Below are positions 1 to 64,000 of a stretch of 64,000 nt of DNA, piece by piece. Numbering within the stretch: the first letter of the stretch is position 1; every line of letters starts with the position of its first letter. Source of the DNA: Dicyema japonicum (taxonomy: Eukaryota > Animalia > Dicyemida); NCBI GenBank assembly GCA_011109175.1, contig RDEW01000003.1, positions 731,643-795,642 on the forward strand, given 5' to 3'. The position numbers and the translations under genes are program-made. The notes under the pieces were generated by a model. That model had not been told where the DNA came from, searched no databases, and saw nothing but the letters and a program-made list of their open reading frames with translations.

Positions 1-59
1 AGACCAGCTTCAGCATATTTTCTCCTTCCATTGGAACCACTACAGACCGCCGTCAGGCA

Positions 60-260
60 TTTTTTGAAAATGATCGATGAAGATAGCGATCCATGAGGCG
101 AGATGGAGGCTGTTTCGACATCTACTTTGTCTGGATCTGGGGACCCTTCAAACGTGGCTAAAGTGGATTACTTTGTTATGGACATTCCGCTTTTTCCGAT
201 CGAACTAGACAACCCTTCTGGCGTGTTTTGGATACTATCATAAAAGAGAAGTTTCTTGTA
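60..260 (+). mobile_element. 3' fragment of RTE-like APE-type LINE (RT C-terminal region), decayed
   Basis: Manual translation ARWRLFRHLLCLDLGTPSNVAKVDYF matches the RWRLFGHVLR...P.N.AMEDYF motif of other copies in this window (e.g. ORF 39457-39945). Confidence 0.6.
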
Positions 261-639
261 AGGCTTGACATCAAACTCGTCTGGTTCTAGGTAAATTCAG
301 GTCACCAGGTTGGCAAGTTCCTAGATAGAAGAGGTCGAAATTTTAATTTTTTTATATTGGGTGATCCCGGCCTCTAAACAACCATCTCACTTTTGTTCGG
401 TGTTCGATCTGATGCGCCTCCTGTGCGTTTGTGTTACTTGTGGAAACTTTGGAGGTGTCATTTTTGAATAACAGGATTAATAAAGATTTACCAACTTTAT
501 TTAGCCAACAATAAAAAGTTAATATATTTAATAATCAACAACTTTCCTCAGGCAGGTTCGATTCTGGTTGCTTAAACAACTTTGAGAGCGCCTGTCCAAT
601 TGAACCCTCTGCCCATGTGGCATCTCCGGGCTCTGCCTC

Positions 640-1330
640 CTATACTCCAGTGTCAGGCTCTCTAGGGTTAGTTTTAATACAGTGGAATGTAGATAGGCTC
701 TGTCTGTCTCCAAGCAATCTTGGTACAGATCTGCTCCCTCCATATACTTGGTGGTCTGGCTCGTCCGTCAATTCCTCATAGGTGATCTGTGGTGCACACA
801 GCACTAGGGAGATGTAACCCAGTGACCCTACTGGCTTAGCCTCTACCGCATAAGCCACAGCTTTATTGATGCAGATTAACAATACTCCGTTAACCATACT
901 ATGAGGAATCTTGCGTGAAAATCTACGGTCCTCAATTGGGACATTTTCTGCTGCAACGAGATTCTGCGCAAAGACCTCACAAACATGCTTGAACTGCAAC
1001 GTATCACAGCTCTGGTGCTCGTGCTCTCTTTGACAGTTGTGGTTATCTGGTCCCTGCCACTTTAGACCAGTACCCTCTTTGCCTACAACCAGTTTCTTGA
1101 GTTCAATCACAGATATAGCAGTACTGAATCTGTCACTGCAGAGCTCCGCCAAATATGGCCAGCCATTCCAGGGCATTCGGGATAGCCTGCTACGTACCTC
1201 CAGGACTACCTGCCACGCCCATTCTTTCGGGCCAGCTGCCACAAAACTCTCGGATATAGCAAGAATTATATTCTTACTATCTGGTAACGCAAGTGACCCT
1301 TCTCCTATTTTCTTTTCAACATTTTTACCA
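640..1330 (-). mobile_element. Dispersed repeat with 200-aa ORF, possibly a degenerate RTE-type APE endonuclease; paralog at 28916-29575
   Basis: Clear nucleotide and protein similarity to 28916-29410; NGV...V.EAKPV..S..SLVL..(A)PQ...EE...LLGD loosely recalls RTE APE motifs. Confidence 0.4.
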
Positions 1331-1499
1331 ACTCGAGTGAGTTTTTACGCCACCGAATCGAACGCACGTTGCATGTAATCATAAAATATAAATTATTATT
1401 TAAATAATTTTTAAATTTTATTTTCTAAAAATATGTTTTTCAGCACGTTGCTTCTTGTGGTGGTTTGGTTTTATTAGAAAATCTTGCTTATTTTTGTTA

Positions 1500-1830
1500 A
1501 CAAATGCATAAATTCAATGATGTCTGGAATTGCCGTATGATTAGTTGATTACTATCTACACTCTCTGAGAATTATGCATTTTGGTAGAGTTTAACAAAAT
1601 GTTTCCTATTACATAATGTATGTCGTGCAGGCCATCACAAACCAAGCATTTTCCCCTAGAGAAGGGGAAGACAGTCCAGACGTTTCTATCTCAACGATCC
1701 ATGCCCACCGTTCCAGAGATGACGAGAATCCAACCGCCTCAAGAGAGCGCTTCACAACCCCGTTGATAATGGCATACCTCGGGAACCGGTTACTTTTAAG
1801 AAGGCACGATAGCGGATGAAGCCTGCCGAC
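1500..1830 (-). mobile_element. CRE-clade non-LTR retrotransposon fragment (zinc-finger/RLE region)
   Basis: ORF 1609-1836: HPLSCLLKSNRFPRYAIINGVVKRSLEAVGFSSSLE resembles the CRE HxLSC..GR..RH..LN..IKRAL....LEP motif. Confidence 0.6.
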
Positions 1831-1859
1831 CGACATTCTTTAAAAGGGATCGAGGAGCA

Positions 1860-2095
1860 AATCGATTTATCGCGAGATCCTAGAGGCGAAATGGAGGCTG
1901 TTTAGACATATACTTCGTCTGGACCTGATGACCCGCTCAAACGTAGCTATGGAGGACTAATGTGTAATGGACGCTCCGCTTTTTGAGGTCGAACTAAGAC
2001 AACTTTACCGACCATCCTTGATGAAGACCTTAAGGAAATCGGGAGAAGCCTCAATGACGGAAAAGATCTTGACAGACTGCGAAATATGTAAGTAA
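1860..2095 (+). mobile_element. RTE-like LINE 3' fragment
   Basis: LEAKWRLFRHILRLD; nucleotide similarity to 60-260. Confidence 0.6.
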
Positions 2096-2299
2096 GTAAG
2101 TACTAGTAGTTTAATGGTCGATCAATCGTCCTCTCTAATAATAAATAAATCAGAAATAATTTTGGATTCACGTGTAGATAAATTTGCCTTATCAGGCCTC
2201 TCAATGACATGTAATACTGCATTTTACGAGGAGCCGTATTATCTATTGCTCCTCCCAGTCAAGACACCCAATTAGAAAAAGTTGAAGAATAAATATCCG

Positions 2300-2590
2300 A
2301 AATTGTAAATTATAAGACTGGGAACGAGGTTTAACGCAGTCCGACTAATAAATAGAGAAAAAAGAACTAAACACATTACCTGCATGGCAATCGAGTTGGC
2401 AGAGGTTATCACAAAAACGTTAAATAAAGCTTTGAAGAAAGACTACGAACTAGATATTGGTAGCGGGTTGATTCATTCACCTACCGAAGCCAAGAAAACT
2501 AAAAGGACCTACATATAATCTGGAGGTCAATTATTATATTAACGACATTACGGAAAACATTATCCCTTAATGATGTCCAATTAATTTATG
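2300..2590 (+). mobile_element. RTE-like LINE RT N-terminal fragment, decayed
   Basis: Frameshifted LDIGSGLI..PKP.K.KGP..NL...ILTTLRKTLSL, as in the 37370-38870 copy. Confidence 0.5.
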
Positions 2591-2619
2591 AACATTATCA
2601 TCCTATGAGGTTCTTAATT

Positions 2620-2900
2620 TCCAAAGAAATGTCCACGCATTCCAGTATATAGTTAGCCATCGACTCGTTTTCTTCGTTTGGTCTGTCCGTATATATTTAT
2701 ATCCACGAAATATAATGGGACTATTTTTAGCGAGTTTGACCTCGTAGATAAGTGCACTATCAATGGTTTTTATTCTGCACATTCATATCCGAGGCTAATG
2801 TTGAATCCACTTGAATCTCACAAACTTGTTCGCAGTAATAATCTACATGGAATGTTCCTGAGTCTCTTAGTCCTTCTTAATTATATATTGACGACACATG
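2620..2900 (-). mobile_element. APE endonuclease fragment of a LINE
   Basis: FRGYKYIRTDQ motif typical of APE GY...R.DR, preceded by a CEIQ(E)-like segment. Confidence 0.35.
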
Positions 2901-4109
2901 TACAGCCACCTCATTATGCCTTCGTAGGTAATCGCTGTTTAGCATACGACCACAGTTTTTCGCAAAGTGGTCGACACTTTTCCTGGAAGAATTACAGAGC
3001 TATAACTGATATGGCTCCTCGGAAAGTGCGAATATTATTATTATTAAATGACTAGTAACGCAAAATACTGCATTTATTCTTATTGAGCAATGATATCCTC
3101 TGATTCTCTTGGAGATAACGATTCAAACGGATTCATCAATTAATTCCACTGGAACACCATTTCGTTCCATGGTGACGTGTTCTAAGAATCGCTTGGATTC
3201 ATTAGTTATGATTGAGCTGTGCTTAACAAGCTAGGGGTTAAATAAATAAGATTTCAATATTAGGTTTTTTTAAACCTTTTTCCAACTCCCAACAGAGTCG
3301 TCAGAGATCAGAGATATGAGCATTTGAAAGTCAAGCTGCTTAAGCAGAGAGTCGTCTGTAATATAAATATGAGAGGCTTCTGAACCAATAAACCAACACC
3401 GACATTCCTGTTAGTCACTGGAAGTTGCGAATGAAGTGGTGCTTGAATCAATGCCCTCCCGTGGCGGGTATCACATTGACAGCGATAAATTCTGCATCAG
3501 TATCTCCAGCAGGCCTGGACTGAAGATTTGCTAACTCAAATTCGGAGCGGAAGTACTGTCATAGACATCACGCCCTTTCTTTCCGAAGAATTGCTGGACG
3601 ATTCCAGAGACATAAGTCAATCTGTGTAAAAGGAAGAGTCTGTAATACTTATGAAATAATCATCGGGTTTATACGTTGACATAACGTGATATACAGAGGC
3701 CACGAACACAGAAAATCTCATTTTATATATAGAAAAATTAATAGCTTGTAGTCACTTAGCTGGGTTACTATTATGTACGTTCTATTGTAATTTACTGGAA
3801 TCGAAACCTAACTATTAATCTAACAACTAAGATGCTTAAACTTTAAATAAGGCAAAATTTTTAACAAAATAAAAATGTTAAAACTTAGAAACTATCATAG
3901 GAGTGTCATCCACTTAACCAACAAAAATTATAGTAGGATTATTAATTAAAGTCAAATTGTGACTATTTTAAATAAATTTAATACATATATAATTTAAAAA
4001 TTGTTTTATAATATGGCGAACCTATGAATACACATATATTAATCGGCATGCGCTTTCCTCGTTCTTGTGGTTGACTGCTTGTGTTCATTTTACTGTATAC
4101 GAGTTCCCT

Positions 4110-4450
4110 CGGAGTATGGCTATTCCAATCTTTTGTCTTAGCCATAAGCACTCTCGTATATTCCTTTTCTTTCCGGCAATCAATCCTCCGAGTTCTCGCA
4201 AGAACTCAGCCGTCATTGGACCAACGGCTCCCGATGATTCGGTCGCAACAGGAGTAAATCGGTAGCGATCCCCGAGGCAAGAATATTTTTTGATTTTGTA
4301 GGTTCCTCGCAGTCCAAGCAGCTGCTCCAGGTGTCTGAACCGATTTGAAAATATTCGTGCTTGAGAACGTGTCTACACAAGTTGCTTCCTAGACCAAAGA
4401 TCTTCCAGACGTGAAGGGGAAAAGGATCATCCCGTCAGGTCTCTTTCCAT
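4110..4450 (-). mobile_element. CRE-clade LINE 3' fragment (RLE domain)
   Basis: GKRPDG..FP..SG..L.W(D)ATCVDT....RQKIGIAILRGNS; close paralog of 61210-61620. Confidence 0.75.
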
Positions 4451-4689
4451 TTTACTCTATTCGTCTGTTGTATTGTCAAACATTATATAATTGGATTCAT
4501 CAAATAGTGCAGAAGGTTGTTATCAAAATGTCTAATATATATTTTATATTTTGTTAACCTATGAATATGGATTATTTTTCACTATTTGATTTCTCCCTAT
4601 TAATATTCTTTTGGCTATATTTCTTTTCAGTCTGTTTGTTCGAATTGTTATGGTCTGCATCATGTCAAGAATATTTTTAGTAATTCAAT

Positions 4690-4810
4690 TATTATTATTA
4701 AGGCACTTTTACGAAAGCTAGCATGTTTATAGTAACGCATGGGGAACACTCAAAACAATATTTAGAGTTAATCTCCTCTGTCGAATGCAATCGATCTCAA
4801 ATTGTCTGCT
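4690..4810 (-). mobile_element. RTE-like LINE 3' tip with tail
   Basis: KLKTAD..DNLRSIAFDRG then GCTTTCGTAAAAGTGCCTTAATAATAATAA, matching the 3' end of the 39372-40080 copy. Confidence 0.6.
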
Positions 4811-6484
4811 TGTCCGCAGTTTTGAGCTTTTTTTTCACCTGGTTTATATCAGTAATCCAATAAAATATATAATTCGAAGAGAAAAATAACATTTACTTCA
4901 TTTTTTTCGAACTATATTGAATCTTCACTATCGATTTTTATTGTTTGAGCATTGATTTCGTTGCATAACCTATTTCATCTTTATCCTGGCTACCTTTTTG
5001 ATTTTATACAAATTATTATCGACGATTTTTCTGTACTAAAAATATATATAATTCATACTTTTTATAAAGGAGATAACCTTTCATTGTAATCAGCTACAAA
5101 GTCTGCCGCGTCTTGCCCGGGTTACTCATCTAGTGCTGGTAACATTTCACCTTTCAAAAGACATGTCACCTCCTGTTATTCAATCAATATTAATTGATTT
5201 TGAATCAAAGAATTTATTTTTTTAAAGCTATATTTAATTGACTCGACTCATGTTGACTATTTTAACCTAACCTGAACGTGCCTTAATCTGTTATAAAAAA
5301 TTAAATAAACCTCGATTGGATGTTTGACAAAAATTGAGTAATTTGACTTAGCTCTTCATATGGAGATTCAAATCTTCTCAACATTAGCCATGGATTAGTT
5401 CCATAATCATTTAAAACGGGTATTTAAATTCATTAACTTGCATTTGAGAAATCATCCTTTTGGTTATATAATTCCTGAAAATTTTTTTTCTGTGTCTGAG
5501 GATTTCATCAATTATAATATTTACTTACTGATTCTCATCAACTACATTTTTACCTGAAATAGAAAAATAATTGAATAAATTTTCTTCAGATATGTGTGTT
5601 TTTTTGATCGAATGTGTGTCAGGTGTTTTTTTGAAGTTCTTAATAATACTCTAGACATCGGTTTTGTAACACTTTCAGTTAATATTGAATTCCATATTTC
5701 ATAACGTTAGCCTTTTTTGTATATGATGATTACATTTTTGACATCCAAGATATTGATGGCCATAAAATTATTTTATGGAGTTATGGCTACTGGTTCCTGG
5801 ATGTTCTTTTTCTTTGAATTTTTTTAGACAGTTTGATTGTATCATTAAATTAATTATAAATTCTTAACAATTCTGAAATATGAATATTCTTGAATTCGGT
5901 CTGTTATCCCATTGAAAACTTATGTCTCAAATGTCTTCCTCCTCGTAGCAGGCACAGCATGTTCAACCGCTGACTGTGGGGAAATGTCCGCTCCCGTGTG
6001 AAAAGCAGCCCTGCCATCGATCCCCATATTCACTCGGAAAGCCAGGAGGACCGAGTCGCGAACGACCAGCCTGAGTTTTTCCAAGCCTTTGACATCTCTA
6101 AAATAAATTCCAATAGAAGGTTTATTTGAGAAGAGTCACTGAACCACGCGTGAGACATCCTCATATTCGTCAATTCCTTTAATGCTTATATTTATTTCTC
6201 TCAGGACTAATAATAATTCCTATGGATAAAATCATTTATAACATAATGAACTCAAATCATTTTCTCCATAAAGATATTATTTTAATCCTTATCGATATGT
6301 GTGAAAGAACCACATCAGCTAGTTCAACCAAAAAGATGTAGTCTCGATATTTTCTCTTTGTGTGGATATCTTGAAGCTTCTCATATTATAATGTAGAAGG
6401 ATCTTTCTCTAAGGATCCATTTCATCAGTACGGCTGGAAGAAATCAAAAAGTTCATTTTTTCAAAGTTATAAACTGGACCATGT

Positions 6485-6680
6485 GGTAGGTATATTGGTT
6501 AAAATTGTAGAAAAATGTGTAACTTTCTGAAAAGAGCCTTAATTGGGTGGATTGGGAGGATCCGAATCAGAGAAGTGAGCTGGTGTAATAAGGATAATCC
6601 TTTTGAATCTGCTGGATGTGATTTAAACCAGGCTGAATAATCAGCATTAAAATCTCCACACAATATCAGGTTTCCGAGCT
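6485..6680 (+). repeat. Copy 1 of a 196-bp direct repeat (APE-coding sequence on the minus strand)
   Basis: Near-identical to 7395-7590; minus strand reads LGNLILCGDFNADYSAW. Confidence 0.9.
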
Positions 6681-7394
6681 GGAATGAATGAATGAAAAAT
6701 TTTTATTAGGCAAAAACAAATAGTTAGAAATTAGGGAAGAACTAAACTAAGTACCCTTTCACCTCCTTGCGGCAGCGTTTTCGTGGCATCTTTTTGTCTT
6801 CCCCGTGCCTCCTTCTTTATCACATTTTCAGAATTTTTCTGATCTTCCTCGGGGTCCCTAAAATCAGGGTATCCTCTTTCGGGCAGCGGCGCTCTATAAC
6901 ACAATCCGAGGGAATGCCGTATTGCCCGCCGCCGAACTTCCTCAAGTTGGTGAGGCACTTTTCGCGTTCCTCACTGCAATACCAGGAGTGCGCACCATAA
7001 GTGAGCATAGGCAGCACCATGTCGTTGAACACTTTGGCCCAGGCATCGCGACTCAGCTGAAAAGCCCTCAACGCTCCTAGTCTTTGCACAGCCCGCCTCT
7101 TAACGAGGGGGTGTGCTCCTCGAAACTACACTTGGAGTTGAATGTCACTCCAAGGTAGCTCGTCCGCCCAGTAACCTCTATACGTACCCCATAGATGGTT
7201 ACTTTAGGTATTAAATTATTAGACCGCTTAGGGCGGCCAAAAACTAATAACTTGCATTTCTCAGGTCTCAGCCTAAGTTCTCTGCTCCCACACCAGCGTA
7301 TGATTTCATTGACAGCTACTTGAATCCTCCGACACGCTACATCTGGTTTCCACGAGTGATCCCAGAGTACTATGTCGTCGGCCGGGTGGGGGTC
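6681..7394 (-). mobile_element. 5'-truncated LINE (RT C-terminus) with (CATT)n tail
   Basis: ADDIVLW...LRPEKCKLL..., YLGVTF, MVLPMLTYGAHSW; ends AATAAAAATTTTTCATTCATTCATTCC; flanked by the 196-bp direct repeats. Confidence 0.8.
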
Positions 7395-7680
7395 GGTAGG
7401 TATATAGGTTAAAGTTCTAGAAAAATGTGTAACTTTCTCAAAAGAGCCTTAATTGGGTGGATTGGGATGATCCGAATCAGAGAAGTGAGCTGGTGTAATA
7501 AGGATAATCCTTTTGAATCTGAAGGATGTGATTTAAACCAGGCTGAATAATCAGCTTTAAAATCTTCACACAATATCAGGTTTCCGAGCTTGTTTAACTT
7601 GGTTAGGTTTAGAGAGAATCTTTTTGGGCAAGAAGATGGAGGAAGGACGTTGATGCTTGTAATGTTGAGAGTTTCGAATT
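7395..7680 (-). mobile_element. Continuation of the APE of the LINE starting at ~8485; includes copy 2 (7395-7590) of the 196-bp repeat
   Basis: ITSINV..PP...KLGNLILCGDF; colinear with the APE N-terminus at 8040-8275 once the SINE at 7687-8005 is removed. Confidence 0.7.
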
Positions 7681-7686
7681 CATTTT

Positions 7687-8005
7687 TAATAATAATAAAG
7701 CCTTTTCACGAGAGCCATAGTATTTATAGCTCTGCATAGGCAGGACACACACTTTATTTAAGTGAAGAACAGTTAATTTTAACTAATCGTAGAACCAAGG
7801 AATGATTTTCACTTCTTTTTTTCTTTTTCTTATGTGAGTTTTTTTTCTAGACAATCCAATTCCGCAGTGAGTATCCACTGATGACGGCGTCACTCGTTAA
7901 ACCCTTTCTGCATTGTAGAACCTTCCACCAGGTGAACAGCAGCAAGATTCGAACCCGTAGCCTAAGCCATTTAAGCCTGACACCTAACCACTATGCCACA
8001 CGGCT
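7687..8005 (-). mobile_element. tRNA-derived SINE with LINE-type 3' tail
   Basis: A box TGGCATAGTGG, B box GGTTCGAATC; tail ATGGCTCTCGTGAAAAGGCTTTATTATTATT; degenerate second copy at 32202-32470. Confidence 0.75.
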
Positions 8006-8039
8006 ATGCCCATTTGTAATTGATGCACCAAATATTTTT

Positions 8040-8485
8040 GTAGTCCCATCGTTTATTAGTGATTGTCCGTAAATCGAATGTTATCTCTTATAATGATGAG
8101 GAAACCCCTACCACGACGGTTTGAGCGGTCCATACGGATGCAGTGGTATCCTGGAAAATGGGGGGTGGGTGATGATGGAGTAAGTCTGCTTTCTTGAAGT
8201 AAAATCAGGTCAATGTTCAGTTCTTTAATGAAAGACCGAATTTTGCTTTTAAATCCGTTGATGTTTATCTGTAGAATTGAGGTGGAGGTCCTAAATTAAG
8301 TTCAATGTCACCGGCGATAATTATCAGAAACCCATTCAGCCGAGGGGGATTAAAAAAGGGAAAGGCCGTCATCCGAAGATTCCTTCTTCGGATGGGAGGT
8401 AGTTAATGGTACTTTTCCGCGGTGCATTAAGTGCACCCTGAGCGCCTCCCAAACTTTCATAACTAGTCGACCACATGACGCCACG
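8040..8485 (-). mobile_element. 5' end of an APE-type LINE: structured 5' RNA, ATG, 2A-like peptide, APE N-terminus (Ingi/Vingi-like layout)
   Basis: From ATG at 8372: MTAFPFFNPPRLNGFLIIIAGDIELNLGP; after a frameshift, ILQININGFKSK...NIDLILLQESRL...GYHCIRMDRSNRRGRG. Confidence 0.75.
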
Positions 8486-8849
8486 TTTTAAACACATTAA
8501 TTCAAAATAAATAACATAAATAAAAAATTATATTAATTTTTTATTTATTTTTGAGCCATGTGTTTTAGACTCATGCATTAAATTATTTATAGAAAAAGCA
8601 AACTTCAATCTATATTTACCTTTTTAGTCACCATTTCTCAATCCAATTGAGAATGTATTCAGCACGTGGATAAACTATTTTCCAGAGGAGGGCCTGAAAT
8701 TATAAAAGAAGGTAGTTTTTTACCCTTAAAGATTGGTGACACTATAGAAAGTCACGTTAATGGTCGGGAAACCCTATAAATTAAATTTTAGTGAGGAAAA
8801 TATTTTAAATCCCAAGACAGTCTTCTCTTTGATTTTTTAGGTCAATGAT

Positions 8850-8945
8850 ATCGAAAGTGAGGAATGAACGTCGGAAACAGAATGTTATCCAAAAGATTTT
8901 ACTGGCAGTAGTGAGGGGAAACTCCAATTCCTTGGTTTTGTCTTG
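8850..8945 (+). mobile_element. CRE LINE 3' tip
   Basis: ERRKQNVIQKILLAVVRGNSNSL resembles the CRE terminal QRIS.A..RGN motif. Confidence 0.45.
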
Positions 8946-9675
8946 TTTTTTTAAATGCAATATTCAATTTACTAAATAAATACAATATTGAATTTTCTTT
9001 TCTAGAAACTGTCTATGTTGAAATATTAATTCTTAGATTGACAATTAACACGTGGTTGTATGTTTATTCAGTCAATTATTTCCAGAGATGCTATAATCCA
9101 GCAATGAGTCGTTAGTCACTTTGAAATTTATCTATGGGAATCTGACACTAAAGGTTGTAATGAGCCAATATATTTTTACGCTTTTTTGAAGTTTCTCGTT
9201 GTACTGCGTCGATATTCCATGTTTATTAAAAACTTGGTTAGTCTTTAGAGTCTTTTGGAGCACAACAGATTGAATGCAATGACTCTTTCATCCATCTTGA
9301 TTGTCATTCAATGTTGAATATTTTCATCCTAAGAGACATATCAATGTGTCTTCACTAAAAAACTAATCTTAAAACTCTAGTCGGTTCACATTGATTTTTA
9401 TCCTCCTCTTTGTCGCATTCTTTGAAAATGACGTTTGTAGTCTCAGTCTCGTTTGAACATTTGTAGTCTCATATTTGGTAATTATATGTTGATATCAGCC
9501 CCATGTGCCATATTGAATACGTGTACGTGTTTCCTTCGAATTTCCTTTGATTTCTATTTCTAAAACTAGCCAGTTCTTGATTTCCTATTGGGAGTTTTGA
9601 GTTGTTTAACCAAAATAGTTTTCATGTGTGTTAAGAGTATTTAAGCCTCTCAAATGAAATTGAATCATTTGAAAA

Positions 9676-9998
9676 TAGCCACATGGTGCCACGTGGTGCT
9701 TCGTGTCTAATTGTTGAAGTTTCTGTTTGTTCTCCTGTTCCTTCTCTCTTCCTATTAGAGTGGCGTCATGTGATCCACTGTTTAGGTGTCGCCCAGTGCC
9801 TGGCTGGCACGAAAAAGGATCATTTGCTCTCCTCCACTCCACTGGAGGGGTTTCAACAACTGCAACTATAGACGTCTATTACCCTTTATGCTGATTCCGG
9901 ATGGACTCTGTTTCTGTAGAAGTAGTAACTGGATGCACTTAATTAGTTGTTTACTTTAACTTCTTTCTCGGTGTATTTAGGGATAATAAATAAATGAA
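9676..9998 (+). mobile_element. Non-tRNA SINE-like element (~320 bp), family copy 1
   Basis: Similar copies at 12737-12995(+), 36985-37240(-), 53545-53860(-), 57520-57802(-); AATAAATAAA-type tail; no ORF of known family. Confidence 0.8.
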
Positions 9999-11199
9999 AT
10001 GACTACTTTGGCAAGTGAGTTGAGATTGAGTTTGGAAACCATGTTGAAAAGAGGTAAGTTTGATGGACGTATATATCTTTTAAGGAACAGTTTTTCCGAA
10101 ACACCAGAAAGCACAGGGATAATAAAAAGTGTTCAATAAAAGGAAGGCAGGCTGGTCTTATTGATACTTACTCAAGATAATAAATTAAGGGAGATGTATA
10201 AAACAAGTTTCCTAGTTTTTTTTAGCCATACGTGTGTGTACGTGGGATTTAAGAGGAGTATTAGAATTTAAAGGTATTATTATCACCAACGATGCTCCCT
10301 ACCAAGACAATCCTGGTTCAGCCAATTTCATTTTCATATGTAATCCTTCTCACCAAGTATCTGGCGTATATGCAGTATCTCCCGATCACCTGGTTTAATC
10401 CTGATTAGAATGGAGACTAAAGATTATGTGCGTCTTATAACCAATTTATTGGTCGAATGTTCAGGTGGTGATTTTTAAGCATTTCGAGACAACTCCATCC
10501 CTGGACACAACCAGATAATTTTACTTGACAATCGTAGAGAGAGAAAGCTCACTAGCGCTGGTAAATATTTTGTCAATGCTCATTCCTATTTGTTCCTTTA
10601 TTTTTATAAACCCTGAATACACTAAGAAAAAAGTTAATAGTTAATGACTAATACTTTCCAGGTCACAAAAGTAGAAACCTTCTAATATCCCGTAAAGATC
10701 ATGCAGTTGTGAGACTACTGATCCCCTTTAGTGCTGTCCAAGCAATAGGTGCTGCTTGAGACAGAAGGAACACATTATGCTACTCTTGTTGAACATGGAA
10801 AAAAGTACAGAAATGAGGAGAAATCTTCATAATTTATTTCTAATTATCCTGAGAATATTAAATAATAAGCTAATTAATTCATAACTTGACCTATTTAACT
10901 ATTCATTAAAATAAACATATTAATTAACTTTTTATTAAATCATTGTTAAATTTTAAAATAATTTACATCTCACTTCATCGACGTGGATTAAGGTTCGAAG
11001 CAACTTTGTATGATAATACCAATAAAACCTTAAAGGTTCTCTAAATATCAATTGATCAAAAGTTTTTGAATAATTATTTATTTAGAAGATAATTAAGAAG
11101 GAAAGTAAAAAAATATCAATAATATAAATATTAAAAACATGATTAATTTTATTGTTTTAGGGTGGTTAACCAATTTAGCAATAATACATCAACTATTGA

Positions 11200-11480
11200 C
11201 ATATATTTCTAGTGGAGTATTGTGTCGTATTTCTGTTATTGAATTCAATCTTGCTGTTATCAAAATGGTCGACGCTCAATTATTTTGCTAACTTCTAATC
11301 ATCAGTATTACTTCAATAACAAGATTTCTACGATTGAATACAACAGTTGTCTTGGATATTTCGTGTTCGAAAGCTACTTCGCAAACGAGATGTTCTTTCG
11401 CCCACATACACGTTACCTCCAAAATTGTTCTAAGACTTAGATGGCTACCTAAAAAACTAACAAAGCAGATCCTGTAAAAT
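11200..11480 (-). mobile_element. Probable Merlin/ISXO2-like transposase remnant
   Basis: GSHLSLRTILEVTCMWA...EHEISKTTVV resembles the Merlin GSHLSL..IL...YLW...E..IS..TVVDW region upstream of the catalytic IDES motif. Confidence 0.5.
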
Positions 11481-12104
11481 AACGCGGACAGAAAAACCCC
11501 GATCTTTTGGATATCAAAACTCTAATTTCGATTCTTTATTTAACGTTTGAGTGAGTCAATTCTACTATAGTCATATTTCATTTCCATTGTATGTAAACCT
11601 GGAGTTAATTCAACCAAGTTCTATGATGGACGATCTACTACGAACTTTTTATGCTCGAATTTCGAATAAAAATAATATAAATGGATTATACATTGAATTA
11701 AAATATTCTACCTTATATGTACCTGGAGAAGTTGTAGTTATCAATTCTGAGTGAATATCAAAACATTTTACCTTTAGTTTTATATTTTATGTGAATGATA
11801 GCAAAGCTACGACAATTCCACAAATTACACAAATTGGATTATATATAATTTTTCTAAATTTGTATTAAATGACTAAATATATGCGAGTATATTGTACTTC
11901 AAGTACCATGAGTTGTCACATAAAATTTTTGACTTTTTTAATTTGTGTTCAAACGTGTTGCTGGAATGTCTCCGAATCAAATTACACCCGAGTGCTAATG
12001 TCGGTTATTATAAGTAACCAATTCCAGTAAACATTGTATTATTATCTGTTTTTGATAATTGAATTTTCATTTTTTTTTACGACTCCGTAATAAATGATAT
12101 TTTT

Positions 12105-12425
12105 TTAGTTAGTTAAGAGCTCTTTCGCGAGCCCTAAGGGTTTTGCTTGAGCCACCCTTCGCCCACGCCATCTTGTTTATGCTTGACATTATTTTCATTG
12201 TACAATTTTATAGAGAATGAAAAAAAACAAATAATATGAAAATTTTTATTATTTTCGTATCTTGCTAAAATTCACCATACAAGGAGCCGCATCGCTAATA
12301 ATTATAGGTGGGAGGCCACCCTTCCAAAAGATGTAGAGGGTGGAAAGTTCAAACGGTTCTCTTTAGTGCATAACTTGCACCGGGCGCCACCACAACAACA
12401 GGTGAACCTCATGTCGCCACGCTAA
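12105..12425 (-). mobile_element. Divergent relative of the SINE/LINE 5'-structure family, probably non-autonomous
   Basis: GTGGCGACATGAGGTTCACCTG...GGTGGCGCCCGGTGCA...TGCAC shares the layout of 8406-8482 and the SINE; GC-rich 3' hairpin GCTCGCGAAAGAGC followed by (CTAA)n. Confidence 0.5.
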
Positions 12426-12736
12426 AGTTCAGAATTATCTTCCTCGGTGATCTTGGAGTTAAATAAATAAAAATCGCTAATAAATAAAATCAGATTTGAA
12501 ATTTTAATAGGAATTTGTCATTAGCGTCTCTTTGTTTGAACTATAACATTCAAATGTACTGAATTTACATCTGATTTCACGATGTATAAAGTCTCTGGAT
12601 TACAAATTTCCCAACAATTACATTTAATATTATTTTACATTAATGTTAATAATTATGTTTTATTTAAAAAAAAATTTATTTTTGAAATAGCACAGTGTCC
12701 TATTTTTTGTCTTAAATAAGGTAATTTCTATTAAAG

Positions 12737-12995
12737 TATTAGAGTGGCCAGTAGCGTCATGTGATCCACCTGTCTAGGTGACGACCAGTGCCAGGCCGGC
12801 ATGAAAAAGGATCATTTGCTCTCTCCCACTCCACTGGAGTGGTTTCCACAACTGCATGTAATGGACGTCTTACCCTTTATGCTGATTCCGGATGGACTCT
12901 GTATAAGTGGAAACTGGATACATACACTTAATTAGTTGTTTTTACTTTAACTTCTTTTTCTTGGTGTATCCGGGGTTAATAAATAAATAAAATAA
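12737..12995 (+). mobile_element. SINE-like family copy 2 (5'-truncated)
   Basis: High similarity to 9750-9998. Confidence 0.8.
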
Positions 12996-13429
12996 TAAAT
13001 AGGACAATTTCAGCCTTAATAATAATCATCTTATGACCAGTATGATTCCAGGTTTGTTAAAATAACAATTTCGTTTTATCGGACATCTGAAAACTTTGAG
13101 ATTAATTGGGTTAATTTGTTTTGGACTAAATTATAATAATTATGTGAAACGTAATTATGCTCAATTAGTGAATACAATAATTGGATTATTCTTTTCCTCA
13201 CCCAAATCACCCTTTATTGATCAACTTCACAAAATCCACCCCATCACAGACAATTTAAATGAAACTCTGAAGTTCCTCTCCCAAGTCTACATCCCAGAAT
13301 ATCCCTTTCAGTCTATGTGCAAATCCCCAAACAAATAAAAAATTATTATGACTAGAAAATTTCCTGGCGAATATTCTAACAACAGCATTTTATTGAACTT
13401 TCCTCAAAGAAATAATTCAAACTAACACG

Positions 13430-14130
13430 TTTATTATTTTTATTATTATTTAAGGTGCCATTGCAAAAATATCTGATTTCCTCATTTCATCCACCGAATA
13501 TAGGATCAATAAGGACATTAATGCTTAGTCTGATATGATATTACTTTTGAGTTTTTACATGCGTTTATTGTAGTGTGATAATATCAAATCTCCCTAGTCA
13601 TCATTGTAGTGGTTGACTGATAAATTATATACTTTTGAGTATTTACCCCCCAACCTGGTCAAAGATCTTATTCTACTTGCAAAATACCACTTAATGTTCC
13701 AATTTCGTGTTTGTTTACAAATGAATTGCCACTTAGTCAATAATATTCTGGTATGGCTCTACATAAAAATATAACTTCCCTTCATGTATGGCTCTTCTTC
13801 TTATTGTTTCCTCAGAATTTGACTCTGCCATCACCCACTTAGTTGATCTTGTATCGAAGAGTGTTTTGACTAACCACAGTCGAGCGTTTGTTATAACGTT
13901 AAACTTGACCCTCTGAGTGGGATATCTGAGCCTTCCGTGAATGAAACTTGACGTTCCAATCATCATTATTGAATTACGGAACATTCCCTTTATTTGTCCG
14001 TAATGACACCGGTGGACCAACCCAGTTAAAAAATGTTCCAATAAAATTTTTACTTTTTTTATTAAATAGCGGAAAACTCCACAAGCAAACATAAAATTTA
14101 AATTATCAATAAACCATCGCGTTTTATTCA
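13430..14130 (-). pseudogene. Possible highly decayed Ser/Thr receptor (TGF-beta-receptor-like) kinase remnant
   Basis: Colinear but weak, frameshifted motifs: HYGQI.G, VKFHSR, RLWLV, KSDIFAMA; no intact HRD/DFG seen. Confidence 0.2.
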
Positions 14131-14719
14131 ATCGGATTTATCTGAAATATGTTTGGTCAATTTAGTGAACCCGGGATGTCAATATTGTGTTGTTGAGTCA
14201 ATATGGAAAAGATTTTCTCGTTTCGGATAGAACAATTTAATAAGCCAATAATGACAAAAATTAACAGTTACTGGCTGCTATCATAATTGAGCATATTTAT
14301 GACAGTTTGCAAGAAAATGAGCTCAATTACGAGTTCCTTTCACTTCTATCATTTTTGAGAGACCCGTTTCTGTTTAACGGGGTCAGTGATCATATATTTA
14401 TTATCAATACTAAATAAAATATAAAGTTAATGCATCGGACCTGACCTTATTTACCACCGTAATAGCATGGGACAAACAAACAACCGTCCTGTGTGATCAA
14501 TTACTTTAAATGTAAACAAAACATCAATTATTATTCTTGGACTTTAGGAAAGTCTTCTAAGTGTTCTTTTTGTATGTTCAGACATGTCACTAGTATATTT
14601 TTTTTACTAAATAGCTCATAATAGTATTTTAAATCTTCTGGTGAAGTTGTCGAGGATGAAGGCATGACACAAAATAAAACATAGCGTGGAAACTTATCAA
14701 TTAAAATTAGAATTTAATA

Positions 14720-16225
14720 CAGGGTTTTCCTATTTATTTAATAACTTTGTCATAAAAATTTAATAACTTTGTCAAAAAATTTAATAACTTTGTCATAAAA
14801 TTTAATAACTTTGTCATAAAATTTAATAACTTTGTCAAAATGTTTAATAATTCGTCAAAAATACTTAATAACTTTGTCAAAATGTTAATAACTTTGTCAA
14901 AATGTTTAATAACTTTGTCAAGGGTCAAATTAAAAGAAACCAATTTTATAATTAATTGAAAAAAACATAAATTAAAATTCTTCATAAGCCAATGCTTTAA
15001 CTAAATAGCTCCGCATGTGGCTATACAAAATTATTGCACACATCTGATGGAATTTCTCCGATGTTTTGGATTGCGTTTATTAATTCCTCAGAGTTCCTAC
15101 AATTTTTCTTTTTGATGTTATTTTCCAAACAGAAAAAAACTCTTCAATTGGATTGAGTTGAGGAGTATAAGGAGGCAAAAAATACAATTCATACCCTATA
15201 CACGTTAAAAAATTAATTGGATACCAGTTCCGAATACAACATTTTTTAATTGTTCGCTCTTGTGAATTGATGCATTGTCACAAATCAATATGTCTTAAAT
15301 ATAATATATAACCATACTTTTTTCCCTGCATGTTCAAGCTTATAATTAAGCTGTATTACAAAATCAATGCACGTCTCCGCTATAAGAGAGAAATTGATTC
15401 CGTAATGTAAAAGGCTGTCCACAGAAAATAGCAGCACAAATAGCGAAATTTTTCTCTCTTATGTTTCTAGTACATTTTTTCGAAGTAACTCCTTTTATAG
15501 ATCTTCCAAATTTGGATCTCATCAAACAATTGACTCCCATTTCGTCTATAAAAATAAGCCTTGATTATCAACTTCAATTATTTTTCTGGCAGATCTTTCT
15601 TCCATATTTATTGTAGAATTTCTCGCCATAGGTACAAATTGAATCTTTTTAAAACTATATCCAAATTTATCTAGCGTCCTATTTATTGTCGATAAAGAAT
15701 TAAGTTTTTTTCTTTCGTCCACAATTATTTTTTTTGTTGAAGCAAAACTTCCTGTATTTTTGTATTATTTTGACGATAGAAACAACTGTCTGATAGTTAA
15801 TACAGATGTCTTCGCTTATTTTTGAATAAGCCAACCCTGCTTCATATTTATTTATAATAAGTTTTCGGTTATCTTCGGATACACTAGTATTTTTGTTTTT
15901 GTAACTATTCATTTAATTCAATTTGCGCTAAAATTTGTATTTATAGGAACTTAATAATCAATAAATATAAATAATGATCCCAAAAATATAAATAATGATC
16001 CCAAAAATATAAATATTAATCCCAAAAATATAAATAATAATCTTTACAAAGTTATTAAACATTTTGACAAAGTTATTAAAGTATTTTGACGAATTATTAA
16101 ACATTTTGACAAAGTTATTAAATTTTATGACAAATTTATTAAATTTTATGACAAAGTTATTTAAAATTTTTGACAAAGTTATTAAATTTTATGAACAAAG
16201 TTATTAAATTAAATAGGAAAACCTG
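14720..16225 (-). mobile_element. Tc1/IS630-like DNA transposon (DDE_3-type), frameshifted, with long tandem-repeat TIRs
   Basis: TA at 14718-14719 and 16226-16227; termini CAGG(G)TTTTCCTATTT inverted; HTH-like ORF 15700-15912; ILICDNASIHK and GYELYFLPPYTPQLNPIEEFF in different frames. Confidence 0.85.
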
Positions 16226-16839
16226 TAAATAAAATATTTAATTCAAATAAAATATTTTTTTTTTTAACTTTAAAGTATGTAAAGTTGTTTTAAATTTTGT
16301 TTTTTGCCGAAAAGTGAAGACCATTTTTAAAGTCTCCCATTTTGTCACTTACAATTAAAAAAATAGTTTTTGCTCCGAAAAAGGGAACCGCAATACCAAT
16401 CACATAATTAGAAAAAATAAAACATTTCGCTCACGGAGGTTATGTGTGTTATGTAGAAAAATCTTTTTTGACTTATAAATCCACAGTTTCGACTTAAAGT
16501 TGTTTAATTATTAAATTTTTATATAATCACATTACGGGAAGCTTTGGAGTTCGTTTATGAGCACAATGCGAAAATTGCAAGTTGATAAAATGAACTGAGA
16601 TCCTAGTAATTGCAGATGGGTGCTCGAATGTTGCTGAAACAACAACCCCATTTAGAAATCTCACATCATCTTATGGATCAAGTTTGATAATGTCGAGGTT
16701 CACCATGAATGTGGTGATATTTTGGAAAAAAAACTCTTCCTATCTCTACAAGATGGAATCGCAAAGAATTCATACCCAAGTTTTTTAGTTATTAACCCCG
16801 GATCACCGAGAAAAAAAGACAAATTAATGTCAACTAGTT

Positions 16840-17330
16840 GGGTGATCCCAACGTGCCACCGAAGCCTGTGCGTCTCTATTGTTCACACTGTCGAACGGAA
16901 ATGACTTCTTTTATCCTTGCAGAGGAAGTCGATTGGTGACGGAAATTTCTTAGCCAACCGATTTTCTTTAGCCTGGAACAGTGAGAGGCTTAGTGGTTGT
17001 CTATCTTCCTCGCAAATGCGGAGAAATCTGGAACCACATCTAAGAGTTGTAAATTCCTTCAGCAGGGGATGTATTTTTATTCCACATTGTGGTCCCAGCA
17101 TATGTATTGTTCTCCCTCTGCAGTAAGTTTAGTTTTGGATAGTGGCCTCTGATAACGTGTATCTCCATGCAGCAGAGGCATATTCCACGGCCGGCGATTG
17201 TTTGGCGGTATTTAATTCTGATTGCTTTATTCAGATTCGCTGAGGTCTTCTGGATGAGGGGTCGTGTGACATTCAATTTCTGTAGTCCTTTGGTGAGACC
17301 AGATCGAAGATGTCGAACCAATCCTGGCCA
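16840..17330 (-). mobile_element. Possible decayed LINE 3' region
   Basis: GC-richer island with a weak resemblance to RTE C-terminal sequence; no decisive motif. Confidence 0.25.
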
Positions 17331-17569
17331 GTAATCATATCCAGGTAGACATATATAAAATAGGGTTTTTTCATCTGAAATTTATGTAATAGATTGAATT
17401 ACAATGCATCATCAGAACAAAAGATTATTGTATTAATCGATCAAAGGTAATCACTAATAATTCAGAATGGAAACGTAAATGTCTAAATAGTTATTTCCCA
17501 GTGTTTATGTAGAAACATAAACACAATAAATTGGATACAATCAATAGATTCAAGCTGTGACCAAGGATC

Positions 17570-17645
17570 CGCGAGAGACTGGTTGGTTCCGAGAACGTAT
17601 CTCGTTGGCTATTGTTAGGGGAAATTGCATGGCCATTCAGATTCC
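17570..17645 (+). mobile_element. CRE LINE 3' tip
   Basis: WFRERISLAIVRGNCMAI. Confidence 0.55.
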
Positions 17646-18379
17646 TTAATTTAATATTTATTCATTTGATAATAAAACCATAAAATTTAAAAAAAATCAA
17701 TAGATGGAGTGTTATTTTTGAATAATGGAAGAGTGTTCATCCTTGTGAAATAACGAACGGGTTAATACGACAGCAGAGTGATATTTACAAAAAACACCAG
17801 AGGACGAACACAGAAAAACTCATTTATGCATCTAACAGCTAGAATGCTTGAATGAACGATACTTTAATTTTAAATAAGACAAAGTTTTTCGCTAAAAAAC
17901 ATTTGTTAGAATTTTAAAATTCCTTCTCTGGTTTGCACCTATTTCCATGGATCATATCCAACCGAACTGAAAGAAGGGAAATTCAATTCAATCATCAAGA
18001 GAAATCCTTCTAAATGCTATACTATGAGAATGCTACTGCACTGGCAAGTCATTTGATCGCTGATCATTCGCCCTCATCGTCCAGGATCAAACAGGACATT
18101 TGGGATATACGCAAAGAAGTGAAGGAGTGACAAAAATTATTGAGGTGCCCTGCGTACGCTCTCCAGCAATAACAAGGTTCTTTCACAAACTAAAAAAATT
18201 CTCGAGCTCATCATCCAAAAACATCCACCCGCCCGGTCGGATTACGTGACATCTGAAAAAATTAACAATTTTAATGACAGGATTTTTATAAACTAATTCC
18301 ATTCCGAAGTGAATGTTTCAATAAGGAGAAATAATCAATATATCATTCAATTATATTTTTTGCTCTTCACGAGAGTGCT

Positions 18380-18645
18380 ACAAGGGCCTGTTCAGCATCC
18401 GTAAAGGCGGAGAAGGCCAAACTCGTTGAATACGTTGACCTTCCCGATGATGTCAAATTTGTTCCCTTGCTATGGAGACTTCCGGATCCTACTCCCCCTC
18501 TACACTCGAGTTTTTCGGATGTCTTGGAAACCGGATCACCTCATGCACTGGAGATCTCCGTGAACGCCGCTGGCTATTTGAGCGAATTTCGCTCGCAATT
18601 TTGAGAGGCAACAGCCACGCAGTGAGGGCGGCAACTACCTGACTT
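18380..18645 (+). mobile_element. CRE LINE 3' end (RLE C-terminus)
   Basis: FVPLAMETSGSYSPSTLEF...GDLRERRWLFERISLAILRGNSHAVRAATT*. Confidence 0.75.
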
Positions 18646-20589
18646 CTATTGTTTAAAAATTAATTTTTTGCTTCAATAATAAAAAATAATCAATAAAGTG
18701 AGAAATAAGCATATTTGTGGTTACCGAAATATGAATGACATATTTTGACAGCAGTATTGGTACGTAAATAATATATTTGATAAATTGATCTATGAAGAAC
18801 AAGGACTTTACAGAGACACAACGATGTATGGAAGAAACTTCGCAGGGTCCAAAAGATAAATATTTGTAAGTCATTAGTAAATGCGGTGAAAAGTTCTGCT
18901 CGGAGGTTTGAGGCAAAACACAGTTCTGCTCGGTTGTTCTGATTTGGAGTCTTTGGTCGAAAAATGCGAAAAGGAGATACTAGGATAGTGTCCATACACA
19001 GCATATAGAAAGGCATTAATCTCATTGAAATTATTTCAGAATGTGGATCACTGCTAAATGGCTGGAGGAAGTGAAAATAGGAACTGCACGACTTCATCAA
19101 ACATGTATTTCGCCGAGTTAGTGGAGAGATAACAAAATTTAAAAATAGTGTTAAAATAAATAGAAATATATTTTCCACAAAAAATACAATTTTTAGGTAA
19201 AAATTTTTAAGATAAAAAGAGATAAAAGGCGATAATCAAATAATGGAGAATAATCCATATTTATAGGTTACCAAAATAAATATAATAAATTTTGATAACA
19301 ACCTTCAACATTATTTGATTAATACAATAATATATGTAATAGTGAAGCAAAAATATGACAATACATCAGAAAACAAGACACACTGACGGACAAAACAACC
19401 AGCCACCACAAAGTGGCAACCATGCGTCAAATAATATATTAATGTATTAATAGGTTAGCCATATTGTAAAAAAATTTTCAAAAATAAATATTAAATTAAT
19501 TTATATAAGTCACAAGTTGACGCTATATTCACCTAAAAAATCAAAATCAACTTATTTCACTTGAATAGTATTGAAACAACCAAATATCACTCTCTGATGT
19601 GGTCTGACTGGATACTGAAAAATTTGGAAAATCTGTTAGTATTAGCCATTTTACTGAAAAATCTGATAGTATTAGCCATTGCCATTATCGCAAGGTTATT
19701 CAACATATTAGTAACAAACCTTTTAATATGGAAGCCTTCTTACATACGAGAAATTCTGAAATCTGTATGACCCAAGAACAATCAAGCTTCATTCGGCCTG
19801 TCTCACTTCTGTGCCCAATGACCAAACTATTAAAAAAAACTAGTCATTTAAACATTTGAGGACGTTCATCATGACATGTCATTTTAACACGGGTTCAAAT
19901 AAAATGCTCAACTTACACTCATTTGACCACTTTAACTAGATAACTTTATTAGAGGTCGGAGAGGATAAGTTAGTTTTAGACAACTATGATCGGTCACTCG
20001 TGTCCCTAATCTACCTATATTATGTTGCCTGTCAAAAATCTTGACATAATCTAACGAGTATGTTTTTAACGCGAAATTCGAGCCAATTATACCGCTACAA
20101 CTCAAAGTTGGTCCCTTATGTGGATTCAAGGCAATGAGAGCACATCTGGTATAAGTCATTGTAAGCAAGGCATTCCATTAGGTGGTACCAAGAAAAAACT
20201 TTCATAGATATTTTCTCGAGTATCCAACATTTTTAGTAACTGCCTTTTTCACGTCTAACAAAGTGATAACGTAATCCAGTATTAGCAGTCCTTCTAACTA
20301 CTTGATCTTATGATCCGAATCTATTGTGTTATCATCAGTGATCAAACTAAACGGGTCACTATTTTTTTATACTTTAGAGTTTCTGTACTTCTTTACCGTA
20401 CAGACACCTCCATCCAATTCTTTCGGTATAACCTCTCAATTTATTGTCAAGACAACGCCTGTTCTTAGTGACTCCCTTAAGAGAATGTAATAATAAGCGA
20501 AAAAAATTATAAGCATTCTTCAAAAATATCAGTTTTTCATACGATTCGTAATTTCCTGATTGCATTATTAAAACTTTAGGCTATCAGAG

Positions 20590-22900
20590 ATCCGCGAGAA
20601 GAAAATTAGCGAATGTACAGTGCCTATGTACTTTTGTCACATCCAGATCGCCCACAATTTTTAAAAGAAGCAACCTCCAGAACTTTCCTGTGATTAACGT
20701 CTTCAGAGTCCCCGAGGAGAGATCCAACATTCTTGCATGTTCTCTACTTTTACTAGTTTCTCGCCGTGCAACGGGACATGCTAGTTCTTTGCGTTTTGTC
20801 TGGGTTTACTACCAGGGACCAGTCCTCCAAGCCTTGAGGGATCACTTTTAGTGTTGTCTCCAGTGTATCCCTATCCCAGCAGACAAAATCAATACCATCG
20901 GCGTAGATTACTTCCATCAAGTTAGAGAAACAATTCTTTTTTAGGAGAGGTTTTAGAGCTGCCTCTAGGTATATTATGATTAGAGCCGGAGATAACGAGT
21001 TTTCCTGTAGTCCGCCGGAGTCGGTTTTAAATCTTGTTGAGTTGTAATTTCCCACGCGCACTGATAGGGATGTGTTGAAGAGTAAAAATCTGATCATTCA
21101 TGATTCATACTCGTTTAAAATACTCTCCATTACGTGCATTAGCTTCTTGCGGTCAATCGTGTAAGTCAATTCCAAGGATTGAGATTTCTTCTTTGTTTTT
21201 CTGGCACATTGCACACATCCACCCGTGGCTTCATGCAGCATCTGCCGTCGACCTTCCAGCTCTGAATCCACGTTGACTTGGATTCAGGAACTCATTTACA
21301 GAGCCTGACAAACTATCCAGCACAACAAGGGAGAGTATTTTTCTCATCCTATTCATTGGTGTGATCGGGCGTAGGCTGTTTAGATTTCCTCTTTCCTTAC
21401 CAGGTTTCTGAATTGGGATCAATGTGCCATTACCCACATCAAATAGACTGTGACTTTGAACGTTCTGTTCAGTACTGTGCATATAAACTCAGCCACTCTG
21501 TCTGGCGCGTATTTCAATAATTCTGCATTCACGTTGTCCGGTCCAGAGGCTCTGCCATTCTTGAGCTCATCCAAGGCTGAGACGACTTCGTAATGCGTGA
21601 TGCTTTGATTAACGTCTCTGGGAATTCCTTCGAACGGTTCAAAGTGTTCATTGAGATTTAGTCGTTTTTTGTCGAGATCGGCAATTTTATTTGCTGATTC
21701 TAGCCTTTGATTATTACTTTTTTCTGTATCATAAAAAACTGTGATTCTTTCCGGTCTGGTATTGCGAGATAATTGTTTAACCGCAGTTAACATTCTTGCA
21801 CACTGAATGTACCTTTCAGCGTCTTTTGTCAAGTTATCCAGTGTATGCCAGGCTAGTTCCCTCACTCTTCTCTTTATTTTGTATTTGATTCTGTTGCGTT
21901 CTCTTTTAATAGAGTCAGTTTGGCTTGTCGAGTCTGACAACTCTATTAAGAGTCGGAGTTTCCTTTTTTTGTAACAGTTCTTCGATTTCTTTGTCAAAAG
22001 TTCCCTTGAACCTCCTTGGGCGATTTCCCAGTACCATTCCAGCAGGCTGTCTGACTCTGATAGAAATATACTTTTTACGAGTATTGTCTAAAGCATATAG
22101 CGCCTCCATGGCTAAGGTCCTGCTCCGCTTACATGCTGCCAGTGCTCCAGAGATTCCAAAGCGTCGCTTTATAATGAGACGTGCCACTAGTAATCTGTGA
22201 TCACTCGAGGTCATTATACCACTGCACGTTCAGGAGTCTGTGAGTAGCCCCTTCTGTGATTGCCTGCATAGTATGAGGTCAATTTGATTAATTATATGGA
22301 CTCGATTTCCACAGGAGTCTCTTCTCTGCCCTGTCCACGTCGTAATATATCGTGCTGCAAGCGGAACCTCGTGTTACAAAGGAATAGTCTAAATGACTCG
22401 CAGAAATGTATAAAGGCCTCCCCGGACAAATATCTGATCTATCCAGCGTGGCTGCCCAAGCAATTGGCTCGTCCCGCTTTTCCCCCAGTTTTGAATTCCA
22501 GTCTCCCTCCATGAAGAGCATGTAGGAGTCTGACAGGGTGGTAGAAGCCAATGACGAGTAGAAATTGTCAAGTTCCTCTGCATACACTCACTGTTGTCGG
22601 TGCATATAATAATCAATAGAGTAGTATTACGGTTGTTTCCGAGACGTAGTTAAAGGACGGCAATCCTGTCGTCGATATTCCACTCTATGACCCACCACAG
22701 ATGCGCCCACGTGTATAGTGACCTAATCCCACAATGTCGACAGTCTGGCGCCAACAGGAGCAGTCTATACCCGTCATTGTTTCATCCAGGTCATTGGGGA
22801 CTTAAGTTTCCTGGAGACAGCATATACCTCTCACATTGAATAATCCAATAGTGAACAGGAAAGATTGAATCCATGAAGAAGACATTTGTGCAAAGGAGGG
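20590..22900 (-). mobile_element. Longest copy of the RTE-like LINE (APE + RT), decayed and 3'-truncated
   Basis: APE: IG.FNVR, CCLQET, DDRIAVL, GDWNSKLG, SDHRLL; RT: GRASGPDNVNAELLKY, LIPIQKPGK...LRPI, SQRGFRAGRSTAD, LSPAL..IYLE, YADG. Confidence 0.9.
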
Positions 22901-23099
22901 ACGTCACCACCTCAACCAAATAAATATGCGTAGATATTTACATCAACTTAACTGGTTCAAGTACCCAACATGGATCTAAACTATTGAGATTCCAACTACA
23001 ATGTCCACCTTTGTCAAAAATTTAGTATTCCCAACTTTGAGTCCGTAACTTTATGAAAATTGATGTCCCCTACTTGTGAAACAAAACTAGGCTGATAGT

Positions 23100-23580
23100 C
23101 TTCACAACCGAGAAGTCGTATTCAAATACACGTGAAAGTTCTTAAGGGCATCAAAGAGACAGCTAGAAGGTCTTTTTACCTGATATGTTGACCAGGTTTC
23201 TGATAAACGATTTAGAGAAGCTAAGAACTTTTCACAGAAGCCAACTGAGCATTTTGACTGGAATCTTCAGGCAGAAAAAATCTCTAGAAAAACTATGTAA
23301 TCTAGACCAATTAGAATAGACGTTATTTTATCGAGATGGTAGTTATTTGGAAATATCCTTAGACTGGACCCGACTACGTCGTGTAACAGAATAATAGAAG
23401 AATATTTCTACTGCGCAGGAGTCAAGAATTTCGAAGCAGACCAAGAAATACACTTCTAAATTGCTTAGAAGATGATTGCGAAACAACAGGTCGTAAATAC
23501 ATGACAGCAGACGATCTGGACAATATTCGAATGAGGGCCAGAAACAAGATGGCATGGGTGAGGATAGCAAGGAGGATCAG
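23100..23580 (+). mobile_element. RTE-like LINE 3' fragment
   Basis: KLRTFHRSQL, SRW*LFGNILRLDP, RPRNTLLNCLEDD. Confidence 0.6.
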
Positions 23581-24072
23581 TGCAAAGCATGGCTCAAGCG
23601 AAACACTATTAGCGCTACAAGAAATAGCCCTTAACTTACTAACTCTTCTTTGGGTGAGTTAATGTTTTGTTGGTGCACTAAGTTGTGCTATTTTGACTGT
23701 GTGAAGAAGTGGATCGATAACTGTCAAAAATCGTAGTGCTCTCACAGTAGATAATTTTGCTTATTGTCGTTGGACCGGTGAGGTAATTAAGCAATAGATC
23801 ATTTTATTCTTGAGGATTTTAGAGTTCGAATAAGAAATTGGACCAGGTCTCTGAGTGGAAGTGGTCGACTTTGTTCTTTTAAGTAATCAAGATGATTCAC
23901 ATCATATTTCATATTGATATGCTAATTCCTCTTTGATGTGAATTTATATTTTATTCTGATAATTCTCTATTTTAACCAATTTTGGAATTTAATAAGTTTT
24001 CTGTTTAATAAAAAAACAGACAAATTTGTGATTAACTAGAAAATTACTCTTTATTTTGCAATATAAATCAAT

Positions 24073-24309
24073 ATGTTGACTCCACCAAACACTGCAATGG
24101 AGAACTATTTCGAACAACTGAAGGGATCATTCCGTGGCAGGCCTAGAGTGACGTTGCCTTCAGTACTAAATGATGACCTAATCAGAATAAACAAAACTCT
24201 ACGAAATGGTGAAGATCTTGACTCACTACAAGCAATGTCCCGGAACAGGGAAACATGGAAGAGGATGTGTGGGAGGATTCTGGACGTGGCACATGGGGAA
24301 CTTAATTAA
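24073..24309 (+). mobile_element. RTE-like LINE 3' tip
   Basis: ORF: PNTAMENYF...FRGRPRVTLPSVLNDDL...DLDSLQAMSRNRETWK. Confidence 0.75.
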
Positions 24310-24394
24310 TCTAATTAATTTTTGATTTCCCGGGAGTGCTTAAAAAAATCAATCAGGCTTAAGTCCCCAAGAGCCAGTGAACATTCCTCTAAAC

Positions 24395-26309
24395 CAGGGG
24401 TTCTCAACCTTTTTTTACTCGTCGACCCCTTGACTTTTTTTTCGACCTCCTTAATATTTAATCGACCCCTTAAAACTTTTTTATTTAGAACAGACAATTC
24501 TAAGTAAAATTAGTTAACTATATGAATTCATTGTTAATAATCAAATCAAACAAAAAAGTAAATAATCGATGTTAAGTTGGTATCTTAGCTTAAATCTATA
24601 ATAAAAAAAGAATTAAATACCAATGGGATCCCCGTGACTGATGTTTTTTGACCAAAGATTCTATATCTGGCTCTATTTGTGATATTTTTGAACGAATAAC
24701 TCCTCTAATGGACACATCCAATCTGTTTCGTTCTTTATTTATAATTCGATGTAGAACGCTAAATTTGCATTCAACAGAAAATAGAGTAGCAATTGTATTA
24801 TTTCTGTCCACAATTTTGGATAACTCTCTTTCAATTTCATATTTTGCCGAAAAATAACAGGTGATTGTGAATCATTATAATATAGTTTTAATTCTGGATT
24901 AAATTTTAACATAATTAATTCTTCTTTAATATTTTCTTTTTGTTCTTCTGGCTTTGACAAAATACGGATTAATCATCCAAGATGAAATTTCTAATTCAAG
25001 AATATCTTGGAATCGAAGAATCAAATCTTTTTCTATGCTTAATAAATGTTGCAAAAGTTGTTAATATCTTCATTAAATGTTTGACCAATTGAGTGGAATT
25101 CGGGAATGTTATAATAATTTCTTTTTTCCAAGTTATATTTATGTAACTTAATTTTTTCGATAAATATTTGAATAATTCTTTTACAATCTATTAACGTCAC
25201 ATACTTTCCCTGAAGTTCTAATGAAACTTCATTAAATTTTCCAATAATCCAAGTCAAATAAACAATTTCTTTCTTTTTCGATACAATTAAATCTGCTAAA
25301 TTTTTATCACCCTCAGAAGTAAGAAAATTTACGATTGTGTCAAATAATATTGAAAATCGTTCTAATGCATTTCCTTTGATAACCATCGTACCTATAAAAT
25401 AAAAGTGGAAACTATAACCTCAGTGTGAAGCACAAGACGGACATATGTTTCTTTAGCCTCATAGCAAAATTTTCTAAAAAGACGATCATACTTGCTTTAA
25501 TTTTGTTTATGGTTTTAATAACTATATTTAACGTTTCATGTAGAATTGGTGAAAGAGCTTTTGAAGCCTTTCACATAAAATATGTTCAACATTATCTGAC
25601 ATTTCGTCAATCCTGCGGCGAATTGAATCATTGCTAATTGGCACGGATTTTAAAATTTCGTCGGGATTTAAACCCATCAGATCTGATAGAATCACTGATA
25701 TAGATGGTTTGATGAGATTTTCACCAGAAACATGGGAACTCTCATTTTTGGCAATAATCATTGCAATTTTATAGGATGCAATTAGTCCTCCTAAATATAA
25801 TTTAAAATAACAACGACTATTGTTTCTTTCACTACTATTTGTAAAAACAGTGTCAATCGTTTTTTGTTTACGAAAAGAATCCTTTAATTCTTCAAAATAC
25901 TCTAATGGTTTATCTTTTTTATCGAATGTTTTCTCCTAAGATGATCCAACAATTTGGACGGTTTCATTGCATCATTTGATAATGACTTGTTACACATTAG
26001 GCAATATGGTCTATCATCAAAAGAATTTTTTTATAAATCCAAATGCCAAATATTCATTTTTATATTGACGAATTTTTAATGTAGAAGGACGACTCATACA
26101 CAAACAAAAACAAGCATGGTAATTTTAAAAATTTAAAAAAACAAAGGTTTACCACTTTAAAAATAAAATAACTTAATTTAAATTGAAAATATTAAATATA
26201 TTAAATTTATTTTCGACCCCCAAATATTTCATTTTCGACCCCCTTACGATCGATCTGGATTGATTTTAGACCGCTGAGGGTCGAATCGACCCCAGGTTGA
26301 GAACCCCTG
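24395..26309 (-). mobile_element. hAT DNA transposon (Charlie/Buster, ZBED5/8-like), intact termini, frameshifted transposase
   Basis: 16-bp TIR CAGGGGTTCTCAACCT / AGGTTGAGAACCCCTG; 8-bp TSD CTCTAAAC at 24387-24394 and 26310-26317; ORF pieces SGENLIKP..., PISNDSIRRRIDEMS, KGNALERF, FSVECKFS...KERNRLDV. Confidence 0.92.
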
Positions 26310-26813
26310 CTCTAAACGATGACGATTCCATGTCGCTGAATGAACAATCTTGATAATTTTATTTTGATAATATTTAAGTTGTAGAATTGAGATAAAATGA
26401 GGAGGTGGATCCGATGAGCTAGGTAAATCTAGAAGAAAGAAAAATTTTCAATCAAGTAGTCACATGACACCATCTGGTTAAATAAGAAATATATGATATT
26501 AATTTTCAAAGTGTCAATTAGCATTTCATTCTTCAGAACTATATTCAAATCACTCATCCAGGTCGGATAATTCAATAAGGTCGAACTTAAAAGTGCCGAA
26601 CTAACTTAAATTACGATTTTCCCGTCGCAAGTTGACTCGAAACTGTGAACAGGCTGTTTCTCAGAACGTGGAATCATCTATAATTTCTGATTTTCTAGAA
26701 GGTAAGAATTCAATGATCTCTATTTAAAGGAAGCATACAATCGATCGATGATCAGGATTTGAAAGATCAATCGGAGGAAATCAGTGACCTTCAGAAATCA
26801 GTCGAACCTTTGA

Positions 26814-27497
26814 ATGACCAAGTGGGAGATCTTAGAAAGAGTGTGTTATGTCCTGAAAACGAAATCAATGATGACTACTAAATCTTCATCCAAACTCCCA
26901 GGCCATAAAGAAAAATCCATTAATATCTTACATCTGGGTTTGACACTTGAAGAAATAAAGACTGGAAAAAATTACGGATGTAAGATTATGCAAAAACATG
27001 GCGAATTAAGCCAAGTCACTAATTTTTATGTTTACCCTGGATGTGAAAGTGGGACCATAATTAGATCCGAAGGAACGGAAGAAATCAACTTTGCAATTCA
27101 GATTTTTGCTGAGCCACATCTATTCTATATGAGAGATGGTGCCAACTTGATCTACACAGCCAAGATTTCAGTGCACGATATAATTTCTAGTAATCCTATT
27201 ACAATTCCTTTGCTGGGAGGAGGGATAAAGGAAATGCATCTACCTACACCATTTAGTTCTGCTTCTGAATTTTTAATTTCTAATGAAGGATTACTTTTCC
27301 CTAACAATCCTGATGAAATTGGATCTCTTATAGTTAAATTCGAAGTTTTATATCCTTCAAAATATCTAAATAAAAATTTAACTGGTTTTATTAATACTGA
27401 ACTACAAACCCTTGAGGGACATTCGTCGAGTATTTCTGTACGTAATTACTTCATCAAGAGGCTTGCACGTGAATACTTGTCAGTTAACAATGAATGA
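26814..27497 (+). CDS. Protein with DnaJ/Hsp40 (class B-like) C-terminal peptide-binding domain; no J domain visible
   Basis: LGLTLEEIKTG, YPGCESGT.I, EPHLFYMRDGANLIYTAKIS, IPLLGG, NEGL..PNNPDEIGSLIVKFEVLYP follow the DnaJ_C consensus; acidic upstream exon with a 28-nt intron at 26702-26729 is in a different frame. Confidence 0.8.
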   Translation: MTKWEILERVCYVLKTKSMMTTKSSSKLPGHKEKSINILHLGLTLEEIKTGKNYGCKIMQKHGELSQVTNFYVYPGCESGTIIRSEGTEEINFAIQIFAEPHLFYMRDGANLIYTAKISVHDIISSNPITIPLLGGGIKEMHLPTPFSSASEFLISNEGLLFPNNPDEIGSLIVKFEVLYPSKYLNKNLTGFINTELQTLEGHSSSISVRNYFIKRLAREYLSVNNE

Positions 27498-28124
27498 AAA
27501 TTGCGGATCATAATGCTACTAACATACTTAATTGATTAATTTTTGGTAACAATCTAATCTTTTTTATTATTAAGTCAAAAATTATTATTTTTGCCTATAA
27601 TATAGAACTTGAGAAGCATAAAACTTAATTTCTTCAAGACAACTTGGATTTGTATCCTCACAATACTTTGGTCACTTAAAAAGTCATCAAAAAAACAAAA
27701 AAGTAGCATTATAAAATTCACAATCTCTAATTAGATCTTTATTGGTTCATGTTGTCGCTCGCATCGAATTAGCTGTGGATTTAATTTCCACGTCGTTCAT
27801 TAGTTGGTCAAGGGTGTCCTTTCCTCTACAATTCCTAGGTAACATCATCGATCCACCCAACTCTAAGGTGCTTTGTGTTTAATTGACATACATAAAGAAT
27901 CCCTCTCTACTCAACTCCGCTTGACGGGTATTCCCATATGTGAGTAAGATAAAACAAATTTCATGTATATATGGTGTTATTAAATGACGTTCTCTTTTCT
28001 AAGTGCCCCAGTCTCTAGTGATTTACCAAAATATTGTCAGCAAAAGAACTAACCTAAAACAAATTAGAATCATTATTTTTATATTTTTTTATAATTAATA
28101 AATTTATTTTCAAAACACAAAAAA

Positions 28125-28310
28125 CAATCCAAATGGTCCCCGCCAACACAATCTACGTTGAGTTACCTCTCGCGAACGCAACAGAAATCAGCTGGAGAAG
28201 CCACCGAGACTCACGTGTGTCGTGGCTTTTTAGTGTAGCTAGGCGTCCTAGTTTCAGATATTCGAGTCCTTCCATAGTACTTTTTCCACAAAGATTTGAG
28301 TTGGATTCGC
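28125..28310 (-). mobile_element. CRE LINE 3' tip
   Basis: DTRESRWLLQLISVAFARGNS. Confidence 0.6.
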
Positions 28311-28915
28311 TTCTACTTTACATAGTTTAAAAATTTCACTATAGAATCTCTCGATTCAACCATTTCACTCATTTACGCAAGAAGAGCGGAGACAATGTTG
28401 TATTTACGAGAGGCGATGAACGCATTCAGTGATCCCAGTATCCCTCTGACAAGAGGATTTAACTTTATAAATAAACGGTCATCTTTTTGTGATTCACTAA
28501 TAAATTCTAAAAAAACAGAATCCAAACCCTCAGAAGCAGGACCTAGAAAATTTCAAATGTCTCCCAGCTTTAATTTTATTTTATTGAGTGGATAAATTAA
28601 ACATGTTCCTGGTTAGATTCCTCCCGCTGGTGCAGAAAGACATTATTCTGATAGATTCTAAAAATATCAACCGTCCAAAGTTCAATAATTAGAAGATTTA
28701 AAAAATATTGAACAAAAAGCAGAAAACACAAGACCCGTAGACAAAAAAAGATATCGTAGTTAGATCAACTTCAAGAAAGAATTACTACCTAAAGTTGACA
28801 ATGAACATAATTTCAAAATAAGAAAGTACTAACTCCACCTTTGCCCTCCTCAACTCTTTGAGGTCCCATTTGGGAACACAGAGTATACTAAATAGCCCCT
28901 TTACTATAGGCGGTG

Positions 28916-29575
28916 CTATTCCTCAAACCCCTTTCGCCACACCCCTCCAGTGCTTCTAGCTCTGTCTCCAAGCAATCTTGCCACAGATCTGCTCGATTCA
29001 TTTACTGGGTGGTCTGGGCATGTCGTCAATTCTTCATAAGTGATCTGTGCTCCATACAACACTAGGGAGTTGTCACTCAGTGACCCTACTGGCTTCGCCT
29101 CCACCACAAAAGCCACAGCCTTATTGATACAGGTTAACACTACTCCGTTAACCTTACAATGAGGGATCTTGCGGGTAAAACTAAGATCCTCAAGTGAGTA
29201 ATTTACCGCTGGAGCGAGATTCCGCCCGAAAACCTCATAAACATGCTTGAGCTGCAACGTATCACAGCTCTGCTGCTCGTGCTCTCTTTGACAGTTGTGG
29301 TTATCTGGTCCCCGCCCCTTTAGACCGGTACCCTCTTTGCCTACAGCCATTTTTTTGAGTTTCATCACAGATATAGCAGTATCGAATCTGCCTCTGCAGA
29401 GCTCCGCCAAGTATTGCCAACGATTGCCTGCTACGTACCTGCAGGACTACCTGCCTCGCCCATTCTTTTGGGTCAGCTGCCACAACGCTCTCGGATATGG
29501 CAAAAATTACATTCTTACCATCTGGTAACTCAAGTCACCCTTCACCTTTTTTTCTTTCAACATTTTGACCAACTA
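28916..29575 (-). mobile_element. Second copy of the 640-1330 repeat (164-aa ORF, possible APE remnant)
   Basis: Same reading frame open as in 640-1242; shared blocks such as GPDNHNCQREHE and CINKAVA..VEAKPVGSL. Confidence 0.4.
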
Positions 29576-30910
29576 TGTTAGGAATTAAATATTAATAAAA
29601 CTTAAATTTATTTTTTGTTCATTCAAAATATTTTTTCTAAAAATACTTTGTTCATTGTTTCTCAAAATTATTGATTTTATTTTTTTAAAATCAGCTGCAA
29701 TATTAAGGAACAAAAATTCATTTTTCTAAGTCTAACTCAATATTTTCTTTATTTTATTAGCATTGTATTCTTTAGAACATATTCAAATGACACTGATATC
29801 GGAAGAACTATCAATAACTATTAAGTACCTAATAATTCTGATTCTGGATGAGTCACTCAATCTTATTCATCCGCCACAAATTGAGTATGGACCTTGTTGA
29901 ATCAGTTCTACAGGATTAGACAGCAAACGGGATTGGTTCCAAGAACTTTACTCTTAAAAAGACTCGGATGAAATCCTTTGTGAAAAAAGCTAAATGAACT
30001 TGAAAGATTCCTCGAATACCCATCTTTGCACATGTCTGAATTCAACCTCTGCTGAGAATTTAGGGTCTTGGTTCAATGTCTTCCGCTACCGGCAGTTGGT
30101 ACTCTGCTTGACAGTAATACAGTTTTAGTTGTTCTTCTGCTTGGGCTTGGTCTCTACCTCTACTTTGAACTGTAGACCCCTGTTTTAGATAACTTAGGCA
30201 CCCACTTTTCACGGTCGTGTACAAACCTTCTCATGTCGTGAGATGTATTCAGGTATTGATACAATTTGGTGATTTGAGGTTCCAGACTAGAACAGCCATT
30301 AATTTCCGAGTTCCTTATAAGTTTGTGCAAGATCGCTGCCCGAATGATCCCTGATGTGATTCAAGACTTTCTGTAGAATATTAAACAAGATTATCAAACG
30401 TAGGTTTATTTTTCACTTTGTCAATAACCTTAGTGACTTTCGAAAGTATTATTGATATTTCTAGTTGTGGAATGTCCACGTGTAAATAGAATATTTCTAT
30501 TGGAGCATTAAGCAATTTCTCAAAGTACACGTACTTGAGATCCGCATCAATAATCTCAAAAAATGAAATTCACAGCTGTCCACATAAACGTCTCACCGAA
30601 GTATTCTTCCATCGCGATGATCCCGTGTATATCCATTCATATTTTGTGTCTGAAAAAGCATCCATCAAGTCTGTAACCTCGAAGCTTAAAGCCTTTTTTG
30701 TGTCAATTACTCCGAACAATGTCCTGAGCTGCCCCAATCCTCGCTCCTCCATACAATCACGATGCCTTCGAGCGATGCTTCTGTCAACCCATAAAAACCG
30801 GATCTCTTTTTAGACTCTACCTTCGTATTAAAATTCCTCGCAGTAGCCAAAAAGGTGATACTTTGTTCACAGAATGAATTGAGGAAGTACAATTTTGTGA
30901 TTTCCTTATA

Positions 30911-31282
30911 TTGATTTACGTAGGACCACGCCAAATATATAAGCAACTCCCGTCTACTCCGAACAAAATGTGTAGTGATGAGGATAAGCACGATTTTAAT
31001 TTTGTATCACCTGAAGAAGACGACTTTGTAACCGATAGTGATTCTGACGATGAGTTCCCCCAGTTTTACATCGAAGAATCAGAAATGCAACAAATTCTGC
31101 AATCTGACGACTCGTTTATAATATGGAGTGATGATGGGGAATACTGGGAGTTGGACGTGATGCTACATATTAACAGCGCTGATGTCATCTCACATGTTGA
31201 GGATATGGGATCAGAGAATTCCGGAGACCATAACATAGCTAATGAGTCATTAGAGATTGTCGAAAAACCTAATAATTCATAA
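30911..31282 (+). CDS. Hypothetical acidic (D/E/S-rich) protein
   Basis: 123-aa ORF with a strongly acidic tract (SPEEDDFVTDSDSDDEF); no recognisable domain. Confidence 0.3.
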   Translation: MIYVGPRQIYKQLPSTPNKMCSDEDKHDFNFVSPEEDDFVTDSDSDDEFPQFYIEESEMQQILQSDDSFIIWSDDGEYWELDVMLHINSADVISHVEDMGSENSGDHNIANESLEIVEKPNNS

Positions 31283-31406
31283 AGTCTGAGTCGGACAAAA
31301 CTGAGACTTTTGAATAACTTAATTTTTTAATTTATTTTTTATTAAATTACTAGTTAGAAATATTTTAAGAATATTTAGGCACCGGTCTGCCTACATGAAG
31401 GCACAA

Positions 31407-31706
31407 GGAAGTAGGTATGGCTGTTAGACACCTGTCTCCTTACTTGAAGGGACAGGAAGTAGGTATGGCTGTTAGACACCTGTCTCCTTACTTGAAGGGA
31501 CAGGAAGTAGGTATGGCTGTTAGACACCTGTCTCCTTACTTAAAGGGACAGGAAGTAGGTATGGCTGTTAGACACCTGTCTCCTTACTTGGAGGGACAGG
31601 AAGTAGGTATGGCTGTTAGACACCTGTCTCCTTACTTAAAGGGAAAGGAAGTAGGTATGGCTGTTAGACACCTGTCTCCTTACTTGAGGGAAAGGAAGTA
31701 GGTATG
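31407..31706 (+). repeat. 48-bp minisatellite, ~6.3 copies
   Basis: Unit GGAAGTAGGTATGGCTGTTAGACACCTGTCTCCTTACTTGAAGGGACA repeated head to tail with few substitutions. Confidence 0.95.
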
Positions 31707-32201
31707 TCTTTGATTACATAAGCGTTTTCATTAATGTAATCTACGTTGTATATCGATAGCATTGTCTTGTAGTTTTTTTTTGTGAAAACCTATATTGTTA
31801 ACAAAATGGGAGATGAACCTGTATGTTAGACACAGCAAGTAATCCTGAAGTATGTAAGTTTAGTACTTTCTATGGTATGACTCCACGTAGTCTGAAATAT
31901 TTGAGACAAGGATGGTATCTTGCTTAGCATTCAACGTGCACTGACACTTCCTTTAATGGGAATTCACTTAACTCATCTTTGCACGCCGGTTTCGCAGCCA
32001 GCACTACGGAAGATTTTAGAAAGAGGAAGTTACCATAGCATCGTGGACTGGTTCGTAAGAGACCTAGCTCGCAACAGAAGAAGGCTGACGGAGAGGATGA
32101 TGATTTCTAATACGGCAAAAGGGAAACTTAATTAATTTATCTTTTCTCGGGAGTTTTTTAATAATAATGGATAAATCCAATTGCCTTTAACGATAGCAAA
32201 T

Positions 32202-32470
32202 AGCCGTGTAGCTAAGAAAAGTCATTATGGTTTCGGGCTTGAATTCCGCTAATGTGCATTCTGGCTAAGGTTCCACGCATCTATGATGCTTTGGGCATAA
32301 AGAGTTACGCCATCTTCTACCAATCGTCTGAATACTTCACTGCTGAACCAAATCGTCTGAATAGAACCCACACGCTAAAAAAGTTAAAGAAATTTCAGGT
32401 TCCTCCCTTTCAACGATTAGTTATATAAGTGTTCTTTCTCAAATAAAGTGTCCTTCCTATGCGTGAATAG
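32202..32470 (+). mobile_element. Degenerate tRNA-derived SINE related to 7687-8005
   Basis: Starts AGCCGTGTAGCTAAG, decayed B box GGGCTTGAATTCCG, shares AAGGTTC and GTTCTT..CAAATAAAGTGT..CCTATGC with the 7.7-8.0 kb copy. Confidence 0.55.
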
Positions 32471-33349
32471 CCTGTCATTATTAATAGCAACATAACAAAG
32501 AAGACTTTAAAGTTGATATTTCATCATCTTCGCTGAATATACTATGCGTCCATTTTTTCAATCGTTCCGTGGATACATTTGAATCAGCAAGGTAAATGAA
32601 CTCGATTGCTTTGAACTTGGAAGTTTTGAAATTAGTCAGCCATAAATACGTTTCAATAGCTTACGGAAAGTTTCAAGACTAATATTATAACTTAAATCGT
32701 TTATGCACAAAGATATTAAGTTCCCAGTATTTCTCCATCTTTAGTGCCCAGTATTTCAATCCGTTGATCTTTACTGTAAGTGACATTGACTGTATTCATC
32801 AATTTAGATCCAAGATTTCAATGAAAAGCTCTCAAGAAATATGGCTATTCTCTTCATTGATTCATTTGACTCATAATACTAATTATTACAATATCATTGA
32901 CTCGTATTTTCTGGGATTTATAGCATCTTGTGTATCTTTAATATATCCTAGAATCCAACAAACATACTTTTGTGGAACAATAATAAATAACTAGGATCCT
33001 TTTCCTTATTCAGAATGTAGTTGTGAATATTTATTAACTCCGATTTCGAAATTTAAAATTCTAAGTGTTTCGTTCGATATAAATCAAACTTTGGATTCCG
33101 TGATTTTAAGGAATCGTCCGACAGTATAATCATAATTTGTTCACAAATAACTCTGAACATTGTAACTCAGTGATAGATACTCTTAGTTTTTCAAAAAATA
33201 TTAGATTTTATAAATCAATTATTTGAATTATTTTCACTAATTTAATAATCACTTCCATTGATGCTAAAATATTTGTTATCAAAAAAGTTCGATTGGTTAT
33301 ATTTTATATTTATTATTAACTTTTGAATTTCTTAATCTATTTTCGACGC

Positions 33350-33780
33350 TAAAGCCCTCTCCTGCTGAACGAACGCAGATGTCCGAGGCACAGAGCCATT
33401 AACTGAGTTATTGCGATGGGAAGAAGATACTGGATTCTCTGTCAGTTGGATCCTCTTGGATAGGTTTTAGTCAAAAAAGATCTGTCAACTCTCTAGGGAA
33501 AGCCTGGGATGCCACCTGTGTGGATAGATTCTTTCCTGTAATCTTTCCCGTACAGCAACCAACCCAGGATGAGCCTTAAGAAAAAGAAATACGAAAGTTT
33601 CTGTGGAAAGTTCATTTTTGAAATAGTCGCTTTCGAAACATCAAGAGTCATTGAAAGCGAATCATTAATCTTGTTGAATCAGATTGGATCGCTTATTGCG
33701 AGGAGGAAAACGGATGAGTTGTTCATTGAGCGAATTTCCTTAAAAATCTTGAGGGGAAATGCTTTTCGATTTTGAGATAG
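33350..33780 (+). mobile_element. CRE LINE RLE/3' fragment
   Basis: GKAWDATCVD, KKKKYESF..KFIFE.VAFETS, FIERISLKILRGNA. Confidence 0.7.
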
Positions 33781-33849
33781 AAAGTTTCGTCAATAAAGTT
33801 ATTTAATATAGTCACTACAAGAGGTTACACATCAAACTGAGAATTTTTT

Positions 33850-35960
33850 TTAAAAACAAATGAAGCGAGAAAATGGATTATTAGAATGTTTTCGGGGATT
33901 GATTTTTGACTTGCTTAGAAGCATGAACTGGGTCCTGGAAAATTTTCGGAGAATAACTATCAAACACGTAGAGTCCGAAGCCAGGTTCCGACTATTAGCA
34001 AAAGGGAATTTTGTCATCCCGTCGGGTATTTGCCATCCATTCGAGTGAGAGTAGTCGGCTCCAAAATGCAGTGGTGGCCAGCATAGGAAAGTGCATTTTT
34101 CAACATCATGCTGAGAAAGGCCGGAGGTCAACCTGCACGACAGTGGATGGTTGCCATATGGATTGACGACATTTTTACACACTTTAAGATTAAGACGTAG
34201 CGAATCGACTATTCTCACTGTCTCATTATCCAGCAGGTTGTCAATCTCGGCACAAGGATAAACGTTCACTCATTTACTTGCTGAATGGCAGCTACCCGTT
34301 TTGAGACATCCAATTCTTCTCGCATCCCTAATACTCTCAGGATGCTTCATCTTTTTTCAGACACCTCTAGATTACGCTTTCTGATTAGCGCCGCCCTCCG
34401 AAATATTAAAAGATAGGCCTTCCACATATCCACAGCTTCAGATAGTGTCATTCAGTCTGGAATAGGAATTGAAGACCTTATCCATTAAATTCTTCGTAGA
34501 TCTAAGAGAAAAAATATGCACTTAATCCCAATCTTCCAAAACCAACAAACAGAGTTGCCTGAAACCATCCGTAGTCATCAAAACGTATATTTAAAATCGC
34601 TTAAATGGTTTACTCAACTTCATCATCAAGTAGAGATATGATGTCTTCTTCATAACAAAGGAAACTTCGGAATTGAAAAACACTTTTGGAAACAGGAGAT
34701 ATTTTTAGCATAAAATTCGACCTTTATTCCAATCCAAGGAAATCAATATAGAGAGGTCCGTAATTCGATTCGATAACAACTTTTATTTTTTTCTAAAGAA
34801 GCATATAATTTCACACTCATGTTCAAGTTAACCACTTCACATTCTCTGTGTTGACTTCAAGCCCAATGCTCGACAATTATCTGAAATTGATATCAATTTT
34901 GAAAATACGTTTTCATGGCTTCCTCAGGGATGAATATGATAGGTGGACAAATAATTATCGCAGCATTGGGCTTGAAATTAACACAAATAGTGTATCTGAT
35001 AGGTAGACAAAGATACATATTTTAAGATGATACTCCCTTTGTATAGGCTTCAACTTCATTATCCTTACTGGTAAGGCAGTTTTCCAGCTTGTCGTTTCCG
35101 AGAGGGCAGCCAAAGGAAGTGTGCTTTGTCCAATGAATACATGCTGAAACCCGGGAGTAGAGAAGTTTGGAGATGAGCAGGAAATATTGATCAGTTCCGA
35201 TTTCATAACATTGACACTTAAACCCAATTGATTTAGAGCTGGAATTGTTGAAGAAATATCCTGATATACGTTCTCCCATTGGCCAGCTATTGTGGCGCCG
35301 TCCAAGTACCACAGGTGAGTTTGCTGTTTATGTTTCATGCCACTGTGTCAATTGTGATTGCAAAAAAGCAAAGGCCCTAGAGGGTCTCCATGGTGAACGC
35401 CTGTGCGTGAATAAACGAAATCGTTTCCGTAAACTAAGGCTGAGTCCGTCCCATAGGATAAGTGTACAAGTAGGCGAATCTCTGGAGGTCTCTTCCAACA
35501 AGTTTCCAAAATACAGTATCTCCTCAGCGTGTTGAAGGCATTTGCTACATTAAGCTTCAGGCCTAGCCTTTGGGTCTGAGATTTATCGTTGTTGAAGTAG
35601 CTCCTCAGGCCGTGGACTGCTGCCTCGGAACCGCCGGTCACTCCCACCCCAAGTTGAGTCGGAATAAGCTTTTCAGCAACATTTTGGGAGACTCTCCGGC
35701 AGCGATTTTAGCAGCAAGCCTTCGAAAGTATGTAACGATCGCAATTGGGCGGACACCTCCATCTCCTTTTCAGAAAGCCAATAGATGTCCACAAAAAAAG
35801 ATCTCTAGCAAATTTTGGAATATCACCATTAACTATTCGAGTGAGCAGCAAGGATAGACGTTAACAAGGCACGGCCGGCTTCAGCAGTAGCTTCTGAGGT
35901 TAAGTCCTTTATATGGCTGGGCGCAGTCCGTCCAGACCTCCGCAACTACTGGAAGTAAAA
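33850..35960 (-). mobile_element. CRE-clade LINE, RT plus RLE, decayed (longest CRE copy)
   Basis: DGLRP.HIKDL, GDGGVRPIAI..YFRRLAAK, QLGVG..GGSEAAVH, KLNVANAFN, GVHHGDPLGPLLFC, WYLDG, LRLNLKVC, GNHPLSC, IPDGMT.FPF. Confidence 0.85.
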
Positions 35961-36984
35961 GTAGTATTTCTTGAATGTAACGTGATCCATAGATGGGCAG
36001 TGAACAGAGTCAGACTTGGCCTGATTAGATTTCTGCATGTTCTTTTCTGATTTTCCATTCTTTCCTCTTCTTTCTTCTTAGCACTACAACAACCATAACA
36101 AATAACGAGATTTTAACAAACCTCATTTTCAGACTCATTAAAAAAAAGATGAGGTCGCTGTTGGAATGTATTGGGATCACATGTTAATTAGTTTCGTTTT
36201 ACATTGGTCTTTGGTTGTTAAATAAAAAAACCAACATAAAATTTCAATTACTGTTTAGAAATAACATGCAATAAATACTTCATATTAGGAATACGATGAA
36301 TATAGGAGCAAAGCATAGGAATTTGCTCCCTACCCGTGGAGGCAAATTCAGGAAAGTGCGCACATACGATAAATTTTGTTTAATCTTTAATTGGTCCAAG
36401 AAGCAAAAAATGGTGATTTATATCCCCAATCTACAATTAAAATAATTAAAGCTTTTAAGAGATGTGAAAAATTTACAAACTTCCCACTTTCGAATGACTT
36501 TTGTGATAATGTCATTATTAATAGTAAAATAAAGTTGTCCACATTCACATTCGATTTAGTTGACTCCTACATGTGAACACTCGTGTAGGACTTTTGCCAT
36601 GATCTACATTTCAGTTGAGTATCAAGGGATATGACTAATTTCGGATCTGTAAATCTGAGAAAAACCCTTTTGATAATAACAAATGTACAATACCTTTTAC
36701 TGATTATACTAAAATTATGAATCTTCTAAGAAGCTTGTATTTTCCTTTCCTCATAAGATGTTAGGGAATTTATTTTGCAAAATATCTTTCAAAATTTGAT
36801 ACTCCGAACAATCTTTCACGAAACTTCTGTAAGAAGCCACTAAAAATATTCTGACACACGCTTGAAATCACGCTATAAATTTAGGGTTGCCACCATAAAA
36901 AGTAAAATTATAATATTCAAAAATATTCGATTGGACCGTCTACGCATACGTAACCATGCCATGTGACATATCATTCCTTATATA

Positions 36985-37240
36985 CCAAAAAAAGTTAAAA
37001 AACTAGTTAAATGTATCCAATTTCCACTGCTACAGAACAGAGTCCATCCGGAACCAGCATAAAAGGTAAAAGACGTCGATTGATTGCAGTTGTGGAAACC
37101 CCTTCAATGAAGTGAGGGAGAGCAAATGATCCTTCTTCGTGCCAGCCTGGCACTGGGCGCCATGGATTACATGACGGCACTCTAGTAGGAAGGGAAAGAG
37201 GAGTAACAAACAAAACAAAAAGAAAACTTTAACCTATTAA
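36985..37240 (-). mobile_element. SINE-like family copy 3 (internal deletion in the 5' structure)
   Basis: Reverse-complement similarity to 9750-9998. Confidence 0.8.
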
Positions 37241-37369
37241 CGACGTTTTTATTTGTTATGTAAACTTTTTAATTTTTTAATGTCAAGTTGTAGTCATTTA
37301 AAAAATAATAATTAAAAAATAATTATAACAATTGAATATTAATTTTTCAATTTTTAATAAAACGTGATT

Positions 37370-38870
37370 TAATGATAAAGCTATTACACCTGGCGAAATC
37401 TCAAATGCAATAGTCAAACTTAAGAATGGTCGCTCCCCTGGACCGGATGGAATCAATTCAGAACTTGTTAAAAATGGGCCACCTGCACTAACAGACAAGT
37501 TGGCAAAACTACTCAACTCTATGTTATAAAAAAAGAATACCCTGCTCTTGGATCCGGACTATTAATACCAATGCAAAAACCTAGCAAGCATGCTGGGCCT
37601 GTTGAAAATCTACGTCCAAAAATCTTGCTTAACACCTTGCGGAAACTTCTGGCATTAGTTACGCTGAACCGAATTAGAGAACATGTGACAACTATCTATC
37701 CCTAGTCACAGTGGATTCAGGACAGGAAGATCCACTGCAGATGTAGTATGGAGCCACAAGTGGCGCTGCGCTATCAACCAGAGATTTGAACGTGCAACAA
37801 CAGTCCTGGGAATAGACCTTCTAGGGCCTTTGACATGGCCTCGTGGTCTACTTCTCAAGATACTGAAACAGTTCTTAGACCCAGATTCTGTCAATATGAT
37901 CAGAGTGTTGCTATCTAACACGAAGCACAGAGTGCGGTATGCCACGAAGACGTTATCCCGTGAATTACGTGCAATGTTGGTACTCCCCAGGGAGATTCCC
38001 TCTTCCCCTGCTATTTGTCATATATCTGTAGGCGGCATTACGAGACCTTCGGAAGTTCTATGATGGCAACATCGTCGAAATTGCCTATGCGGACGACGTC
38101 GACTTTGTGTCAGAATACAAATTAGCTCTGCTTCGACTCCTCGAGCTGGCCCCTGCTGAGCTGAACCGTTCCTTGAAACGAACATCGCAAAAACTGATAT
38201 TGTGGAAATCAGAATGGAAAGCAGATCAAGTGAAACATGGCGAAAAACAAACAAACTTGGCTCATTACTTGGAGACAGTCAAGATTTTGCCAAAAGGAAA
38301 GCCCTCGCTTGGGTAACGATGAACAAGTTGAAGAAAGAGTGGATTGGCAAACGACAATCCTTCACATCACTTCGTTTGAGACTGTATGAAGCCTTTGTCA
38401 AGCCGATCCTAATGTACAATTTATCGACCTGGGGAACGTCCAAAACCGAACAACTTAGACTAGACTCTTTCCATTGAAGACAGTTAGATCCCTACTAGGA
38501 ATGAACTGGCCAGCAAGAATAAAAAAGGATTCGCTGTACAAGAGATGTAGCACGGGTCCACTGAGTCTCGAAATTGCTGATATGCGCAGGAGGCTATTTG
38601 GACATAACTTGAGTATGGACTTGGGCGCTCCAGCAAACATAGCAATGGAGGACTACTATATGAGAAAGGGACCGTGCTTTCGTGGACGCCGGCGTATTAC
38701 ACTACCTGAAACCTTTGACGGAAATTTAAAGTTCGTGAACAAACGTCTAAGAAGTGGACACGACATGGACGAGTTGAGGAAACTCTCCTACGATCGAGGA
38801 GGTTGGAAGAAGTTGGTTCGGAGGATTGTTTTGAATGCTGCACGAGTGATCGTAACTTTGTAAAATACAT
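37370..38870 (+). mobile_element. RTE-like LINE, RT through 3' end, decayed
   Basis: KLKNGRSPGPDGINSELVK, SGFRTGRSTADVVWSH, GTPQGDSLSP, YADD-like, RLYEAFVKPILMYN, RRRLFGHNL...GRRRITLP. Confidence 0.9.
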
Positions 38871-39371
38871 TAAACCTTGTTGTTTTTCAGTTTTTGAAGA
38901 TTTGCCTTAAGGTATCACCAGGAAAGCCACTATGTAGCTAATTTTACTAAATGCAAGTATTCTGAAAATCCTCATCGGCGGGTAATCAAAATATATTTGG
39001 ACTCTTCCCCGAGATAAGAGATTACACCTTCCCTTGATTGATGATTAATCCAGCATTCCAAAACTAACCGCATGAGAACTACAACTATGGACTTCAGAAT
39101 CACTTACAAGAAGCAATGGTTCATCGGAGAGCTTAGCAAACTCAAAAATATTGCATGGATTCCAAATACGAAAAATGCATTGAAAACTGTATTAAAAATG
39201 ACTCTGCTAGTTATTGCTTCGCTATCGATCTTGCAGGGCATTGTTATCTGCAAACATGTCGCGTAATAAGCTATGAAATCCTTCAATCATAAACTTTTTA
39301 GACAAATATGGTCATTCTGTTACTTTGGAAACCAAATTTCCTCAATGAAAATGTAAAATATTAGGTAATTT

Positions 39372-40080
39372 ATTATTAAAGCACTTTCACGAAAGCCATA
39401 ATGATTATAGCCCCCATGTGCAACACTCAAAGAAACAATATTTATAGTTAGTCTTTTCATCTTCCTCTGTCGAATGCGAGTGATCTCAATTCGTCCAGGT
39501 CGTCTCCCGTCTTTAGATTTTTTCTCACACGATTCAAGTCTTTGTTTAGGGCTGTCGGAAGTGTCAATCTAGGTCGTCCCCGGAAGGGTTTTTCGCATCT
39601 GTCAAAGTAATCTTCCATCGCTTTGTTAGCGGGTGCGTCCGGGTTCATTCTTAGTACATGCCCAAATAGCCTCCACCGGGGATCTATCACATCCTTGCTG
39701 ATGTTAGAACACATACACTTGTTGTAGATACCAGTGGTTGATATTCTACGTGGCCACTCCATTCCGAGTAAGCTTCTTAGTTGCCTTCTATGGAACGAAT
39801 CCAGTTTTGATAGTTCTTTGAAGGAACTTCCCCATGTCCCAGCGTTATACAGTAGGATTCGTTTCACAAACGCGTTGTAAAGCCTGCATCTGTTGTCAAC
39901 TCCAAGTCCTTTGGCCCTTAGCCATCCTTTCTTCAGTTTAGCCATTGCCGCATTTGCCAGTGTTTTCCTCCTTAGTACATCTTCAGCGTCTCCTAGTAGA
40001 GAGCCGAGCTTATAAGTACGTCTCCATCTTTCATGAGTAATATCGTCTTCTCTATTGATTTCCGTAATTTCAGTTTTGTT
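39372..40080 (-). mobile_element. RTE-like LINE 3' portion with tail
   Basis: ORF 39457-39945 (RLYNAFVK.ILLYNAGTW, RWRLFGHVLRMNP, GRPRLTLP); tail ATGGCTTTCGTGAAAGTGCTTTAATAAT. Confidence 0.85.
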
Positions 40081-40609
40081 AACATAATATTAGGTAATTT
40101 AGTGTTTTAAAATACTAAAAATTTTTTTCTTTTTTTAAAAACATCAAATATTGTCGAATAAAGTAAAGTTGTTATTACATGTCTTCATTATGACACGAAA
40201 TAATAGTTACCTCTCAAAAACGCGAACCCAATTTAATGGAAAAGTCATAGCGTCATTTTACGTTCAGTCTTCGTTTCCCCATAAGCTATCCGATTAACCT
40301 GATAAACTGAGATGATCTCCGGTCAATGACGCCATTAGTCTCAAAGGAGATTGGTTGTAAAACAAACCGACCACAATTCCGTGGTAGGATCTATCTTTTA
40401 TTCCACCGGGAAACTATTTGTTCCTCGCGACGAGTTCTGGCTACGGCCTAAGCTTCCCGGATCTCATTTTGGATCAGTTGTGGCTTCACTGGAACGCATC
40501 AAGATCAAAGATTTGCTCTTTTTCTACCGTTGGTTTTTTTAATAATTTTCAATTATTTTAATTTTGTTAACCATAACTTTTCAGATCTTAGAAATGAAAA
40601 ACTAACTTC

Positions 40610-40910
40610 AGTCCAGAAAGGAAATAAACCTGTTGACAACTTGCGTCCTGTCATAAAATATCCTTGAAGATCCTTGCCCTGATCATACTTAATCGGATCC
40701 AAGAACTAATGGACGGTACTTGAACTATGTAAAAATTGTTTCAGGATTGGGAGACTAACAGCTGATGTAGTATAGTTCCATAGATGGCATTTTGCTATTC
40801 AGCAAAAATGCCAAGTTTTAAGAACTTTTAACTGGAATTTATCTCACAGCGCTTTCGACACTGTTGCGAGGAAAACTCATTGAAGTACTGGAAAATATCA
40901 GGACTCGGTC
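40610..40910 (+). mobile_element. RTE-like RT internal fragment
   Basis: PVDNLRPV, TADVV..HRW, AFDTV in shifting frames. Confidence 0.55.
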
Positions 40911-40919
40911 ACCTTAATA

Positions 40920-43229
40920 CAGTCCAACCTATTTTTGGAACGGTCTCCCATGGTGGAACACCTCTGTTTTTGATATAACCTACGGATTTGGAACACTTCA
41001 AAAATTTATTAGATAATTAATAAAATCCTTACAAAAAGACCTTGTTTTGGAACACTTATAATTATTTTAATTTAAAATTAAATTTTACAGTTTCTATATT
41101 TTACTACAATTAATTTTTAAATCATGTGCAGATTTTTGTTCATATTTGCTTGTCTTAAAGTTATTTACACCTTTTATGCGCTTAAACTACAAAAATTGAA
41201 ATTGCTAAACTTCTTTTCAAAAACGGAGCATTCAATTCGAATACTCGCGAGAATGTTTGACACAAGTATCGGAACAATTTCTAGAATCAAGATAAACATT
41301 GTTCCATTTACAAAAAATGGATAGAGTTATTCAAATGCAGAGACTTCAGAGTCAGTCACTCGTGAAAAGCATAAACTTATGGATTCAAAAGTGTTGGATG
41401 TTTTTCAACACATAAGAAAACAAAACGTTCCCATTTCCGGACCTTTTAAAACTGTGTCTGGAGAAAAAGTTTCAAGTGACAGTTTCATGATTGATGAATT
41501 ATTAATTCAATTTAATATCAAAATTGACGAATATGGAAAAAAAGATTTTCAATTGCGACGAAACGTGTCTTTTTTGCAGACGTAGTCCAAAAAAATCTTT
41601 ATTCAAACAATGAAGAATTATTTGGTTTCAAGCAGAGCAAAGAAAAAGTAACTGTCTTGCTCTGATCCAGCTATACAGGAAAAAATTAGACCTTTTGATT
41701 ATTGGAAAGTTTCGTAATCCAAGATGCTTCAGAATTTCCTCCCGTCAAACCATAATGTTGTCTATTCTTCATCCAAAAATGCATGGATAACAAATGATGT
41801 GGATAGATGTTGGCATCATAGGATTATTGAACATTTTTTATCACAAAATCTGAAAATTATTCTGCTATTGGACAATGCTGAGCCCCACAATATTCTGGAA
41901 TTCTCTAAACAGAATTATTTGTCCTACCAAAAAATACAACCCTATACTTCAGCCACTGAAATATGGAATTTTCAAATCTGTCAAGGACCACTATTCTATA
42001 TCTTTAATAGATTTTTAATGTTTCAGTGACGATCAACAATTTTTTATTGAGTCCCTAAAAAAGATAAATTTATTTCAAGTGCTATTATTGATTTCTGATG
42101 CATGGAAAATGGTTTCATCAGAAATTATTAATTGTTTGGAAAAAGTGTTTAGCGAACTCCAATCCGAAGATCTTAATGGTCTCTTCATCAATGAAAAAAT
42201 TGAAAAAGCTATCGAATATGTTTAAGAAGAAAATGACCCTGAGTCAGAGCAAAATTTTTATAATGAAATTGAGGCTGAATTTGTAACTATAACCATTGAT
42301 AAAATAAATAAAGTTGAGGAAAACATTTGAATATGTTACCGGATTGTCGTAAAAGATTTTATGATTTTAGAAAAATATTCATGGCAATTTAAAATTTAAA
42401 TATGGTTATAGACAAGAGATTACTGATTACTAGGGCAATTTAAGTGCTAAAATGCTATTTTTATTTTTTACTTTTTTAAATATACAATTGAATTTGGAAT
42501 AATTATTTTTTAATTTTGTTAAAAAAAACATACATTATAAATGCTATAAGTGCTATTTTTAATTTTAAATGCTAATTTTTGTTTAAATGCTAATTTAAAT
42601 TGCAGTTAATAATGTGTTTACGGATTCCGAAACCTGCAGGTCCAATCGAAAATTTCAAACCGATCATGCTTTTGACCACTTTGCAAAAAACATTGTCGAT
42701 TACAACATTGAATTGAATATCAAATTCAGTTGATTTGTCACCAAGTCAAAGCGAATTCAGACCAGGAAAATCAACTGCTGATATAGTATGGAGTCATCGG
42801 TAGCTTACGTCAATATGTCAGAAGTACAGAAAAACAATATATACTCTGGGAGTCAACTAATCAAAAGCATTCGACTCAAAAATTATATAAATAAAAGAAT
42901 GGAGGAAAATGGATTTAAACTTATTATTGAAATGACTGAACCAAAAATTAGGCAACAAGATTATTTTTCTCTTTCACGCTGTCAGGCATCCTATGCATCT
43001 GTTGAAAGAGCTATTAAAATGCTAAAAAATTTTTAAAAAAGGATAGGAACTTCCATCCAGACAATATCATATTAAAAAAGTATAAAAAATAAAAATAGCA
43101 TTTTAGCACTTAAATTGCCCTAGTTATGACTCAATAATAACAAATTTTTGTACGATTTTTTGAGTAACCTCTATTTTTGGAACAACCTCTAATTTTGGAA
43201 CTCTTGGTGATTCGAATGGAGGTTAGACG
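40920..43229 (+). mobile_element. pogo/Tigger DNA transposon (CENP-B HTH + DDE_1), decayed, with nested insertion
   Basis: Left end TA|CAGTCCAACCT, right end AGGTTAGACG (imperfect); HTH ORF 41124-41324, F..IRKQNVPISG, DIFNCDET, KQSKEKVTVLL, KIILLLDNA.PH; repeated TTTTGGAAC subterminal motif. Confidence 0.75.
42431..43122 (+). mobile_element. Internally deleted hAT (MITE-like) with 40-bp TIRs, nested in the pogo element and containing an RT fragment (~42620-42800)
   Basis: TIR TAGGGCAATTTAAGTGCTAAAATGCTATTTTTATTTTTTA and its exact inverse; residual CQASYASVERAIKMLK resembles the hAT dimerisation motif S.ASVER.FS; TSD imperfect (CTGATTAC/GTTATGAC). Confidence 0.75.
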
Positions 43230-43309
43230 ACAAATCCTGTCAAACACAGTGTGTTAGTGTTTATTGAAAAATGTGTGTCGCAAGAATCGTAACAACAGTG
43301 ACACATCAC

Positions 43310-43790
43310 AAAGAGACTCCTGTATCGTTCACTGTATACTTTGAATCTGCTCTACGAGATCTCGGGAAGTATTACAGAGACGAAATTGTTTAAAGCGGTG
43401 ATATTTACTGCATCAAGTAACAAAGATGCACTAAGACGACCGATGGAGGTAGCACCAGACCGCGGGCTAAATGGTCTTTATTAATGACAATTGAAGACGG
43501 ATATCGTCGATATCAAAAGGACGGAACCACGCAGTACTGAAAACTAGAGAAAGGCCATAAAACTTGGCTCCCTTTTAACGACTCAGAAGACATTGCCAGA
43601 AAGATATTATAATCTACGGTGACCATACAAAAGCTTTTGAAATGTTGGATCATTCCGACTAAGATTGTATGAGCCTATCGTGAAATTGATCCTTAAGTAT
43701 TTCTTTGGAAAATGGCGTATCTCGAAAACAGATGACGAAGGCTCGACTCCCTTCATAGGAATCAACTACATTCTCTCTTGGGAATAAGTG
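43310..43790 (+). mobile_element. RTE-like RT fragment
   Basis: YFESALRDL, LGSLL.DSEDIARK-like segments. Confidence 0.5.
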
Positions 43791-45530
43791 GCCTACACTT
43801 TAGTTACGATTCGGCAGATGCATGCTGAACTACACTTTACAAATTGGAAGATCAAGGTTCGTGTAAGACGGACCTTCAATGGGATGCTGGAACTCGTAGC
43901 GTAGATGTTGTGCGCATGTCATTTTCAAGTTAAACTTGGTGTTATTCAAGCTGTCTCTGTACTTTAAGCTTGTGGAGAAGGATCCAGTTTTGTATGGTGT
44001 TGTTATGGATTGTTTGATAAAGGTCACCCAATTGGTGTTCTAGAAAGGGGGTATGGTTAATTTTTATTAATTTTGTGCTTCGTATTACTGTGTTCTTTAT
44101 GGGTAGGGAAGATAAACGTCTCGTCTTCAAGGAGTGCTTTGATCAGTTTTCGGAGTCTTTCAAAAAAAGTTGATTAAATCACCTGGTCTAAATATTTCAT
44201 TATATGGCACTATTTTGGTTTATATTGCAGTATTCGAGTAAAATGACTATGTTCCTAATATAGTCAATACTCCCATCATCGTTCAGAACTGTTTGAACAT
44301 ATTCCTCTTCGTTGAGAGTAATCGTGTGTGAGTAAAGCTAGTAGTTTAAGTCATTATATGATTAATTAGATAATGCATACGCCGTTCTGCATAAATCTGA
44401 GAAAACCTTCCGTTCTTTAACACCTATCAAAATCGATTACTTCTGTAATCATTTTTTAAGTGAAATTATTCTTTTAAAGACAAAGTATAGCTGTGTGATT
44501 CAGTTGTCCAACCAGGATAATAATTAAGTCATGATAAATTTGAATTAATTAACACATTTTATATCCCAGAAAAATGAACAATTAACTTAGCTAAATGTTA
44601 AATTGAACTCCGCAATTCCAAGTACATTATACTTGTTTTTAATGGCACTGCAGATTATAGACTGAAATATTCACTTGTCGGCCTGCCGTTTTTCTAAATA
44701 TATTATTTTCTAACGTATACAATTTATTATCTATTGATTCTAATTCTCTATTAGTTCTTGCTTCATATCTATACTAAATATAATATCATACGCCTCTGGA
44801 TTATCGAATGAATCGATGCAAACGATAGCACTATATTATTATCATTAAAAATACTCATTAAATAAAAATTGGAAGTAATTTTAAAAATTGAATAACATTA
44901 TTCCTCGAGGAAAGATCTACATTAATAACAAAAAAACTACATGACGTAAAGCATTGATAAATTTTCCGCAAATTCGATCGATATGAATCTGAGGGAATCA
45001 CAGTAATCAAAATATCTATAATTTAAAAAATATGTAACATTCCTTAATGGTTGGTGGGAATGTTTTGTTGTCTACAGTTTTTAAACTTTGATCATAATAA
45101 CCACAATGACTATGAATATTTAATAATAATTACAACATCTAACACCATTCTCAATAATGAAAAGATAACATCAGGTTCAAATTCAATATTTTGAACAATT
45201 AATGCAGCTACATAAAATTCTGGTAGGCCAGTTATCGAATATGTACAATTAATCCAATATCTTAATAATTTATATTTAATACAGAGCTCCATTTTTTTAA
45301 TTCGTTTTTGCATATATCCTGTGATGTCAAAATATCGAATGACAAGTTTAACACAAGAAAAGAAAACATCTATGAGATTAAATACCAAAATAATGAATAT
45401 ACGATAACCACAAGAAATAAAAATTACTACATGAAATACAGTCGTCATAATTAATTATAATTTTATTAAATAAAGTGTTGGATTAAAAAAATAAAATTAA
45501 AAAATAATTTAATTAAATTCACACAATTTA

Positions 45531-45690
45531 CATGGTTTTCCGATTTGTTTAATAATTTTACCATAAAATTTAATAAATTTGTCAAAAATGTCTAATAACT
45601 TTGCCTTAATGTTTAGTAACTTTATCAAAATACTTAAAAATTGTGTCAAAAAGTTTAATACCTTTTGAATAATGTTTAATTACAGGTCAA
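45531..45690 (+). repeat. Solo terminal remnant of the Tc1-like family seen at 14720-16225
   Basis: TA|CATGGTTTTCCGATTTG followed by degenerate AATAACTTTGTC-type repeats. Confidence 0.65.
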
Positions 45691-45719
45691 TTTGCGCGAA
45701 AATAAAATTTTAAGTGAAT

Positions 45720-45890
45720 CTGAAGATAGGCTACACACATTGACACTTCAGAAGTTGACTCACAATAACCAATCCTTTTGTTGTCTATCTGGAAGCTGCT
45801 CTTCGTAATCTGAGAGCTAAAAATTGTCCTACTTTTATCTAGGAACTAAGATATGCGTATGACCTGGATTTTGTTTTAGAAGAATGATGA
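45720..45890 (+). mobile_element. RTE-like RT fragment
   Basis: FVVYLEAALRNL....ELRYAYDLDFV. Confidence 0.55.
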
Positions 45891-46863
45891 TAGCTAATTC
45901 TTTTTTAGACAAGAGTACTGCAGGGTAAATGAAATTATTTTTTTCAGACAAGAGTACTGCAAGTAATTTAATTGGTCTAATTTTGGAGGATTAGACGTGA
46001 AATTAACACAAAGCAGTATGAAGTAGTTAGCCTGAGTATGATAAGAGAATCTTTTGCCTTCTTTAGAATCAAATAGATGATATTGTTCCAAGTAACAAAT
46101 GACCAAAATTCGCTCTCTCGAATTGATTTTATATGAATTATTAAAAAATCGAATTAGGTAATCGTTTGACGACAAAATAATTTTTTGTGCGATTTTGGCT
46201 ACATATTGATCTATCAGGACTAAAAGATTTTCTACCTCGGATGATCTTTTTACTTGAAAGTAAAAATAGGTCATATTTCTCCTTGACCGTAAAATTAGGT
46301 CAACCGTTAATGTAATTTTAAATATACATTTGATGACTATAGATGCTATTAGTATCCTTAATATTATTCGCAACCAAATGTGGATGCAATTGGTTTATTT
46401 TGACTTTCCCACTTCTCTTATTTCTGGATCTGTGGACGATTAGGATGACATTTTCTTATTGATCTAAATGACCGAATTATTCTGAAATCACATTTAGATA
46501 TGTTTTTGAAAAAAATAGTTCCTTGAGATTAATATGATACTGGAGGTCTGCTTCAAGACGACTAGAAATTAATCAACAAATGCTTGGTTGAATGTTTATC
46601 AATGTGGTAAAATTGGCAACGTTCTGACGACGAGGCAGTGAGAATAGCTACCTTGCTCCGTTTTGACCTTAATTTTGTGTTAATGAAAATGCATCTGTGG
46701 ACGCTGAATCGATGGTTATCAGTCTTTAAGCTGATTTATGGCTGGTCCCAACATGAAATAACAACTTGACTTTAAAAAATGTTTCTTCTTTGCGATGGCA
46801 ACACCCCGAAGGGATAATGATACTCCCATTCGCTAATGGTCGAAACATTGCTGCGGCGTTCAC

Positions 46864-47345
46864 ATGTTAAAAATACTCTCCAACAAATTTGCCTGGAATC
46901 CAGTTTATGACACCGAGGATCATAAAACTAGACTTGTTCCACAAAGTTCAGCTGAGAAAAATAACAGGAACTACTTGGCCCACGAGAAATCGAGAAATGC
47001 ATTATTTAAGAGATGTAGCACTATACCTATCAGTTTAGAATTACTGGAATCCAGAAGGAAGCTTTTCGGACACGTGCTGAGGATGGAATTAACATCCCCA
47101 CCTAACAAATCTATGGAAACATACTATGTTAGTCAAGAAGGCCGCTATCGTCGAAGACCAAATACAACAATGCCAACAGTTTTACAAAAAAAAAACCTCG
47201 TTAAAATTAAAAGAAATTTAAAAACTGCCGAAGACCTTGAGACTATGAGAGCTTTGGCTAAAAACAGAGGAGCATGGAAAAGGATGACATCTAACATTGT
47301 TTTTACTGTACATGGCTCTCGTGAAATGCTTAATTAAAATAAATT
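46864..47345 (+). mobile_element. RTE-like LINE 3' end with tail
   Basis: RRKLFGHVLRMEL..PPNKSMETYY...RRRPNTTMP; ends ATGGCTCTCGTGAAATGCTTAATTAAAAT. Confidence 0.8.
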
Positions 47346-47459
47346 TTTCTAGTGCGATTAACTCAAGAAAAATTAAAGAAAATAAAGAAAATCATTAATA
47401 ATCTTGACAGATGGATATTAGTCCACTTGACATACCTCATGTTAAGAAACTTTATTAAA

Positions 47460-47700
47460 AATTTATTTAGACGAAGAAAAGTCTTATATTTTGCACTGTA
47501 ACAAAAACTACGGCTTGTTGTAAAGAAAAACATGAATTAGTGCTAAAAAAACAGAGGTACATCTTAAAATCACATTTTCTTAGTCAGGACATAATTATAA
47601 TCACTTCACTGAAACTTCGTTTTCGACAATACGACATGTTTGTTAAGCCAATATTGCTATGCAATTCAGGGACATGGGTATACCTGGAACTATGGTCCAC
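47460..47700 (+). mobile_element. RTE-like LINE fragment
   Basis: LKLRFRQYDMFVKPILLCNSGTW. Confidence 0.55.
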
Positions 47701-47749
47701 ATGGATGGTGGCAACTCTGAAATAATGATTATATGTTTGTGTTGTTTAA

Positions 47750-48920
47750 TTAAATCGTGTCCTTGGAGATCGCATGAACGAGTTTCCTCCACTCTCCACG
47801 ATCTGTTGCAATTTGGATATAGGAATTCCCGTGACCTCTTCCACCGTGGATAGCTACCAAGTCTTTGGTCGGCCAGGTCTTTTCTTCCGAGTGATATTGC
47901 TCTGCATAATGGTTCATTCAAGGGAATCAGAGCGGACAACATGCCCAATAAACGCCAATCTGTGTTTTACGATTCTTCCTTCTAGCGAAATGTCCGTTTC
48001 CACCCGTTTGAGTACATCATGTTTGTTAATTTAAAAGTCCAATGGATTCTTAGTAACCTCCCAGTACCAGCTCAAAAGCATCAATTTTTCGTCTATCCAC
48101 CTTTTTCAATATCCATGATTCTGCGCAGAATAGAAAAACCAGGAACACAATTATATTAACCAGTCTGCATTTGGTCCTTAAGCAAATATCTTTGCTTTTC
48201 CAAATTCTATTCATTCTCTGGAAGGTTTCTCGTCCCATGGCAATTCTTTTCTTGATTTACAAGCCTCCGTCATTATTCCGATTAATTAGACATCCCAGAA
48301 AGACAAAATTATCTCAAATCTCTTGTTTCTTATTCCCAATTTTTAGTTCCCATTAAGCAGTAGTCATAATTTTGTTCTTCTTGATATTTAGCAATAAACC
48401 AAAGACGACGCTCTATTCTCTGAATTTTAGAATCAACTGCCTGAGGCCATTCTCTGTTTCAGCCAGTAAGGTTGTATTGATAACATAGCGCAAATTATTG
48501 ATGTTGCTGCCTTTAATTTTAATCCCATTATTTGATACGGTATCCAATTTAGCCATGATCATTTCGGCATAAATATTGAATAGGATGGGAGATAATAAGC
48601 ATCCTTGTCTTACTCTTTTACAATTTTGAACCAATCGGTATCTCCATACACTGTTCTAATAGTAACTTTTGATCCTTATAAAGAGATTTGATAAGCAATA
48701 TCAGATGGGCATCGAATCCAAATTCTTTTAAAGCGGACCACAGCTTGTCATGTATAACGGAATCAAAAGCTTTCCGATAGTAATGAAGCACATATACACT
48801 TTTTGGGATTCATGGCTTTCTCCATAATCCACCGGACATTTGCTATATGGACACGTGTGCTTCGTCCCTTCCTGAATCCTGCTTGGACATCCGGTAGAAT
48901 CATTTCGGCATTTGGCATTA
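47750..48920 (-). mobile_element. RTE-clade LINE RT (distinct family), decayed
   Basis: QAGFRKGRSTR, KAFDSV, VRQGCLLSPILFNIYAE, INNLRY, IWKSKDICLRTKCRLV, AESWILKK.DRRKIDAFE. Confidence 0.85.
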
Positions 48921-49056
48921 GACGATGTTGTATAATGTCACAGGCGCAACGCGTTACCGAGCGCTACGCGTTACACTAGTGGACTTGGAAAAAAATCAAA
49001 AAAAAATTTTTGATTTAATTTATCAAATTAATATATATAATTTGACCAAACTAGTG

Positions 49057-50900
49057 CAACAACAACAACAACGATTTATTGACAAAAGAGTTAAGGAGAT
49101 TTCTGGAGGGTATTACATCTGAGTCCTACCATAAGGCTTGGACTCCACACCTGGACCCTTTTTCCTTTTTTTATTATTAATCTTTTTCGGAACGTTTCTC
49201 CCAGCTTTTTAATCTTTATTCTTCCAGCTTTATGTATGTGTCCTGGACCTTTGATCTCCTCCTGAAACCATTGATCCGATCCTCCACAATCTTGCTAATC
49301 GGTTCCAGGAGCTGTTTTCGTCCTCGTTAGACAGTCTATCAGTTTCTTTTTTAAGGAGAGCTCAATTGCAGCTCTTCTAGCTTCTCTAGGAGGGATAAGA
49401 TCTTGTCCCTTTTCGGAGGAGAAAACCACCCTCGCACCCATAAAGAGCTAGGGGAGAATAACTCCCTTGAAGATAAACAGTAAGTGTCACGGCTACGTGT
49501 AACTTCCGTGTACATAAGAGCGACTGAAAGGCTCTTTTCTCCTCCCTTTATGTTGTCCATGTAATCTCCTGCGTGTCCATAGTCGACCCCCAGGTAGCGC
49601 AGAATGTGTGAATTGTTTACTCACAGTGTGAATTCTTGTTTCAGGTGCTTTTTCTAACTGCTTATTCGGAGTGCGCAAGATTTTTCAGCAAGACCTTTAG
49701 CCCTCTCAAGTTGCACCAATGCTCAATCTGGTCGACATTCTCCCGGATTCTTCCTTCGGATATAGAAGATTTTAGAGATGTGTCCACCACGATTACGTCA
49801 TCCGCATAAATACGAAGACTAGTATTAATATTCCTCGGACGTGGAAAAATCGCCATAAATATATTAAACAAAATAGGGCTCAATACTGAACCTTGAGGGA
49901 CTCCTCTTTTGAATGATATTGCATCAGATATATATCCACACACCTTCACAAAAGATTGTCTTTCCTGAAGATAATTTCTTAGCCAAACAAATAGGTATCT
50001 TGGAACATATGCTGATACAAGCTGCTTTAACAACGCTTCATGGCATACACTGTCGAATGTTTTCGAGATATCAAGACATAATAAGTTTATTTGTCTCTTG
50101 GAATCCTTTGCTTTTATGATTTCAGAATTCAGTAGAAAGAAACAGTCTGTACAGCCTCTTCCGGGACGAAAACCACACTGCTCCGGAATCAGAAAGTTGA
50201 TTTCTTCTATATGTCTACTTAGCCTTTTGAAAATGATACGTTCAATCACTTTCGCGAAAGAACATATTAAGCTAATTGGTCTGTAGCTTGCCGGATCTCT
50301 CTTTGGCTTCCCTGGTTTTGGAATCATCCTCACAACAGCTTTCTTCCATATTAAAGGCAAGTGGCCAAGTCGCAAACACCCATCATAAAAACATCGCAGA
50401 TAGTCAAACAAACTATCCGGACCCTCTTTGATAAGTTTCATTGATATGTGGCCATATCCTGGAGCATTGACCTTGCATTCCCGGATAGCTGTCATCACTT
50501 CAAAGTTGCTGACAGAGCTATCAGCAATAGGTAGTTCTTGTCGGAGTGTTCAAATATATCGGCAGACACCTTTTTTTGTCATCAGGGATCAAACTCCACG
50601 GATCCACACCCTGAATTTTTTGGAGCTGATTCCTGAATATCGAAGGTGTTTTCTTCGTTATGCATACTCCCCCGTCTGGTTTATCCAATATAATTTTTTC
50701 TGGACCCGACTTCGGACACATTATCTTCTGATAGCATTTCCAAAAAAAGGGATTCTTCATATCAATTTTTGCAGTCTCAGCCCTTCCCCTCATAGTTGTT
50801 AAAACAACGATAGAAGAACTCGATAACCTTAAAAATAGCTTACTCCCAGCTAGAAACGAGGTACTTACTAAGTAACCGAACAAGACCATTTCCGAGAAGG
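49057..50900 (-). mobile_element. Jockey/I-group-like LINE RT with (GTT)n tail
   Basis: ORF 49662-50498: WKKAVV.MIPKPGK...SYRPISL, EQCGFRPGR, LDISKTFDSV, GVPQGSVLSPILFNIF, IYADD; 3' end AATAAATCGTTGTTGTTGTTG. Confidence 0.9.
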
Positions 50901-52849
50901 ACTGGAATGACTTTATCGAGAATGCCTACAACAAATCTATTGAGTCTACGGACGACTTTATTTTTCGATCATTTGTACCATTCTGTCTCACTCAAAAACT
51001 TAATTTCATAAATTTTTAAGATCCCAACCACGTGACGCTCCCGTGTGATAAAGAAGGCGACTAATAAACAAGAGAATGCGACCCTTCTGACAATGAAGTA
51101 AATGAGTTGGTGGAAAGATCCTTTCAGGTTGTCATTGTCGCTTGAACTCATCGATAATAATGATAATATAAAAGACCTTGAAAATTGTATTGAGAATCTG
51201 GAGTTTTTGTTAAATGACGATTAGTTTTTTGATATTTTTGTTTAGATTTGCTTCCATATTTAAATTCGGTGATTTTTAGTCCGGTAGTTAAGTTTTTTAC
51301 CGATGTTGCCTGACAGCCAGGGACATTCTACGGAGACATTGATTTGGAGTTGTCTCAGAGAGGAGAAACGATTAGATGCACTATAAGAAGGACAGTAATG
51401 GAGGGTACACTGCTTTCTATTTGTCAGGTTGCAACGCTTTTGCATGACAGTTCCATTGTGAAAGTGTATTGGTGGTGACTTAACTTAATAACAGGGTATG
51501 AATATGAATCTTCATGACGTGTGAAGGTCTCATCGTTTAAATTGTGGTCTTTGAAGACTTAGATACAATAAGTTTTGAACTAAAAAATGTCGGATGTTCA
51601 AAGTCTTCAAGTTCAAAATGGCCAGGTTCTTATTTAACTTGAGAAAGTATCGATTTAAGGAACGTGTGATTGGTGCTAATAAACTGTTACTCTTCATTAG
51701 TTTATGTATCGTTAAACTGATTATTTGATCCAATGCAAGTCCTTTTTGGTCCATTTCTGCCTCTCTAAATTCTTTCGACAAACTATAGATTCAAAACATA
51801 ATGAATAACGGAATAGTCTTCCTTTGAAATGAAAAGATGGGTCCTTTTTGAATCTCGCACGACTATTGGGCGTCTCCTGTGTTAAGTTGATCCGATGAAG
51901 TGTTTAGTGGATACTAGAAGGAAGAGAATCTTTAATCAAGTAACCGCATGGTACATCCCAATAATGAAAATCAAAGTTCCACAAGGAGTACTTGAGACAG
52001 TTGGAAGACGATAAAACATCAAAAGAAAAAATCTTAAAATATGTTCTTTGGGAGTCCTCTTGTTCAGTCAATTCTAAGATAATAACGGAGAGTAAAAGAC
52101 ACTGCTTCAGCATAACCTTGGTCGTTATTTCAACTGTTGATCCAATAAATTCTCATAATGTATTAAATCAGGTCAAATGTGGAGAGGGGTGCTGTTTTGA
52201 TAGCTTTCAGCTTCAGGATGCAGCCTCATTCAAATAATCGGTCTTCCTGTCTTATATATACGGACAAAAATTCATGAGTCTTATAATGACCATAAAATTT
52301 AAGTTGATTTTTGTCATTCTTCCATCAGTTTAAAAAGGGTCCAGCTTTGCAGTTGGGTTCGCTAGATCCTAATTGCAGTTGTTTAGGTTAAATACTGTAT
52401 GAAAACCAAATAGGGAACGAATTCTGTCTTCTCTGTATTTGTTTATTCAAAAATTGACTCCATCAGAGAACAAATAAAATAATAAATTTGGCATCGTCAG
52501 GTTTTCTGTCGTCGAACCCAGTATTAACCACTTTATTCCCAGGGTATATCTAAACAGTACGATTAAACCAAAATGTATGATAATGGCTTCTTCGCTCTGT
52601 TATATGAAAACATCTTCCTTGAGATATTAAGATTTTTGGATTAACTTCCCGAGTCTCCAAAATCTTCTCAGATATTTTTTAATTTTAAAGTTTTCTTAAA
52701 TCAGTAAAGTCAGTTTTTCGAAAAAAGTCTTCAGTATAGCTTGCAGGTATTGGGATATTTAAGTTTAAGTTTAAAAATAAATAAAATTATATTTTAAAAA
52801 TTTGATTAATATTTGCATTGTAAATTTGTCGCAATGTGTTCTTCATGCT

Positions 52850-54720
52850 GGCCAAATTGCTTTATCTCGCTGATATCCCTTATATGTACTTGCAACACTT
52901 CTTTAAGGACTCTATAGTTAATTTACGAGACATAGTCAGGCAGTGAGTTGGCTGTTTTTGTAACGAATCAATATGTCTTCAAAAGCATAATGATTAGTGG
53001 ATAGAAGAACATAACCTCTGCTCGACTATAATTCCTGTCGATATATTTCTTGTTATATGTTAGTGTTCCTTTTCCAAGGATGTCAAAAAAGAGAAACTCA
53101 ATATGATTTCTGATGCTCTGGAATAGGTAAACAGTCAATTTAGTGTAGGAATCTACAAACAAGGAGGCGTAATTGTTAGACATGGGAGATTGGGGCACAT
53201 TTTTCATAGTGGTCTATGGAAAGGTGGATTACTGGGTGATTATTAGGTTGAAGTCTTGTAGGAAGTGAACAATCAAATCAACTCATTAAGGGAATTGAAT
53301 AAAGGTGACTTTTTTCGAGAACAGGCGTTACTTTAGTAATATTGAATCTTCCAGTTTGGCTGGAGTGGGACTAAAAGACATGAAAATATTAAAAAACTTT
53401 ATGATTAGGAAGATTCGGCCATGTAGAACTAGTAATAATAAAATAATAAAGGAAAAGTTCTAGTTAGGACATCAAAATTTGTATCAAAGTGTCATATAGT
53501 AAACTCCCACCAAGAACTGCATAATATAAAGGAAAAGGACATTTAATTTAATTGATTAACCCCGAATACACCGAGAAAGAAGTTAAAGTAAACAACTAAT
53601 TAAATGTATCCAGTTTCCACTTCTACTGAAAGAGTCCATCCGGAATCAGCATAAAGGGTAAAGAGTTTCAGTTGTGGAAACCCTTCCAGTGGAGTGGGGG
53701 AGAGCAAATGATCTTTTTTCGTGCCGTCCTAGCACTGGGCGCCACCTAGACAGGTGGATCACATGACGCCACTCTAATAGGAAGAGAGAGGAGGAAAAGC
53801 CGAACAAAACAGAAACTTCAATCAATTAGCCACGAAGCACCACATGGCGCCACGCGGCTAGGATTTTTAATCTAGGAAAACGACATAATATTGTTATATA
53901 ATAATCTCCACATAATAATTTTAAATTTATTGAAACAAAAAATTAAATATAAAAAAATAAAGTGATTATATTATTACAATTAGATTATTTACTACATTCT
54001 GAGATTCACGATTTGTATATTTACTAGAGGAGGTCACTTTGGGAGGAGAACCATGGGTTAATTACGAAACAAGTCACTCTTTTACTTAATTTAGGTAGCA
54101 TTTCTTCGAGGAGACAACCAGATTTTCTTTGGGATGTGTTATAATGGCCATTGGGTACCTGCACACTAATGGTATCGTCTACAGATACATGAAGTTGAAA
54201 ACCTAATGATTGACTCACAGGGATACATTAAAATGGTTAATTTCCTCTTATTTTAGGATGACTTTGGATTTGCTAAGAGACTTTCTAAATGCTTTAAACA
54301 TGGACACTCTATGGTACTTCTGAATATGTAACCTCTGAAATAACCCTCAACAAAGTACATGAATGCTGTAGATTATAGGATTTTGGGGTACTTATATTTG
54401 AGTCACTAAGTGAATGGTATTCTTATTTACTCACTACAGTCTCCCATTTGTTGAAAAGATCCATTATTAATGTACAAACAGATCTTTAAAAGAGTCGCCT
54501 TCATTGACTATCCCTGATTTGTCGGCTTACGAGTTCGTAGTTTCATGTCTTCAGTATTTAAACCGTCACTTTTTGAACGTCTTGGATTTACTAAAAATAA
54601 TATTGATGAGATTAAAACACATACGTATATTCTCTCTTTTATATTTCAGACGTTTCAGGGATTTGATGCCTAAGCTGTCTTCTTTAAAACTTAAGAATAG
54701 TTTACTCCCCATTGTAATGA
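52850..54720 (+). pseudogene. PRKG1: cGMP-dependent protein kinase (PKG) pseudogene with 21-25-nt introns, interrupted by a SINE
   Basis: Colinear PKG motifs: YKQGGVIVRHG..TFFIV..GKV, LRELNKGDFF(G)EQALL, TL*LGRFGHVELV, KCHIV, LFTTF*DSRFVYLLEE.TLGGE, TTRF..GCV..A..YLH.NGIVYR, NLMIDSQGYIK, DFGFAK, TWTLYGT.EYV, DPL.MYK.I, ERLG..KN.I.EIK.H; many stops and frameshifts. Confidence 0.9.
53545..53860 (-). mobile_element. SINE-like family copy 4 (most intact), inserted in a PKG exon
   Basis: Full-length match to 9676-9998; kinase reading (KEKDI...) resumes after it. Confidence 0.85.
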
Positions 54721-56048
54721 TTCATGTGAGTCCTGCCTTTGAATTCCAGTCTGAGCTCGTGGACGTCCTGTAACATGCGAAATGGCAAAATTATCCATAA
54801 CTCTTGCTGATAAATATATTGCAAACTAATTACCCAAGAATAGTTTTCATTTTGAGAAGAATATCGACGTAAATCAACAAGATGTACCGATCTCTTGGAG
54901 CATAAGCAATGATTGACGTAATTTCAGGTTTAGTTGCAAGCAATCGTTTTGACTAAAATTACTATATTTGATGCCTCACAATAAACACATTTAGAGACCA
55001 CATAACAACTTCTCTACGTGTAGCACCATTGAGGGTAAGTGATAATAAACCATATAATTTATCTCGTCCAAAGTGATTATGTTGAGCCTATAATAAATTG
55101 GATGACATAAAACTTCTTTAAGTTCTGCTTCTTCCGGACAAAAGTATCTCAGTTCTATACCATTTTTTATAATGTAGGGTTTCAAATCTTTGAAAATGAA
55201 TTGTTCGGCACATCTTTTTATTTTTGCCCGTTCTCTTCAGTCAGGACAATTATCTGTTATCAGTAGCACAGTAGATCCTAATTTTTTCCAAGATATCACG
55301 TGTTAGATTCACTAGATACATGTTTCATAATAAATATTTTAAATAAAAATATGTACTATATGTAATTTTAATATTATTAATAATTTTTTTACAATGAAAG
55401 TTTTAGTATAAAATTTTTTTGTATTTTGTGATGAATCTCGCATGTACGGCGCATCGCATGTATGGACTGTTACATAAAATTTTTATTAATAAGCGGGGTC
55501 GATGATTTTTATTTATTATTATTCTGTTGTCGGAAATTAAAAAACTATCATAAAATGAACTTTATAAAAAAAGTGCTTCATATATAGAGGTGCGCCAAGT
55601 CGGGGGTTTTATTGGGGCGGGGTTATACTGTATTATTATTAATAGCTATGCCCGCGGAACCAGAAAAGTTAATTAATTTGAGATTCCACTTTTGCCATGC
55701 ATATCAGGATACGGGCTGTAAGTCGTTTCCATAATGCACATCGCAAAGATGAACAACAATCCACCCAGTCCCTTTGACCAGCTTATTGAGCAAAACGGCA
55801 AGAGCTTTTTGACGTTAATTCTTAGCAGGACCTGTCGTCGACAGTCCGTCCTGTGTCAAGTTTCCAGTGCACATCACCCCAGTTAGCTTTCTCACGAACA
55901 TTGTCTCCCGCCCATACCGTGAATGTGTTGGGTCAAAGGCCAGCTCGGGAAAACTGAGAAAGCTCTTCAGGAATGTCGGGATCACCTAATTAATTTTAAC
56001 GAGATTAACTATTGGCGTTTTTGGGTTAAATAAAGAAATCACTCGTTG

Positions 56049-56640
56049 AAATATTATTTTTTTAATGTCAGGTGTGCGTAAACAATCACGGACTATACTG
56101 CAGGAAAACAGAGGATTTGAATATGAATGGGAGGAAAAGTTCTTTGTGATTAAAATGCATGGCACGTACATTGTTTAATATGTCACGCAACGATAACATC
56201 GTTAAAAACCTACTCCGTCAAAATACATCATCAACAGCACGAATCAATTTATGATTGTCATCAAGGCGATTCTAGAAAACAAAAAGTCGTTTTGTTAAAA
56301 TCTCAATATTTCAAACAATCTTTATTTTTTAAACGTGGTGCCTCTTCCAAAGTTACAAATATGGCTTCAACAAAAATTAGTCATCTTATTGCAAAGCATA
56401 TGAAGCCATAAACTGATGGCGAATTTTGAAGGAGGCTATTGCAATACTTGCCGAAGAATGTTGCCCTCAAAGTAACCTCGACATCTTCTATTGTACCAGC
56501 TTTTAAAGAGCTAATTGATTAATGGTTTATAAATTCACTTTTGCTTTTTTATATTAATTAAATTTAAAAAAAATTGGCGGCCCCTACAAATAAAATAATT
56601 TATTGATTTGGCACCTGGGTCAAGAGCCGCTGATCCAGAT
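56049..56640 (+). mobile_element. hAT (SPIN/GTF2IRD2-like) transposase N-terminal remnant with internal deletion
   Basis: ENRGFEYEWEEKFFV...CLIC...H.QQH..., KISHLIAKHMKP*TDGEF.KEA. Confidence 0.7.
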
Positions 56641-57519
56641 CCTCTCCTGTTTTCAGCTTTCTTCCTATGCAAATGATTTCTTTGTAGAGTTATCATATTG
56701 AAAAAACTAAGACAGGCAATTACTCATTAGAAACGAATTAAAATAATTAAATAGAAGGTAGTCAGATTTCAAGTGGGAGTCATCATCATAACTTAATGAC
56801 TGCATGAGGAAATGGCTCCGTTTATATAAGAGACTGCATTGAGCGGGGAAGGTTGTCGAGTTGCAAGTGGAAGTCACTACTATAATACACCAACATAGCA
56901 TCAGAAAGTGGCGTTATAAAGAAACGACTAGTCAATATATGAGAATTAATGAAAATTCGTTGAAACATGGCATACAATATTTAAAAAAAATCGTGCTTAG
57001 TATGGAAACTAAGGATTCTTCTATTATAATACGGTAGTTCCAAAGGTTCCTTCGGATCAAAAGCGTTCTTTGTCTCTTGTATGAGCAGATATTAATTTTG
57101 TAAAGTGGTAGATCTTCAGATAGTTGCTCCTGCTTGAATAGAGAAGCCTATGTGATTATGTGGCGATTGCGAACGAGGGTTTTGGGTTTAAGCATCATAA
57201 AGACATAATTTTTCCAGAGAAAAACAGAAGAATACATACAAGATCTGTCATTTCCATACGGTAAAATAATTATTCCATAGGAGGTTTTCTGTATCCGGCA
57301 TGGTAAACTAGCAACATCCATTGCCAGTCGATATTTATTACTTCTAAATTTCAAGTCCATCGATTGAATTTACGAATAACTTTTCGAGTATATTAGAGGA
57401 TCGAAATCTTATGATTTAACCCCACTTGCTCAAACTTTTTTGGGTACGCACTTGGCATATGTTAGCACTTTATGAGTTTCTTACTTGTCCGAAATTTATG
57501 GAAACTAAGGATTCTTCTA

Positions 57520-57802
57520 ATATTATTTATTTATTAAACCCGGATACACAGAGAAAGAAGTTAAAGTAAACAACTAATTAAGTGTATCCAGTTTCCACTT
57601 CTACAGAAACAGAGTCCATCCGGAATCAACATAAAAATAAAAAGACGTCCATACTTGCAGTTAGAAAACCCCTCCAGTGTAGTGGGGGAGAGCAAATGAT
57701 CCTTTTTCTCACCGACCAGGCACTGGGCGCCACTTTAATAGGAAGAGAGAAGAGAAACAGACAAACAAACATAAAACTTGAACCAATTAGCCACGCAGCA
57801 CC
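57520..57802 (-). mobile_element. SINE-like family copy 5 (deletion between the two GTGGCG motifs)
   Basis: Reverse-complement similarity to 9676-9998. Confidence 0.8.
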
Positions 57803-58797
57803 AGTCTAACATAAGAACCCTTGATAGAGAATTAATCATTAAAAGCAAATGAGGTTAGTGAATCAAATAAAATTAATTATTCCCATTTTCTTTGATGAAA
57901 TTAATCATTCCAAGAATGAAGGAGTCATGCCATTTCTCTTTCCAAATTCTTAGCAAACAACTTCCCCAACTCTACTCTACTAAGAATCACCCCCATTAGT
58001 CAAAAGAGTTGATCCCTCTTTCCACGAATAACTCTTTCCACGAAGATTTTATGATATAAAACGCTACTATAACCAAATCCAATCAACGCTCACAAAGAGA
58101 GCGCACAAAATCGGGAAATAACAAATGAAGAGCTTGGCCTGTAGAAAACCTGTCACGTGGTTGAAATGGTCTTCAACCATCTGCGAATCTGAGAATTTCC
58201 CACTGCTTCTAAGCTCAGATATGACTTTCTGAAGGGACTTCCCCGTCATTAGTCCCTCTGTTTGGGGCAGAAAGTTGCATAGAAGAATCTCACTCATGGC
58301 TAACCAACGTGCTACATTATGGTGTTTGAAATCGTCATGGACCTGATCACATTGGAATCACATGGGTCCCTTGATGTAAGAACTGGTAAAGAAGTGCTGT
58401 CCGTCAGTCCTCGGTTTTCTCCACACGACAGGACCAGTTTGATAGTCTACAGCCCTCCACTCTGGCACGTGCTCTTTTCTTTGGTCTCCATATCCGCTTG
58501 CTGTAGGTAAGATGGGAATCAGTGGAGGTACTAAAGGTCACAAAATAACGGACTTGATTCTACAGGAGGATTGCATGAGTAAGGACTCCCATCAGTCCCA
58601 TTAACAAGAAAACCTACAAAAATGAGTCAAATTGAGAATAAACGTTAGTTCTGGCATCAGTGTTCTTTAAGTGCTCATCTACGGCGTTGACTCTGACGAG
58701 GAACTCTGAGAATTTTTCCATTCTAACGAAAACCGCGACTGAAAGTCCAATTGCGGACCAAACAGAACAACGTCCACCAACCCACTAAACATAACTA

Positions 58798-58905
<108 letters not shown>

Positions 58906-58955
58906 CTAAAAAAAGTAACTTGACGGAAAACGTCGTTAAAATTGTTTAAAATTTA

Positions 58956-59435
<480 letters not shown>

Positions 59436-59439
59436 CCTC

Positions 59440-59940
59440 ATTGTTCTTTCCTTGGCATGGAGTCTGTTTACCGCGGTCCGACAATGTTGGATGGACAAAG
59501 TTGGTCGACACAAGTAGCATCCCAGAGCAAGGGTTTCCCCTCTTTGAATGGGAAAATTGTGATCCCGTGAGGTCGTTTTCCGTCTCCTCTGTCGAGGCCA
59601 ACAGTTTCAAGTATGGCGGGGTATCTCGCAGACTCCAGGGGTCGCTTGTGTCTGGAACCGTCCTGTACTTCTTCAACACGAGAGGGCATGGTCTTCATAA
59701 CAGTCAACGGTGCCCCACACCGGCATTTGTGAGTTCGGCAAATCTCCAGTCCAAGTCTGGTGGAGGTGCCGATGCGGAGAGTATCATCGTCAAGGTGGGT
59801 CCTGACACTACCAACAGGGAGAGCTTGATCCAAGCGCCACTCCATTTTTATCATCCAGTGACTAGACAGGCACGGTCTTTCTGCTCAGGCATCAACCCTG
59901 TCAAATGCTCCATATCTGTGATTTCAGACGATTCTGTCTG
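59440..59940 (-). mobile_element. CRE LINE zinc-finger/RLE fragment
   Basis: LDDDTLRIG...RLGLEICRTHKCRCGA, LETVGLDRGDGKRPHGITIFPFKEGKPLLWDATCVD. Confidence 0.85.
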
Positions 59941-60859
59941 AAGTTGTAGAATCATCCTGATCAGCTGTTGACTGGAGCCCAAAGAGGACAGATACGGTAT
60001 TTTATAATTTAATTTAAATTTATAATTAATTTACAGATATTTTATAATTTAATTTAAATTTATAATTAATTTTACTTTCTGGCAATCGTTTGAATAATCT
60101 ACATGCATTGTCGATGTCAGAAAAGTAATTCGTAAATTCGATGGAGATGAAAGCCAGCAGAAGACGACAGTTTAACCAAAAGAACCTAAGAATGGCAAAA
60201 TACTACTTAAAATTAAGCACACTCTATTGAAAGACTGACACATCCATTTATTATTAAGAAAAGTAAAATGGGATCCACTTGGGTCCACTTCAATTGAAAA
60301 ATAAGTGATGGAAATTCTGAGATAGACCAGGCTAACACATAAATCACAATTCGATTCCAAATTATGGAAACCTGCAAACATCTGATTAACATTGAAAACA
60401 GGAAAGCCGTCGAAAGGGACGAATTTTCTTGGACACATTCGATTAGTCTCTCGCGTATTTCCCAATTAGGTATTCCAGGTTTCACTACTATCCCCTTGTT
60501 TTCAACTGAGATTCTTTTACCGAGAAGGTAAAACAATCTTCTCTTCTCATTTCCTATGCATGCGCCTTGTGGGGGCCTTCGATCTCTTGGGCTAATTTCC
60601 ATAAAATCGCAGCTACACAAAAAAGGTTATTGAGTGACAATCAGTAGGCCTACGAACAAAAGGAAATGTCAGTCACAAATGTGACAAATTTTCATTCTTG
60701 TATATTAATTTCAAAATATGACGTATGTTTAATAATTTTCAAAATTTTATTATTTTTCAATACAAAATCAGGATCAACTAAAATTTAAAGTGATAAATTT
60801 ACGATTTATTAAAATCCAAAATTAATCAAATAAATCATATATTTCCCATGACGAATTGT

Positions 60860-61030
60860 AAGGAAAATAAGCCAGTTCCTTTCTCCATTATCCATTTCCA
60901 CCCGATAAGTGATCCAATGCGGTTCTGCAGGGTCAGTGTTCTGCCTCCAATGACTCAAGTAGTTTCCACGTCTACTGATTCAAAAATGAACTGCTCACTT
61001 CCGACTTTAGTTCTCCTAGTTTTCCAGTTT
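60860..61030 (-). mobile_element. CRE LINE 3' fragment
   Basis: QFIFESVDVETT.VIG...NRIGSLI; similar to 33560-33780. Confidence 0.5.
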
Positions 61031-61209
61031 ACAATTGAATGACTTTGATCTTTATGAGAGTTCTCAACTTTTCCAGGACATAATAGATCTGTGGGTTAAC
61101 ATCACAACCTGGAAACCTTTTTTTGGAAAAGACAATCTGGAGAAATTGTTTAGGTAATTGGTGGCTCTTTAAAAGGCGATGGAAATCCTCAGCTAGGTTG
61201 TATTAGACG

Positions 61210-61620
61210 ATGTCGAAAAAGAAGGCACAGCTTGAACCAGTGGGTCTCGATCGAGATGGAAAGAGACCTGAAGGGATGACCCTTTTCCCTTACACATCTG
61301 GAAGATTTATGGTCTGGGACGCAACTTGTGTTGACACATTTTCAAGCAGAATCTTTTCAAATCGATTCAGACATCTGGAGCAGTTGCTTCGACCGCGGAA
61401 AACCTAAAAAGCAAGAAATATTCTTGCCTCGGGGACCGGTACCGATTTACTCCTCTTGCGGTCGAGTCATCGGAGCTGTTGGTCTAATGACGGCTGAGTT
61501 CTTGCGCGAACTCGGAGGAATGGTTGCCAGAAAAAAAATCAACGAGAAGGGATATGGCTGAGACAAAAGATTGGAATGGCCATACTCCAAGGGAACTCGT
61601 TCGCGATTCACGCAGCCGAC
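61210..61620 (+). mobile_element. CRE LINE RLE/3' end
   Basis: [38 protein letters not shown]; paralog of 4110-4450. Confidence 0.8.
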
Positions 61621-61989
61621 TTCCTCAACTAACATTTGTTTCTGTGTTAAATAATAGGCTTTAATAAAAAATTTGAAACACATGGTGAATTCACGGAAGA
61701 CATAGGATAGATAAGGTTTACACGTACTATTCGAAAGTTTGAGATTTTCTCGTCAATTGTAGAACACTACGCGGAATACTGACTGTCGAGGGACGCCCAA
61801 GGTTGCGATTTTGTTGGTTTCGTTGTCAAGTCATCTCGCTTTTAGAGCTCTTAGGTTCTCTTCGATATGTATAGGAGTCATTCTCGATATCCTTGAGTTC
61901 ACTAATGGTTTGCTTCCATCGCATCGTTCATGAATTTTAAGGATATGTTCAATAACTCCCACCTCTCTCTTTTCATTGTATCTTTTGGC

Positions 61990-62330
61990 CAAAACAAGAC
62001 ACGTGCAACTCGAAAAATTCAGTTTCTTAGATTTCTATTTGCTAGTTGCCAGTGTGCATAGTTCGTCGATAAATACTTCGGACATACGACGCTTCCTAAT
62101 CCTTCAGAGATCGTTGTTTAAGAATTATCTACCGATTGAAGTCGGCGTAGTGTTGTTCTCCGAAGTCACGCTCGCAGGACCCTTAATTCCAATCCAAGTA
62201 TATGTCCAAATAACCTCCATCGATCTCTAGAGTGTACATATTATATCATAAAGACGGTGCTCATTTATTGAAGTTGCCCCGTGAGGATAATATTTGTCTC
62301 AGCTCATATCTATAGAAATAGGTGTCAAAC
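61990..62330 (-). mobile_element. RTE-like LINE 3' fragment
   Basis: RDRWRLFGHILGLEL ... LNNDL*RI. Confidence 0.6.
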
Positions 62331-62596
62331 CTACAATTGAGGAATCCGAAGTAATTGTCGGACACAGGAATATAGATTGACAAAGAGTTACAAAAACGAT
62401 ATTTGAAATTTGAAATATTTAATTTAACTCATTTTAAAATTATAAATACTTTTGAAAATTTATTGGGATATTAAAATAAGGAATAATAATATGAAAACTA
62501 AAATTACTTTATTCCTTTTGATTTTAAAAGCATTCTTTTGGCTATAATATTTTAGCAATATAGTTAGATTTTTGGAAGAAGCACATTCTAAAGAAT

Positions 62597-62742
62597 TTAC
62601 TTACCTGGTCGTGATTTACTGTTATCATTTAGACAGTTTATCTATTGGATTGCCGCCTATTGCACTGCAGGTCGCTTTCCAGTACGGACCGTTCCATACG
62701 GGCTGTCCTACGGCATATTTTTTCCGTGTGCTTTTGCGCATC
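62597..62742 (+). ncRNA. RNU1: U1 spliceosomal snRNA (divergent variant or pseudogene)
   Basis: 5' TACTTACCTGG; helix H GTCGT/ACGGC; SL1 ACTG-TTATCATTTAGA-CAGT; SL2 TATTGGA..CCT-ATTGCACTGC-AGG..TCCAGTA with the U1A loop; SL3 GGAC..GTCC; Sm-like ATATTTTTTC; SL4 TGTGC-TTTT-GCGCA. Confidence 0.85.
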
Positions 62743-63314
62743 TATCATTTTTTAATAATAATAAATTTTTTTAATAAATTGCACCTGGTTTTCCTCGAAT
62801 GTAGTTTTTGAAATATGTCTCGGAGATTTCCTTGGTGATTTTTTAAATAATGGACCCGATCTGACGTACTAGGACCCCTAAGGTCCTCCTGTGTGCCGAA
62901 GATCATGAGTTCCTTGCTATTTTATATTTGAGCTTTTCTGCTGTCAAATGAATAATTTATACGCCGTGTCATAGGTTTTTCTCTCGACCGATCTCGTTAT
63001 GATATGATTTGCTCAGGGCTTCAAGTTTATCTGGTTGATCTAGCGGCTTACTGGAATCCGGAAAGCAGGCTTTTCAAGAGACGTTCATACGTTTAAATTA
63101 TACGTTCACTCTTATATACGAACGTTTCTATAGCAGCGATACTGTCGTACAAGGTGCGTGTTTGGAAGAGCACTGGGAGCTTACGTGCATAACATTATAC
63201 TTAAATTGTTTAATTTATTGGCGATAATTTAACAAATTTTAAAACAATAATAAATTGCTTTTGTGGAATCGTTTCGATTATTATATTAATTAAATTAATA
63301 AATAATTATATTAA

Positions 63315-63860
63315 TTGTCTTTCTATGCACAGCGCAAACTGCCTACATTTAGAATAACATCTTCAGCTGATAGGATAGGAGACTTAAGTAAAGACGGTTA
63401 TTTAAAGAAAAATGTAAACTACAGTACTTTTTTACATGCAAAGATACATTTTTTAGTTTGCAACAACAGCATTGCCACACCAAGAATAAGCTTAAAAAGA
63501 CATTATGAAACTAACCATCGAATGCTTTACAAAAATAGAGCAAGCCAATGTAGCTTCTGTTACTGCGAGCTATGAACTTAGCCGAATGGTCCCAATGGGT
63601 GACAAATCTTACATTGAAGGAGATTTATAAAGCATTGATGGTAAGAAATCTGATATTGTTTGCTCATGGAATACACAGTTATGTCAGAACACTCCATTAA
63701 CCAGGAACACTACTGCTGGACAGATTGATGATCACAGGATGATTTGAAACGACGGTTGAAGACTACATCATCTTAATTTGTAAACACCTTTCTTTTGCTA
63801 TTGATGATACCGTTGACATCACTGAAGTAGCACAGCTTGCAGTTTTTATTAGTGTCTATG
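63315..63860 (+). mobile_element. hAT (SPIN/GTF2IRD2/EPM2AIP1-like) transposase remnant
   Basis: LVCNNSIA...LKRHYETNH, PLTRNT, SFAIDDTVDITEVAQLAVFI. Confidence 0.75.
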
Positions 63861-64000
63861 ACAGGGCAGTGATACATTTCAGTCAGAACGAGTGATTTTA
63901 TAATTTTTAAAATGATGTCAACTGCTATATTTCCAGAAAGTTGGTCTCTCGATTATGAGAGGTAACTTCCATCGCGTGCTCAATGCCTGCATTGCCATAA

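Follow-up and report, generated by a model that had tools for sequence, protein, structure and literature searches.

HDV-like folds at the 5' ends of LINEs are known from R2, RTE and L1Tc, where their cleavage sets the start of the element. In L1Tc of Trypanosoma cruzi, the first 77 nt serve as promoter and as HDV-like ribozyme, the protein carries an N-terminal 2A peptide, and both ends of the LINE recur in a short non-autonomous element (PMC3383444). The L1Tc/NARTc pair is the closest known system to the LINEs and SINEs of the dicyemid Dicyema japonicum that are analysed here; a literature search found no paper describing dicyemid repeats or ribozymes. The window is the 64,000-nt stretch of DNA that was analysed, and all genome-wide counts come from searches of the animal's own assembly (67,542,437 bases, 377 contigs). 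The SINE family studied, SINE-A, carries a module of 62 nt that is predicted to fold like the HDV ribozyme.

L1Tc/NARTc and ingi/RIME resemble the Dicyema elements in the HDV-like fold within the first ~77 nt of the LINE (PMC3185411, PMC3383444), in the 2A peptide at the N-terminus of the LINE protein and in the short elements that share the first ~77 and the last ~30 nt of the LINE. However, the L1Tc ribozyme L1TcRz cleaves 5' of +1 and the elements begin at the ribozyme, whereas the Dicyema copies inherit a leader of ~3-20 nt. Unlike in NARTc, the module lies ~90 nt inside the element in SINE-A. The Dicyema start codon is placed inside the fold, the host is a dicyemid animal, and cleavage by the Dicyema knot is at most putative.

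The layout of SINE-A is closer to that of Leishmania SIDER2 than to that of NARTc or RIME: SIDER2 is a short, degenerate retroposon in which the LINE 5' signature (Pr77) occurs twice, in whole or in part, at the terminus and again internally (PMC4035085). The terminal copy in SINE-A is, however, only ~20 nt long and folded back into a hairpin, and the mRNA-destabilising cleavage of SIDER2 is no feature evidenced for SINE-A. R2 and R2 SIDE share with the Dicyema elements a double pseudoknot with few invariant bases at the LINE 5' end (PMC3774820, PMC3414825), and the R2 SIDE elements, derived by internal deletion, retain the 5' fold as well as the 3' end. R2 inserts site-specifically in rDNA and its ribozymes were shown to cleave, with a cut site matching the 5' junctions, whereas the Dicyema junctions argue against cutting. 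With HDV and CPEB3 the module shares the helix order P1-P2-P3-P1'-P4-P2', a J1/2 of 2 nt and a C at the start of J4/2. It differs from them in having no P1.1, no conserved L3, a G-C cut site in the SINE and a J4/2 of 6-8 nt, and no Rfam HDV-like model matches it. The Dicyema LINE-T, with an N-terminal 2A-like NPGP motif placed just before APE, resembles the animal 2A-bearing APE-type LINEs (PMC3708506); the abstract of that paper describes no start-codon RNA pseudoknot.

The SINE-A family and its LINE relatives

The original prediction, made from the letters of the window, had described five copies of a SINE-like family. BLAST of the 53.7-kb copy against the window confirmed all five, which are listed here with the parts of copy 1.

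9676 to 9991, plus strand: SINE-A copy 1, full length (BLAST; 100% anchor of the genome search)
12750 to 12985, plus strand: SINE-A copy 2, 5' truncated ~15-20 nt before the module, module at 12753-12815, GACGCC subfamily (BLAST, direct reading, covariance model)
53551 to 53860, minus strand: SINE-A copy 3, full length, module at 53708-53770 (BLAST; cmsearch 89.7 bits)
57528 to 57803, minus strand: SINE-A copy 4, 5' half of the module (P1a to L3) deleted between two GTGGCG repeats (BLAST, covariance model)
36991 to 37239, minus strand: SINE-A copy 5, both ends truncated, module at 37126-37178 without P3/L3 (BLAST, covariance model)
9676 to 9709, plus strand: 5' terminal hairpin of copy 1, its 5' arm similar to the LINE 5' terminus, mutated in this copy (fold of near-consensus copy, 30-copy alignment)
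9710 to 9761, plus strand: CT-rich linker of copy 1, its last bases TTAGAGT aligning with the LINE leader TTAGCGT
9762 to 9823, plus strand: 62-nt module of copy 1, P1-P2-P3-P3'-P1'-P4-P4'-P2' (cmsearch 78.4 bits; direct reading)
9834 to 9850, plus strand: hairpin after the module of copy 1, CCACUCC ACU GGAGGGG (direct reading; homologous hairpin in LINE-T)
9922 to 9991, plus strand: 3' tail domain of copy 1, common to LINE-like 3' ends, ending GGGGTTAATAAATAAA

A whole module of 62-63 nt was present in three of the five copies, and internal deletions were found in two. In the module of copy 1 (9762-9823), P3 has lost 1 nt and a G of P1' is replaced by T; the module of copy 3, already named as the clearest, is the best preserved (89.7 bits). 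What remains in copy 4 (57697-57746) is without P1a through L3. The deletion in this copy (57697-57759, minus strand) extends from one to the other of two GTGGCG repeats that form the P1a and P1b contexts, as if it had arisen by slippage or recombination between the P1 arms.

In 30 aligned copies, the SINE-A unit is ~320 bp long and starts near TAGCCGCGTGGCGCC, followed by the CT-rich linker, the module, the hairpin, the body and a tail ending GGGGTTAATAAATAAA. The 5' end of a near-consensus copy folds into a 34-nt hairpin with a 14-bp stem and the loop AUGU. This copy is 91-96% identical to other copies, which indicates that the family is young. A first look at the assembly gave 1,816 candidate copies, with best matches ~88-90% identical to the window copy; the estimate for the genome is about 1,400-1,800 candidates. 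The exact 18-mer opening the module occurred 470 times (reversed control, 0). The hallmarks of TPRT, TSDs and an A/T-rich tail, are present; TSDs of 10-24 bp flank the copies L006, L010, L013, L016, L023, L024 and L029. The copies L006 and L007 (G000:C90:125492, C90:162509) lie ~37 kb apart in identical flanks, which points to a segmental duplication on contig C90. The family had been described as not tRNA-derived and as having no Pol III A/B boxes. In agreement with this, ARAGORN found no tRNA in the window, Rfam gave no match in the SINE head, and the SINE-A consensus carries internal TTTT runs (T4), which argue against Pol III transcription.

The helices drawn in the original prediction were borne out by direct reading and by the covariance model, with small refinements. 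P1 is GGCGUC/GGCGCC, P2 has 7 bp (GUGAUCC/GGAUCAU), and P3, up to 4 bp long (ACCU/AGGU), closes GUCU. J1/4 of SINE-A is CAG, P4 is UGCC/GGCA and J4/2 is CGAAAAA. The hairpin behind the module is perfect in the 12.8-kb copy, as had been proposed, but it reads CCACUCC/GGAGGGG in most copies. The 12.8-kb copy does have the U-A for U.G in P1 and the C-to-T change at the first base of J4/2 that were ascribed to it, together with two additional P1 mismatches; its U-A pair is a subfamily trait also seen in L013, L024 and L030. At 9768-9773 of the window, as in all SINE-A copies, the inherited start codon is immediately followed by a stop (AUG UGA), making a minimal start-stop unit within the knot.

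The 5' end of LINE-T can be aligned to positions ~84-196 of the SINE, from the leader (TTAGAGT vs TTAGCGT) through the module and the hairpin (z = 21). The last ~70 nt of the SINE resemble LINE-like 3' ends, including that of the LINE-T in L067, with ~70-91% identity over 50-90 nt. The 5' arm of the 34-nt hairpin repeats the LINE 5' terminus, namely leader, GGCGCC and AUG. The view of the family as a RIME/NARTc-like non-autonomous derivative therefore holds for the LINE-derived 5' segment and 3' tail but not for the layout, since the module is not at +1: it starts ~90 nt inside SINE-A, behind an added hairpin and the CT-rich linker. A module at +1 of the element was found in small LINE-T derivatives (L072 and window 12105-12430). 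The relatives in the window are the following.

8406 to 8482, minus strand: LINE1 module at the LINE 5' end, with a G1.U wobble and an 11-nt L3
12353 to 12418, minus strand: 5'-terminal module of LINE-T type in a short element spanning about 12105-12430
10603 to 10790, minus strand: decayed SINE-superfamily relative whose module, at 10719-10781, is worn
16786 to 16839, minus strand: 3' end of another element, with the SINE tail domain

The LINE1 sample consisted of window 8406-8482 and 29 other copies, the LINE-T sample of window 12353-12418 and 11 other copies. In LINE-T, J1/2, between P1 and P2, contains an AUG whose frame includes a 2A-like motif and the APE domain. From this AUG the frame runs for ~45 codons to the motif NFNLL.QAGDIKPNPGP in most copies (L069:1520-1930 (+); L062-L071) and then to APE, a layout that recalls, by analogy, that of L1Tc. 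An internal deletion has reduced the LINE-T at L067:1489-2990 (+) to ~1.5 kb, removing RT but sparing APE and both ends; the element has a 12-bp TSD (GCGTTAGTAAAC). L072:1430-1635 (-) holds a possible mini-element of ~125 nt, in which the LINE-T leader, module and hairpin are joined directly to a TTTAATAAATAA tail. Its limits are approximate, and the flanking repeat is only 8 bp long, A/T-rich and ~115 nt beyond the tail.

Covariation of the fold between families

The five window copies belong to one repeat family, so their agreement reflects common descent and does not amount to five independent tests. A loose descriptor of the HDV topology gave 4-15 matches per shuffled window and was rejected as evidence; because it is this unspecific, the topology alone is insufficient and the comparison between families is the real test. 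MFE folds of single modules had unremarkable z-scores and competing nested folds, the method being uninformative for a pseudoknot. Two covariance models were used to find the module in further element families. It was found in LINE1, in LINE-T, in SINE family B, in the LINE-like family C and in worn SINE relatives. The families were compared at the majority level, parsed with hand-set segment lengths, and their P2 strands read as follows.

SINE-A: 5' strand GUGAUCC, 3' strand GGAUCAU
SINE-B: 5' strand UGGAUCC, 3' strand GGAUCCA
LINE1: 5' strand GUGGUCU, 3' strand GGACCAU
LINE-T: 5' strand GCGGUUC, 3' strand GAACCGU
Family C: 5' strand GUGGCUC, 3' strand GAGCCAA

Compensatory changes occur at five of the seven P2 positions among the families A, B, LINE1, T and C. 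In P3 two C-G pairs are kept and the fourth pair switches between U-A and A-U (UA 32 vs AU 27 cells, where cells count copies, not events, and the independent lineages are only ~5). P4 is a hairpin in all families, differing in sequence and length. For the pairing statistics a model-based alignment of 82 matches (80 distinct rows) was used. In this alignment 86.7% of the cells were paired, compared to 35-57% with slid partners, and the covariation score was 0.254, compared to at most 0.11 with slid partners; P4 of LINE1 and the P2 3' strand of families B and C are misaligned by MAFFT and by the covariance models, and such rows were scored as broken. P1 is nearly invariant. It shows one compensatory change, C-G to U-A in three copies of family C, and is also supported by the one-sided change of U.G to U-A and by the conservation of GGCGCY amid variable neighbours; its position 5 is mismatched in families T and C.

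It is because of this covariation between families that we accept the fold as being beyond chance. The HDV-like helix order proposed for the window copies is upheld, since covariation is seen in P2, P3 and P4 among five families of LINEs and SINEs, and a compensatory change in P1 of one of them. As predicted from these alignments, the module is a nested double pseudoknot with the order P1, P2, P3, P3', P1', P4, P4', P2'.

The SINE families A and B have the same head plan, and their P2 differs by two compensatory pairs. The A-type P2 was found in 2 genomic copies behind a LINE-type leader, compared to 595 behind the linker. Three module variants were common to at least three SINE-A copies, a C-to-U change giving U.G, a loop change and U.G to U-A, and all three fit the fold. 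Such shared variants affect 3 of 63 sites in the module and 17 of 144 in the linker and body, a deficit that is modest. The compensated P2 difference between A and B, the near-confinement of the A-type P2 to the SINE and the fit of the shared variants to the fold make selection on the fold within the SINE lineage likely. An extinct LINE with an A-type module could have been a recent donor, and for this reason selection within the SINE is likely, not proven.

Element 5' ends and the candidate active site

If the module cut 5' of G1, the copied RNAs would start there. The CT-rich linker precedes G1 in at least 93 of 100 unselected SINE copies, taken in contig order. Among the 595 copies with the opening 15-mer, 10 are without the consensus T at −1, and unrelated DNA reaches right up to G1 in ~3 (<1%). 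LINE1 copies keep ~3-11 nt before G1; not one of the 30 begins exactly there, and a single copy has its truncation point within the module. The leader is also kept in all 12 LINE-T copies, with ~11-20 nt before G1 and 0/12 starting at it, and in L067 the 20-nt leader lies inside the TSD. Self-cleavage 5' of G1, judged by this genomic proxy, was negative in the SINE, LINE1 and LINE-T. Since the copies do not start at G1, cutting at the predicted site does not define the element 5' ends, and the caveat that copies extend upstream of the predicted cut turned out to apply genome-wide. A shortfall of the upstream 10-mer (185 vs 307) was considered as a sign of copies starting at G1 and rejected; it represents a linker subfamily, CTAATAGAGT.

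The inverted P1.1 that had been suggested between L3 and the junction did not stand. L3 ranges from 4 to 11 nt with unrelated sequence between families, and its first U pairs with its last A as the covarying P3 pair. No P1.1 between L3 and J1/4, the pairing that makes up the active site of HDV-like ribozymes, could be drawn consistently across the five families, and J1/4 itself varies (CAG, CGG, CAA or CAU). The would-be cut site is G-C in SINE-A, B, T and C, and G.U is found only in LINE1 (GC 40, GU 25). All five families have a C within the first two bases of J4/2, for which a role as the catalytic C is only putative; J4/2 of family B differs from that of the other families. Rfam gave no match at the gathering score, nor at E <=10, over four variants of the SINE, LINE1 and LINE-T modules. 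Few bases are invariant among the active ribozymes of R2 and the L1Tc clade, which are far from the HDV consensus (PMC3774820, PMC4035085), so the Rfam failure is compatible with activity. Nothing in the sequence analysis indicates the working HDV-like ribozyme that had been envisaged, and a residual self-cleavage of the module, weak or regulated, appears improbable from these features.

Possible roles of the knot

As judged from the alignments, the module is a LINE-derived, HDV-shaped pseudoknot inside a LINE-mimicking SINE. From 5' to 3', the SINE consists of the 34-nt hairpin, the CT-rich linker, the whole 5' end of a LINE with its leader, 62-nt module and following hairpin, then a unique body and a LINE-type 3' tail. 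In the parent LINEs, the module contains the predicted start codon and is followed by the 2A-like peptide and then the endonuclease. The knot would no longer act as a ribozyme defining the 5' end and is probably a conserved, non-cleaving structural signal. By analogy, it may serve at the LINE 5' end as an RNA signal that acts in translation start or RNP assembly or that offers the LINE protein a handle, and the SINE, by retaining the knot and the 3' tail, would imitate its LINE at both ends. The R2 protein binds the 5' pseudoknot of the R2 RNA, a precedent for a non-catalytic 5' signal. SINE-A is a young, abundant family made up of LINE parts, and on balance we lean towards its knot being a structured RNA signal rather than a ribozyme that sets the 5' end.

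Could the module still be a working HDV-like ribozyme, a new variant lacking P1.1, with a J4/2 that is long and rich in A and, in the SINE, a G-C cut site, which cuts some transcripts, for example to yield translatable or decoy RNAs, while the uncut RNAs are copied? The helix order is correct and backed by covariation, a C occurs within the first two J4/2 bases of every family, and LINE1 has the G1.U wobble. The order of fold, 2A and APE matches L1Tc, which has an active ribozyme formed by its first 77 nt (PMC3383444), and active ribozymes of the L1Tc clade and of R2 depart widely from the HDV consensus (PMC4035085, PMC3774820). We nevertheless consider such a ribozyme unlikely, because G1 starts <1% of the SINE copies and none of the 30 LINE1 or 12 LINE-T copies, L3 and J1/4 are unconserved with no consistent P1.1, no Rfam model matches even at E <=10, and family B has a different J4/2. 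It is just as doubtful that the fold works only in the LINEs, around the start codon, and that the SINE copy is a passive, recently inherited relic. Such a relic would fit a young SINE with copies ~4-9% from the near-consensus copy, a module that sits in a longer block inherited from the LINE 5' end and a variant deficit that is modest (3/63 module sites vs 17/144 in linker and body). It fits poorly with the two compensatory P2 pairs by which the SINE families A and B differ within the same head plan, with an A-type P2 that occurs in almost no LINE-type copy, with three shared module variants that all keep the fold and with several independent short elements that retain exactly the same LINE segment.

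That the module is conserved as DNA, for an internal promoter similar to Pr77, with only incidental RNA pairings, is the least probable explanation by far, as it leaves the compensatory changes in P2, P3 and P4 unexplained. The P1 5' arm and the AUG are nearly invariant and recur at the extreme 5' end of the SINE and of every LINE family, the LINE leaders of only ~11-20 nt make an internal promoter necessary, and Pr77 in L1Tc is promoter and ribozyme both (PMC3383444). It may well be that the invariant 5' part serves as a promoter in addition to the RNA fold.

Returning to the preferred reading of a structural signal, the Dicyema elements differ from the known systems in that the fold is kept by compensatory change in the LINEs and in mid-SINE, the copied RNAs are uncut at the predicted site, and the LINE start codon is inside the knot, ahead of the 2A peptide. 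The comparison suggests that the fold has a second job, translation start or RNP recognition, which is able to outlive or replace catalysis. The Dicyema LINE/SINE pair would be an animal system parallel to L1Tc/NARTc of trypanosomes. There is a small chance that the module is either a working ribozyme subtype without P1.1 and G.U, or a ribozyme-descended, non-catalytic handle that the SINEs need for mobilisation by 2A-type LINEs; if this were true, dicyemids would provide the animal counterpart of the trypanosome Pr77/L1TcRz.

Some further features of the LINEs were observed. A tandem duplication at L065:1422-1608 (-) has a 121-nt unit with the LINE-T module and hairpin. LINE1 also has a 2A-like motif (LELNPGPP in L038), with upstream stops at the same places in both translated copies (window 8250-8400 (-); L038, L044). 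In the window, 49662-50498 (-), 20753-21482 (-) and 26814-27497 (+) hold two RVT_1 (Pfam) remnants of LINE reverse transcriptases and an ORF with a DnaJ C-terminal domain.
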